Positions 1-64,000 of a DNA stretch of 64,000 nt are shown here, one piece after another. The DNA is from Camelus ferus (taxonomy: Eukaryota). A program made the translations under genes and the position numbers. Each line of letters opens with the position of its first letter. Positions within the stretch are counted from its first letter, which is position 1. The notes under the pieces are model-generated. The model saw nothing but the letters and a program-made list of their open reading frames with translations, searched no databases and was not told where the DNA came from. The DNA lies in contig NC_045696.1 in NCBI RefSeq assembly GCF_009834535.1, positions 12,030,001 to 12,094,000 of the forward strand. The letters run 5' to 3'.

Positions 1-3000
1 CCAAAAAGTGCAAGCTCTCTGGGCCACTAACATTCTACATAAGTAAGTCATAGTCTGAAATGAAGAATGTAATGAGGTTAAAACTGGTACTATCTTCCAG
101 CTTGAGCTGAGTGCCTTTATTCTCATGCTCTGCTTTTCAATTTCTAGCCCAGTTTTTGCATTTTGGCGTGTCTTCCTCCCCCTTAATCTTTCATCTCTTA
201 CCTAGTGACTGTGTGATGGTTATGTTGGTGAAGGACTGATTGCTCACCTTTTGCATTTGTTACTAAACCATGTGAACATTTATTGATTCCTTTTCATGAG
301 TAGGACACTTCCAGTCTCTGTAGAGGCTACAAAATATAGTGAAAGCCACCTTCTGCCCCAAAGTTGCTTCTAGACTCACAGGAACAAACAAAGGCTTGTG
401 AAAATATAAAACATAAACCTGGTATTTTGTTTTAATAAAAATAAATGATAAAGATTAGGTAGGAGAGAACAGGGAGAAATTAAGATGATGGAAATAACTG
501 GCATTTTTACATTCGTACGTAAAAAGGATTAGGACTTTCAATTCACCAGTGTTCTGGGGGTGGCTGGTGGGACAGGGTTTGTCCCTGAAAGGAGAGAGTG
601 TGTCTATTGTATGCAAGGAATAATTTTAATTTTTCATACCCGTGTTATTTCAGGGCCCCCCACTGACCCCACATGGGCCTTCATGGTTCTCGCTGACCTT
701 TTGGGAAAAGCTTTCAAATTAAGGGGTGTTGCAGCAGTCCCTAGAAATATTTTTCTCCTAACTTGAGTTGCTTCAGACTTCCTGCTGACTCTGCTTGGAT
801 CATCCCCTGAGAATTTCTCTTGGTAGGATTTAAGAGATTTGGCATTCATCTCTAAATTCTAGTTCTGAAGATAAAAATGGCTTCTTTCCTACCTTGGCTG
901 GCTGAAAAGAATCTTGCTACTAAAAATGCTATTAATATAACGGATCCTTCAGAATGATGCATGGATGCTGTAATTCTCTAAGGTTGGGGCCATTTCCTTT
1001 AAGAAACCTCTCACGAGGCTTTTAACTTGATTAGTTTTCTGTTGGCAGGAACAGGCCTAACTAGAAATTTGTTGTTGAGAACATGCCTGTCAATTCATAT
1101 TTGCAAACTTCTGGAATATACGAGAGAAGGAGGGGACATCCTAGCGTATCTGAGGTGACAGTTTTGCCTTCTTTCACTTCAATTCTCTTTCACCATCATC
1201 CTTTCCCTCTTAAATTTAAATCTGTGTGATTCTTTAAAGGCAGCTGTGGCTAACACTTGTTCTAAGCTTTTAATTAGTTATTGGCAAATAGAGGTACCTA
1301 GACTCATCCAGACATCTTAATGTACACTTAAACAATTCAAGAAGTCTAAGAAATTGGTCATGGCCTTTGGTGTTACAGAGATGCTTATTTATTTTTTCTA
1401 CTTACAAATACGCAGCTCATGATATTCTTAGGGATATAGATCACATACATGGTCATGCATGGAGAGGCGATCTTTCTATTTTCCCTATACTGAATTGAGT
1501 CTCTGTGTTTTTCTTGCTTCTTAAAGTCGCCAGCCAGAGGGATGTGAACTTGCTGCTTTGAAGTACACTAGCAACTAGTAAAAAGGAGATTCTCTTCCTT
1601 GGAAACTTCGCTCTGAGAATCATATGATGTGTGACCTGGTAGGGAATATTCCAGTATGGGAAGAGCTTAACATCTGGTGTCTGTATGAGTTACCTCTGAA
1701 CTCATCGGAACATTCAATGGAGGTTTTTCCCTTCCTGTTGCCACAAATTTTATTTCAGTTAGGATGTGCTTGTGAGAGTTTAAGCAACGTTTGAGACTGA
1801 ACAGTGGGATTATAGAGTGATTGTGGATCGATGTGAAGGTATGTTATATTGCAGGGTGTTTCAAACTGTATGCAATGGTCATGGTAAAATTTGCTCCTTG
1901 TTTCCCTCTGGTGTCTTTGGCTTTTTTGTTTATTGTGTGACTTGCCTGGCTGGAAGATCAGTTTCATGAGAGTGGGGACTGTGTCCCTTTTGTTCTCTGG
2001 CTTCTAGAGCATGGGACGTGCTCGGTATATATTTTCTGAACGAATGACTTATGTAGAGTTGAAAGAAACAGCTCAGGGATGTGCCCAGTTACTGTTTTCC
2101 TCCGTTCCTTTCTGGCCATTTTCACATGTGTACCTTAAGTGTATACAATTTGAATGGTCTAGAGAAACCTCATTGCAGAGCAAGGAGAGTCAGGCTACAT
2201 AGAGTCACACTTGTCAAGCTTTGAGGATTTTTGTATTTCCCACTGTGGGTCACCATCCTCAGACCAGTAAGAGCAACTGAAAAAATGTTAAAGAGGGACT
2301 TAAATTAACCTAGGTAGCCCCAAAAGGCTGAATCACATTGAGTGATTTCATAATGTGAATTTCTGTTTGCAGGGCACTCTGTACCAGATTAATGTTCTCA
2401 GGTTGGATTTGCTCCCAGAAATAAACCCATTAAATAAATCCATTAGTTTGCTGCTCAGCAGAGAGTGGAGTTTCTATTTTGTTTTGCCACCCTCCCTCCC
2501 ACATCACACCCCCTCCCCAGACCCCCAAATCAAGGTTTTCAGAATGCTGTGGAATTTAAGGTAAAAGCCCCTTTTCTTCTTGCCTTGGGTTTATTAAGAA
2601 GAGTTGATTGGATTTACATCTTCAGCTTTAACATTTTTGATTGGTTTTGAAGTGTAGATGGAGTTAGAATGAAACCAAAAACCATTGGGAGGAGGGAGGT
2701 TATCAAAGGCACTTATGAGTTTTGCTCGGTTTTTTAAAATATGTGATTTCAAAGAGAAAGTTACTCATTTGGCAGACACCTAGGTTTGTACTTTTTAGAG
2801 TTTTCCATTTATGGATAGGAGTAGAACTTTAAATATCCTACTATAGAGTTTTGGAAGAAAGAGAAGGGTTGCCAGCTCTAAGAAAGCAACACTGTGGCTT
2901 GCGTGGTGGGCAGATACCCTCCGGGCAGAGACAATGTAATTCTCTCGTGATCTTATATATGCTTGTATTTCACATCCCCGCAGGAGTAATCTCAGTAGAC

Positions 3001-3195
3001 GATGTTAGTTCGCACCTGCTACTGCGCAAGAGCCCAAGTACCTTCCAGGTGCACATAGTCAGATGCGCGGTTACCTGCCAAGCTGTCTGCCCACCCTGCG
3101 TGCTCAGCTCTTTCTGTTAACTGCATACCCACTGGTGACTCAGTGATCCCCTCCTTTTTTTTTTTTTTTCCCCCTTTGCGACAGACCATAAAACC

Positions 3196-4158
3196 ATGGG
3201 AAACGCAGAAAGTCAAAATGTAGTGCACGAGTTTTATGGAGAAAAGCATGCCAGCCTGGGGCGCAAGCACACGTCGCGCTCCCTGCGCCTCTCGCACAAG
3301 GCGCGGCGGACCAGGCACGCCTCCTCGGGGAAGGCGATCCACAGGAACTCCGAAGTGAGCACCCGGTCCAGCAGCACTCCCAGCATCCCCCAGTCCCTGG
3401 CCGAAAATGGCCTGGAGCCCTTCTCCCAGGAAGGCACCCTAGAGGACTTCGGGAGCCCCATTTGGGTGGACCGAGTGGATATGGGCTTGAGACCCGTGTC
3501 TTACACCGATTCTTCCGTCACTCCCAGCGTAGACAGCAGCATCGTCCTCACGGCAGCCTCTGTGCAGAGCATGCCAGACTCGGAGGAGAGCAGGCTTTAC
3601 GGGGATGACGCTACATACTTGGCTGCGGGAGGCAGGAGGCAGCATCCCTGTACACCCAATGGGCCCACTTTCATGGAGACCGCGAGCTTTAAGAAGAAAC
3701 GCTCCAAATCTGCAGACATCTGGCGGGAGGACAGCCTGGAATTCTCACTCTCTGATCTGAGCCAAGAACATTTAACAAGCAACGAAGAAATCTTGGGTTC
3801 CGCCGAGGAGAAAGACTGTGAGGAGGCTCGGGGGATGGAAGCCCGGGCGAGTCCGCGGCAGCTCAGTGCCTGTCAGCGTGCCAATTCGCTGGGGGACTTG
3901 TACGCTCAGAAGAACTCAGGGGTGGCGGCGAACGGGGGGCCGAGGAGCAAATTTACAGGCTGTTGTCGGAATTTGGTGTCTGACATTCCCGATCTTGCAA
4001 ACCATAAGATGCCACCAGCTGCCGCTGAAGAGGCTCTTCCGTACAGTAATTATAACACACTTCCCTGTAGGAAATCTCACTGTCTTTCCGAAGGTGCCGC
4101 CAACCCGCAAATTAGCCATAGCAACAGCATGCAAGGCAGAAGAGCAAAAACAACTCAG
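3196..4158 (+). CDS. TIAM1: TIAM1 first coding exon (963 nt CDS, codons 1-321); the exon begins at 3185 with 11 nt of 5'UTR
   Basis: Poly-pyrimidine tract plus acag acceptor (AG 3183-3184). Kozak accATGg. MGNAES myristoylation motif and RSKSAD/RANSL 14-3-3-type sites. Donor CAG|gtaaag at 4159. Confidence 0.98.
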
Positions 4159-4362
4159 GTAAAGTGACTGAAATCTGTTTCGGTATTTTGGAAACGGTGC
4201 ATGACTTTTAAGTGCATGATTTTGCTCTTAGAGGTTTCCCATCTTTTAGCCGGGTTTTACCCCGTGTGCTGGGTTGGGGCTGCGGCTGATGCTGGAGGAT
4301 TCATCTCCTTTCTGCTTTGCCCCTCTTACAGCTCTGTGGTTAAGGGGTGGGGATTAAGGTGA

Positions 4363-4364
<2 letters not shown>

Positions 4365-4394
<30 letters not shown>
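4365..4394. repeat. (GT)15 microsatellite
   Basis: Read directly. Confidence 0.95.
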
Positions 4395-4396
<2 letters not shown>

Positions 4397-5614
4397 TGTG
4401 ACAGGAGTGGGGATAAAGCTAATAACTTCATATTGGGAAGCTGCCTGTCCGACTCAGCCCTTCAGCAGCATCTTGCTTATTCTAAGCTTCCGTTCTAACG
4501 TGGTCCTATCCGTGGACAGATGGGGATGGTGGGGTGTGGACTCTTGGCGCTTATTTCTTCGGCGCCACAGGTGGGAAGAGGTTAGTCGGCAGCCCGTTGG
4601 AGGAGGCATTTTTGATTCAGGGCGGGCTCTGGTCATATGTCAGCTTCTCTCAGGGGTTGGCAGGCTGACTGCCTTACCAGGAGCCATTTCAATTTCCTGT
4701 TTCTTGAAATGCCGGCCAGCCCTCTCTCTGGAGGGAGGTGTTGTGGAAGGAATAACATGGGTGGGTTCCAGTTCGTCCTTTGCAGCCAACTAGTTCTTGA
4801 CCTTGGGCAAACCCTGACTTCTAGTTGCTCTTCTGAACAATGAGGGAAAGATGCTCGATTTGCTTGCTACGGGGTCTAGGTTATGAGAGCCTGGGTATGA
4901 AAACATTTTTTTCGAAGCTTTAAAACGAGTCTTACTAACGAAAGGAGGACCCGTTCCCTTAATTAGTCATGGTAATTAACATGAGGATGGTAAGGCAAGT
5001 CGTCCTGCTTGCCTTGGTCCTTTGCTGGTCCTGCTGTTCCCTGTAGTGAAGTTCCAGGAGTCCTGGCCTGTGTTGAGGATGGGTTGGTAGTTTGCAGGAT
5101 GGTGTTTCTGATCAGGGATCCAGACGGGGCCCACTTGCCTTGGAAGGTGTCTCAGCCACCCTGGTGACCAGTGACCACCACCGAGGTCAGCTGGAAAACA
5201 GCAGGTGCACTCCGACCTGGCCAGCAGGGCTCGGTGTTGCACCTTCTGGTCTTGTTTCAGTGCAAGTCAAATGGGGATTTCAAGGGTAAATTCGCTTGGG
5301 AAGGGTGTCTAAATAGAATGGGCAGATGGTGGAGCACCTGGGGAGGGGGCAAAGAAAACTGGCACTAGACCTTCTGTGTTCCTGCCCGAGAGCAGGGTTT
5401 TTCAAATTTACAAAAAAAATTTTTTCAGTTTTCAAAAATCTCAGGTTTCTCATTTTATTTTGGAATTTTAAATTTCCATATACAAGTCATCTGGGGATAC
5501 AGTTTTTTTTTTTTTTCACTCTAGCTTTCTGTATTAGAATCATCAGATTTTACTGTGTATTCCTCTGGGTTTCTGTAGGTTAAAGGAGCCTGTGTTTGAC
5601 CTTTTACTTTGCTT

Positions 5615-6020
5615 TTTAAACACGTATTTTAATTGTGGTAAAAGTACACATAACATTTACCATCTTGTTCATTTTTTTTTTAAAGTGCAGTTGAGGGGTG
5701 TTACGAACAGTCACTGTGTTGGGCGGCCACGACCATCCGTCATCTGCAGAACGCTTTTCATCTTGTAGAACTGAAGCTCTGTACCCATTAAACGATCCTC
5801 CCATACCCCCTCTCCCCAGCCCCTGGCCAGCACCGTTCCACTTTATGTCTCAAAGAGTGGGACCACTCTGGAGACCTCATCTAAGTGGACTCATGCCATA
5901 TTTGTCTTTTTGTGACTGGCTTCTTATACTTACGTTGATGTCCTCCAGGTTCACATGTTGTAGCATGTGGCAGAAGTCCCTTCCCTTTTTAAGGCTGAAT
6001 AATCTTCCCATGTATGGATA
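5615..6020 (-). mobile_element. L1 (L1MB-like) 3' end fragment
   Basis: ttttaattgtggtaaaagtacacataacatttaccatc...ttttgtgactggctt...aaggctgaataat resembles the L1M 3'UTR in antisense. Confidence 0.8.
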
Positions 6021-6119
6021 AAACGACTCCCCCACCCCGCCCCACACCCCCCACGCCTCCCATGCCTCCTACTTCATCCATTGGAGGACAGGTTTTGCTG
6101 ATGGTGTCCAAGCCAGGAC

Positions 6120-6280
6120 CTGGCTCACCTCTTCTTACCTGAGTAACTTTGGGCAACATTTTTAAGTCTCTTGAAGCCTTAATTTCTTCATCTGTCCAAT
6201 GGGGATAATAATACGTTTTTTTGAGAAAATGGAAGCTGCCAGCAGGGGAGACTCTGTAAGCTGCTGTGGTTTTCATTATT
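6120..6280. mobile_element. MIR SINE fragment (other MIR fragments near 7100, 8330, 12400, 51550, 57480, 62330)
   Basis: aactttgggcaac...ccttaatttcttcatctgtccaatggggataata matches the MIR core. Confidence 0.65.
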
Positions 6281-8049
6281 ATTAATGGTGTTAGTTGAGG
6301 ACCCAGGGTAATTTGGTGTTTTTATATCAAATTTTGTGTTTTAGAAACATAATTACTAAAAAGGCTGATTTCTGTGATTTTCAGAAGGTGAGCTTGAATA
6401 TTGCATCTAGAAGCCTGACTTGAATTTTTACCCATCTCTTTTCTGAAGCGAGATTATAAGGTTAGAAATGACTGAATAACCCCCCTCTGTGGTCCCTCTG
6501 CCTGCTCTGTGCGGACTCTTCCTGCACTGGCAACCTGACCTGTCAGGATGCGGGTGAGGTCGGTGACCTATCAAAGGGTCATCTGAAAGGCACTGCAGGC
6601 TGTGTCTTGAGGATGTCGCCAGATTGGCATTACAGGCCCGATTCAAAGAGCTGGTTTACTGGCCCTCGCAAGTTAGAGCAGGGTACATTGATACAGACTG
6701 TTGGAAAAGCAGCCTTGCCTGTGGCTGGCACTTTCACCTGGCACAGTGCTAAGTTGGCACACATTCTGTGTAAGAGTTGACAGGGGTGCCCCGGGGTACC
6801 CTGGCTCCCTGTCTCCACATCCCCAGCACTGGGGACAGCTGGCTCTCTGCTCCTCCCAGCCCCTAACTCACCCATGGGGGTGTGAGCCTTTGAGTCATGG
6901 CTACCCCCAGAAGAGGGGCAACGCTGGTACCCCTGAAAGTTCTCACGTGTAATTGTTGTATGACATTTCCATTCTTTGGCTTGTCACCTTCCAACATGGT
7001 TAATGTATGGGAGTGAGATCATCTCAATGTGGTGCCTCATAAAGCACCGTGGTAGCTTAATGTAATGCAAAGTGCAACGCAGGAGGAATCTTAAGAAGTT
7101 CATTTGCATCCTGGCTCACTCCTTACTGACTGGTGACCTTGGGCAAGTCACTCCATCGCAGACCGCTTCTCTGTCCAGGGTGAGTGACACCAGCCTCTGT
7201 CAGGGCCATTAAGAGAACCACATGGGATTCCATGTGTAGAAGCCTTTCGCAGAGTCTGTAAAGTGAACGGAAGTATTATTTTTGTCTCGATTTTACATGT
7301 TGAGCGAGGATCTTTAATGACTTGAAACAAACCCCAGAATTATGCACAACACTACCCATCCACCCACGCTTCCTAGTCTAAGTTTGGCGTGTTCATCCAA
7401 CGCGATTTCTTGAGAACCCACTATGTTCCAAACAGTGTATTTTAAGAGGCAGTGGGTGTGAAGGCTTCCTTGAAAAGATTTTTTTTTTTTTTTAAATTTT
7501 GGTAGAACTTTCTGACCCAGGGGACCTCTGCAGCGAGTTGGGACTGTGGATGTGAGAGTCTCCTCGTCTGCCCTGGTGATGCAGTCGAATTTGTAACAGC
7601 CCTGTCAGCAGTGTCACTCCCCAGAAAAGAGTTCCTGGCAGGCAGCTGGCCCAAAGGCACGGCCTTTGGGCCTGGGAGACAATATATTGTATCTGAAATA
7701 ACATGAACAACATCTTTTTATTTGAAAATGATCAAAAAAGAGTTTTTGGCCATTCTTCCTATTTTTTGTGTTTGTTCAGGAGTTGGACATGTTACTGAAA
7801 CAGGAAGGCACCAGAATTCACATTTAGGTTTTAAAAAGTGACACGTTTTATGTGTCTGCCACACAGTCAGTGCTGAGGAATTCTGTGTGTTAAATTCAGT
7901 ATGTTTAAGTGTGTGTGTGTGCACTGTGCATGCAGTTTCATCTTGTGAGTCAGTCTGGTCGTCATCTGTGGGGAGGGTTTACCTGTATCTCTTAAAGCCG
8001 AGTTTTCTTGTATTGACTTCTATCAAATACCGAGTAGATTGCCCCTTGA

Positions 8050-8200
8050 TTTTTTTTTTTTTTTGGTGAGCGGGGGAGGGACAGGTAATTAATTTTATTT
8101 ATTTACTTATTCACTTTTTTAAATGGAGGCACTGGGGATTGAACCCAGGACCTTGTGTGTGCTAAGCCCGCTCTCTACCACTGAGCTGTATCCTCCACCC
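8050..8200 (-). mobile_element. tRNA-derived camelid-type SINE (vic-1-like)
   Basis: Reverse complement reads gggtggaggatacagctcagtggtagagagc...gtcctgggttcaatcccc (A box, B box), followed by an A-rich tail. Confidence 0.85.
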
Positions 8201-9848
8201 TGACCTTTGATTTAATTGATAACCTCATTGGGTGTTTTTGGCCTGAACTTTATTCTCTCAGTCTTCCCATGGTTAATGGACAGAGGAGGGGGCAGCCTGG
8301 TTTCATGCAAAGAAGAGGTTCTGAAGTCCAGCAGGTCTGAGCTTGCAAGTTTGGACGCCGTTACTTGTTGGCTGTGTAACCTTGGAAGGGTCTCAGTGAC
8401 TCTTGAATGAAGTTAATGTCACGGTTCCACACAGGCAGGAATGTAAATCTCCTGGCACAGTATTGCATGTGATAGGTGCTCTGTAAATAATGTGATGGTG
8501 AAGTTTGTTTTAATATTCTGGAGCTCAGGTCTTCCGTGTCTCTAAGACCACCAGCAGGTGAGGTGGAGAGAGAAAAGTACCACCTGATGGAGGGTCTTGG
8601 AGCCAAGTCCTATATCTCAAAGGGAAGCTTTGGCTCACAGCGTTTGTGCATAACTTGTGAGGAGAGCTTCATTCATCCACCTGGAGATAAACGAAAGGGA
8701 GCCTCTGTGCTGAGACTGTCTCAGGGGATCGCCGCCAGAGGCCCTCTCCAAGCTCCTCTCGGGGATGCGGTGCTGGTGATGAAGTTGGTGTGTTGGTCTA
8801 GTTTCTGACGCCTTCCTCACGCTGTAGCACAGAGTGGGACGGAGGGAAGGCCGAGCTCCGGGCCCCCAGGGGCCACTGCGGGGATTCATTTCAGCCTGAT
8901 TTCCAGTTGCCAGCTCACCCATCATCTCTCTCTCCAACCCCATCGCTTTTCAGGGATTAGCTGGCAAGGTCTCACAAATGGATTAAAATCCAGGTCTTCT
9001 GATCCACAGGCGAGAGTTCATTCTTCAGAAGCAAACCCACATCACACTACCTGCCCATGTTCAAACAGGTTTCAGTTCATGTGCCCTCAGATTTTAACAT
9101 CAAAACCCTCAATTCTGGTACAGAAGCCAACAAAAGAAAAACAAAGGTTAGTGGAAAAAAATAGTAACTGGCCACTACTGTGGCCCGAAACAGTGGCTCC
9201 CGAAAGATGTGACCAGAGACAACTTTAGAAGGTGTCATTCCTGGTGACTCTCTTGCTTAAATGAGTAAGTGACAGAGTTGGTGATTTCAGCGAGATAAAG
9301 GGGGCAGCCTTGTCAGAAGATCGTGAGTTCCTACAAAAACTGTGTTGAGTTTTAAAATTTTGTTTTGTTTTACACTTGGCTTAAATGGCTCAGGGGTAAG
9401 TATGTTCCCTGAGCTGAGAACAGACATCAGCATCCCAGAACTTCTTAACCTTTGATCACAGATTCCTTTGAGAGCCAGATGAAAAACGTGGATCCTTTAG
9501 GATCAACACCTTTTAGGGACCACCCTTCTGCCTATCATGCAGGGGATCCTTGGGTCCTCCAAGGTCCATCGAGAAACCTCTGGTTAAAACCTCAGGTTAA
9601 TTCGTCATGAAACAAAATATTTTCATATAAAATCCACTTCTAAAAATAACATCTCTTCCTTCCCTTCTCCTGTTTGATTCTTCTTTTTTGCTTTCCTTTT
9701 GATCTTTCTTTTTCTGGCATGTAACTTAAGCAATGAGATACTTGTTTTGAAGACCAGCCCATCCATTTTCAACATGAATATCTATCTCTTTTGCCAAGAA
9801 CTTTTAGGGAGGGAGAGGGTGAGTAGGTGGCTGAGAGATGGCTTATAT

Positions 9849-10290
9849 CAGCGATTCTCAGACTCGTCTATACTCTTAAAAAGTGTTACAGTTGCTGAAG
9901 GGCTTCTGTTCATGTGGGTTACATCTATAAATATTTATCACATGAGAAATTGAGACAGAAATATGAAAAAATGCTTGCTAATTCATCTTAAAATAACATC
10001 AACAAATCTATTACATGTTCACATAAATAAGTTTATTTTTAAAAATTTATTTTCTAAAATTAAAAAAAAAGAGTGAGAAGAACTTTATTTTTTTTCAAAT
10101 CTCTACAATTTCTGGCTTCCCAGAAGACCCTAAAGTCTCATATCGGCTTCTGCATTCACTCCCTTGCGGTAAGCTGTTTTGGCTGGACTGTAGGAGGCAA
10201 ACCTGGATCGAACAGGTGGTTGGAAAAAGGAGGGCCTTAGGGCCCCCTGAAATTAATTAAGGACCCCTGGTCCACACTTGGAGAGCTGCT
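9849..10290. mobile_element. hAT-Charlie (Charlie1-like) fragment
   Basis: tatactcttaaaa...gttcatgtgggttacatctataaatattta...ttctgcattcac resembles recalled Charlie1 sequence. Confidence 0.55.
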
Positions 10291-13200
10291 CATTTATGTT
10301 AATACAGGTTGGAGAAATTTCAAGCCTTTGAAAATCACATGCTGAGTTTAGTGCATAAAGAGAGGAGAGTCTGTGCCCCTTGGTGCACATTGTGTCCCAC
10401 AGTAATGTGTGATGCGGGTTTCCTAGCATGACTGAGGAGGGCAAAGGACTGGGAGCGGGAGTGGAACCTCCCCTCCCCAGCCAGCCTGCTGTGCAGCCCT
10501 GAGAGCATCTCCCCAGGAGGCCAGGGCCCAACTTAGGAAACTCCCAAGGCTTTTCACTCTGCCACTGGGGCCCGTGGACAGAATATCTAGTCTGGGCCAT
10601 GAAACAGCCCAATATGTCTTTCTCACTTTCTCAACTTTTCAAAAGCTTAAAGAAAAAACCATGTGGATGAATTCTGGTTGTCTCCGTAAAAGACGTAATA
10701 AACCTGGATGGCTCGAGGGTTGCAGCCAGGCTTTCCAGTCGGGACTCTTCTGTGACTTCATCAGGAGTTGAGTGTGAGCGGAGCCTGGAAATGACTAGAA
10801 CGTTAAATCAAATGGAAATGTATTCCCTGAGGCATGGTTTTCTTGTTTTGAGAGGAGGGTGGAAAATGAGCAGCCGTTAAGTTGTTCAACAATGTTTGGT
10901 GTTTTTTTTTTGGAGTGCCTACGCCATGCCAGGCACTATTCTTGGCACTTGGGATGCGTCAGGAAAAGATCTCTGAGCTCAGGGAGCTGGTTGGGTTGAG
11001 GTGGGTGTGGGTGTGCAGAAACACTTAGCACCACAAGCACGTGGCCTGCTGCGGGGGAGAGCGAGTTGAGGAAGATCAGCTGGTCAGGTTGGTCCCCTGG
11101 AGAGGGCAGACTTGAGTCAGGATTTGAAGGGGAGATGGGAGTGGCCCTCTATGGTTGAGATGCAGTAGAGTAGTTGGCATGGCGATTCGAGGAAGACACG
11201 AGAAGGCTTCCAGCTTAGGGAAGAGGGACTTGAACTGAGCCTTGAAGGATCAGGATTCCTGGAAGCAAGGAAAGTTGGGAACATACACTGAAATGAGTTC
11301 TTCAGTTTCACTGGTGACTGGGTGCATCCGAAGAGCCAGTGCTCAGGCTGGTATTCAGGGACGGCTTGATGGACAGTCTCAGGAGCCCTCCACCCAGCTC
11401 CTGGGAGACCTGACCCCACAGTGATGTGCAGGAGGGACTGATGGAAGGAAGGGAGCTGGGGAGTTTGTCACTGAACTGGGGATGTGGCACTCAGAAAAGC
11501 AGAACAGGGACCAGGGGGTGTGATCTATCCTGAGGAAGGGTGACAACAGGTTTGAGGCACGCACCTAGGAAAACAGATGAAAGGAGAGAAGATGATTCAT
11601 TAACTCAGACCCTGAGTGCTCTCCAGTCTGGAGTAACCTGAAGCCACATTTCAAGCATTTGCCAACTTCCTTCCGAGTCCCCTTTTAGTAACAGTCAGAA
11701 CTTCAGTTCCAAGGTTATAATTGAAAGAGAGCTTGAGTCACTCCCATTGGGAATCATTAGAGGGGATGGAACTGGGTGTCTGAAACTTAAAAGGGCATGG
11801 AGATTTTGCCTCGGAAAAGGAAGAAGAGGGAAATAGAGCCAGTTTCTAGAAATGCTCAGAACGAGCTGGGCCACGTACAGAGGAGCTAAGAGTGGGAGGC
11901 CCCGGAGGCAGAATTTACAAACTTCAGAATCAAAAATTCAAAAAGACACTGGACATTTGTGCAGAGAGAGAGGGGAAACAGAAAAGCCGTGCCATGATGG
12001 AAACTGATCCTGTGATATGTCTGTAAATCAAGAATGGCGATTATTAGCAGCGGTGCCCAGCAGCTCCTCAGTTTCAGCAAGAAAACATTCTTTTCTTAAT
12101 TCATCGTGCAGTTTTGTGAATGTGAAAATAATTAAAAAAATAATTGCCTTGGCTCACACCAGCCTTGGTCTGCCTCTCTGCTTTTGCCACGAGACCTTGT
12201 TTTTCCCAAGTTCCTGGATGATGACCTTTCTTCCATGTTAGAGCAAAAAGGTAGTGAGTGAGGTCAAGTGGTGTCTTCTCTCCTGGGGCTGAGATGTAAG
12301 AAAGGCTGAGGATGGGCATGACTGTCATTACAAGTAACACTCATGAACAGGTACTGTGGGCTCGGCACAGTTCTAGAAATCTGTGTTGAGTTACTTCAGT
12401 CTCATAGCATCTTATCAAAGTAGACATTGTTGCTACCCGCCTTATGCAGATGAGGAAACCGAGGCACAGACTGGTTCACAATAACTTGCCTAGAGCTGCC
12501 ATTTGCTGTCCTGAGACTGCCGAGGAGTGTGTTGAGCATACAGAGAGGGGAACATTGGGAACCAAAGACAGTCTTCGTGTGTGTGCATGCACTGGGGAGG
12601 CAGACACTTAGAACTTGCAGATGAGAAGAAGATGATAAACCTGAGGGAGAACAGTTTAGAATTTAACAAGGCAGAAATGATTCCAGTTCAAGGCTTCTGC
12701 AGGTCAGAATCTCCTCGCCCTGCTGGAATTCAGTGCCCTCTCCTCTGCAGTATTTACCTTCTCTGTACAGGTATGTTTCAACAAAGCTGAATTCATCAGG
12801 GAAATTAGACAAAGTGAACAGCATAGCAGCTTCTAATCGCATTCGACTTGGAACTAACTACAAGTGGCCAGTTGATCCCACTGGTCCCCGAATTGTCCCA
12901 GGGCCCTTGAACTTTGTGGCTAACTACCATTTCAAAATTGTGTTCATATATCATGTGCACAGCAAACCTGTTCCTCAGGCCATTTCTATAAGTCCCCCAT
13001 GGAAACATCTTGAGCCTTGGTACCATGTGTCCTCAGCCCACATTCGGGCTGGGTGATCCCCTGGTTTTCAAGGCACTGAAAACAGGCTTTGAATTTGCTT
13101 CTTGCCTCCTCCGTTTTAGACCAGAGCTCATTTCAGCATTTGTTGCCCAGCTAAAATGACTAAGAAAACTCTTGCCTGGCAGCTGTTGAATGTTCTGGGC

Positions 13201-15554
13201 AACAGCTGGCCACTTGTGCATCCGATAGGAAAGTGCATACGTTCATGCTGGGAAACTGCCAATGCAATGGAAACTGGTGAGTGCTCTAAAAATCTGGCTT
13301 GGGAGGATTTGTCCAGAGAGAGCAGGGTTTCAGAGCATCTTCTAGCCCATGAATGTTGTTTATAATCGGAAGCCTCTTCAGTGGAGTGGTTCAAACCTGG
13401 GGAGTTTATTTTGAGCTGTTTTCAGGAAATCTCTGGCCGGATCATGCGCCATGTTGGGAGTTATTCCTCTGTCTAGTGAGGATCTTACCATTTCCCTTGC
13501 TCTCCTCTGACTTTTGGTGTGAGTTTCAGTATTTGGTTAAATATACTAGGACTGGTCACATGCTAAGACGTCTAACTAGATAAGATGGAACATACTTTGA
13601 AGACTGCTGGGTTCTTGGGGGGCTCTTCCCTGGGGTTGGTCATCTGGGTTTCTTGCTGCTGCAAGAGTGGGGTGGTTCACAGGGGCTCTGAGTGTGGGGC
13701 AAATCAGATTTCTCAGGTGTGATGTGTCCTTGAGGTGGAGGTGGGCAGGAGGAGGAGCCCTTCGGAAAGATGCACCAGGAATGTTTGAATCCTAGTGATG
13801 CTGTCTTTCTTCTGAGCTGTTGGAAACCCCATCACAATGGTATGCACCCTGGCATTTGTGAAGGATGGGCAGTGAGGATGCAGCCTCAGAGCGGGCTTTC
13901 AGTGTGTGAGCCTAGAGCCTCTGCGTCAGTGTATCTGGCTTTGGTTTGTTCTAGAGATTCTGAGACCTGTAAACTTGTATTTCTCCTGTGGCACTTAGGC
14001 ATCTGGATAAGAAAGCCCTGCTGTGGATGACTCTTTCCTGCTCTAAAGATGGGGGTGGCTGGTGTAGAGAACATGGAGTCCCTATTGACCACTCGGGGGT
14101 TGAGTGATGACCTCTGGCTGGGTGGACATCATTTCCCAGGATGCTGAAGCGCAGGTTCCTGAGTATCTGGGACATCCCAAGCTTCATGACCAAATAGGGG
14201 CTGGGTCTGGGCAGCCGGGATCTGTTTCCCAACAGGCTGGGTCACGTGTCAGTGTTGGGTGCTGTGCATCCCTGAGCCTGCTCGACCACTTGTGGAGACG
14301 AGGCAGAGCCAGCTTGGGTCACAGATGGGGAGCATTCCCCAATGGTTACGCTGGGTTGTGTGCTCCAGAAGCATGCTGGCTCAGCTGGGGCCAGCGGGCC
14401 TGGAACCTGGAGGAGTCACTTCTTTGCTCAGTTTAGTGGCCGTCCCAGAGTTGAACACACACAGCCTGGGCCATCGTGAGGTTGTGACGTCATTTGGCAT
14501 GAACAGATGTTCAGGTCCGACAAAGAGGTGAGTGTCTATTGAGGCCTTAACCCTTAGGTTCAGGAGGGACGTCAGGGCATTCTGTAAAGGGGGTCATGCT
14601 CTGTGGGGATGGATTGGACAGTTCAGAGACATGCCTTCCGGTCTCTGCCTCTGCTTCTCTCATCTTCTTTCATGTGCTCCTCCCCCTTGCCACTGCTTTT
14701 GAGTGTGAGCTCTTTGCCAGGAAAGTCAAGGCAAAGAGATGAACAATCATTCAGCGTTGACTGAGTTGACTGTGTAGGCGTTGACTACCGAGACGGGTCT
14801 GATCGGGCGCTGCATGCCGCTGAGCCTTCACGTTAAGAGTGGAGAAGGTGGCGGGAAGCTCGGGTTCCAACCTCCGGTTTGCCACCCACCAGGCTTGGGA
14901 CTTGCTGGGGCCTCAGCAGCCCCAGGCATTAACCAAGGGGATGGCTGTGTAAGGTTCCTTCCGGTTCTAGAGTGCCTGGAGTCCATTCCCTCCTTCTTTG
15001 TTCTGAAGTCTTTCTCTTGTGAACTCAGGAGGCTCCCCATGTAGCTTATCTGCCCCTGTCTTACAGGGAAGCAGCTTGCCTTTCTTCATTTTGGAGGCGA
15101 GTTTGTAGCTGGTTTTGTCACTTCTTCCAGAGAAAGACTGAGATGTGAAAATGAATCCAGATGTTGGGGAAATTCACACAGACTTCTCATCTCCCGCTAC
15201 CCGTGGTTACTGAATAATCAGTCATGGCCAGATTTAGGTAAATGTCCCTACCAAGGAGAAGCGTGGGTTGATGACGACGGTCTCTTGTTTGTACCAAGGA
15301 TTTTTACTTACTGGATCTGGGTCCTCGATGACCATCTATGTCAGGTTAACAGGCAGAACAGCTGGTAGCAAGGTGGCGGCATCAGTCGTCGTCAGTCACA
15401 GGGTCTATGTCTGAGCCGCATCTGTGGTTTCTTTGATTCCCTTAAGTCCCTCTAAATCCCAGGGGTCTAAACTCCATTGTAAAGGCAGTTGATTCTGAGA
15501 AATTTGCTTAACCATTTCCTGCTACTGTCTTCCTCCTTACTTCCCACTTGTTCT

Positions 15555-15622
15555 TCCTTCCTTCCTTCCTTCCTTCCTTCCTTCCTTCCTTCCTTTCTTC
15601 CTTTCTTCCTTTCTTCCTTTCT
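15555..15622. repeat. (CCTT)n / (CCTTTCTT)n pyrimidine repeat
   Basis: Read directly. Confidence 0.9.
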
Positions 15623-15659
15623 CTAATATACTTTTAATTTTAGAACAGCTTTAGAGCAC

Positions 15660-15696
15660 CCTTCAATAGCTCAGCTGGTAGAGTACAGGGCTGTAG
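15660..15696 (+). pseudogene. tRNA-Tyr(GTA) 5'-half retropseudogene (tailless), flanked by a 16-bp TSD
   Basis: ccttcaatagctcagctggtagagtacagggctgtag matches nt 1-37 of the recalled vertebrate tRNA-Tyr (CCTTCGATAGCTCAGCTGGTAGAGCGGAGGACTGTAG) at 32/37. Direct repeat ttagaacagctttaga at 15640-15655 and 15703-15718. Confidence 0.88.
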
Positions 15697-15874
15697 AGGT
15701 GATTAGAACAGCTTTAGAAGAACATAAATGTTGCAAAGATAGCAGAGAAAGTTCCCGTATGTCTGGCACCCAGTTAACCTCGAGCACCCGGCTGAGGTAG
15801 TATTTGCCAGGTTTCTCCCCTACCAAGCTACTCTTTTTCTAACTCTTTGTGCAGTGTACTCTTTGTGGAGTTTT

Positions 15875-16290
15875 TTTTTTTAAGGTGTACAATGTGATGA
15901 ATTAGTATGTATATTTTGTGAACTGTTTACCACAGTCTAGTTAATTAACACATTCGTTATTCACACAATTACCTTTTTCTTTCTTTCTTTCTTTCTTTCT
16001 TTTTTTTTTTTTTTTTTTGGCGATGAGAACACTTACAATCTACTTTCCTAGCAAATTTCAAGTGTACAATACAGTGTAATTAACTAGAGTCATCATGCTG
16101 TATGTCAGGTCCCCAGAACTTACTCATCTGTAACTGGAAATTTGTACACTTTGACCAACGTCTGTCTCCCTGTTTCCCCCAAGCCACCAGCGTCTGACAA
16201 CCACCATTCTGCTCTCTGGCTCTGTGACTTTGACATTCTTACATTCCACAGAGAAGTGAAATCATACAGCGTTTGTCTTTCTGTCTCCTT
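15875..16290 (-). mobile_element. L1 (L1MA/MB-like) 3' end fragment
   Basis: aaggtgtacaatgtgatg...ctagcaaatttcaagtgtacaatacag...ccccagaacttactcatc. Confidence 0.75.
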
Positions 16291-17687
16291 TGCTGGTTTC
16301 CATGTCTGGCTATGCCCATCTTTTAGTGTCTCACTTAGTATCTATTTTGTGATGAAGGTGAACTCTGAAAGCTGTAACTTAGAATTGACTGAGTTAGATG
16401 TGCAGAGATGCGGGCACAACACCTATTCAGATCTCGTGCAGATCAAAATTAGCTTGTGGCTTGGTTCATTCTGCTCCGTTGCCTCTCAGCAAAGATTTGA
16501 GCACAAAGCACTCATTTTTGTGGCGATCGGAATATCCTGTTAGGTTTTACATTTTCAAACCATAATTAACTGTTTATGAGACTAAAGTGGTTAAGCCCCC
16601 AGACTTTGCCATCCTCGTCCTACGTCAGACTCACGTTCTCATTCTCTTCCTTTGAGAAAAACAGTCTAATTTCTTTTCCATTAAGACTGTTGAGCTGTTC
16701 TGTCCTATACTGCGGTCATTATCCTCCCTTGATTACTACCATGATTTAATTATTGTTTACGGAAATGCCTTCAGCACTTTAGGGTAATTAAGATTCTGAT
16801 TTAAGAACAGACCTGTCTGTGTCCCGGAAACGTTCACTGTGAGAGCAGGGGCAGTGCTTTGAAAGTTCCCAATGTTTTTAAACTGGGAATTGATACCCCC
16901 GGCATCTTGGCAGTTGCCCCAAGCCGTCTCTTGGCCCAGGGGCAGTGAGTAGCTTGCTTCGGGCTCCTAGCATCCCGGCTTTGAAAGGGCAAGGTAATTG
17001 GAGAGCCTGCGTCGGAGCTGTGGGCCCCAATGTGGAGTGAGAGGCTGCTTGTTTTGAAGAAGTGAAGCTGATTGGAGCATGAGGACTGGTCCCTGCTCCT
17101 GGGCGGTGGGTCCTTGCTGGGTGAGTGGGTGAGGTGGTGTACTACGTCTCTTTTTTGTCACCAGATTATAAAATAGACTCCTAACTAGGCCCTTTATTTT
17201 TGAAAAAAGGTGTCAGCTATAAAGACCTCTATATCCCTTGGAACCCCCTACCTCCAGAACAACTAGCTAATTACCCTGCAGAATTTCCCGGAGCTCCAGG
17301 CAGGCTGATGAGGGTGAGGGCGCTGAGCTCACTCAGCAGGGCAGTGGGAGAATCTCAATAGCTGATTTGCCAATGACTTAATTATCTAAGTCAGATAAAT
17401 AATAAGTTCTTTGAAATGTTCCTTGTTGTCTTGGGTTTTGTTTTTTTATTATTTCTTAAGCATTCCAAATTGTTTGCGTTCATACTGGGGTGGCTCGGGT
17501 TTTACTGAGCTGCTCTGCAGGCAAATTGGGTTTGAGCAGGTCAGGGGGCTGAGGAGTAATTGGTCCAGGAGAGCAATGCCCTGTGGGACACCTGTAGCTA
17601 CACAGCCCCTGGCTGGACTGACAGGAGCGCCTGGGTTACTTCTCTGTGTGATGCATGTCTTCTTTTTTCTCCCTTTCGGCTCCCAAG

Positions 17688-18135
17688 GATGTTAATGCAG
17701 GTGAGGGTAGCGAGTTTGCCGACAGTGGGATCGAAGGAGCCACCACCGACACGGACCTCCTGTCCAGGCGATCCAATGCCACCAACTCCAGCTACTCGCC
17801 CCCCACCGGCCGCGCCTTTGTGGGCAGCGACAGTGGCAGCAGCTCCACCGGGGATGCAGCCCGCCAGGGGGTATACGAGAACTTCCGACGGGAGCTGGAG
17901 ATGAGCACCACCAACAGCGAGAGCCTGGAGGAGGCGGGCTCCGCACACAGCGACGAGCAGAGCAGCGGCACCCTGAGCTCCCCGGGCCAGTCCGACATCC
18001 TGCTCACGGCCGCGCAGGGCACGGTGCGCAAGGCAGGCGCCCTGGCCGTCAAGAACTTCCTGGTGCACAAGAAGAACAAGAAGGTGGAGTCGGCCACCCG
18101 GAGGAAGTGGAAGCACTACTGGGTGTCCTTGAAAG
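17688..18135 (+). CDS. TIAM1: TIAM1 coding exon 2 (448 nt): DVNAGEGSEFADSGIEGAT... to start of the N-terminal PH domain (...HYWVSLK G)
   Basis: Acceptor cccaag|GAT, donor AAAG|gtaaga, phase 0 to 1. Contains the SEFADSGIEGAT phosphodegron region and the QGVYENF tyrosine motif. Confidence 0.98.
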
Positions 18136-19399
18136 GTAAGAGAGGGAGCGTCCTGGCATCTTTCCTGCAGTGCTGGATACACCCTGTGCTCCACGGGGCA
18201 CCTGTGCAAATGATGTTTTTTAATTACATGAAATTTCCATTTTATGCTAATTTCAAAAATGTTATTCCATTGATGGTAAGAATACTTAACATGAGAGCTA
18301 CCCTCTTCAAACCTTTTTAGGTGACAGGACAATACTGTTGACTAGCCAGGGCTTTAGCACATCTCTAGGACGTGATCGTCTTCCATAACAGAAACTTTTT
18401 TGATTAGTAACTCCCCATTTCTCTTTCCCACCAGTGTTGTTCTATTTCTTTTACGTTTTTACAGTTAAGCTGTTGGACCCTCTCGTGTTTAGTTTTCTCA
18501 TGAATACAGCTGGTTCTGATGACAGTTTCAAAGGATTGAGTTCCAAAAACATTTTTTGGGGGGAAATCATTCAAAACATATGCCCCCAAAGTGACTGTTT
18601 TGGAGGGAAAACTACTAGTTTGAATCCTTTGAAACTGTCATTTTTGGAGTAAAAAATGATGGAATGCTGCTAATTTCATAGGGTTCAACCCAGTGTGCTT
18701 AAGGGAGTGGCTAAACCAGCACATGTTTGTGAAAAATCACTGTTTTATAGTCACACTTTGAATATTTGACTATTCTGGCTTCTGTGGAAAACCTCAGGAA
18801 GTATTGGTATTAAACTTCCAATTTTATTTTTCTGTGCTAAATTACATACCATATTACAGTCTATATAAAATGTGTATGAAATTTTGAACCCAGATGTGAA
18901 ATAGGAACTTTAAATTTGAGCAAATTCTGTCAGTTTCCACACATGCCTGGCACACTTTGCTTGTTTTCCAAGAACTGGGAAAAGGCTGTTTGATGTAGTG
19001 GTTCTGTCTGAGGACCACAGCTCTCCTGTGGGAGCCTGTTGGAGAATCACCGCTGTTCTTTCTCACGCGGGACCTGCCTTGGCTTAATTTGAGTCACCAC
19101 AGGTCGTGTCTGAAGGGCCCTCCCTGCTCATGGCCGCTGCTCTGCTGGGGGTGGGGTGGGAAGAGGTGAGATGAAGGGTGAGGCCGCTTCTCCCCCCTCA
19201 CACTCCTCCCCCAGGGTCCACACCACTGGACACTGCAGCCTCCGTGCCCTGGACAGCTCGTCGTGCCCTGCATTTTATTAATCCGTGCTTTTTTAGCAGC
19301 GTGATCGGAAGCCCCGAGGCACAACACCACGGCCCCCCGGAGGTGCTTTCTGGGTTACAAGCATACCTGCTGATTCTCACGGTTTAGTGACGGGGCCCT

Positions 19400-19786
19400 G
19401 TGTGAGTCCCTGTATTAGGGCTGCTGTAGCAAATTACTGCAGACTGAGGGGCTTAAACAGAAGTTTATTTTCTCACAGTCCTGGAGCCTAGAAGTCCAAG
19501 ATCAAGGTGTCAGCAGGTTTGCTGTTTTCTGAGGCTTCTCTCCTGGACTTGGGGACAGCTGTCTTCTTCCAGTATCTTCACGTGGTCCTCCTTCGTACCC
19601 AGATTCTGTGCCCAGACTCCCATTTCTGTAAGGACAGTAGTCATATTGGACGAGGGCCCACTCTATAACCTCACTTTATTTTCATTACATCTTTAAAGAC
19701 CCTGTCTCCAAAGACAGCTGTATTCTGAGGCCCTGGGTGACGACTTCAGCCTAGGAATTCGGGGGAATGGAATTCAGCCCATGACA
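19400..19786. mobile_element. MaLR solo LTR (MLT1-like)
   Basis: agggctgctgtagcaaattac...ttctcacagtcctggag...gaagtccaagatcaaggtgtcagcagg...aattcagcccatgaca. Confidence 0.85.
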
Positions 19787-20690
19787 ATCCCTGAGTCTGT
19801 GGTATAAACAAGCTTCGCAGGGGATTGATCCACTGAGGTTGAGAATAACCATGTTAGAGGCATAGAATAAAAATAATTGTTTTACTTGGGACATGGAAGC
19901 AGGGGCTGTTTTGTTTCTGCTGTTCTTTCAGAGAATAAATGATCCAGGAAGCCTGGGTGTGGGCATTCAGGAGCACAGCTCACAAGCCCATTAGCGGAGG
20001 GAGCCTTCACTTTCTTGGTGACCTAGATCCGAGTGACACAATGTGTCAGGATCCAGGCCCAGAACACAGAGCCGCCGAGTCCTTTGCGTCTTGCTCCTGA
20101 TGGGTTCCATTATATATTGACAGGCTCGAGGCTTGTCCTTGTCACTCAAAGGCAGGGCTTGCCGCTGATTTGGGCTTGGAGATTGAGAAATGAAAAGCAG
20201 AGTACCTGGGAACCGTGGGGTAGAGAATTCTCCAAAGATTCTTTCCCTTTCGACAGAGTAATTAATTTTTTAAAAAGACCTCATTTAGAAGGAGTCTCTG
20301 GAGTGTCTCCATCAACAACTGAAAAGCGTATAGATCATGGTCAAGTGTAGACGAAGGTAAAAGGGCTGTTACCACGGGGCACGCGTTTCCAGACTTGCTG
20401 CTTCTCGTTAGTCTTAAAATTGGAATGTGTAGATGATGGAGTAAAAGCTACTTTTTAACCACCCACTCTCATGGGTGATTGTAAACCAAAGCTGAAAAAT
20501 GATAAAAACGGCAGTTTGGGAGGATCCTAAAATGTTCAACGTGTGCTCACACCAGAATGTGTGGACACCCCGTGTTCATATCCACAAGCTTCATTCTCTG
20601 TTCTCAAACTATGGTAAAGCTGTGTTGGTCCTTTTCTGTGAAAACTGTATTCATCATTAGTGTCGTATTTAGTCCTAAGGATTATTTAGA

Positions 20691-20915
20691 GCAGGGTTTT
20701 TTAACAGAGGGACTCTTGGCATTTTCCAGATCGTTCTTTGTTGTGAGGCCTGTCCTGGGCCTTGTGGGATGTTTGCCACTATCCCTCTCCACCATCTACT
20801 GGATGCCAGTAACACCTCCAGTTCCCCACCCCCACGTTGTGACAACCAGAAGTGTCTCCAGACTTTGCCACATGTCCCCTGGGGGGCAAAATTACCTCAC
20901 CTGGGGAACCTGAGA
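20691..20915. mobile_element. MER20-like hAT-Charlie MITE
   Basis: ctactggatgccagtaacacc...gttgtgacaaccagaagtgtctccagactttgccacatgtcccctggggggcaaaat. Confidence 0.85.
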
Positions 20916-22540
20916 TTTGGAGGCAAATAACCTCTCCTTTCCACTTCTTTTCTTTTTCTATTTATCTTTGAATCCATGCTAGCATGAGACATGGAGACAG
21001 GATGTATAGATGATTCTGAACGTGACCTATGTGTGCCTGTCAAAACTTGAGATCTTCAAAATAGCAGGGATTATGAGAAAAATAGGGTCCGGGTGGACAA
21101 CTCAGTGGGCATGTTATTAAATTGTGTGTATGCAACTTATACACCCAAAACTTAAAAACAAAACCCAAACCCTACTAACAATACATAGTTAACATCTTAA
21201 TTTCCAACAGTAGATGCCACAGAAAACAGAGGGCTTTACCTTTAAGGAAAAAAAATGAATATAACTTGAATGGATAGAAGGGAAGAACTGAAACTCTGGA
21301 ATTACGGAGACAAGAACAACAGCTATAAAGTCATGACGTGCAGTAGGACTTCCAGGCAGAGCGTGTGGTCAGACTGTACCAAGGGAAACGTTGTGAAATG
21401 ACTGGGCTTTGCGTGCCAGTCTGCATGTCCAGCTGCACAGCGTGTTGGGGGATGTTGCGTTTAGCAGCTATTACATGCTCACGTGAAATATTACGTACTA
21501 GGAAAAATTGCCTTGGTGCTCATGTGACTTCTCCATTGAGCCCCATTGCTCTGCATCACTGATCACAGATTTGTTTCATGGAAGTTCATACGGCAGCTGA
21601 ATAGGTCGTGCTTTGAAGGGCTTTGTAATTCACACAAACGGTGGCCCTTGCTTGTGGTAAGGAAGGTGCTGAAGCCTGACTGAGTGGCTTACGTTGAAGT
21701 TAAAGAGTCGTAACATTGGGCCCCGACTTCCCCTGAAATTGGATTCGATTACTTGAGAGCAAGTGCTCAGTGAGTAATTACTAATAAAGTGAGCTTCACA
21801 AGCAGGTGATGATGGAGGGTCTTTACTGAACCCACCTTGCCGCAAATCTGCAAAAGATTTCAATTGCTACCATCTCATTAGTTTCACAGTGTAATTCAGT
21901 GTGGACCTGGCCTCTGGCTCCCCTCGGGTCTTCATGTGTGTGCCATGCATTTCTCCTTCCAGGATGTGGTTGACTTCCAGGAAAACATTCTATAGAAAAG
22001 ATCTGAGACCAAAAATCTAGCATTTGTTTCCTTATCCTGAAAGCACATAAAGCCAGTGTTATGTTTTGTTTTCTCCAGGGGCACAGGCAAGAAACCTAGT
22101 ACCTTGTGTTTCCTGGTTGCCTAACACATGAGATGTATTGGGAAGGGGCTCCGGGGTGGGGGGCAGTACTGACTGCCAGTCCCCACTCAGCACTGTTGCA
22201 TTTGGGCCCGCAGAGCTGAACTACAGCGACCACTGGCCAAAGGAGACAGTAAGACCCCCTTATGCCTATGAAGATACCTGTAACGAAACATTCTAAAACA
22301 GAAAGTAAGGGTCTTAGAGAACTTGAGGGCATGCATGATGAAACTGTGATTTAAGCATCCCTGCCTTTGGCTAAGCCCATCCAAGACCAAGCACAAGCAT
22401 GGCCCTATTCTCTTTACTTCCTGGGTTTCACGCTAATTTCCAGCCCTCTCATGGTCTCAGGGCAGAAGTGACAGTTTGCATTATAGACTTTTGGTTTCCT
22501 GAGCACCAAATACTCACGCAGACCCGTTCTTGTTCCTCAG

Positions 22541-22713
22541 GGTGCACGCTCTTTTTCTACGAGAGTGACGGCAGGTCCGGCATAGACCACAACAGCATCC
22601 CCAAGCACGCCGTCTGGGTTGAGAACAGCATCGTGCAGGCCGTGCCGGAGCACCCCAAGAAGGACTTCGTCTTCTGCCTCAGCAACTCCCTGGGCGATGC
22701 CTTCCTCTTTCAG
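22541..22713 (+). CDS. TIAM1: TIAM1 coding exon 3 (173 nt): PHn domain (G)CTLFFYESDGRSG...GDAFLFQ
   Basis: Acceptor ttcctcag|GG, donor CAG|gtttgt, phase 1 to 0. Confidence 0.97.
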
Positions 22714-23899
22714 GTTTGTTGGGTTCTCCTTTGGCAGGGCATTTCAAATTTCTTACAGATACCTTCCCTTCCTGCCTGTGTACCTCACCATTTTACTGGT
22801 GGGTTCTGTCTTTTGCACATTGTAGAGACATAAACAAGGAGTGACAAAACAAACATCGACACTGAATTCCAGGAATGACTGAACTCATGCAGAGGCTTCC
22901 ACGGTGAAACGCGAGGAGGGGGTGGGTTGAAGGATTTTTTGCGCTGTAGTCTCGATATCATTTGTATAGCACTTTAGAGAAAGGGTTATGAATTCCTTAA
23001 TCTGGGCGTGACGTGAGCTGTCAAAATTTTTGATCATAATACGTTCTCTTCTAATATTACTCATAAAGGAAAATCATGACATCTCAGAAATGACTGACTA
23101 TACCTAGTTTTTCTTCCTCATCTTGTAAGAATTTTGTACCTAATGTTCTTGAAGTTTGACTGTTAATTGTATTAAAAAAATACTAACCTGCTAATCATTT
23201 CAAGGTTAACATTTGCTTTTATAGGGGATCCTTTGAGTTCAGTCAGGTGTGATAAAGTTTTTGTGGTGTTTGTTAGTTAGTTAAGCTTTCTTCATTTACT
23301 CCCGTAATACAGGAATTCCTCAAGCCTTTGTTCCATACTTCCTTTGTGCTATGCACAGTGATACTGAGAATCCCAAGAAGATTTTGACCCAGTTCATACT
23401 CTTAAAATTGTTCATATTTCATATGGCAGACAGACACTGGGATGGATCTTTGTAATGTGGTGAACCTTGACAGTGAATATTCAAGGAAGAGTAGGAATGA
23501 ATTGAGTGAAGTTGACAGTGAGAATATTCCATGCAGAAGAGAGAGTTGGATTAAAGGCATGGAAGCGAGTAACAGGTTATTTCACCATGTGTCTGGGTTT
23601 GGCCCCTACAATGACTTCCATTTGGGCAATTAAAGTAAAAAATATAAAGTGGTAAATTTTGTTTGTGAATAGACAAAAACCACCTGTTTTTTTTTTCTTT
23701 TTTTTAAATCTCTGATGCAAAACACACATAAGGAAGAGTGCACAAAATATGAATGTATTGCTCAGTGAAGTGTCCCTGAGTCATCACCACCCAGGACAAG
23801 AAACAGAAGGTTCTAGCACCCTTCAACCTTACACGCACACATACAACTTCCTAGTTGAATAGAGTGAACGTGTATTTTATCATCCAAGCCAGGACTCTT

Positions 23900-25320
23900 T
23901 TGTTCATCTGGGAATGTCTTCATTTCACCTTCATTTTTGAAGGCTGGTTTTGCTGAATATAGAAGTCTTGATTGACAATCTTATTTCAGTGCTTTGAAAA
24001 TATGACTGTATCGCCATCTGGCCCCCACAGATTCTAATGAGAAATCAGCTGTTGATCTTATGACGATCTCTTGTATCGATGAGTTGTTTTGCTTTGGGGA
24101 TTTTGTCTTGTTTTGAAACAGTTTGATTATGATATGTTTAAATATTGATTTCTTCCAGTTTATTCTACCTGGTTTTCATTGAGCTTTTTTGGGTGTATAG
24201 ATGTATGTGTGTTTGAATCACATTTGGAAAGTTTTTAGCTGTTATTTCTTCAAATATTCTTCCTGTCCATTTCTCTCTTCTCCTTTTGGGACACACATTA
24301 TGTTTAAGTTAGCATGCTTGGTGGTGTCTCATAGTCTCTGATAATCTGTTCATCTTTCTTTGTTTGTTTTTGTTTTGTTCCTTAGACTGGATAGTCTCGA
24401 TTGACCTACTTGAAGTTCATTGATTTTTTTTTTTTTTTGCCAGTTCAAATCTGCTCTTGAGCCCCTCTGATGGATTTTTCACTTTAGTTAGTCTACATTT
24501 TTAACTTCAGAGTTGTATTTGGTTCTTTCGAAAGAAAGACTAATTTTTATTTCACTATTGATATTCTCTAATGATTGGAGAGATTACCTTGAGTGCTCAG
24601 AAATGATAACTCTCTTACTCTTTCCCAAGGACCTCTGTATGTACCTTTTCAACACTCAGGCAGTTAGTTTATAACTCTGTCGTCGCCTTCACCTCTGCTT
24701 GCACAGAGCCTCAAGGTCAGCCAGAGGGGTGAGCACAGGGCCTTTTGGGGTTTTCTGAGCATTTGTACAGTTCTGTGCATGTATGTAGCCTTCTAGATTC
24801 TAATGACTATGTATATCTTTTGAGTATCTTATTCCCCAGCTTTTCCTAAAATTTCTCAGCTTCTTTTTTGCCCTAGCTGTCACCACAACCTCAAGCAGCT
24901 GTGATATTAAACAGTTGTCACTGATTGTTTTTTCACAAACACCCCTGGAGTTAAAGGTTGTGTGCATGAATAAGTTCTGAGTCAGGTCAAATAATAACAG
25001 TTTTCTGTGGGTGGTGTCTTGGGGGAGCTCCAAACCCATTCTGCTCCCTTCAGTGGCTGTTAGACTGCTGGTTTTCACATGATTGTGGAGATAGGGAGAT
25101 AAAGATGGGAACACAGTGCATTAAAATATCCCCGTAATTGATATTCTTACTGAGATTCAGCCATTTTTGCCCCCAATGAATGCAACTCAGATTGTTGCAA
25201 GACTTAATTCCCAGAATCCTGAAAAAGTTAATCTTGACAGTTTTTGCCAGTGTTAATGTTTTCATGGAAGATCAGCTCTTTGAGGTTCTTGTTCTCCTAT
25301 TGCTGCTGATGGATTCACCA
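23900..25320 (-). mobile_element. Old L1M internal/5' fragment
   Basis: ttcaccttcatttttgaaggctggttttgctgaatatagaagtcttg...gagaaatcagctg is typical of antisense L1M. Confidence 0.7.
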
Positions 25321-25499
25321 AAACACTTTAGCGACTAGACAACTTTGAGAGTTATAGCAGCACTGTTAACAATTATGCCAGGATGATAGGTATAGGTTTC
25401 AGTAGCCCCAGGCTAACTGGGATGGATGGATGGCAACCTTTCCATATGTACTTTTGAGTTGACCCCAGCTTTGGGGGATCCTGAGCAGTGTTGGTGTGA

Positions 25500-26100
25500 G
25501 TACTCTTATAACTGTGTTCAGGGTATATTTTTCCAGATTTCTTTTGGAATATACCTAGGAGTGGCATTGCTAGGCCATGGGATATATGCATACATTCAAG
25601 TTTGCTAGATACTGTCAGTTTCCAAAATGACTGAAATAATGTATGCTCCCATCAGCATCCTAGGAGAATTCCAGTTGTTCCTCATCCTTGCCCACACGTG
25701 TTATTGTCAGATTTTTTTTAAAGCTTTTAGTGTGAAGTTGAGCACATTTTTAGGGGTTTAATGACCTTTCACTATCATCTTTTGTGAAGTTTTCATTTCA
25801 GTCTCACACCTGCTTTTCCATTGGGTTGTCTCTCTTCTCTTGATGGTTCATAGCAGTTCTTAACATATTTTGTATATCACTTCTTTGTTGATTATATGCA
25901 TTGCAAATATCTTTTTCTACTCTGTGGCTTGGCTTGCTTTCTACTCTCTTAAAGGTATTCTGTTATACTGAAACTTTTAAGTTTTAATGTAGTCTCATTT
26001 CTTAAGTCTTCCCTAATGGGTAGTGCTTTGTGTGTTCTAGTAAGAAATCTACATGCTGTGTATCATGGAAATATCCTTCTTTATAACTTATAAACCATTG
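25500..26100 (-). mobile_element. Old L1 (L1ME/L1M-like) fragment
   Basis: ggaatatacctaggagtggcattgctagg...gagaattccagttgttcctcatccttgcc. Confidence 0.7.
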
Positions 26101-29100
26101 CCTTTCTGAATCTGGTATAGCTTTTTATTAATTAATTGGATATCTTGCAAATGAGAAAATGCCTGATGACTCTAACAGTAACAACAAAAATAATATTACT
26201 GTGATATCAGCAGTTGTCTTTTACTGAATCCTTATTGTATACCACCATCTTGAAGGTGTTTTACAGTGAGAGTCCACTTAATTCTTACAGCAATCGTTTG
26301 GTTGGATGGTGTGTCCAAATTTTAACCAATTGATGTGGACTGTGATCCCTCTTGGTGAAGCTGAAGCTTACAAAGGCTAATATTTGAATGCCAGGTCACA
26401 CAGTTACTGAGTGTTGGGGTTGGATTCAAACCAAGCCTCTCTTTCTCTAAAGCCCCTTATTGTCTCAGTATATTATTTCTCCCATTACTATTACTGTTTA
26501 CCCTAAGAGGAACATGGGCAAGAGTCAGTGATTACAGTAAAAAGTGACTTTTTCTCATCCTTAGAATGAAGCCACTTGCTGGGAATATTTTGACATTGTA
26601 ACTTGAGTTTGGTCATTCTGGCCTCATTACACAGGTTAGATGATAATCTGATTGATTTCAGGACGTTCTTCCTTTTTACCTACATCTCTGATGTGAATTC
26701 CTTTTGAAAGGACTTTCCTGGCCGTAAAATTGCTAATAGACTCTGAATACCCAAGAGGTCACATTGAATAAAATTCTTTTGTGGCAACATAGGACCTTAT
26801 TCATGAAAACATCTGTGTCCTCTTGTTTTGGTGAAATTTTTATGCTCCTTACGTGGGACAGAGCACAAAATGAACCTTTTCAGAGGAAATTACTGCTCTT
26901 TGGGATCCACAAGGGCATTTTTCTACCTTCTACTTATTGTAATTCACATGACTCCGGAGGGGCTGAATTTGAAAGGAACCTGTGTGTGTCGGGGGTGAGG
27001 TTAAAGCGAGGGAGATCAAGCACAATTATGGAAATAATTTGTAGGTTATTCCAGCCCCAGGGCTCAGTTCAGTGCACGCAGTTTCCAGAGCCCGTGTGCT
27101 GCTGATCTGATGCTGTTATTCAGATTTGCCCATGGAACGGAGATTTGTGTTACCAGCAAAAGTAGAAAAGGGGTTTTGTGTGCAGGATGGGGGTGGAAAT
27201 AGGCATGAATGTTAGAGCAGCTTATATAGAAGAAGTGCTATGCTGCCTGCAAAGGGAGGCTATACCCCCTCCATTTAAACTATTTTAATGAGAGTTCTCC
27301 CTTCCAACTGGAAGCCAGAAATAGCACCTATCACCTACAAAGTACAATTTCCTCTTGGCCCTTTCTTCATCCATTACTGGAGGATGTTACATACAATTCC
27401 AAAAAGCTCAGTGACTTTCATGGTAACATATCCTAATACTAGTTTCGAACTCCTATATAAATGCCCTGGGAACATCATTAGCAGGCAGAGTAAGAACGAT
27501 GCCCGATTGGGTAGGAAATCACATGCAGTTGTATATCTAAGGAAGGGTAGCAAATATAATCTCTAAGGGATCATTGCCTTTCCAAGAAATTTTCTGATCG
27601 TTTAGAATGGCACTTGTGTGAGGGGCTAGCAGGCATATTTTTAAAAGACTCTTTCAAAAACAAAATAGTATTTCCACTTTTGTGTTGAATTAGGGATTAG
27701 ATGTGAGAATGCAAGTCAAGTGTCTGACGGACAGCAAATGCCCAATAAATGTTACAATAATCACTTTCATTGTAAAGAAAACGAGACAGTTCCTTGTGTT
27801 CCTCTCACGTAAGTATCTTTATGGAAGTCGCATGTGGATTCTCTGTGAAATGTCTAAGGCTTTGAGTTTTATCAGGCTCTGGAGTGTCATCTTGTCTGGT
27901 TCTGTGTGTCAGACTCCACGAAGGTCACTGGCACATGCCCTGGACAGAGGCAGCTGGCTTAGGAGAAAATCTGGAAATCACCTTTCACAAGGTGCATGAA
28001 GTGGACTCAGAAGAGAGGACTTTAGAGGGGATTTAGCATGTTGGACTCGAGATTAACATCCAGCCTCCCTCTCAAGGTGGGCACCGTCTCTGCAGACCCT
28101 TGACAGCCAGGAACCTGCCCACTTCCATCCATGGGACGCTCCCAGCTCTTGAACCATCTGCTTTGCTTGTTAGCTCCAAGTTCTAGAGAGTTCTTCAGCA
28201 TGCTGAGATACTAGATTCTTTCGGGTGACTTTTGCCATTTCCCTTTGTTTCCATATTCTCCCCCAGAGTTTCAGGTAAGCCTTTTCTGGTTTTTCGTTCT
28301 CATAACCTTCTAAATACTTGCAAACAGCTCTCATCGCCCTCCTGCCATGTCTCCTGTTGAGGTTTCCCTGAGACTTCGGAGCCAGGCTCGCTGTGACCCA
28401 CTTCCTCTGCCAGACATTCTGACGTTCTCCCGTTCTCCCCGGTAATCGTGTTCCAGAACCCGACACCCTGCCATCGTGAGGTCCGCTCTGTGCCACCTGC
28501 GTTTCAGTTCCTGCTCCTCTCACTTCCTCCACACTGCTGGTGCCAATTCCTTAATTCATCAGCAACCACAGCCGACTCTTGACTCATACCACGCTTCTGG
28601 GGTTTCAAACCGTCAGCGTCAGCTCTTACCCAGCGAGGCCTTCTCCATCTTATTAAAATAGGTTTTTCAAAAACTCCAAATGCAGAATTTAAATTTACCT
28701 CTTTGCAGTTTTAACTTTGTGGGTTTTGTCCTTCCAATGAACTAGTTGAAATCCAGGATCTTCCGTGGTGTTCATATCCCTCTTAACTTCATGGTACCTG
28801 CAGGTGTGAAGAACTGAATTGTTTGGTCTTTGTTTTTCTTTGTTGGTTCAAGTATTAACTTCGTCTCTAACCAAGTCCTTTCCCCATCATTGTAGATCAT
28901 TTCCCTGCCTCTAGCCAGCCGCTTTAGAAATATTTACCTTTGGTTTTGGCGTAGATTAGTTGCAAAGAAGGGTCACCTCTAGGATATGTGGAACCCCAGG
29001 CAAAAAATTTTAATCTATATAAAGAATTGGACTCAACTCAGATCAGCTTGTCAGCACCATTTGGAGGCTCAATGTCATGCAATCCAGTGAGAGAAATAGC

Positions 29101-29683
29101 AGGTGTGACCCACTAGCTGTAGACTCGTGTCCATGAGCTCCCTAGGGCATCCTATTGATGCCCCACTTGGGATAGAGAGTCATAGAGCTCCCTGAAGGGG
29201 AGAAAGTGAACGGGGTCCTTCCTGCACCCTGCCCTTTCCAGGCACCAGAGGGGACCTCTATGGATGCTGAAGTGCAAAATGAATACTCAGGGCTGGTCAT
29301 CAGTTTACAGTGTGTGCCCTACTATTAGTGTGTTCAGAGGTTTCTCCCTGTATGTTACAAGCACAGGGCAGAGGTAATTGTGGCTGAGCTAGATTTTAGC
29401 GTGTAATTTGTATGCTATTATGCATCGTCCAAATTATATGTTACAAACTGTATTCGTCTTCCTTTTCATATTTTAAATTTGTGTCAAGTCAATATAAGCA
29501 CCTAGTTTTAAAGAATTCAATTAACCTTAAACGACTTAAAGTGAAATTCTCTTCCCATCTTTCCGTACCCTCTCCTTCCAGCCTCACTCCCTGAGAAAAA
29601 ACTGTACTCAACTATTTTAGCTGTGTTTTTTGTTTGTTTTTTCTTCCATAACCCTCATTTCTCATTAATATGCTTATACTGTT

Positions 29684-30197
29684 TTTTAATTGACTTTATT
29701 TTTTTAACATTTTTTATTGATTTATAATCATTTTACAATATTGTGTCAAATTCCATTGTAGAGCACAATTTTTCAGTTATACATAAACATATATATATTC
29801 ATTGTCAACATTTTTTCTCTGTGAGCTACTGTAAGATCTTGTGTATATTTCCCTGTGCTATACAGTATACTCTTGTTTATCTGTTCTACAATTTTGAAAT
29901 CCCGTCTATCCCTTCCCACCCTCTACCCCCCTGACAACCACAAGTTTGTATTCTATGTCTGTGAGTCTATTTCTGTTTTGTATTTATGCTTTTTTTTTTT
30001 TTTTTTAGATTCCACATATGAGCGATCTCATATGGTATTTTTCTTTCTCTTTCTGGCTTACTTCACTTAGAATGACATTCTCCAGGAACATCCATGTTGC
30101 TGCAAATGGCGTTATGTTGTCGGTTTTTATGGCTGAGTAGTATTCCATTGTATAAATATACCACATCTTCTTTATCCAGTCATCCGTTGATGGACAT
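29684..30197 (-). mobile_element. Relatively young lineage-specific L1, 5'-truncated 3' end
   Basis: Well-preserved antisense 3'UTR (ttttttattgatttataatcattttacaatattgtgtcaaattcc...gttgctgcaaatggc...atggacatt) with poly-T at the left. Confidence 0.85.
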
Positions 30198-32949
30198 TAC
30201 TGATTTTCGGTTATGACAGATGAATACTTTAGCCTTATTGTATACCAGCTCTCCTTTCCTCATCTTCTGTATAGTTACGTGAAACTTTAGCACTAAATAA
30301 GTAGTCCCTGTTATGCTGTCATGGTGTTACCCTGCTGTATGTCCATTTAAATAGGATTGGTTGCTGAGCAGAGTAGTGTACTCTCATTTTATTTCCTTTC
30401 TGGAACAACTTCGTTCGTAGTTAATGAGTATCTTTAAAACTTTTTTTTTCTTGTTTGATTTGCTTATTTCTGGTTACTTCACAGTATTTTCTAAATCTCC
30501 AATTTATTAGGTAGTTGATCAGTAAGTACTGTTTTTCTCCCCTGGAGCCTGCCCTCCCCTGGGCCTTTATCCTCCTGCTCCAATCTTGTTTCTCTCTAGG
30601 CTTCGTGCAGAACAGACACCCTAGGTTATCCTTTTACCACCCAATTAGATTTCTGGATTGCAAGCAACCTTTTGCCTTAGTAGATACCTTCATTTTCATA
30701 AAAACAATTTATAGTAACTTCCTTCAAAATGATTCATATTTAAAAATATGAATTTTTTTACTTGAATAATATTTGAGTAATTTAGAATTTTGGTTTACTT
30801 GCTCACTTATTTTCTGATACCATTCTCATTTCAGATTTGTCATCTGTGCTTTTTTTTTTCTGTCTTTTGAAGCTTTAGGATCATTTCCTTATCTCTAGTT
30901 TTTGATTCCTAAAAGTTCTCTCTTTCTCTCTCTTTCTCTTGTTCTCTTTCTCCCTTATTCTCTTTCTCCTTTCCTTCCTCCTCCCTCCCTCCCTTCCATC
31001 CTTCCTTCCCCCTTCTCTCTCTTTCTCCCTCCTTTCTATCTTATTATTCCTTTTTTGTTGTAACCTGTGCATTTATTTGTTTGTTTGTTTACAGCCCTAG
31101 ATTCTCTTGTGTGTGAGTATATTGTAGATTTTCCTGGAAGTTTTTTGGACTCCACACATTGCTTCTCTTCTCTTCTGATGCACTTCCTTCCATGTGCTTT
31201 GGTCTCAGCCCTTCACGCTGGAGGCTCTCATCAAATGTCTGGTGATCCTTAGATGTCCTATCATGTTGAAGTACAAGATACCAAAGAAGTGCTTGGATAG
31301 CATCAGTGCACATTATCATCTACTGGTGGCTCCTGCAGCATAAACAGATGGGAAGGCCTTTTGCGAAGGGAATTCAGTTGACGATAATAGTTGGCCGGTT
31401 CTGGGGTCTACTCAGCTTTGCCAGGGAAGCTTCTGGCCATTGCCACTCACTGGGAAGTTTTCACTGTTCCCCTGTTTGCAGCATACAGTTCCTCCTTCTT
31501 TTGTGTCTGGCTTCCTGGAGTCAGGAGTCCCTCTTCTTCCCTAAAGAATTCACCTTGGATGGGTGAGAGGATGGGAAAGTGAGAGTGGGAGGGGTGCCCC
31601 GTTACGTGCCTTCCTCCAGTGGATGAGGGAGCCCCAGATTATAAATAAAGGGTAATATCTATAATTCTCTTTATAGGTATTAGCAGTGACAGTTTAATTA
31701 AGCCTTGTAAGAATAAAACTCTAAAATATGTTAAACAGAGAACCAGTGAGAAAAGATTTTTCAGGAATTCACACAGGAACTTCATTTCTAACTAGCCTCT
31801 TAAAAAATACATAACTCTATTTTCCTTTTCGTTCTTTTAAAATGGAAAAAAGAAGTGCACCCTACTTTGCAATTATTCTTGCACTTCCATAAACTCAAAT
31901 TATGTGAAATTTTAGTTTCCTAGATCTGGCCTATATTGTCTAGTTTTTTAAAATTGTTTAAAATGAATTTCCCTTTTCCTTCTGCTCATGTAAACCACTG
32001 ATTATCTGAAATGGCTGAGCATCCTCCCTTCAGCTGGATAATTGAAGCTGGATCTATTTCAATACATGGTGAAGCCCTGAGCTTCATCTTAACTCTGCAC
32101 TCCAAGGCGCTCTCGTGGAAAAGGCAGTTTTTGCTGATTACATTCCTCTGTTGGCAAGAACCCTGCTTATTCCCTTCACTGAACTTTATCCAGTATCTAA
32201 AGCATCCCCAGCAGGCAAAGGAAAAAGCACACCATTTACTCTCCCTACCTGTCAGCTGCCGTTTGTTTAATGGAAGGTGATGAAGGTTGAAGAAGTTGAG
32301 AGGGTACCACTGGGTGGTCTCTCCCTCCTACCTTTTTGACCACTGGATTCTGATGAAGAGCCCTTGAGTAGACCTGGTGTCCCTAATTAAACTTGCCTGG
32401 ATCAAGAAGGTGATGCCAGGTTAGCGGTTTTGAAAAGCTTTTTCTAGCATGTCAGGGTTTAAATCCTGGAGTGGCCACACTGGAAAACCTTGGATCAGGT
32501 TAGTGGTCTGCGGTGATCGGCTCTGAAGTGTTAAGCCTGTAAACGTATGTGAACTGTCTCAACAGTTTTCTCTGTTTAACTTGCTGTTGATACAGTCGGC
32601 ACGGTCTCTGTCCACCCCTCTCATCCACATGTAGCCCTGGGTATGCCACTGCCAAAGGACAAACTCTGCTGAAATTTAGTGCATTTAGTGTATTGTGCTT
32701 CTTAGAAATTGATTTGTCTTAATGATAGAGAATGGCAGAGACCACTGTTTTATTTAGACAGGACAGCAGGAGCGAAAATTCCCTCTAATGGAACTGCCTT
32801 CAGTCTCTGACAGGTTTGAAAAGAGTTTGGAGGCTTGAGTGTACTGAATGGTTGAAAGGGCTGATGGCTAAATATTTCATAAAGCTGCAATCACACTTTT
32901 CTAAACATCTTTCTCTAGATTATAGGGCTTGGCATGTCCCCCCCCCCTT

Positions 32950-33190
32950 TTTAATTTTGTCTTATTTAAAAATTTTAAAGTTGTGATAAAATATACAGAA
33001 CATACCAACTTAACTGTTTTTAAGTGCAGAGTTCAGTGGCTTTAAGTACATTCACAATGTTGTACAGCTGTCATCACCATCCATCACCAGAAATCTTTTC
33101 ATCTTGCAGAACTTGAGACTCTGCACCCACTGAACCCTAACTCCCCATTCTCCCCTTTCCCCAGCCTCTGGCAACCACCATCTTCCTTTC
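32950..33190 (-). mobile_element. L1MB-like 3' end fragment
   Basis: aagtgcagagttcagtggctttaagtacattcacaatgttgtacag...ctggcaaccaccatc. Confidence 0.75.
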
Positions 33191-33546
33191 TTTTAAATAA
33201 ATAAATTCTAGGATAGCTATTTTGTTAGGATTACATATATACCTTTGAAAGGATGTTTAGCTTCCACAACTGGTATATGTCTGTCATTTCTACCCCTTAA
33301 CTGGGAGGCAAACATAAACTCTCTGACATCAAAATGGAGTGTGTTGCCCTTGACTGGAGAGTTTGATGGAGACCTTCCCAGGTGGAAGGAAGGAGGGGCT
33401 CTCTTTTCATTAAGTGAAGAGAGCAAAAGGCCCTTGTTCTCCAGAACCTGTCAGACTGTGGCTCCTCTTGGAGGTTAACAGTGTAACATACAGAGTTTTA
33501 TTTAAAAAGCATCAGTTATTTTGAAATGAAATTCTTATTTTGCTAA

Positions 33547-33900
33547 TGTATCAGTCAGGTTGGGTTAGGTTATGCTGCAGTAAGGAGCAACCCTCACATC
33601 TCCTTGGCTTAAACCTACCTCTTCATTCCTGCCATATGTCTGATGAATGTTGGCTGTGAAGCTGATCTCATCCTGGACACTTAGGGACCACGAAGGCTGA
33701 CAGAAGCTCTATCTTGCCATGTGCTTTCACAGGACAAGAATAGGAGGAGTCAGGCTCTTGTTTAGTGACACGTGTCACTTCTACTCGAATTCATTGGCTA
33801 CAGCCAAGTGACATGGCCATGTCTAACTTCAGAGGGATCAGGAAAATTCCATCCTCCTGTGTCCCTAACGAGAGCTTAAAATGAGTACACAACACTAAAG
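33547..33900. mobile_element. Old MaLR LTR (MLT1J/K-like)
   Basis: tgtatcagtcaggttgggttaggttatgctgcagtaa...cattggctacagccaagtgacatggcc. Confidence 0.65.
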
Positions 33901-35070
33901 AACCCACAGCTAGACTTTTAGAGCAGTTGACGAAGACTGGGGATTTAGGAGCATAGCATATTACAAAATTTCTTTGAAAAGTGTAGGATTGGTGGAGATT
34001 GGAGTTTGTAATAAATTATCTTGTAATCCCTTATTTTACTGGGCTTTAGTTTCTTCATCTGTGAAATGGTCACCTGGACCCCCCTCTCAATGAGTATATT
34101 TATTTAAAATGTGAAATTTGTAGCTTGTACTTGGCAGAGTTTGTATTAAGAGTTTAAGCTCTTTCTGTTCCTCAGATGTTATGTCAGGGTGGTAGGTGTT
34201 TCCTTTTCCCCCTCGGGGTTGGGGGGTGAGGAGTGGAGGCAGAGATGAGTGAGGATCCTCTTGGGGAGTAGATACTGACCTCCCGCTGAGCGTTGACACA
34301 CCAGCTGTTTATACGGGAGACATATCCTCTCTTCAGTGACACATGCTACCTCTGCATGGATTTCATCCAAAACATTCCCACGGGGTGAAACACCAGCTCC
34401 CCTCCATCTAAAAGCTCCTTGTTTCCACTGAGTTGTATACAAAGGGGAAAGCATATTTTGGCTTGAGGGACTAGCTGTTTATCAGATGCTGCCAGGCTCT
34501 TTGGAGGACAACGGAGTGATGCTGAGAACGCCCTGCTGTTGGGAACTTCCATTACAGCCTTCCAGGGACATGGAAAATAGACTCTGAAGTATAATATTTT
34601 TAGGATAGTTATAGAAAAATTATACTTGAATATTATGTAATATATCAAGGATCTTTTAAAAACTTTCTATTAAAGTATAAAATATGTGCACAAAAAGTAT
34701 GCGTTTTGATGGTGTTTCACAGACTGGGCACCCCACCTGTTATACACTCATATAGCCAGCACCCAGATCAAGACGCAGGACATGGCCAGCAACCCAGAGA
34801 CACCCCTGTGCTTCCTTCCAGATGCTACCCCCCGACCCCGTTCCCACCAAACAGCTCTTCTGACTTCTAACAGTGCACATGCGTTTTGCCTGTGTTTGTA
34901 CTTTACATAAATAGAGCCCTGTAGTCTATTCTCTTGGGTGTCTGGCTTCTTGTCCGCCATGTTATGTGTGTGAGATTGAGCCATCTTACAATGTATAGTA
35001 ACCGGTCTTTCGTTCTCCTAGATGTGTAGTATTTCACTGTGTGATTATACACTTTATATTCTTCCATTCT

Positions 35071-35185
35071 TTTTTTTTCCCCTAGTTTTTTTTTTTTTTT
35101 TTTTAATGGAGGTACAGGAGATTGAACCCAGGACCTCGTGCATGCTAAGCACACACTATACCAATGAGCTATTCGCACCCTCCAC
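35071..35185 (-). mobile_element. tRNA-derived camelid-type SINE inserted in an old L1 fragment
   Basis: gattgaacccaggacctcgtgcatgctaagc core with poly-T on the left. Degenerate TSD attc(t/a)tccattct on both sides. Confidence 0.85.
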
Positions 35186-36976
35186 CATTCATCCATTCTA
35201 CTGTTGACAGGTATTGGGATAGTTTCTAGCTTTGTCCATTACAAACTATTCTGCTGTGAACTTCGGGGTACATATATTTTGGTGAGTATTTTGGTGAGCA
35301 TAGGAATGCATTTCTGCTGGGTATATACCCATGAGTGCATTTTGGGCATCATAAGGTGTGTATATGTTCAACTTTAGTAGGAATTACCAAATACCTTTCC
35401 AAGGGAGCTATACCAGGGTACTCTCTGGCAGCACTCAAGAATTCTGGTTGCTCCATGTCTTCACCAACATAGGGTGTTTTTTTTCTAAGAAGTTTTTCTC
35501 TTAGGAAAGAATTCTTACTTGGTTGTTTTCCCATCTGAGCTGATTCCTTCTCTAATAAATAAAAAAAGAAGGAAAAAACAACCCACCTAGCAAAATATGC
35601 ATGGAGGTTGAAGCACCAGGAGACCCTACCAGCAAACATTTTGGTTGTACTAGGCAGGAATAAGCATGGTGGTTTTCTATGTGGGAGAATCTTAAACTCT
35701 GTGTTTTTCTTTAAAGTGATAATATAAAGGCAAAATGTAAGGCAATCACTTTCCAAGAGGAGTTTAAATATTAAACATTTTACGCTGAATCTTTAACTCT
35801 TAAAGGATGGGTTGGGGGTGGGTGAAATAGAGTAAGATGGTCAGGGATACAGGCTTCCAGCTATAAGATGATTAAGTCCTAGGTACATAATGAAAAAGAA
35901 AAAAAGAGAGAATCCTCATATACAGACATGTGCATTTTTTTCCTAAATTTCTCTACCTTTGACTTCCAGTGTCTTTATCTCTTCTTCTTTTTCCACTCAG
36001 TCCTCACAGAATGATTCCATTTGTTTTATTGGGTGCTACTTCTACTGTTTCTTTATGAGAATTTCTAGCTTATTGAAAAGTCTTCTTTAGACACAGGCAA
36101 ATACTTCATTGTAAATCTAACAACTGCCGGATTGTCTAGGTGTGTCTGCTGGCAGACACCATTTGTAATATTTGATGCAGTTTCCTTTGTGGAACACAAA
36201 ACTGATGAGATTCAGAAATAGTATAGACACCTGCGGTGGTGCCTTGACTTAAATGTCAGTTATGACCTGTTTGTAGAATTTTGTTTGCAAGTCATCGTTC
36301 AAATGAGTCTGGAAACTTAAGAGGATGCATCAGAGGGAAAAGAATACACCAGTGTTTTGTGTATGAAAAGTGATGTTGTCAGCTACTTTAATATTGAGGT
36401 TGCCAAATAGACCCTTTGTTCCGTGGAGCTAACTTCTGAGTGTTTATTAAACTTCTCTGGGCTTAAGGGGATAGTCATTGATTGAGTTCCTAAAGAATTA
36501 GTCATAGCACATTGTTACACATGAGCTGTCTCCTCAAACTGTTTCTCCACCTTCCATGTTCAGAGCACCCGGAGTCACAGCAAGCTCACTTTGAAGTCAC
36601 CTGCCCATTGGCGGTGTCGTCCAACATTGTGTTCACACCCCCTCTGACTTGGTCATTCTTAGTGGCTGGAGTGCTGCTGGGTGATCGCTGTTTCTAGATG
36701 CTTCCCTGTGTCCCCTGGGGCAGTGCTGCTTCTGGCTGCCTTGAACCACTTTCCCAGCCCTCATGGTGTCACGGCTGCTTGTCTTTGGCGCGGGCCCTGA
36801 GGATGGAGGTCACTGCAGCTCACGGGGGCAGGGTTGTTGCATCTTCTTTGGCCAGTAATATCCCTCGGCCTCATTCCCCCCTTGGAACTGACCAGAACTT
36901 TCTGAAAACTGGCCTTTGCTTCACAGCAACCCTCTTAACTAGAAACTAAGCTCTATAGGATTATCACATACATGAG

Positions 36977-37404
36977 TGTTTTAGTTCGGGCTGCTGTAAC
37001 GAACTACCATAGACCGGGTGGCTTTTAAACATTCTGGAGATTGGAAGTCTCAGATCAGGGTGGGAGCATGGTTGGGTTTTGGTTGTCTGTCTCCTTGCTG
37101 TGTCCTCACATGGCAGAAGGGAGCCCCCGGGGCCTCCTCGTCCCCTTACACATCCCTCGGTGAATCCTTGGTGATGATTTTGGCAACTTCAGAACTTTGG
37201 GAATAAATGGCAATTCTCATGGTCCAAAAAAAAAAAAAAAAGCTTGTTGACCTCTTTTTATAAGGGCACTAATCCCCTGTATAAAGGCTCCACCCTCATG
37301 ACCTAATTACCTCCCCAAACCCATCTCCTAATACCATCACACTGGGGGTTAGGTTTCCAACATTTGAATTTGGGGGGAACACAGACATTGGGTCCATTGC
37401 AACA
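36977..37404. mobile_element. MaLR solo LTR (MLT1A-like) interrupted by a roughly 100-nt poly-A-tailed insert
   Basis: tgttttagttcgggctgctgtaac...ttataagggcactaatccc...ccaccctcatgacctaattacctccc...aataccatcacactggggg. Confidence 0.85.
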
Positions 37405-37672
37405 AGTGAGTTCAATAAGTACACTGGGTTAGCAGACATGGCGGCTTCATTTCCGACAGCCCTTGTGGGCTGGAGGTTGGGTGGTGTCTGACCTAAGACT
37501 AACTTATTTTATCTGTTCTCTGAAGGAGGAGGTCAGAAAGGTTAGCCTGCCCCATGGGGTATCTAGACCTGCCTCCTTGACTCTCGGCCATTGCTTGTCT
37601 GGAAATGCACTGGTTCATCTCCTAAGAAGTGCCTGTGTCTTCTTCGCCCCAACTCCCTGCTCCCCCTGACAG

Positions 37673-37897
37673 ACCACCAGCCAGACGGAGCTGGAGAACT
37701 GGATCACCGCCATCCACTCTGCCTGTGCAGCCGCTGTCGCAAGACACCACCACAAAGAAGACACGCTCCGACTCCTGAAGTCAGAAATCAAAAAACTGGA
37801 ACAAAAGATTGACATGGATGAAAAGATGAAGAAAATGGGTGAGATGCAGCTGTCTTCAGTCACCGATTCAAAGAAGAAGAAAACTATTTTAGATCAG
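37673..37897 (+). CDS. TIAM1: TIAM1 coding exon 4 (225 nt): end of PHn and coiled coil TTSQTELENWITAIHSAC...KKKKTILDQ
   Basis: Acceptor tgacag|ACC, donor CAG|gtaatt, 75 open codons. Read manually because the ORF track does not report this frame. Confidence 0.97.
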
Positions 37898-38579
37898 GTA
37901 ATTGTTCTTCTGTGTTGAGATGTGGGCAAAATCCTTAGGTCTTATTTAAAGTTTTTCTGCTGCCTCGGAATCGAGAAACGTCGGTTATCTTGTTGTCAGC
38001 TGTCATCCAGGCTGCTAAAATCTTTATTGTGACTGTCAGTTTTCCTCACCCATTGTTCACAGTTGATTGTTTTGAGCTAAAGGGAACAATATTACACTGA
38101 ATGAAAGATGGAAATCTAATAGAGGTGGCCCTCGCTCCCACCAATGGCACGTTATTCTTGGGGGATCTGTGTAATTGGAAACTCTGCAGTTTCATCCCCC
38201 ACGTTACCAGGTTGACTTGGTGCTCAGCTATGGTGGGGATTCATTTCTGACTCCTCAATACATTTAGACTTCTAAATTTAGAAAAGGAGGAGAGTGTTTT
38301 AAGAAATACATGTGTAATTTCTGTATATGAGCATAAGTATATTTCATGCTAAAAAGGAAGGATTTACTGAGATAACAGAGGACATTTTTGCCTTCTATTT
38401 AATTGTTTTAAAGTCAGTGATAGCTATCTAGTACCGCTTTGAAACTTTGCCTAATATGAAGGAAATCGTTATGTGAGTAAATGCTATTTAAATAATCAAA
38501 CAGTTGATGACATGGACCAGCATGTGATCTTCCATATTTCTCTCTGTCTATTCTTTCCGTCTATTACCTGGTACTGTAT

Positions 38580-39045
38580 TTTTGTTTTTTTTTTAACAGA
38601 GGTGAAATTCACATAACGCAAATCTAACCATTTTAAAGTGTATATAATTCAGTGATAATTAGTGCATTCAGAGTGTTGAGTAACCACAACCTCTGTCTAG
38701 TTCCAAAACACTGTCATTCGCCTCAAAAGGAAACCCCGTACCTGTTGAACAGCTGCTCCCCTCTGCCCCTGGTGTTCCGTCTCTGTGGATTTACCAGTTA
38801 CGGATGCTTCATACAGATGGGATTGCCCAATATGTGACCTTTTGTGTCTGACCTCTTTCAGTTGGCATAATGTTTTGAAGATTGATCCACATTGTAGCGT
38901 ATGTACTTCATTCCCTTTATGGCTGAATGTTATTCTGTGGTGTGTATACACCCCAGGCTGTTTATCCCCCATCCATCCGCTGGTAGACATTTGGGCTGTT
39001 TCCATTTGGCTCTTGTGAATAGTGCTGTGCATAGGTGTGTACACT
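38580..39045 (-). mobile_element. L1MB-like 3' end fragment
   Basis: gaggtgaaattcacataac...ttttaaagtgtat...tttatggctgaat...gacatttgggctgtttcca. Confidence 0.8.
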
Positions 39046-39816
39046 AGCACTGTATTTTAAGTTGAAGTGAGAAGGTAGATAACCAACCATTAATCAATGT
39101 CCACAGCACAGCTAACATCTCTGAGCCTTCACTACATGCCAGGCCCTGTACCAAGTCTTATTCTTGCATTATCTTGTTCAACTGTCATATCAGCCTCAGG
39201 AGATGGGTATTGTTTTGCCTCTTTGAAAACTGTGGAACTATCTCAGAGGTATCCTCTGGTTGGAACTGTGTATTCCAGAGTCTGGCTCTCCTCCATCTAA
39301 GTGTTTTCCACTTCCCACCCCGTACGTGCTTCCACCCACCTCCTCCCCAAAGCTCTTGGCTTATTTTCCTCTGATTTTTAAGTCACTTTTCTTCTTCTCT
39401 GCCTTCCTATGAAAAGCTTCTTCCTGGTAAGTCATATAATTTTCCAGTGCTGGATAGCCTCCATTTTTCACTTCTTCTGCCATGGCTCTGTGGTCCAGAC
39501 CCCATAGCTGGTGGCCCTGTCATGCCCACAAACATGAAATCCATCATATGGAGACACAGAGCAATGAAGGATATCCTTTCTATTTCTCATACCGAATGTA
39601 TGACTATAGATCTCTGCAGAAAAACATGTAAACTATGGAAACAGTAAGACTTAACCTGCTGTTACCTAAGAAACTCAGGGTCCCTGTTGTTTACCCCTTA
39701 GGATTAAAATGAATACCTTTACAACACATAGATTTGTAACATTTGTGTAGGATGAAGTTCTTAACGTTTGTCTTCTCTTTCCTCCCCTTTCTTTTCCCAT
39801 ATTTTCACCCCTGTAG

Positions 39817-40003
39817 ATCTTCGTTTGGGAGCAAAACCTGGAACAGTTCCAAATGGACCTATTTCGTTACCGCTGCTATTTAGCTAGTCTCCAGGGTGGG
39901 GAGCTGCCGAACCCTAAAGAGGCTACTTGCTTTTGCAAGTCGGCCAACGAAAGTGGCAATGGGCCGCCTTGGAATCTTTTCTGTGTCATCTTTTCATGCC
40001 CTG
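39817..40003 (+). CDS. TIAM1: TIAM1 coding exon 5 (CC-Ex region, [34 protein letters not shown] / [28 protein letters not shown]), carrying a +1 frameshift at 39916-39919
   Basis: Acceptor ctgtag|ATC, donor CTG|gtgagt. Length is 187 nt, and the conserved peptide is split across two frames at cct-aaa-g-agg. Confidence 0.95.
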
Positions 40004-41302
40004 GTGAGTAGAAGCTAAGGTATTTTTTGAGAAACATTCATCTTGACTGTTAATCCTGGGCACAACTTGACAAGAGTCTCTGAAGTGCTTTTCTGGTTTA
40101 CTGCTCTGTGTGGATTTCTGATTTGTCCTCCCTCAGCTGTGGATGCAAATCTTCATTTGAATCTATTCTGAAATTTATTACTTAAGTCTCTCTTGATGGG
40201 CCCTCAATTATTGTGCAAAGAAAATATGAGTGGTATTACCTTCAGAGATCTTTGCATGTAGTGCTTGTGGATAACTCACGTGATTTTTAGACAGTGTCAT
40301 CTTTTCCACACCCAGAGACATTTTTATATTAACCTTATGGAAGTGGTAAGTGGAGAGCTAGCTCTCTCGTACATAAAATGTGTTTTCTTTCTCTCTCACT
40401 TGCCCATGTGAAAACACCTTCACTGTGTATTTGAACATAGATCCCTTTCGAAATCTCCCTTTTCGCTATTTTTCAATCATAGTTTTGGTGGCCATAAATA
40501 CCGGATGCGTTGCAGGATGGCCAAGATCTTCCATGTTAATCAGCCCCACATACGTAGTTACTTGGGGAAGAGAATTTTCCGCTGACCTCCGGAGCGGCAG
40601 ATTGTATAGTTGTGCTGTGTGCTTGCAATCTGTAATTTCAAGTACTTGCTAAATTGCGAACAGCTCAATGTACTTTGGGCTCCTTTCTTCTTAAAAATTG
40701 CTGTGTGAGTAACACGGTTTTAGCCTATCCAAATCAACACCCACTTAAAATGTACTGCACCTTAGCACATTTGCTGTGGAATTAAATATTAAGTCCCAGA
40801 TCCCAGAAACTGCTTTGGAGAACCTTAGCTGTGCGGCAATTGGCTCGCCCTGTCAGCTGTACCCTTCAATTGAATTCAGAGCTGTAATTCAGTCAGAGGC
40901 GTTTGTGTTCTTTATAAATAGATTAGCATCATCATTCAGATAATTAGGGTAGATTTACATTTTTAAAGAAGTCTTAAACCAATTTCTGGAGTTATTAAAA
41001 CTGGCATCCTGATTTGTTCTACTAATTACAGCTCAGCTCTTGGTCTCCCTGGCTACCACCTCTCCGTATAGCTATTAAGTCCTAATTTTTTTTTTTTTTT
41101 TAATGGGGATGGGTCAAAGTGCTGTGATGAATAAATCTTGCAAATGGTTTTCAGTTTGTGGCTCTTGGGTTATTTGAGACCTGGACACCACTTTGTAACT
41201 TAACCAAATCTCAGTTTGCCTGTTCTGCAAAAAAAAAAAAAAAAAAAATTCTTATTTACCATATTATGAGAATGTCATAAATTGAGGAAACTTTTTATTA
41301 AA

Positions 41303-41430
41303 TTTTTGTTTGTTTGTTTTTGTGGTAGTGGGGTACTTAGGTTTTTATTTTTACAGGAGGTACCAGGGATTGAACCCAGGGCCTTGGATATGCTAAGTAT
41401 GCACTCTACCACTTGAATTATACCCTCCCC
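41303..41430 (-). mobile_element. tRNA-derived camelid-type SINE
   Basis: gggattgaacccagggcc...ctctaccacttgaattataccctcccc. Flanked by aggaaactttttatta and aggaagcatttttatta (degenerate TSD). Confidence 0.85.
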
Positions 41431-42932
41431 GCAAGGAAGCATTTTTATTAAGGGAGCTTATGATACCCACGATGTGGCATCAGTATTAATACTTAATCCT
41501 AAGCCACCCAAGTGGCTCTTTCCTTCTCCTGGAATTGATAGACTTTGGAGAAAATAATTTTGCTGTCTCCCTAAAACTTCTATGCCTTAATTATTTTCTG
41601 CAAAGCCATTGGAGCTAACCTCTCTGAGACAAGGAAGTAAAAGCCACTGAACTACCCATCCATAATTTGTCTCCAGAGTGTCTAATTTCCTCTATCTTCA
41701 ATATCTGTGATTTGTGCGTACTTTTCTTTTGATGGGCAAGCTGTTAAAACCCGGCCAGCTGAAGATTGGGGGTGGGAGGGTAAGTAACTCTTAGGTTTTT
41801 CTGGTCAGTGATTTTAAAGAAGACTGTTTAATTCCATACATGCAACTCTCTGTTCCTTTGTTAGTTTTTTGCTAGCTGCACCAGTGTCGCCCATCTGGCT
41901 GTCTGTATGTCCTTGCAAACTTCTCTTTTCCATGAGGGGTTTCAATCAGACAGATCAAGTTCAGCCTGTTGGGTATCTGTTCCTGTTTGTTGCTCTGTCT
42001 CCTATAGAAGATTCTGGGCAGGGAATTTTTACAGTCTGATTTATTGGATACTAATTTTTTCCTCCTATCCTTGTCATTTGACCCCAGAGAAATTTTTTCC
42101 CCCTTAGGATTGAAACATTCTTCAATCTAGCCTTTGTCCAGACTTTTTTTTCCCTTCTTTTAAGTGGGGGGCATGGGAGGAGGAGGAGGTGTGAGGGCAA
42201 CAGGGCTAGGGGAGGAGATCTGAGCTACAGTTTAAGTACCATTCACCAGGAGGGCTTCCCATAATGCTCAGTGATTTGCAGTAATTAACTGAAGGGTCCC
42301 CGCTGTACTCTTTGAAAGAAGGTTATCATTGTTCTTGTTTGCACAGATGAGCAGAATGATAGAGTAATCAGGTTCCGGCCACAAAGGGAGACATTGTGTG
42401 GGCAAAGATCATTGAGAAACTCTAGAGCTCTTGGCCAGCAGTTCTTTTGCCAGCTTTTTTTTCCCTTCCCTTTGCTCATTTTGAGCCATTATTGTCTTGG
42501 GGGTAGCAGTTACTTTTGCAGTTTACAAGGCCCCCAGCAGTTTAGAATCGTTGCTATAAGAACCTTAAATGAACAGCTCATTTGTTAAACAGAGTAAACT
42601 AACTGGTCAGCTGGTAACTGAGAATATTTATGGCTGTTTGAGTTTCTCTTCTGAACTCTTGTTTTTCTCAAATTATAAACTAAAGAGGTACTGTTTAATT
42701 GGCGTAACCATGTTATGTGGGCCCTCTGCTTCTGCTTTTTGATGTTTGTTTATTTATTCAATACATGTGGTGCTTGGCACATGTCAGTTACTGTCCTCTG
42801 ATTAGGGTTATAGCAGCAAATGGCCCCAGAGTTCCTGTCCTGTTGGGGCTTATGTTCTTGTGGGAGAGATGGAAAATAAATGAGTAAGCCATCAGATAAA
42901 CACAGTAAGTACAGATTTTGATGTGTGCTGTG

Positions 42933-42934
<2 letters not shown>

Positions 42935-42978
<44 letters not shown>
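42935..42978. repeat. (AC)22 microsatellite
   Basis: Read directly. Confidence 0.95.
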
Positions 42979-42980
<2 letters not shown>

Positions 42981-43109
42981 TTGACCCCTTTTTTCCCCAG
43001 GTTTTCTGTCTGGGGAGTCAACCAACTGAGGATTGAAAATATTAAAAAAAAAAATAGATTCCAGAAAGTTCCCAGAAGCAAAACTTGAATTTGCCCAATG
43101 AATTCCATA

Positions 43110-43282
43110 GTATTTACATGGTACTTACAACTATGTACATACAGTTTACATTGTATTAGGTAGTAAAAGTAATTAGAGGTGATTTAAAGTACACAGGGGG
43201 ATGTGTGTAGGTTATATGCAAATGCGACTTGAGCGTGGGAGGATTTTTGGTATCCTTGGGGGTCCTGGAACCAATTCTCCAT
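43110..43282. mobile_element. Tigger3-like TcMar DNA transposon fragment
   Basis: tttacattgtattaggt...gatttaaagtac...ggatgtgtgtaggttatatgcaaat...ggatttttggtatcc...gtcctggaaccaat. Confidence 0.8.
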
Positions 43283-44925
43283 GGGTACTGAAGGACGGCG
43301 CAGTGTGTGTTTGTGCACGTGCGTGCACGCGCATCTGCCTTTCTGTCTGTAGCTGTTTATAAATAAGAGACCCCATGGATGTTTTTTCTCTAGAATTTTT
43401 ACCGTTAGCATTATTTATTCAGTGGTTTTTAGCCTCATTTTGGCTAAGATAGACTTAACTGGTATTGACATAGTTACGTGAGCATCTATGTATGTCAGCA
43501 TATGATAATTTATTCCTTTTACAACCTTTGTTTACCTTTAGCTTAGAAAGTGGTGGAAATGGAGAAGAGAAAATGTTTACGTGTTTAATGTAAACATGTG
43601 CCTTTTGCTGTGTGACTCTGTTCCCCACAGCACCTTGAGTATAATTGTAGGTTAGCGCTCTTTCTGGGAGAGCGTTCCCATCATTGTCGTGGATGCCACC
43701 TTTTCACCTGCCCTGATCTGGGTTGTTCTTATGCGCTAAGCTGAGAAAATACGAGACCTCTTAGCTCCCTCCTCTTATTTGCTTTGAGGAAACCTCCCCC
43801 CTAACACCCTCACAGAGAAGCTGTTTTGATTCCTGTTCTAAGTGGGCGTGGGGGTCTTGGCCAGTCTGTTCAGAGGGCTTCCAGGCAGTTTACCCTGTTG
43901 ATACTGAAAACCCCAGGGCTGCGCACCTTGTAACCAACGTGCTGACTGCTGGGGAAGCTCCGTGTGTTACCCAACAGCATTCATCCCCAAGGATGCTGCC
44001 AGTTGGCAGCCGTCACTTTGGGAGCTGCCCGTGTGGGAATCTGTGACAAGTAAGTTCTGAGACATGTACCTCCAGCAACAAAGAGCAGGCGGGAAGTTTC
44101 GTTTCTAGTCTGGCTGTACCTCCTGGCACGCCCTCTTTTTGAAAGGAGAGCCCGTGGGTGGCCTATTGAGACCTCCTGGCAGAGGTTCCCTCAAGTTCCT
44201 GCGACTTTGCTTACAAGCCACAGGATAAAGTTCAAGCCTGAGTGATTGCCTGGGAAGAGCTTTATGGAGTCTTCACAGATTCTGCACGGACTTGAGCAGC
44301 TAGCGCAGTGGCAGATTTAGATTTGGCGTGTTCCCTTTTGAAATATTTGTCTGGGTTGCTGGCACCTTGCAAATATCTCAACAGAGTGTCACTTCCTTTT
44401 TTTTAAACAAAATAAAGCTTATATTCCCCTTCCACCTAACCATACGGTATGCAAGGCTAGTACGGTGGTCTCACTATCCTCGTGGACCTGGGTCCCTTCC
44501 ATCCAGTAGTTCTGCCATCCTTAAAAGGCTTCTACACAGGTGTCCTAGACTAGCTAACATGTGGCCCTTCCTGTCATCAGGATGGAGGAAAGTGAACGAT
44601 AATCGAAAACTCCCTCTTTTCAAGGACCAGTCCTGGAAATTGTAAATAACCCTTCTACTTACTTCCCATTGACCAGAACTTTATCAGAAGCCCATTCCCT
44701 GCTACAAGGAAGATAAGCCATCTTTTGGCTAGATGCTCAGTGACATCTGACTAGGGCAGAAGGCAGAATGATATTGAGGGACAGCTACCACTTGCTTAAT
44801 AAGGAAAGTGATTTTGTGTAATTCTGAGAAAACTAAATAGAAGAGATTGGTAAAATTAGATTTAAAATGGAATCACAGGAACCAACATGTGCTGTTTTCA
44901 CAATTTTTGCCAACACTTAGGCACC

Positions 44926-44973
44926 GTTTTGTTTTTTTTGTTTTGTTTTGTTTTGTTTTGTTTTGTTTTTGTT
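44926..44973. repeat. (TTTTG)n repeat
   Basis: Read directly. Confidence 0.85.
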
Positions 44974-45355
44974 AGAGTGGAGAAACAGCACTGTACCATT
45001 TGGAGAGACTCTCAAGAAAGTATGGTTAATTTAACTTGATGCTAGGGTTCAAGTGGGTGACCAGAAGCTCATCTAGTTCTTGGAAACATAGAATACACTT
45101 TATTTCTATTTTATGTATTTTTACTGATGATTTCAGACAGTGATTGAGTTTGCCAACCTTTTGTTTATATTGTGAATCCAGGAAGGGCGCTCAAAGTCCC
45201 CATAGGTCTAAGTCATGGATGAGGCGCTTTGGGTGGTGGGGTCAGTGTTGGCAGGCGTGAGGGAGGGGGAGTGGTCACTGGAGGGTGGGACCTGAAGGAA
45301 CAGGTGAGCGGTCCTGACACATCCCTCTTGGTGATGCTCCCTTTGCCATCCTCAG

Positions 45356-45502
45356 GTGGCCGCACGCACTGGTGAAACTGGAGTCAGAAGACGTACTCAG
45401 GCCATGTCCAGATCCGCAAGCAAGCGAAGGAGCAGGTTTTCTTCTCTTTGGGGTCTGGACACTACCTCCAAAAAGAAGCAGGGACGCCCAAGCATCAATC
45501 AG
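45356..45502 (+). CDS. TIAM1: TIAM1 coding exon 6 (147 nt): VAARTGETGVRRRTQAMSRSASKRRSRFSSLWGLDTTSKKKQGRPSINQ
   Basis: Acceptor cctcag|GTG, donor CAG|gtgggt, phase 0-0. Confidence 0.97.
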
Positions 45503-47883
45503 GTGGGTTCCAGGGTGGACGAGAAAGCAGATGTAGTTGCCTCCGTGGACACCTCACTTTGGGATGGACGTGCGTGGGTGTGTGTGGTCCCTTGATTGAC
45601 ACTGAGTATGATTTCACATCAACTAGCTGACACAAAGAATTGAGTTATGTTAGATGCTTTTACTAGCTCACGAATGCCCATAACATTGAACTCTGCTGTT
45701 AGTCTCCCACCAAGCTCCAGCCTCTCACCTGCATCCTTTTCAAACCCTGGTTAATTATAGATGCACTGAAAGTGCACATCTTCCTCAGTCTTCAGAGAAA
45801 AAGTAGCGCTTGTGGATGAAGCCAGGTGGGCACCTGACCAGTCTTCTAAGCTGCCCCTGGAGCTGGATCAAAGGCAGCCTTCCGGGATATCTGATTGTTT
45901 CTTGGCCCTTGACTTTTGGGGGTTGACATCAAATAGGCAGTTCTTCTCCCTGCCTGTGTGAGGAACCCGGAATCGGACAGCACTCACTCCCTGCCATGAC
46001 TCTCTGCTACTCAGGTCCCAGGGCTTCAGGGGATCTCAGTGCATCCTGAATGGCATCACCTAGGATGCAGCATCATTGGTCCTCTGATAACCAAATGCTC
46101 CGGCCTCATTACCTGGACTTCTTTATTAGCTGGGGCCACTTTCCTCCTGGAGTCACTTCTGGGAAACTCTCTTTCCACTGTCATTGTCATCCTTCTTCCT
46201 CGGCTTTGAAAAACAGGTGGGTCCGGAACTGCTTCAGATATTAGGGACTGAAAGAAAATGGATATTTGTCTTTCAGGAGGAAGAGAATGTCCAATCCCTG
46301 GGCTGCAGTGGCTGGAAAATGAGGTGTTGAGCATTTTGAGGTCATGACTAGGGTTGCCAGTTTGACCTGTTCACTCTGAGCCTTAAGCAAAGTGAGAAGC
46401 AGTCCATTGACTGATTCAATAACAAGATGTCCCGTTGTTTGTTCTGACCCATTCCAGCCATTTGTGTCCTTAAGAACTGGCATTTAAAAGGGAAATGAAT
46501 CCTGAAGGCTGATGTACTAAGTTCTTAGCTGACCCCCAAACTCATTATTTAAACCCTGTCTGGACCCCTAATGGAATGTGCAGGAGACCCAGTGAGCAGA
46601 TGGAAAGGGGGCCCGAGCCTGCGCAGTCATGTTTGTCCTGTGGCCTCTGGTGGCAGTAGAGCGACGTGTTGCCACCTGGGGTTTTGCTTCCATATAAATC
46701 TGAAGGAGAAATTGTTTAGAGGAAAGTCAGTATTTCATCAGAAAAATCACACGAGAGACTAGATGTCTCTTGATTAAACCTGCCAAAGGAGGACATTAAC
46801 CATCAGCGTTTCTCCCCTTCTTCTGGGAGGTGGTGGTGTCATTTGTGTGCCTCCTCTGTCCCTGCAGATGACTCAGATCATGGCTATATATGCATGTCAG
46901 GACTTCACAGTTGGCAACTCAGGTTGAATTTCTCTTCTATCAGAAGCTTTAGTTCAGCCGTGGGGTTCTGCTTTATGGGTGCAGGTTATGTTATGGTCCA
47001 TTGCTGCTGAAATTACATGATGGTCCATTGCTGCTGAAATATATGACCGAACTTAAATGAATCCAAGAGAACGTTTTAACTAATTTCTTTAAATCAAAGG
47101 ACCATATAATGTCTTATAAGCAACACTTGTTATTCTCTGTTATAGTAAGAGTTTAAAAAAAAAACTTATTTAGCTATACGTATACCAATAGAAATTTACT
47201 GTTAATTCAGTACATACAATAAACATACAATAGAGATTGTATGTTTCTATATATCTTGATGCGAAGGCTTTTTCTTAGTTTGTGTATATTATCCTGACAG
47301 TATATGCTTGGTTTAGAGACAATATATAAAATTTCTCATGTCTACATGTTTAGGTTTTCACCACCTAGTGGCATTGGTAACCTGCTGTGATTTTAACCAT
47401 CTTTAAGTTTGCAGGACTCATTAAATTTCAAGGGATAGACAAGTTAAAAAGCTTTTCCGTGGTTTTGTGATACAATAATTACACATGTATGTTCTCAGGT
47501 TCTGAGGATTAAAAAGTAAACTAATTATTATTGATAATTAGCTGATTAGGTGTATGATGCCACAACAGAAATTCTTCATTGTGAATGAATCTAGTTCATT
47601 GCTTTTGCAAGTTTATTTTGTTTCAATTTAGATAAATTATCCAGATTGAAAAGCCAACTTTAAAAAAAAAATTATCCAAGATGTGGGAAGTGATTTAGAT
47701 AGCGAAAATGTTTTTCATGGTCTGCTACTATAAATTGTTTTACCTGCTTTAGAATTTGACGTAAGATTATCTCAAACGTTCATAATGTTTTTTAATAGCC
47801 TGTTTGTTTTCCATCCCCCTTCCCATGCTTCATTTGCCCTTTTGCCTAGATTTCTTTTTAAGATGATACTTTTGTATGTGCAG

Positions 47884-47958
47884 GTGTTCGGTGAGGGAAC
47901 TGAGGCTGAAAAGAAATCTTTAGAGGGAATATTTGATGACACTGTTCCAGATGGCAAG
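47884..47958 (+). CDS. TIAM1: TIAM1 coding exon 7 (75 nt): VFGEGTEAEKKSLEGIFDDTVPDGK
   Basis: Acceptor gtgcag|GTG, donor AAG|gtaaaa, phase 0-0. Confidence 0.95.
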
Positions 47959-48358
47959 GTAAAAATAAACACGTGTTCCTTTTATAAAAGTACCACAAAT
48001 GCATCCACATTCACAATGCAGTGGTTTCTTGGGATCCTAAAATTAAGTAGACCCAGTATTAAAAGCAGAAATGATCAGTCCTTTAAAATTATGTAACAGG
48101 TTGACAAGAGATGGAGAAGCATTATATGTTTGAAACTTGATAGTGATAAGAACATTCTTCTGCTGACATCACATTTTCAATAGTTATCATTTGAATGTTT
48201 GAGTTTCCATCTAGAATGTGAGAGAACATTGGGGTTCTGGGTAGCTGAGGATTTTATGCCACTGTCAGTTCCTTTCATATATAACTTCCTTCTCCAGAGG
48301 TGAGTTCTAACCGCCCTCCCTCTCTACCCACAGTGCTGTTTTGCTTCGATTAATTTCG

Positions 48359-48502
48359 AAGAACTATTCTTTTTCACCATAAGCTGCTACAAGATATTGA
48401 ATATAGTTCCCTGTTCTATACACACAATTGACACAACATTGTAAACTGACTATACCTCAGTAAAAAAAAAAAGGTAAAAGTATGGGGGAAAAAAGAACTA
48501 TT
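48359..48502 (+). mobile_element. Very short 5'-inverted L1 insertion (twin priming) with 10-bp TSD
   Basis: Antisense L1 3'UTR piece (about 48366-48422) joined to the sense L1 terminus plus poly-A (about 48426-48472). aagaactatt occurs at 48359-48368 and 48493-48502. Confidence 0.7.
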
Positions 48503-50569
48503 ATGATAGGATGCTCTTTGAAAAATAAAAAAATGCATTTGCCTCCCAAGACAAGTATTCAATTAAAGATTCACAGACTTGGTTCAACCTTGTGCTTGGA
48601 TTTAAAAGGAGCTTTCAAACTGCTCTGATTGAGGACCCATAAAGAATATTGATTTTTTTTTTTTCTAGGCCACTTTTTTCAGCCTCTAAATAAATGGACC
48701 TTCCTTGTTTTAAAGACCCTTATGGTGATACCAGCAGCCTCTTTGTTTGGGGGGTTCTGATATTGATAATGTGACCTTGGTATGATCCTCTGGTTCTCAG
48801 AATCAATATGACAGAGTTTAGCTCTCGGTTGCCATGCAACCAAGCAGTGGCTCGCCCCACGTTTTAGACGGAGCTGAGCCTCCGAAACCAGAGTGCAGTG
48901 GGGGGAGTTCTGGCTATCAGGGGGATGGGGTGGGAGGAGTCGTCGTGTACAGGCCTTTTCTCCGTCTGATACCTAAACTATTCCTGGGTTATGTCATTGT
49001 GGATACAAAGGCAGCCGTCCTTGGAAATACCCATCCATGGCCCTCTCTTTGAGCATCTGTCTGTTTCTGATGAAATCTGATGAAATTAAATTGCTGTCCC
49101 TCTGTGCCGATCCAAGCTTAGTTTCTGATGTTCATGTAGCCATTTCTGAAGTTAGCAAATTCATCTTACATACCATTATCAGTATACTTTTAACATGAGC
49201 ATGTCTAGATCCTGGAAACTGCACAAGTTTTTCCCTTGGATTTCTGTGTCAGTTTTTTGTTTTTCCATTTTTCCAAGATTCCTCTCTATCCCACTGCTTG
49301 GCTGGAATGCCTTGTTCTCAAAGAGCAGTTTAGATGCAACACTTGGGTTTCTCTAGTACTAAGGGCACTTATTTAACGGGGCACGTGGGGACAGAGTGGG
49401 AAGATTCCAATGATAGTTAACGGGATTTAGGCAAGTTGATTGTGCTTTGACAATTCCTTCCCTGGGGTTCAATTTATCCATGAAAGCTACACCATCAAAG
49501 GCAGAGCTGAAATTGTCTTTTCAATTGAATTTTGTTTAGTAGCCTTTACGAAAGTGTTTCCCCCATTCTGGAATCTGTTCTGTTTTTTTCTTTCTAGACT
49601 TCCTGTGGAAATTTGTTTCTTCTTGTAATTTGCTGATAGCAGCAAATCCTCAGTAACCTGCGGATACCTATATACCAATCGGTGGCCTGGTTATAGTCCA
49701 ATAATCGGGGCTTATTACTTACCACATATTAAGCATCAGTATTGTTTTTACATTGCTGAAACCTAATGTAATTATTTTTTGCTTATTACAGAGAGATTAG
49801 GCTCCTAATATGTCATCAACTTATGGAGTGTTTTTTTGCTTTAGCTGCTTAGCTGGCTTAGATATAACCCAGCTGCTGACTGCATACACAGGATGCAGTT
49901 TCTCCCATTCTTAGAAACTTGATGCTACTCCCTGATCTTCAGGGAGAGTGATACAGAGGATGGAGTGATGGCAACAGCCTCAGGAGGTGTAAAGCTCATC
50001 CTTGAAGTTCTCTGAACCTCATCTGGGAAGTGGAGCTGCCTCCCTCCCAGAGTTGTGCTGGAGGTCAAATGTGAGCCCCTCAAAAGATGCTGCTTGTAAA
50101 TAGGCAGGGCTAGAGCACCAGCTTTTCTTTAAAAATTTGCTTTGTTGCCTTTGAAACGTGTAACTCACGTGGCTGGTAGTCTGGTCATAGGAATTCTCAG
50201 CTCTGAATTTGAAATGGGTTTATGGAAGAACTCATAGCAATAAGCTGAGCTGGATGGATGGCCCGTTTCCTTCTTTCTTTCTTCCTAATTTTGATACCCA
50301 CTCATTCATGCAGTGCCCACCCGAGGAAGCGTGGATCAGGTGTGAGGTCTGCCTCGAATCTGAGAACTCCACCTCTCCCCCACCCCCAGGAAAGCTCCTT
50401 TCTCTACAACGTCTTCCTCTCCCTGGGGAGTCCCCTCTGTCCTTCACCACTGCAGCCACGTCTGCCCGGGGCCCTTTTCCTAGGAACGGATAATCCTTGT
50501 GCCCCATCTGGGGAGCTAGGATCCTGAGAGACTGACTTGCTGCTCTGCTAACTTTATTTCTTATCCCAG

Positions 50570-50740
50570 AGGGAGAAAGAAATGGTCTTACCCAGCGTCC
50601 ACCAGCACAACCCTGACTGTGACATTTGGGTCCACGAGTACTGCACTCCATCCTGGTTCTGTCTGCCAAATAATCAGCCAGCCCTGACCGTCGTCCGGCC
50701 TGGGGACACGGCCCGGGACACCCTGGAGCTGATCTGCAAG
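50570..50740 (+). CDS. TIAM1: TIAM1 coding exon 8 (171 nt): REKEMVLPSVHQHNPDCDIWVHEYCTPSWFCLPNNQPALTVVRPGDTARDTLELICK (start of RBD)
   Basis: Branch-like gctaac, acceptor atcccag|AGG, donor AAG|gtatga, phase 0-0. Translated manually. Confidence 0.96.
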
Positions 50741-53700
50741 GTATGAGGCTACTGGGGGTTGCTCTCTTGAGAGAACAAGAAGAGATGGAGGAAGCCCCGG
50801 ACCCTCAGAAGCGTGAGGCGCAGGAAGGTGCTTTAAGGCCTACCTCCGTTTCATTTCAGAGCAGCTTCGGATTCCTTTGTGATGATATGCATAGTACACG
50901 TTAGTGAATTCTTCAGTGCTGGCAGGAGAGAGATTCTTTTAAGTTCCTTCTTTTAACATGTGTACTTGATAGATTTGTAATAAGCCTAGTATATGCTCAT
51001 TGCAGAAATTTGAGAAAATTTAGGTAAAGACCAAAGCAGAAAATTAAGGCCACCCTTACTCACAAAATCCAGAAATAACCTCGGTGAACATTTTGGTGTT
51101 TGTGCCTGCATTCTGGCTTCTACACGCACACATGTATGTGTATCTAATGGCATCATATCATGTGCACTGTTTGTAACCTGCTCTTTGACAGTAACTGATA
51201 CACCATGGGCATCTTTAGAGTAGGGAAAAACTGAAATAAATATGAATTTGACCTCCATGATGGGAAATTCATCTTCCTATGAACACACAGTTAGCCTCTT
51301 TTTTTTTTTAGTGACAGATGATTGAGCTCACTTCCTCTACTTTTACCTTAAGCTGTAGAAACTTGATCTTTTTCAAGGTAAGCCCAGTTTCTTTTTCTTT
51401 CTCCCTCCCTGAAGGATGGCTGGATGAATTGGATGGCCTTGAGCAAGGAAAGGGAAAGAGGAGAGGGGCTTTCCTTACTGTTTTTACTTTTGCATAATTA
51501 GTTGCACTAAAGTCTTATTTAATAGTCAGATCAGGTCTGAGAGAGAACTGGTACTTCCCCATTGTACAGACAGAGAAGGTGAGGCTCAGAGAGTGAGCCT
51601 TGAGCTCACAGCACTGTCACAGTCACTTTCAAAGGAGGTTCTGAAGCCACATCTGGGCTTTGTGCCAAGCGGGTGGTTACAGCAGCTGTCAGTCATCAGG
51701 AAGGCCGGTCCGTAAGGGGTGGGAGGATCTAGAAAATATTCTTAGGGGTGTGAAATGGTCTTCTCTGGGGAGGATGGAAACCGAAGGGAAAGTGGAAACC
51801 TTTTCGGTCACAATTTTATCCTAGAAGAAGCTGGATGAATGCGATGATGTTTTTGGACCTCCTCATTTGACACAGTGGTTTATAAAGATGGAGTAACTTT
51901 CACTACCTCAGCAAGTATCTCAGTTCTGTAATCCTGCAATCAGCAATTTTTGTACTTTTTTTTTTTTTAAACGGATCACTAGGACTTTTGTAAGGGAAAA
52001 ATATGGCTTCATATGAAGGAGAAATGGAACACCCTGGCTCAGATAAGCCTATTGGGTGGTCCTCTGTGGAGGAAAGGGAGAAGGGCATTTGTTTCAGGAC
52101 AAAGCTAGACTCAGCCCCCACGTAGGTGTTAAAAATAAGTGAGACACTGTTGCGTGCTTTGACTCCTTCACGTACACGAGTTCTAGCTTTTTAAAGATAA
52201 TGGTATTTCTGTTCACATTTTTCATTTTAATTACTTAACAGATTTGGTCTATTGAGGATTACTGCATTCTTTTATTTATAGATTAGCGTGATTCTTTACA
52301 GACCCATTAATATTCTGCAGAGCTGTGGGAGTTATTCTCAGAACTGCAGCTGAAGGTGTCAGAAGTAGGACTCTGGCCTTTTTTCTTTTAATAAGCCAGA
52401 CTCCAGAGGGTCCCTCCAAGGGGGAGCATTGCTTTGGAGCCTCCTGGGAACATCGGCTTTAGACCCCATCACGAATCGGAGGGTCAGTCAGAGTTAAGCA
52501 GTAAACTCTGGGGGCAAATTGAACAGTGAGTGGGGAAAAGAGTGATGTTAGGTACTTTTCAAGCTATTGCTTTGGTAGAAACTAAGAGACTGAGGGAGAT
52601 ATAATATTGTCACTGCAACTTAGAGACCATCTTTAGATCATGAGTTAGACCAGTTCCCCTATAAAGTGTCCCTTTCTGTCTCTTGACAGGTGTTTGATGG
52701 CGTTGTTAAGACACACATCCCTTTCTCTAATAATAAAAGGTCACCCCACCTAACTTTCCCTGGATCCTCAGGTCCCTCCCTCCCAAACATAGAAATAAAG
52801 ACAAAACCAATATGGTGTGGAACAAGCTTCCACTTCTTGAGTTTAAAAACAGAAAACTTGTGTATGCACTTTAAGAAATTGATGGTCTCGAGAAGAGCGC
52901 CCATGTAGGATAAATTATACAGTGTGCTCAGAGCCAGGTGCCTTCTAAAGCTTGCTGCTTCTTTGGAAAACACTTTATTGTAATTAGTGGAGCTGATTTT
53001 ATTCTTAGGAGGGAAAGAGATAATGGGGGAAACAGTGCCACATGTTATTAATGATCTAATTAATGTTGAGTGTTATTTTTTCCCCCCTCCTTTGGAGGAG
53101 GGACTGAAAACAAAGGTGATTGTCAGAATGTCTGTCTTTTATTTCTTATTGTCTTTCTCAACGTTGGTGATGGGTGCTTTCCCTAATATTTAATAATGGA
53201 TCTCTTTCTTCTGTCTCCTGCATTCAGCTCATTCTCTTTCCTATTCTGTCTGATCCACATCATTTCACATCAGTTTGTCATCTGCCATCCGAGCCACAAG
53301 TCGAGTTCTGGTACAGTAACTGTTTCAAGCTCTCCATTTCATGGACAATTCATGTTATGAATGTTATGAAAATGATTGTTGCTTAACATAGCAGGTAACC
53401 ATGTCGGCCTGTGGGTCTTAGATACTTTCTGATCATTGCAATTACTAAAATAATTGCCAAAAAAATTCATTCATTCCTACTCAGTTATAATTCACGTGTG
53501 ACCATGGGCGTATATCCATGCCTTCCCTATGTAGGCCTCTGGCCTTGGGAGTTCTAATAACTGTGGGCATTCAAAAAAAAAAAAGGTCACTTTGAACGGG
53601 AGGATAAATAGCTTTGGAAATTCTGCGGTAGCACTTTGTGTGTGTGTGTGTGTGTGTGCGTGGGTGTCTGTATGTAGTAACTGCCTGCATTTGTGTTTCC

Positions 53701-56700
53701 AAGTTCGACTGACATGCAAGAATATGAAGAGAATGGATGAGCAAAGCATGGTGGACTTGAAGGTCACGTTATTTTCTGCTGTGATTGGCTCAGACTATTT
53801 ATTGAGAAGACCTACATTATGTTTTGCTGTTTCATCCTTTGAAGTAGTCATAATTAAGAGGCAAGTTTCAGAAAACACGCCAACCAAACTAAATGATACT
53901 CGCTGTATGGCATCATTTGTGGCTACATTGTCTCAAAATGAGTCACGTGCTCTTTCAAGCAACTTAAGTCAATGAACACTGGAAGACAGGTTCGGACTGC
54001 TGAGGAGTTTCCTACCTGAGTTTCTCTTGGGATAGGGAATTTCCTCTTGAACATTTGGCAAGTCTAAAGCAGGCCAAATATTTAGAATCCCTGTGTTAAA
54101 ATATGCACTAGTACTTGGAATTCTTCTTGCCCACAGATGCATTGTGAACATGATGTTCAATCTGCCTTAATATTGACTTGCAGATATTGGAGGAGCGTGA
54201 AACTCTTGAGAGTTCTAATGAACGATTTAGTTAGTTCATTAGGATTTTCCCTTTATGTTAGACCAGCCATGACTAATGAGAACTCATAATTGAAAAACAT
54301 TTACCAAAATGATAAGACACACTGGTATACGGGTCCAGAGTTCCATTTTTAGGGTAACTATTTGCTGACCAAACCACGGACTCCCAGGTTACAAGTAAGA
54401 TCATTATACTTTTTATGTTTAGTGTACGTGCTCATTTTTATTTTTTAAAGTTACTAAGACATTATTGTAACTTAACGAAGCTTGAAAAACGTGGTGGGGG
54501 GCGGGGTGGCAAGAACCACCTTTATCACCACTGTTCTGGTCTCTTTGCTTTGTTAAACTCTTCAAGTGAGGTACCTTAACAATGGTGTTGTTTAACGCTC
54601 TCTGTGCGTCTGCATAGATGTTTTCAGCGCAGTCGCTTTTAAGGGGCGAGGATCCCCAGGCTTCATCAGGACCACCCTAAGTTCTTGGTGCCTGACAGTG
54701 GGCCGCCTCTCTCTCACTCCGAGGTTCCAGGAACCAGGAGCTTCTTAGATGAGGTTGCTCTGTGGGTCTGGTTTCCAGAAGACTCTGTAAGTGGCAGCCC
54801 CCTTGGGAGTGGCCACCGGGTGTTTATTAATAATGACAGTCAGGTTTCCGAGTGGATTTGTCCCTGTCAACCAAGACCCCATGACGTTTCACTTCTCTTT
54901 CCCTCCCACTTCAGTCGGAAACAGATGGTGAGCCAAAATATTTTGCTTCTAGTTTTAAAGACTTTAGTGAGGACCCAGGGTCGGTGGGAGCCCTGGCAGC
55001 TTCTGTCTCTGTGAGGGAGCCTTTCCTGCTTATCATTGTGCCCTGGGGATGATTATTTTGTGGTGGTTTGTTGGTCTTAGTGGCTCTGACAAGCAGTAGG
55101 TAGCACACTTGGGAAGTTTTCTGTTTCTGTTTCCCTGGCTTAGCCATCCACCCTGAGTGTTTGACATCAACGTTCTGCATCCTGCAGACAACGAACGTTT
55201 GGTCTTTAGGACCCATGGCGAAAGCCCAAAAGCCAGGTGTACAGGAAGGTGCTGGCTCGGGGGTGCCTGTGTTCAGATCACAGGCTGCAAACCCTCACGT
55301 CCCTCGGGAGAGGATGCACGTTGGAGGGTCCCGAGGATCACCACAGGAAACCTCCTCATCGTTCTGCTAGGTGTTTAGAACAAGCTCACATCTACTATCC
55401 GGAAGCGTGCTTTTCTATAATGCGAGATCCCTGTCTTGCGTGAACATTTATTTAAAAAGCAAGATCACCACTGTCCCCACCTCCCACGTTCTGCCCCTTC
55501 CCCGTAGCCACACTCCCCACCCCACCGAACATTGCATTTATAGTTTATTAATTTCCCTCTTCGCAGTGAAGTGCTGCCCACGTAAGAGTTTGTTAGATGT
55601 AACTGAATGACTATTATTGGAGTAATTATTGGAATGTTCTTAGTTTGGCCTTAACATTTGGGGGGGAGGGTAAGTAGAAAGAGTATTAAACTAGTGAAAA
55701 ACTAACTTCACTTATTTTGAAATAATTCTCGTCTGTTGAGCTTTTGATGTGAAGAGATTTTTATATGTATGAAAAAGCTTCCGACTTACCAAAGAGTAGG
55801 GAACGGTGTCCTGAACTCCGGCACTGAGGTTCCATAATTACCAAATTAGGTTTCATCCATTTACTAACTTGTTTCCACCCGCAGCTCTGGGTGATTTTGG
55901 AAGCAGATTCCAGGCATACCTTTACGTGCTAGTACTTTAAGATAAATCTCTCAAAGATAAGGATGCTTAAAAAAAAAAAAAAAGACTTGATAAGAACATT
56001 TTCTCTCTAGCTGGGCATTTTCATGTTGCCATGTAACTTTTCAAAATCTTTTTTTTTTTTTTTTCCTTTTCCTCGAAGCTAATTTAAGAATGACTTTCTA
56101 GATAGAAAAAAGCATTTGACCCATCCTGACCAGTGGAGAAGGCCTGGAGATTTCAATCCTTATCTGCTTTAGAATTGTTTTCTTTGGGCGAGTCATTCAG
56201 TGTGTTTCCAAAGTTGGACACGTGCCCGTCTGCCCTGCCCCCGGAGGGAGTCTCACTTGGGGTGTATATAAATAAGACCGAGATCCAAATGCTTTATCGT
56301 CACGCCGACTCTTTTGCAAATGAACTGTTAACAACTGTCCCGATGTCCCCATGTGGTTAAAAAAACAGCTTTGCCCAGGCACAGCTTTTCTCTGTCACTG
56401 TAAATCCTTCCTTGGCTTTCTTGTCATTTTTCTTCTCTAATCACCTATGGATGTTTGAAATTACGTGTAAGGGCCTTTTGGATCTGAGAGGTTTCATTGC
56501 AAAGCCAGTGTAAAAGAGCCGGATGGACCAGATAAGCAGAAGTGAAGATGTGACTGTCTTGTTCCTACCGATCATAAGATACCCACGGGATATTATTGTT
56601 CAGTGACATGATGTTCAATGACAGTTATTTTAAAGTTTGGGTTTTGGATGTCAACCTTTTAAGAAGCATAGAAATTTTACACTCCCCACCCCCCCAGCCC

Positions 56701-56839
56701 CCTCCAGTAACAAAGCTCCATTATTCTGAGGAATACGTGACAGTAAGTCAGTGGAGAACTCATTACGTCTATTTACTACTGAACAGACATTTTCTTGTCT
56801 TTTCTTTTCCTTTTTTTTTTTTTTTTTTTTGCATCGCAG

Positions 56840-56944
56840 ACACATCAGCTGGATCATTCCGCTCATTACCTGCGCCTGAAATTTCTAATAGAAAACAAAA
56901 TGCAGCACTACGTCCCAAAGCCCGAGGAGGACATTTACGAGCTG
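56840..56944 (+). CDS. TIAM1: TIAM1 coding exon 9 (105 nt): THQLDHSAHYLRLKFLIENKMQHYVPKPEEDIYEL (RBD)
   Basis: Long poly-T tract, acceptor tcgcag|ACA, donor CTG|gtaatg, phase 0-0. Confidence 0.96.
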
Positions 56945-58926
56945 GTAATGTTTATGACTGTCATCCAAGTACATTCTGCAGGAGATTATTTTTAAATTAA
57001 ATATGTGTGCTCATGCTAATTGTGGTTGGTGGAGTGGAATGAATTCTAAAATAAATGAGCCTCAGCCAGAGCTCTTAAGTTGGTGGAGATGGCCTTACAT
57101 ATCACAATATTTCTACAGAGCGGAAATGCCACCTTAGTTTATGCAGGGGATGAGGCTGTGCTATCATGACAAATTGAAATCCAGAACTGACTCTCAGATA
57201 GAATTTTTGCTATTATTCTTAGCTTCCCCTGCGGCTTTGATGGTCTTTTGTTTTAAGCGGGTGACTCAAGGGTGAGCTGGCTGTTCTCATATAGAGTTCG
57301 AACTCCAATTTTGTGTGACTTCCTCCTGCATGTTGAAATTGATGGGTCAAAATCCTGTTGAGTGAAAAAGCTGACATCTAATTATATGTCCTGGCCTTTT
57401 GGAATTAAATTTATATAGATTCTTGGGCACACTGATGTAGGTTCAGTTTTTGTTACGGGACTTGGGTTTTGAACTAGAGCTGGATTTTTATATTGGCTCT
57501 ATTGCTTACTAATTATGTGGTCTTGGCAAAAAAAAAAAAGAGGAGATGATACTTTTTAGGATTTTGCAAAGATCAGTTGATAATGGTTCATGTAGTAGAT
57601 GCTCAGTAAATTGTTGTCATGGTAACATGGTAAAACAATGAGGAGTTCCTTTTTTGTTCGCCAAGGGGTACATTTTTCAGTTCCAGGAAAGAAACATTTT
57701 GGGAGCAAGGCTCCTCTGTCTTGGAGTTTGTTCTCCTTTCTCTGCACTTGGTCATTCCTCTGGGGGCCACCGAGCTGCTTGCCACGGATATGTGAATGAT
57801 AACAGTATGACTTCAGACCATGTTTCACCGCAGAAAACAGCACTGAAAATTTAAACCCAAATAGTCTCTTTTTGAAAAAGGGGAAGCGTGATTTAAAAAT
57901 TTAGTAGGGAATTTAGTTCCAAATCAACTCTTTTGAGGTTGGCTTTATCTACAATAAAACTCACCAATTTTGAGCACACAATTTGATAAGTTTTGACAAA
58001 GGTAGTTGTTTCCACCACTGCAGTCATAATTTGGAACATTTCTGTCATCTTGAAAACGTCCCTCGTTTCCCTCTATGTGTTTTTATTGAATATAAGAGAG
58101 AGTGTGCTTTGGTAACACTTACCATGTCACGAAGTGGAAGAACAAAAAGACCAATTTCAACCATCACTTGAGTCAGTGAAGTGTTAACAGAGGAAGGCAC
58201 TTGTAACAGCGGCTGATTTCCTTTTTCTCTGGCGTGGGGAAAGCCCTGACTTTGTGCTCTCTGAGTAGAGGAAAGAAAATCTTTTTTTTTTACTTTTTTT
58301 TTTTTTTTTTACTTAAAAAAAGGAAGCAGTTTGCTGCTAACACTGGAATAGCTATTAGAGCAAGTATTTTGCATCTTGGGGTAAATGAATCTTATATATC
58401 CTAAATGACAGGGGTCACACCTAACCAGCTTCCATGTCCTTCATGTCTTATAGCAGATGCGTAAGCCATATCTTTTGAAATGATACTGACTCACTTATTA
58501 TTTTTAAGTCTTGGCCATTGGTGTGGTCTCATCCGATAGAGGAGACTAAGGTGTGCGAAGCTTACTCTGTTTGTATCTACACTGGCTGTATCCATGTTAT
58601 AATTACAATTTAAAAAAAAGAATCTAAAATACAGGGAGATCGTGGCATTCTTTCTTGCCATGTTGCAGAACTTCTCCAGCTTCAAGATTCCTAAGGAAGT
58701 AAATGTCATTGCCTTTCTCACTTCATTGTTCAGATTGTGAACGAGTATTGCTCACCGGCACCTCTATTTTTACCAAGAATTTTAAACTTTGTTTTTAGAA
58801 TTCCTTTGGCAGTCTGGTGAAGCCTCTAGATCCCATCTCAGAATAATATTTTCAGTTGCATGGAATAGAATATATAGGATTACTGTGGCCTAACTGTGTT
58901 GAAATAGTGATCAAAAATATTTTTAA

Positions 58927-59064
58927 GGGATGAGGGCATAGCTCAGTGGTAGAGCACATGCTTAGCATGCACGAGGTCCTGGATTCAATACCCAGTACCT
59001 CCATTAAAATTCAAAACAAAACAAAACAAAACGCCTAGCTACTTCTCCCTCCCAAAAAAGAAAA
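58927..59064 (+). mobile_element. tRNA-derived camelid-type SINE (first of a tandem pair)
   Basis: gggatgagggcatagctcagtggtagagcacatgcttagcatgcacgaggtcctggattcaatacccagtacctcc, then an (AAAAC)n tail. Confidence 0.88.
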
Positions 59065-59097
59065 ATTATATATATATACGAAATATGAAAGCTTTGT

Positions 59098-59231
59098 GGG
59101 GGAGGGTATAGCTCAAGTGGTAGAGTGTTATGCATAGCTTATACAAGGTCCTGGGTTTAATCTCCAGTACCTCCTATAAAAATAAATAAATAAGTCAACC
59201 TAATTACTTCCCCCCAATAAATAAATAAAAA
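59098..59231 (+). mobile_element. tRNA-derived camelid-type SINE (second of a tandem pair)
   Basis: gggggagggtatagctcaagtggtagag...ggtcctgggtttaatctccagtacctcc, then an (AAAT)n tail. Confidence 0.88.
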
Positions 59232-60237
59232 GTACAATACATAAACAAACATTTTCTTAATTATAGAAAATATATGTGCTTACTTACTGACTCATTAAAT
59301 AGTAAGACCCAGCCGTGTCTGATACCTGCCACTGTTTTGAGTAGGGATGAGCATAAATAATATTTTGAGATATTAGCATTAGCTAGAATGTGATATGAAA
59401 GTAACTGTGGTTTCTGTGTGTGACAGGGTCACAGGCACTGCTCGTATTGCTGTGTTTGTTGCCCACATTCATTTATGATTGAAGGAAATGCTAAGTTTCA
59501 GTCACTGGTTAGTAAATATGAGAATGTTGGGTTTTCTCACCATCCCAGGTCACAGACCCCTTAAATTCTATACATATACAGCCCTGGTTTCCGATCCTTA
59601 CTTGAGGCCATCAAACTGGGTGAGGTGTCATTCCAGGGCAGGGTGTTTCTGGATACACAGTGTTCCTGGATGCTTTTTCGAGATTTTACAGATATTTGAT
59701 TTATTGTCCCTTACTGAACAAGCATCCGACTATTCATGGCTAATTGGTTTCCATAGCCCACCTCCATTTTATTTTTGATGGACTGTGGAAGCTTACAGAT
59801 GTTTCAAGTCCTATCCTTAAAAATGGCTCATTCACAGATGACTATCCCAAACCATTTTATTCTCTGCTATTGTTTGGACAAATATTCTTGAGTCATAAGG
59901 TCCGTAGTTAATAGTAAAAGTGTGTATCATATTTTTTTTTTTTTGCAGGAATCTAGTGTGTTACTTGATGGGGCCAGTGATTCTTTTGCTTATGAATGAC
60001 CGTGAATAGTTAGCCATCTACTTACCTGCTTCGTTGATTATGCTTTAATATAAAACATAAGTTTATATGAAAAGAAAAGTTTGGTTCTCTTTCAAGATAA
60101 GCTGGTTATTGAGTCCAATCCATGGAATGATCATGAAAATAGAGGCACTGGGTTTTTTAAAAACCCCATATTAAAAATGGTTTTTCTTAAAGTGACAGGT
60201 GGGATTAAAGAGTTTGCAGAAATACTGATCGATTGCT

Positions 60238-60910
60238 GTATTCATTCATTCATCCAGCAAAATTTATTTAGCACTTATTGTGTGCGTGGCACCATTCTAA
60301 CTGTTCTGGACACTGAGAGGCACAGAAAAATCCCTGCTTTACGGAAAATACATTCAAGTGTGTGGAGACAGATTTAAAACGTGTACATTTTAAAAAAATG
60401 AAAACAAAGAAATGTGTGATATTTCAAGGGATGTTAAGAGCTTGGGAAGAAAAGTTAGGACAAACAGATAGAGAAAAACAGACATCTAACAGCGATTGTG
60501 CTGTTCCCTTAGATGTGAGGTTTGAACAGGGTGGTGACTGAGGTGAGTCACAGAGGTATTTTGGAGGGAAGTGTTCTTGGCTGAGATAACAAAGCCAGGT
60601 GAGGCCCTGGCAGGGGCAGGGAGGCAGCGGTGGAGGTGGTTTGCCCCTGTCATGGGGAGGGTAAGTGCGGAGGTGGTATGGGGAGGTGGTTGCAGGAGAT
60701 GGAGGGCAGGACCGTTGGTCTTGTTGGGCCCAAATGAGAAGGGAAATCCCAAGAGAAGAAGGACATGGCTTCTGTCTTATAGGCTCACTGTGGCTTATGT
60801 GTGGCCAGTGAACCTTAGGGCATTAGGGCAGGAGCTGGGAAAGCAGGCAGGAGGCCAATGAGCTGTAGTCCAGGCAATGGGTGATGGTGGCTGGGACCAG
60901 GCATCTAAAG
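60238..60910. mobile_element. L2 LINE fragment
   Basis: attcattcattcatccagcaaaatttatttagcacttattgtgtg...; gtagtccaggcaatgggtgatggtggc. Confidence 0.65.
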
Positions 60911-61296
60911 GAGACATGGTAAGAAATTACCGTGATTTTGTGATATCTCAAGTGCTGGGGTAATCAGATTGTTTCTTAAAGTCTGATGGTCTTTAATCTG
61001 GTTTTTGAAAAGGGGGAAAATACGCAACCTTCTTGATGTAATAAAATAAAGGGAATATGTATGTGTGTGATTCTTCTTTTTTAGAAATATGTTTAAAAAC
61101 TACACAATTTCAGGATTTCTGGTTTCAGATATTGTGATTATATCAAAAATATATTTCAAAGTGCTGATCCTACTTGAAATTTTACATATTTTATTAGAGC
61201 CTTTCACTAAACCCAATTTTTGTTCAACCAGCCTAAGGGCCATGACCAAGGGGTCCTGTCTGTATTATACTGTTGTTTTCTGAGACTGGTTGGAAA

Positions 61297-61299
<3 letters not shown>

Positions 61300-61333
<34 letters not shown>
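61300..61333. repeat. (CA)17 microsatellite
   Basis: Read directly. Confidence 0.95.
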
Positions 61334-61336
<3 letters not shown>

Positions 61337-61475
61337 TTTTACACCCATTACAAAGAAGAGGAGGAGGTAATATAATGAAAGAACAGGAAAGATTATTTAC
61401 AAAGCTAAATTCCCACTGAATCGATGGGAAACCATTTGGAACTTTCTGGAGATGATTAGAACAAATGGTGGTATA

Positions 61476-61489
61476 CTGCCACCTAGTGG
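61476..61489 (-). promoter_or_regulatory. Candidate CTCF site (reverse)
   Basis: Reverse complement CCACTAGGTGGCAG fits CCASYAGRKGGCR. Confidence 0.6.
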
Positions 61490-62260
61490 TGGATGAGTTT
61501 GGCTTGAAAGGAAATTGAAAAATAAAACTAAGTTTCAAAGTAAGTTGAAGTCAATACATGTCGTAACATTTTATTGAGCATTCGGTGACATTACAAAACA
61601 TGTCATAAAATGTATTCTATTTGGTATGTATAATTTTGGTGACTGTATTTTCTGAACTAAAGATCAGTAATTAGATCTGCTTTCTTCTGACTGCAGAATT
61701 TATTTGTGTGAAAATTTTTCTGAAGTATAGAAACACTTTAAGTTATGCCCTTAGCACATTGCACTTGGTGGCAGTTGCATTAAATTGGGGTGTTGTAGAT
61801 GATCTGGGCTGTGGGGTCGGCGCTCCTAGCCCACCCCCCTCACCCCCCTTGGCTTTCTTTTGCAGCAGGAAACATTACCTGTTTTCCAGGCTTCTGAATT
61901 CTAAGCATTATGCTTGCCTCTCCCACCTGTCAACTGCGCTAAGACAGTGAAGAGAAAGAAACCTACATTTGTTTCTTACTTGTCAGAATGCAGTTATTTC
62001 AGGACAAATGACTGTGTGGTCAGAGATGGGAGCAAGTTGAAATAATTGCTGAATCCTCTCTTTAGTGCTGAAGGACAGCTTTCTGTTTTTGACTTTGCCT
62101 TGAAGTAGATTTTTCATTTTGAAATTAAATGACGATTTTTAAATTCCATATGAGCCTTTGACACATTTATTTGTTTTGGATTTTTTATCACAAATTTGGG
62201 AAACGGCTTACTTACCTAAGAAGAGCGGTTTGGTACCCTTTGCTGTGGTCCCTCTAAGTT

Positions 62261-62273
62261 CCACCAGGGGGCG
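62261..62273 (+). promoter_or_regulatory. Candidate CTCF site (forward)
   Basis: CCACCAGGGGGCG is an exact core consensus. A TGCTGT upstream-module-like sequence begins 20 nt before it, at 62241. Confidence 0.65.
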
Positions 62274-63176
62274 GTCTGGGAGGCATTATTAGTGGAGAGA
62301 ACTTCAGTGCTGAAGCCACTGAGATCTAGGTTCAAATCCAGCTCTGCCCATGCTTGCCTCTGACCTTATGAAAGTACTTTTTCTGTGGCCTTTTCTTTTT
62401 CGTTTGTAAGATGGGGATCATGTTTGTCTCATAGAGGGCGTAGGAGGGGCAAAGATACATGGTAAAACCTTCATAAGTTATGGTCCATGACGATACCAGG
62501 TCCAGACGTACAAACATGAAGTATCAATTAAGTGATTAATTGAAATAAAGTTTCTCTGTGAACCACCAGTTTCCCTCACCTCTTTTTCTGTGTTTCCTTG
62601 GGTTTCCCAGAGTTGATTGATTTATGTACTTAAGTCTTCTAGCTAATTTGATATAATTTGGGGGCTCAAAGGGAATACCCTCATTTATATAATTTGTTGC
62701 CTGTCTCAATGCTGTAACTTTTCTCTATGTATTTGTACTACTGTGGACTTTTTGAGCAAAAATGGTATCTGGACAGAAGAGAACGGAAGCACAGAGATTA
62801 CTCCTATTTCTCTGGGTCCCATATCAAGACCCTTACAACCTCTTCCTGAGGTTAATAATCTTTTCCCCCCTGTACTGGAGATTTTTGATTACTTTAGCAT
62901 TAATTTTCAGGTCTGTGACATGTATAGGGTGGGAAAAGACATACAGAGTGATGTTGAGGAATTGTTTAGAAGCCAGAACTGTAGCTAAATTTGGGAATAT
63001 GAGTTCTAAGTTTCCACTCTGAGTCTTAATGGGGTCAGCACAAGACAAATCCTGGGATGTGATGAGCATTTGATTTCAAGTACCAATTGTGAAAAAATAG
63101 ATTTACAAATTGATGACCATGCCTCATAAGTTATTTATGATGAAGTCCTAATTAGACTTCTCTTTGTCATTTTCAG

Positions 63177-63258
63177 CTGTACAAAGAAATTGAAATCTGT
63201 CCAAAAGTCACTCAGCACATCCAGATTGAGAAGTCAGATACAGCCAGTGATAATTATG
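63177..63258 (+). CDS. TIAM1: TIAM1 coding exon 10 (82 nt): LYKEIEICPKVTQHIQIEKSDTASDNY(G), leading into the PDZ domain
   Basis: Acceptor tttcag|CTG, donor TATG|gtatgt, phase 0 to 1. Confidence 0.95.
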
Positions 63259-63649
63259 GTATGTTTACTTTTCTTTGATCTTGGGTGTTCTTCAAGTTAA
63301 AACAATTCCTGTGTAAACATGTACTTACTTACAATTCAATAAAATGCCTTGGAGGCCTATTTAAAACAGATAGCCCATCTGGCTTCTGTGCTCTGCATAA
63401 CAGCCAAACTTGGGGAAAAAAGAGATATTTACCAGGGCATGACCAAGATTGTAGCTTTAAATATCATAACTTTGATCATTAGGGGAGGGTGTCTACTGTC
63501 TTCAAAAAGAAATAGATACATTGGGAGTAGACTTTTATATGATGATGTGCCCTGGTGATGAGGAAATGATCCTTTCACACCTCTGTGTCCCAAATATATG
63601 TAATATTCTCCCTTCCCCCACAAATGATGTTAAAAGGACTTCTTTTGGT

Positions 63650-64000
63650 GTGTGTTGGGGTCTCCAGGCCCATCCCTAGGCTCCCCGATTCACTAAGAGG
63701 GTCCACCAGACTCAGTTCCCTGTTGTATTCATGACCATGATTTGTTACAGCAAAATTATACAAAACAGCATCAGTAAAAGGGAGAGGCACGTGGCGTGAA
63801 GTCCAAGGAAACCAGGTGCAAGCTTCCAGAAGTCCTGCCCCGGTCCCACAGGATGTCCACAAGTCCCCCAGCCACGAGCTGGGATGATGTGTGTGAAATT
63901 TTGTCTAGTAGGAAGTTTGTCAGTGATTCGGTGCCCGGGGCTTTTATTGGGAGACTGGTCACGTTGGTACCCTCCGCCCAGTGTGTACCGAACCTCCCAG
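63650..64000. mobile_element. MER21-like ERV LTR, truncated by the window end
   Basis: tgttggggtctcc...gattcactaag...gatttgttacagcaaa...gtgaagtccaaggaaaccaggtgcaagcttcca. Confidence 0.7.

Follow-up and report, generated by a model that had tools for sequence, protein, structure and literature searches.

A probable tailless LINE-1-type retropseudogene of a tRNA-Tyr primary transcript, with a degenerate tRNA-Tyr locus as its likely donor

The window (the whole 64,000-nucleotide stretch of DNA that was analysed) carries on its plus strand, between positions 15640 and 15718, a piece of tRNA-Tyr(GTA) sequence that is enclosed by a direct repeat and lodged in an old, high-copy interspersed repeat. 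This host element occupies about 15620-15840 on the plus strand (the limits are approximate), and a (TTCC)n/(TTTC)n microsatellite (15545-15625, plus strand) lies just upstream of it, outside the insertion. The 5′ copy of the direct repeat, TTAGAACAGCTTTAGA (15640-15655, top-strand nick context ttaatt/TTAGAAC), is followed by the four bases of a pre-tRNA 5′ leader, gcac (15656-15659), to which the terminal A of the repeat could also be counted (agcac). Next come nt 1-37 of tRNA-Tyr(GTA) (15660-15696), which make up the whole of exon 1 and include the A box as well as the anticodon GTA (positions 34-36), then six bases past G37, aggtga (15697-15702), and finally the 3′ copy of TTAGAACAGCTTTAGA (15703-15718), whose first four bases, TTAG, are those of tRNA-Tyr nt 42-45. 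The two copies are identical at 16/16 positions with a start-to-start spacing of 63, and the insert between them measures 47 nt (15656-15702). Its 3′ end reads ...GTAGAGGTGA, with aggtga abutting the second copy without an A-run. Past 15702 the sequence is that of the host repeat, and the 3′ half of the tRNA and the B box are absent. The first-pass annotation, which was made from the letters alone, had described exactly this build, every position of which was found as given, and its statement that poly-A, 3′ half and B box are missing is borne out by the sequence after aggtga.

As expected for half a molecule, ARAGORN made no tRNA call at the insertion site and an Rfam cmscan of 15500-15900 (E ≤ 10) returned no tRNA, its one hit being a chance lncRNA match (E 6.3). 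The complete cloverleaf, 3′ exon, B box and terminator of a functional tRNA-Tyr(GTA) gene are absent from the site. Elsewhere in the window ARAGORN called tRNA-Leu(tag)-like and tRNA-Ala(agc)-like sequences at 41354-41428 (minus strand) and 58931-59004 (plus strand), and these are probably the heads of tRNA-derived SINEs, since tRNA-Ala(agc)-like calls were also made in the unrelated loci L005 and L007.

The direct repeat was examined against both the window and the other copies of the host element. Besides the pair described here, the 64-kb window contains just one other non-periodic perfect direct repeat that is 16 nt or longer and has its copies no more than 100 nt apart; 50 first-order Markov simulations contained none. 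The other one (46993-47045, copies starting at 46993 and 47020) is perfect over at least 21 nt (ATGGTCCATTGCTGCTGAAAT...) with a spacing of 27 nt and looks like a small tandem duplication. The host repeat, which may be an L1M 3′UTR, as the annotation has it, gave 1639 first-look candidates, of which 40 were scored at 77-86% identity. Thirty of its paralogues were fetched; eight were unscorable, and in all 22 scorable ones, i.e., those in which both the motif and a downstream anchor were located, the 16-mer motif is present once, 26-27 nt ahead of GTTGCAAAGATAG, while three additional motif matches with four mismatches sit at unrelated offsets. That the host repeat should carry the motif only once had been expected, and because it does, the 16-mer pair is a target-site duplication (TSD). 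The second copy in the window (15703-15718) sits at the same offset as in the paralogues, so that the first copy together with the 47-nt insert is the added material. A likeness by eye of the 16-mer to the tRNA D-arm (nt 8-24) and to the 3′ trailers of tRNA-Tyr genes on contig C6 was dropped, as the 16-mer is part of the host repeat's own sequence.

The identity of the insert was established by searching its own 2.09-Gb genome, where the window occupies C1:12,030,001-12,094,000, with BLAST, in which it matched the intron-containing tRNA-Tyr genes at 86-91% identity (E 4.8e-8 to 3.1e-7), the similarity ending at 15697; in the reverse search, with a tRNA-Tyr gene as the query, the insert was recovered at E 2.7e-7. 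The genome census combined BLAST with a real gene and two exhaustive pattern searches (reversed-pattern controls 0), and found 13 full-length intron-containing tRNA-Tyr loci, complete in both exons, whose introns measure 15-19 nt. Contig C6 holds seven of them, C20 three, C29 two and C15 one. Exon 1 has the commonest sequence in eight, T at nt 16 in four and a variant form in the last. The count rests on alignment and not on a tRNA caller, since ARAGORN reported tRNA-Tyr in only two of four full-length loci tried (L002 and L019; none in L006 and L013). In all 13 genes the sequence 3′ of the intron continues with ATCCTTAGG, the very continuation of the mature tRNA that the annotation gives, and GCAC stands at -4..-1 in five of the 13 as well as in a degenerate locus, L029, which bears out the earlier reading of gcac as a possible pre-tRNA leader. 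Against the commonest gene exon 1, the insert has 5/37 mismatches, three of them CpG-type transitions, the same count of CpG decay as previously noted. These mismatches (two of them non-CpG) and the still perfect TSD suggest that the insertion is old, yet younger than the host repeat. Among public sequencing data, 20 runs (seven studies, two organisms) hold 0.88-0.95 of 83 sampled words of 15300-16100, and the runs with a word share of 0.95 very probably carry the insert, as about 12 of the words should overlap it.

Two further observations concern the genes themselves. L011 and L012 (C6:40,499,085-40,505,190) are tRNA-Tyr genes 6 kb apart on opposite strands and are identical over the compared 220 nt including flanks, as in a recent inverted duplication or an assembly duplicate. 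The C6 cluster contains tRNA-Thr(tgt) plus tRNA-Tyr as a repeated gene unit (L019 at C6:30.317 Mb and L029 at C6:30.268 Mb), and the L019 unit also has a tRNA-Pro(tgg).

The window copy has many siblings. A pattern search of the whole genome at up to three mismatches gave 35 matches (reversed control 0), consisting of the 13 genes, L029 and 21 partial copies, and a second pattern search added L045, which raises the retrocopies to 22, the one in the window included. In every one of the 22, two or more nucleotides separate the TSD from tRNA position +1, and in 11 of them the bases at -4..-1 equal those of an extant gene, the chance of which is about 9/256 per copy; these leaders are gcac in seven (the window copy and six others) and gcgc, gctc, tccc and gatt in one each. 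L025 (leader ..gatt, T16, intron agggagctttc) matches the gene L018 (gatt, T16, AGTGGAGGTTTC...), the leader of L034, gttccc, matches L019, and that of L031, gctc, matches L016. The TSDs are perfect at 11-17 nt in eight copies, have one mismatch in six and two mismatches at 13-20 nt in three, and are short or doubtful in the remaining five. The 3′ end points cluster in the anticodon loop and the intron: eight copies stop at nt 34, with a target TA or CAG that overlaps anticodon positions 35-37, one stops at G37, one a single base past it, and 12, that of the window included, have 4-25 nt past G37, with nearly whole introns of the L009/L010 type in L033 and L024. The nick contexts are mostly pyrimidine/TAAA (e.g., aatt/TAAAAG in L142), a preference that fits the published consensus for tailless insertions, TT/WAAAAWW.

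Some of the siblings record other things. L027 (C19:37.01 Mb) and L139 (C5:56.63 Mb) have a common post-G37 sequence, ACTGGACAT[T/G]TGT, that occurs in 0/13 extant genes and is the fossil of a donor gene that was lost, changed or left out of the assembly. In L141 (C8:22.93 Mb) and L023 (C4:19.23 Mb), both leader-bearing, G37 is directly followed by ATC. The 3′ exon starts with these bases, as does, in the case of L023, the intron of the likely donor L010, whereas for L141 there is no T16-type gene with an intron starting ATC. A spliced but 5′-unprocessed template is one possibility here, chance microhomology another. For the 5′ pre-tRF-Tyr of the mouse, a spliced, 5′-unprocessed source has been suggested (PMC12239594).

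The origin of aggtga is the key to the donor. The annotation had taken these six bases for the possible beginning of an intron. The same hexamer stands directly after G37 in L026 (C21; TSD TTAGAGTCAGCTG, leader gcgc) and in L045 (C10; older and more diverged, TSD about GGGTTTCAG), and as these are two independent retrocopies with other flanks and other TSDs, the bases must have been templated. Thus far the earlier reading holds, but no intact gene has such an intron (0/13). In the whole genome, at up to three mismatches, AGGTGA after exon 1 was found in the window copy, L026 and L045 only, with L029 at three mismatches. Metagenome scans for other animals' tRNA-Tyr genes whose intron starts AGGTGA were equally negative: the first gave no matches, and the second (exon 1 + AG) gave 57, none of them a mammal-type tRNA-Tyr and none with an AGGTGA intron, 55 of which start CCGA... 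while the two that start CCTTCGATAG differ at nt 12 (CCCAG for CTCAG). Of the Tyr-GTA gene that was to be looked for, with GCAC upstream and an intron starting AGGTGA, the first part thus exists in five genes and in L029 and the second in none of the 13, L029 being the nearest.

L029 is a degenerate tRNA-Tyr locus on the minus strand of contig C6 (C6:30,267,9xx) in a cluster of tRNA-Thr and tRNA-Tyr genes. Its sequence runs from ccgcac through exon 1, AGGTAATTTGC and TGCTGGTTCGATCCCAGTTCGAAGTA into a trailer that contains a T-run; AGGTAATTT stands after G37, and what would have followed of the intron is missing, as are tRNA nt 38-41. In a MAFFT alignment it follows the cluster genes through both tRNA ends and weakly upstream, with an internal gap of 16 columns. 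A tRNA-Thr(tgt) lies about 0.7 kb upstream, as at the gene locus L019, and the main C6 cluster is 25 kb away. To judge from its sequence and surroundings, L029 is a genomic paralogue and not a retrocopy. Among the 14 loci (13 genes and L029) it is the only one with AGGT after G37, and MAFFT places the aggtga hexamer against its intron start, to which the six bases of the window copy would be homologous; with 14 loci, agreement with AGGTGA at 5/6 positions has a chance expectation of roughly 6%.

Two other retrocopies, L135 (C1:50.56 Mb, perfect TSD TAAGAACTGATGGCAG) and L136 (C14), share the private exon-1 changes of L029 (..GGGAACTGCAG). The bases after G37 are AGGTAA in L029 and in L135 (AGGTAAT in the latter) and GGATAA in L136. 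Because L135 and L136 have these private changes together with their own TSDs, the L029 lineage has been transcribed and retroposed. The window copy has 0/3 of the private exon-1 substitutions of L029, and L026 and L045 are without them as well, so that the window copy either predates the substitutions or stems from a lost paralogue; within the L029 lineage, L135 and L136 would be younger than the window copy, L026 and L045. On balance, the degenerate paralogue L029 is the most likely donor lineage of the window copy, and an unprocessed transcript of this crippled tRNA-Tyr locus is a more likely template than a normal spliceable pre-tRNA. The hope that the donor locus might be identifiable has accordingly yielded a best candidate, with the leader gcac and AGGT after G37. 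Of the proposed leader- and intron-containing pre-tRNA, the leader and the post-G37 bases stand, but a deletion-bearing locus is the likelier source than a normal precursor.

The place at which reverse transcription was primed may be reflected in the target sequence. A search for TTAG-like microhomology between intron and target had been proposed earlier, and indeed the TSDs of the window copy and of L026 both begin TTAGA, with a mutual local alignment score of 7 (p ~0.01 against random 16-mers of the window). When the TSDs were aligned, anchored at their start, to nt 42-61 of canonical tRNA-Tyr (TTAGGTCGCTGG...), p was 3.5e-4 for L026, whose target matches tRNA nt 42-53 immediately past AGGTGA, 0.018 for the window copy, 0.19 for L135 and 1 for both L136 and L045, values that need a several-fold discount because the hypothesis of nt 42 following AGGUGA was set after the data and after two other comparisons; 12 TSDs from other donors, which served as controls, each gave p ≥ 0.44. 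The five lineage TSDs matched the present-day sequence of L029 no better than chance (p 0.26-0.98), and L029 now reads AGGTAATTTGC, not AGGTGATTAGG. Since the TSD starts of the window copy and L026 match the bases that come next in the inferred RNA, the donor RNA would have run further 3′, and the start of the target thus favours internal priming on a longer RNA over the capture of a pre-cut fragment. The insert ends 6 nt 3′ of the anticodon loop, and in the fold of the present-day L029 transcript AGGUAAUU lies in a hairpin loop, a fold that is no better than those of shuffles (z -1.25). Compared with TT/WAAAAWW, the nick in the window, TT/TTAGAACA, agrees in the TT and the W, in two of the four A positions and in one of the two W positions.

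Taken together, we consider it very likely that 15656-15702 is a tailless retropseudogene of LINE-1 type, internally primed on a leader-bearing primary transcript of tRNA-Tyr whose donor was likely L029. As its template we envisage a primary transcript made by RNA polymerase III from a tRNA-Tyr(GTA) locus, with the 5′ leader gcac still on. The donor RNA presumably read exon 1, AGGUGA, UUAGGUCGCUGG..., i.e., the deletion now seen in L029 would already have been there, and with most of the intron and nt 38-41 gone it could have formed no anticodon stem and undergone no splicing. The L1 endonuclease would nick the bottom strand of the old interspersed repeat at top-strand TT/TTAGAA, and the freed 3′ end (...TCTAA-3′) would anneal to UUAG(G), at an internal site of the RNA that lies a little 3′ of the anticodon loop. 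Reverse transcription to the 5′ end of the RNA would then copy aggtga, exon 1 (from nt 37 to nt 1) and the leader, and a second-strand nick 16 nt away would yield the TSD. The involvement of the L1 endonuclease and reverse transcriptase is suggested by the length of the TSD and by the nick context. The copy received neither poly-A nor 3′ exon nor B box and is therefore a dead fragment. The interpretation of the first-pass annotation is thereby supported in substance, with a refinement as to the donor.

The explanation that comes closest, which is the very version put forward in the annotation, differs in the template only: by the same mechanism, a normal, spliceable pre-tRNA-Tyr with an intron starting AGGTGATTAGA... 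would have been primed within that intron, its gene having since been lost, mutated or left unassembled. There is something to be said for it, as the match of L025 with L018 and the near-whole introns of L033 show that normal precursors have clearly been retroposed (so too L024), the intron start of L027 and L139, found in 0/13 genes, implies that donor genes have indeed been lost or changed, and the window copy is without the private substitutions of L029. It must, however, account for an AGGTGA intron start in 0/13 extant genes and for the genome-wide restriction (at up to three mismatches) of AGGTGA after exon 1 to the window copy and its siblings L026 and L045, L029 being three mismatches away, and the target of L026, which equals tRNA nt 42-53 right past AGGTGA (p=3.5e-4), would be unexpected if a long intron intervened. 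We regard this as an unlikely but serious competitor. A template that was already cut is improbable: a fragment consisting of leader and 5′ exon and ending a few bases into the intron (...GUAGAGGUGA) would have been captured at its 3′ end. Leader-bearing 5′ pre-tRF-Tyr do occur in mouse cells, with the ends -TAGA, -TGTA and -GTAG (PMC12239594), and about 10 of the 22 copies end at nt 34-38, which would suit such ends. The window copy, however, goes 6 nt past G37, where no fragment end is reported, its TSD start and that of L026 match the following bases, which implies that the RNA went further, and for 5S and U2 Noll et al. (2015, PMC5322556) found truncated-RNA templates unsupported.

An event at the DNA level, whether a double-strand break that took up filler DNA or an insertion that accompanied a local duplication, would dispense with reverse transcription altogether, and the lack of a poly-A tail and the shortness of the insert would be compatible with it. 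We give it very little credence. The first base of the insert corresponds to -4 of a tRNA gene, where Pol III could plausibly start, and its end falls in the region of the anticodon loop and intron, as do the ends of 21 other copies, each of which has a TSD of its own; moreover, a 16-nt TSD with TT before the nick is an L1-type signature. Least probable of all, to the point of being negligible, is that the insert comes from a tRNA-derived SINE or resembles tRNA-Tyr by chance. The genome does abound in tRNA-like SINE heads, and ARAGORN calls Ala(agc)- and Leu(tag)-like sequences, but the 35 genome-wide matches at up to three mismatches (reversed control 0) are all tRNA-Tyr genes or partial copies, and the BLAST E values in a 2-Gb genome are 1e-7 to 1e-8.

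By itself, the window copy matters little, being a dead 47-nt fragment in a repeat and of a class described in 2004. Its value is modest: it illustrates cleanly how tailless copies can be assigned to single donor genes by means of their leader, their post-G37 bases and their siblings, and the start of the target hints at an RNA reaching further 3′, which bears on the question of internal priming versus fragment templates. A more far-reaching proposal, which we put forward tentatively and consider rather doubtful, is that the crippled L029, without anticodon stem and unspliceable, was the source of 5/22 copies (p ~0.02 for this many from one of 14 loci, by a rough, post hoc Poisson estimate), and that L1, as the leader kept by 22/22 copies would also suggest, captures nascent or processing-stalled nuclear pre-tRNAs instead of mature tRNA, with a preference for processing-defective transcripts. 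If that were true, tailless copies would constitute a fossil record of the tRNA loci transcribed in the germline of the ancestors and of their processing. Given a comparison of orthologous sites, presence or absence of the insertion might also be used as a marker in the phylogeny of camelids or cetartiodactyls. A literature search on retropseudogenes of intron-containing pre-tRNA found no relevant report.

Three known systems invite comparison. Leader-exon fragments from the 5′ part of pre-tRNA-Tyr were reportedly described by Hanada in 2013. The 5′ pre-tRF-Tyr of PMC12239594 comprise the same part of the molecule as the window copy, the leader and 5′ exon of tRNA-Tyr, but they are RNA ending in -TGTA, -GTAG or -TAGA, whereas the window element is genomic DNA, reaches 6 nt further and bears signs of priming on a longer RNA. 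Like the tRNA-derived SINEs, the window copy is tRNA-like in its 5′ part, contains an A box, lies between TSDs and was presumably mobilised by a LINE; unlike them, it has no B box, body or tail and has not been amplified, the copies numbering about 22, and no shared body or tail of SINE type was seen past the pre-tRNA part among the 35 genome-wide matches at up to three mismatches.

The closest relatives are the tailless retropseudogenes of Schmitz, Churakov, Zischler and Brosius (2004, Genome Res 14:1911) and Noll et al. (2015, PMC5322556), which are also treated in a review (PMC3747384). According to Noll et al., they are truncated in a loop or at another unpaired place of the source RNA, the last 2-18 nt of the annealed RNA have their complement in the target, the target consensus is TT/WAAAAWW, and unprocessed tRNAs are explicitly listed among their sources, so that the annotation was right in invoking a known mammalian class. 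Like these, the window copy is derived from a small RNA, truncated at its 3′ end, devoid of oligo(A) and flanked by a TSD (16/16). It resides in a camelid-type genome instead of the human one, and it probably stems from a crippled paralogue in a gene cluster, not from a working gene. In nothing essential does it differ from the class, and the window insertion is very likely a member of the tailless retropseudogenes.

Follow-up and report, generated by a model that had tools for sequence, protein, structure and literature searches.

An extra base in coding exon 5 of TIAM1 in a Camelus ferus assembly is most likely a consensus error and not a loss-of-function allele

Does the camel behind assembly GCF_009834535.1 carry a broken copy of TIAM1, or does the assembly carry a base that the camel does not? 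The question is raised by a stretch of 64,000 nucleotides of Camelus ferus DNA (contig NC_045696.1, positions 12,030,001 to 12,094,000 of the forward strand; hereafter the window, in which positions are counted from the first base), where the fifth coding exon of TIAM1 is one base too long for its reading frame. If the base is an artefact, the assembly is not trustworthy at the single-base level in coding exons, and claims of gene loss drawn from it need read support. If it is real, a large mammal carries a naturally occurring loss-of-function allele of TIAM1, which bears on Rac signalling in neurons and on the genetic load of small camel populations. The frameshift is most likely not a real feature, and the evidence for this comes from the gene itself, from other long exons of the same assembly and from the same exon in other animals.

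The window contains the first ten coding exons of TIAM1, all on the + strand. The exon chain was built by a search in which every GT or GC donor and every AG acceptor in the vicinity of the tblastn pieces was considered, and this left one solution per junction. Coding exon 1 (3196-4158) begins with the ATG at 3196 and encodes residues 1-321; its translation is 100% identical to TIAM1 isoform X1 of C. dromedarius (P0003, 1591 aa) and to that of C. bactrianus (P0123), and 99% identical to that of alpaca. Exons 2 (17688-18135), 3 (22541-22713), 4 (37673-37897) and 8 (50570-50740) were likewise placed by tblastn and the splice chain, while exons 7 (47884-47958, 75 nt) and 9 (56840-56944, 105 nt) encode residues that are absent from the 1531-aa human isoform 2. 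Exon 6 (45356-45502, 147 nt) lies between the acceptor cctcag, followed by GTGGCC, and the donor gtgggt, preceded by AATCAG, and reads VAARTGE...PSINQ. The earlier note on this DNA had named the gene TIAM1, and the name is right: the exon translations are 100% identical to camel TIAM1, as against 42-75% identity for the paralogue TIAM2 on C8.

Residues 855 and 1355 are the two at which the camel proteins P0003 and P0123 differ. At residue 855, which is carried by coding exon 10 (63177-63258), the window shares S with C. bactrianus, whereas C. dromedarius and alpaca have G, a substitution that groups the window with Bactrian-type camels. The translation of every exon present, S855 included, is identical to C. 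bactrianus TIAM1 (P0123; XP_010954898.1, XP_045373793.1 and XP_074216818.1).

Coding exon 5 (39817-40003, + strand) encodes part of CC-Ex. Its borders are canonical ag/gt, with the acceptor cctgtag directly ahead of ATC at 39817 and the donor gtgagt directly after the CTG that ends at 40003, and they enclose 187 nt; borders and length are as the earlier note had given them. Read in frame 1, the exon begins IFVWEQ, continues to GGELPNPK and then yields 28 unrelated residues, and a conserved 28-residue stretch of TIAM1 resumes in frame starting at 39920. When the camel TIAM1 protein is compared with the exon by tblastn, the match correspondingly falls into two pieces, one in frame 1 and one in frame 2. 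The site of the surplus base is 39913-39922 on the + strand (CCTAAAGAGG), where the extra letter is either one A of 39916-39918 or the G at 39919. The frameshift is a direct reading of the sequence and involves no statistical signal.

Spliced as written, the shifted frame runs for 68 codons from the start of exon 5 to its stop, which amounts to 34 correct and 34 aberrant residues, and ends at a TGA in exon 6 (45373-45375, + strand) that precedes the exon 6/7 junction by 127 nt and has many further exon junctions downstream of it. The predicted product as written is 637 + 34 = 671 aa. The +1 shift, the 34-residue tail, the position of the stop and the length of about 671 aa that had been claimed for this locus were thus all reproduced. 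An isoform with an alternative first exon (P0195) also includes exon 5. On the Pfam assignment of P0123, the break falls inside CC-Ex (572-669) and upstream of RBD (767-839), PDZ (854-914), DH (1044-1232) and PHc (1241-1410, the second PH domain in that assignment), which agrees with the claim that the protein would be cut within PHn-CC-Ex and would lose RBD, PDZ and DH-PH. Under the established rule for NMD, a premature stop has to precede a later exon junction by more than 50-55 nt. Were the allele real, the TGA at 127 nt before the junction would make the transcript a predicted NMD substrate, and the earlier designation of the message as such a substrate follows from this rule.

Outside this one position the gene matches its Bactrian counterpart exactly as far as it can be followed. 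The coding sequence up to 39918 corresponds to residues 1-637 of P0123 and that from 39920 to residues 638-1122, in both cases exactly, and one more exon extends the exact match to residue ~1158. Since the chain matches P0123 on both sides of 39919, exactly one base is surplus; when one base is dropped, the gene shows neither another lesion nor an amino acid that departs from C. bactrianus TIAM1 X1 up to ~1158. Relative to P0123, then, the gene in the assembly differs in having one extra base in exon 5 and in being without exons for residues ~1159-1591.

These missing residues comprise the latter half of DH together with PHc and the C-terminus: the domain order PHn-CC-Ex, RBD, PDZ, DH, PHc is seen in P0123, whereas the exons in the assembly reach only mid-DH (~1158). 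Exons for residues ~1159-1591 were not found in the 138 kb downstream (C1:12,135,829-12,274,000; L006-L019), and when the same residues were compared with the whole assembly, only the TIAM2 paralogue on C8 answered. There are 100-N gaps at C1:12,139,199-12,139,298 and C1:12,196,589-12,196,688, one of which lies 3.4 kb after the last exon found. The earlier statement that every other exon is intact is therefore true only to ~1158 and fails for the remainder, which is absent from the assembly.

A frameshift in a gene whose 3' third is missing from the assembly might be read as an old pseudogene, or as a loss of TIAM1 throughout the camel lineage. This reading is contradicted by the presence of a single lesion in 1158 codons with no amino-acid difference from the C. 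bactrianus protein, and by the full-length proteins annotated in C. bactrianus, C. dromedarius and alpaca, with which the lesion is not shared; the missing part, moreover, abuts an N gap. We give it a probability close to nil. The earlier note had offered a choice between an assembly indel and a recent allele and had set an old pseudogene aside, and the single lesion and the exact match to P0123 bear this out as a statement of alternatives. Its two branches are far from equally likely, and what separates them is the state of other genes in the same assembly.

As a control for frame breaks elsewhere in this assembly (2.087 Gb in 2043 contigs), long exons were located via short domains and the open frame around each was read out. 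Human BRCA2 exon 11 is one open reading frame of about 1640 codons. Its counterpart here (L036, C14:17,331,800-17,338,800, - strand) consists of four open reading frames, in frames 2, 3, 2 and 3, i.e. three frame changes, and seven BRC repeats sit in open frames of 657, 201 and 474 aa; almost certainly, the breaks are errors of the consensus. In MAP2, the large exon for the projection domain (L037, C5:64,432,800-64,438,200, - strand) shifts a single time, out of frame 1 and into frame 2, near C5:64,434,772-64,434,788. The three breaks in BRCA2 exon 11 and the one in MAP2 are not credible in a living animal, from which it follows that the assembly contains single-base consensus errors, mostly insertions.

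The clustered protocadherins (C3, 98.32-98.86 Mb) gave 50 strong matches, a count from which a weak, partial one within the cluster and two short ones outside it are omitted. In 46 of the 50 the frame is open for 788-996 aa, and in the other four for 320, 399, 422 and 693 aa. The four broken exons (L028, C3:98,563,400-98,567,400; L029, C3:98,718,000-98,722,000; L030, C3:98,332,200-98,336,200; L031, C3:98,369,500-98,373,500) have one +1 break each, and each is made up of two long open reading frames, in frames f and f+1, that jointly span the exon. Comparison of L029 with a neighbouring paralog gives a clean CAG versus CAAG difference; L030 and L031 show a one-base surplus relative to their paralogs, though these are too divergent for certainty, and L028 did not align. 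Some of these four breaks could be real, because genes of this kind tolerate loss.

Altogether, the long exons of the control add up to roughly 184 kb and contain eight frame changes, or ~1 per 23 kb, and seven of the eight are of the +1 type, as in TIAM1. The remaining controls were intact: RAG1 is open for 1056 aa, the three IRS genes (IRS1/2/4) for 1554, 1396 and 1329 aa, APC for 2219 aa and APC2 for 1659 aa, as are eight non-clustered protocadherin exons at 829-1099 aa. At ~1 per 23 kb, the 3.5 kb of TIAM1 coding sequence in the assembly would be expected to hold only about 0.15 breaks. With the coding sequence of the genome at ~35 Mb, by our own estimate, spurious frameshifts in the whole assembly should number on the order of a thousand at the control rate.

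That frame breaks of one base recur in BRCA2, in MAP2 and in four exons of protocadherins makes an artefact by far the likelier of the two branches, and we consider that the extra base at 39916-39919 is very probably a single-base consensus insertion error of the assembly. If so, exon 5 of the source animal would be 186 nt long, the gene would encode the normal 1591-aa Rac-GEF, and neither a truncated protein nor NMD would be expected. We infer that the base is absent from the animal's reads. Some findings pull the other way: with many long exons clean, the error rate is no more than moderate and the number of breaks expected in TIAM1 is low; the intact camel proteins were annotated in other animals, which is compatible with a private allele; and the site has just three A in a row, not a long homopolymer. 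Watson and Warr reportedly drew attention in 2019 to frame-breaking consensus indels in assemblies. The TIAM1 break resembles such indels in draft and long-read assemblies in being a single-base break in an otherwise perfect gene and in recurring, as a type, in other long exons of the assembly. Long-read errors are described as introducing frameshifts and premature stops that pseudogenize genes (PMC12007338).

The same exon in other animals is unshifted wherever it could be read. The proteins annotated for C. bactrianus (P0123, three XP accessions) and C. dromedarius (P0003, three XP accessions) are full length and unshifted at the site, alpaca TIAM1 (P0004) has the same residues there, and none of the three carries a low-quality label in its source name. 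The two Camelus proteins come from other assemblies, from which the base is absent as judged from the annotated proteins. Among 230 fetched vertebrate TIAM1 proteins, the conserved exon-5 stretch is identical in 220, differs by one or two residues in three and is missing from seven. The comparison with other camelids and vertebrates that the earlier note had looked to thus gives an unshifted exon in the camelid proteins and in 220 of the 230 vertebrate ones. The shifted tail, by contrast, occurs in none of the 230. A 42-aa query that included the first eight residues of the tail likewise found no full-identity match among 548 longer proteins and three of similar length, in a collection whose sizes seemingly do not extend down to short exon open reading frames of ~52-54 aa.

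DNA of related loci gives the same picture. The related-locus search returned vertebrate host contigs with a 186-nt exon, none of them from camel. The metagenome contigs L020/L025 (Ga0181612_123063), L021 and L024 carry vertebrate TIAM1 exons 4 and 5 and represent host DNA. In L020, L021 and L024 the exon measures 186 nt between ag/gt borders, and the 128-nt alignment of L020 with the window has its sole gap inside exon 5. A DNA pattern that discriminates between the alleles matched neither metagenome contigs nor contigs of prokaryote genomes. In an index of sequencing runs, the best nine runs, from several studies, each contained 0.98 of 125 sampled words and none contained 1.00; one fixed one-base difference would cost ~3 sampled words, in keeping with this, although the missing words could fall elsewhere and a word filter could give the same figure, and the index is given no weight here.

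The unshifted exons also bear on the idea that the frame is restored by a programmed +1 ribosomal frameshift or by RNA editing. Nothing speaks for such a mechanism beyond the need for a +1 shift. The orthologous exons of 186 nt and the colinearity of all fetched proteins contradict it, as the site is not conserved, and the zero frame at CCT AAA GAG has neither a stop nor a rare codon. Of all the readings weighed here, we hold it the least probable.

A further reading is that the sequenced camel does carry the base, as a real and recent germline insertion in the heterozygous or homozygous state. Translation of the full-length message would in that case end at 45373-45375, NMD would degrade the message, and any product would be the 671-aa fragment without RBD, PDZ and DH-PH. 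The base does stand in the assembly; mutations that add one base to a short run are of a common kind; and the lack of decay elsewhere in the gene fits a very young allele as well as it fits an artefact. On the other hand, a private frameshift in a gene so conserved is much rarer than the artefact rate, and with BRCA2 and MAP2 broken in the same manner, an artefact is the simpler explanation. Annotated proteins show an intact TIAM1 in alpaca and two species of camel, vertebrates share an invariant exon, and the occurrence of the shifted tail in no protein of a large collection weighs slightly in the same direction. With the small share for a rescue by exon skipping included (see below), we regard a real allele as unlikely.

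What such an allele would resemble can be gathered from human patients and from mice, for which we draw on excerpts of one paper (PMC11246155). According to these, biallelic TIAM1 variants cause a neurodevelopmental disorder in which seizures occur (NEDLDS, OMIM 619908; Lu et al. 2022); Tiam1 knockout mice are viable, with neuronal defects and reduced spine density, and loss of the Rac-GEF affects dendrites and synapses (PMC11246155). The viability of the knockout mice means that a carrier could live, and the disorder caused by biallelic loss-of-function variants in humans counts against the allele. The human NEDLDS cases are biallelic missense, which sets them apart from the camel change, a frameshift and probably not real. 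A literature search for TIAM1 and camel brought up no title on camel TIAM1 among the matches listed.

There is finally a version of this reading in which a real insertion does no harm. The end of exon 4 and the start of exon 6 are both in phase 0, so that skipping of exon 5 would join the two in frame (TILDQ to VAARTGE) at the cost of 62 CC-Ex residues, and three Marmota models (P0053, P0065 and P0100) indeed join TILDQ directly to VAARTGE. These, however, are predicted models from draft genomes; that 220 of the 230 proteins show the exon unchanged points to a need for it, and the insertion would have to be real in the first place. We consider such a rescue very improbable. A young TIAM1 frameshift allele in a Bactrian-type camel, as either a natural knockout or an exon-5-skipping hypomorph, is accordingly an outcome to which we attach a low probability overall, and a consensus insertion error continues to be the reading that we prefer.

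The seven proteins without the conserved exon-5 stretch comprise the three Marmota models that join exon 4 to exon 6, three with intronic read-through and one that ends early. The models of the first two kinds (P0053, P0065 and P0100 from Marmota, and P0048, P0054 and P0062) either skip exon 5 in frame or substitute intronic read-through for it, and an annotation pipeline might handle exon 5 of the window in the way that it was handled in those draft-genome models.
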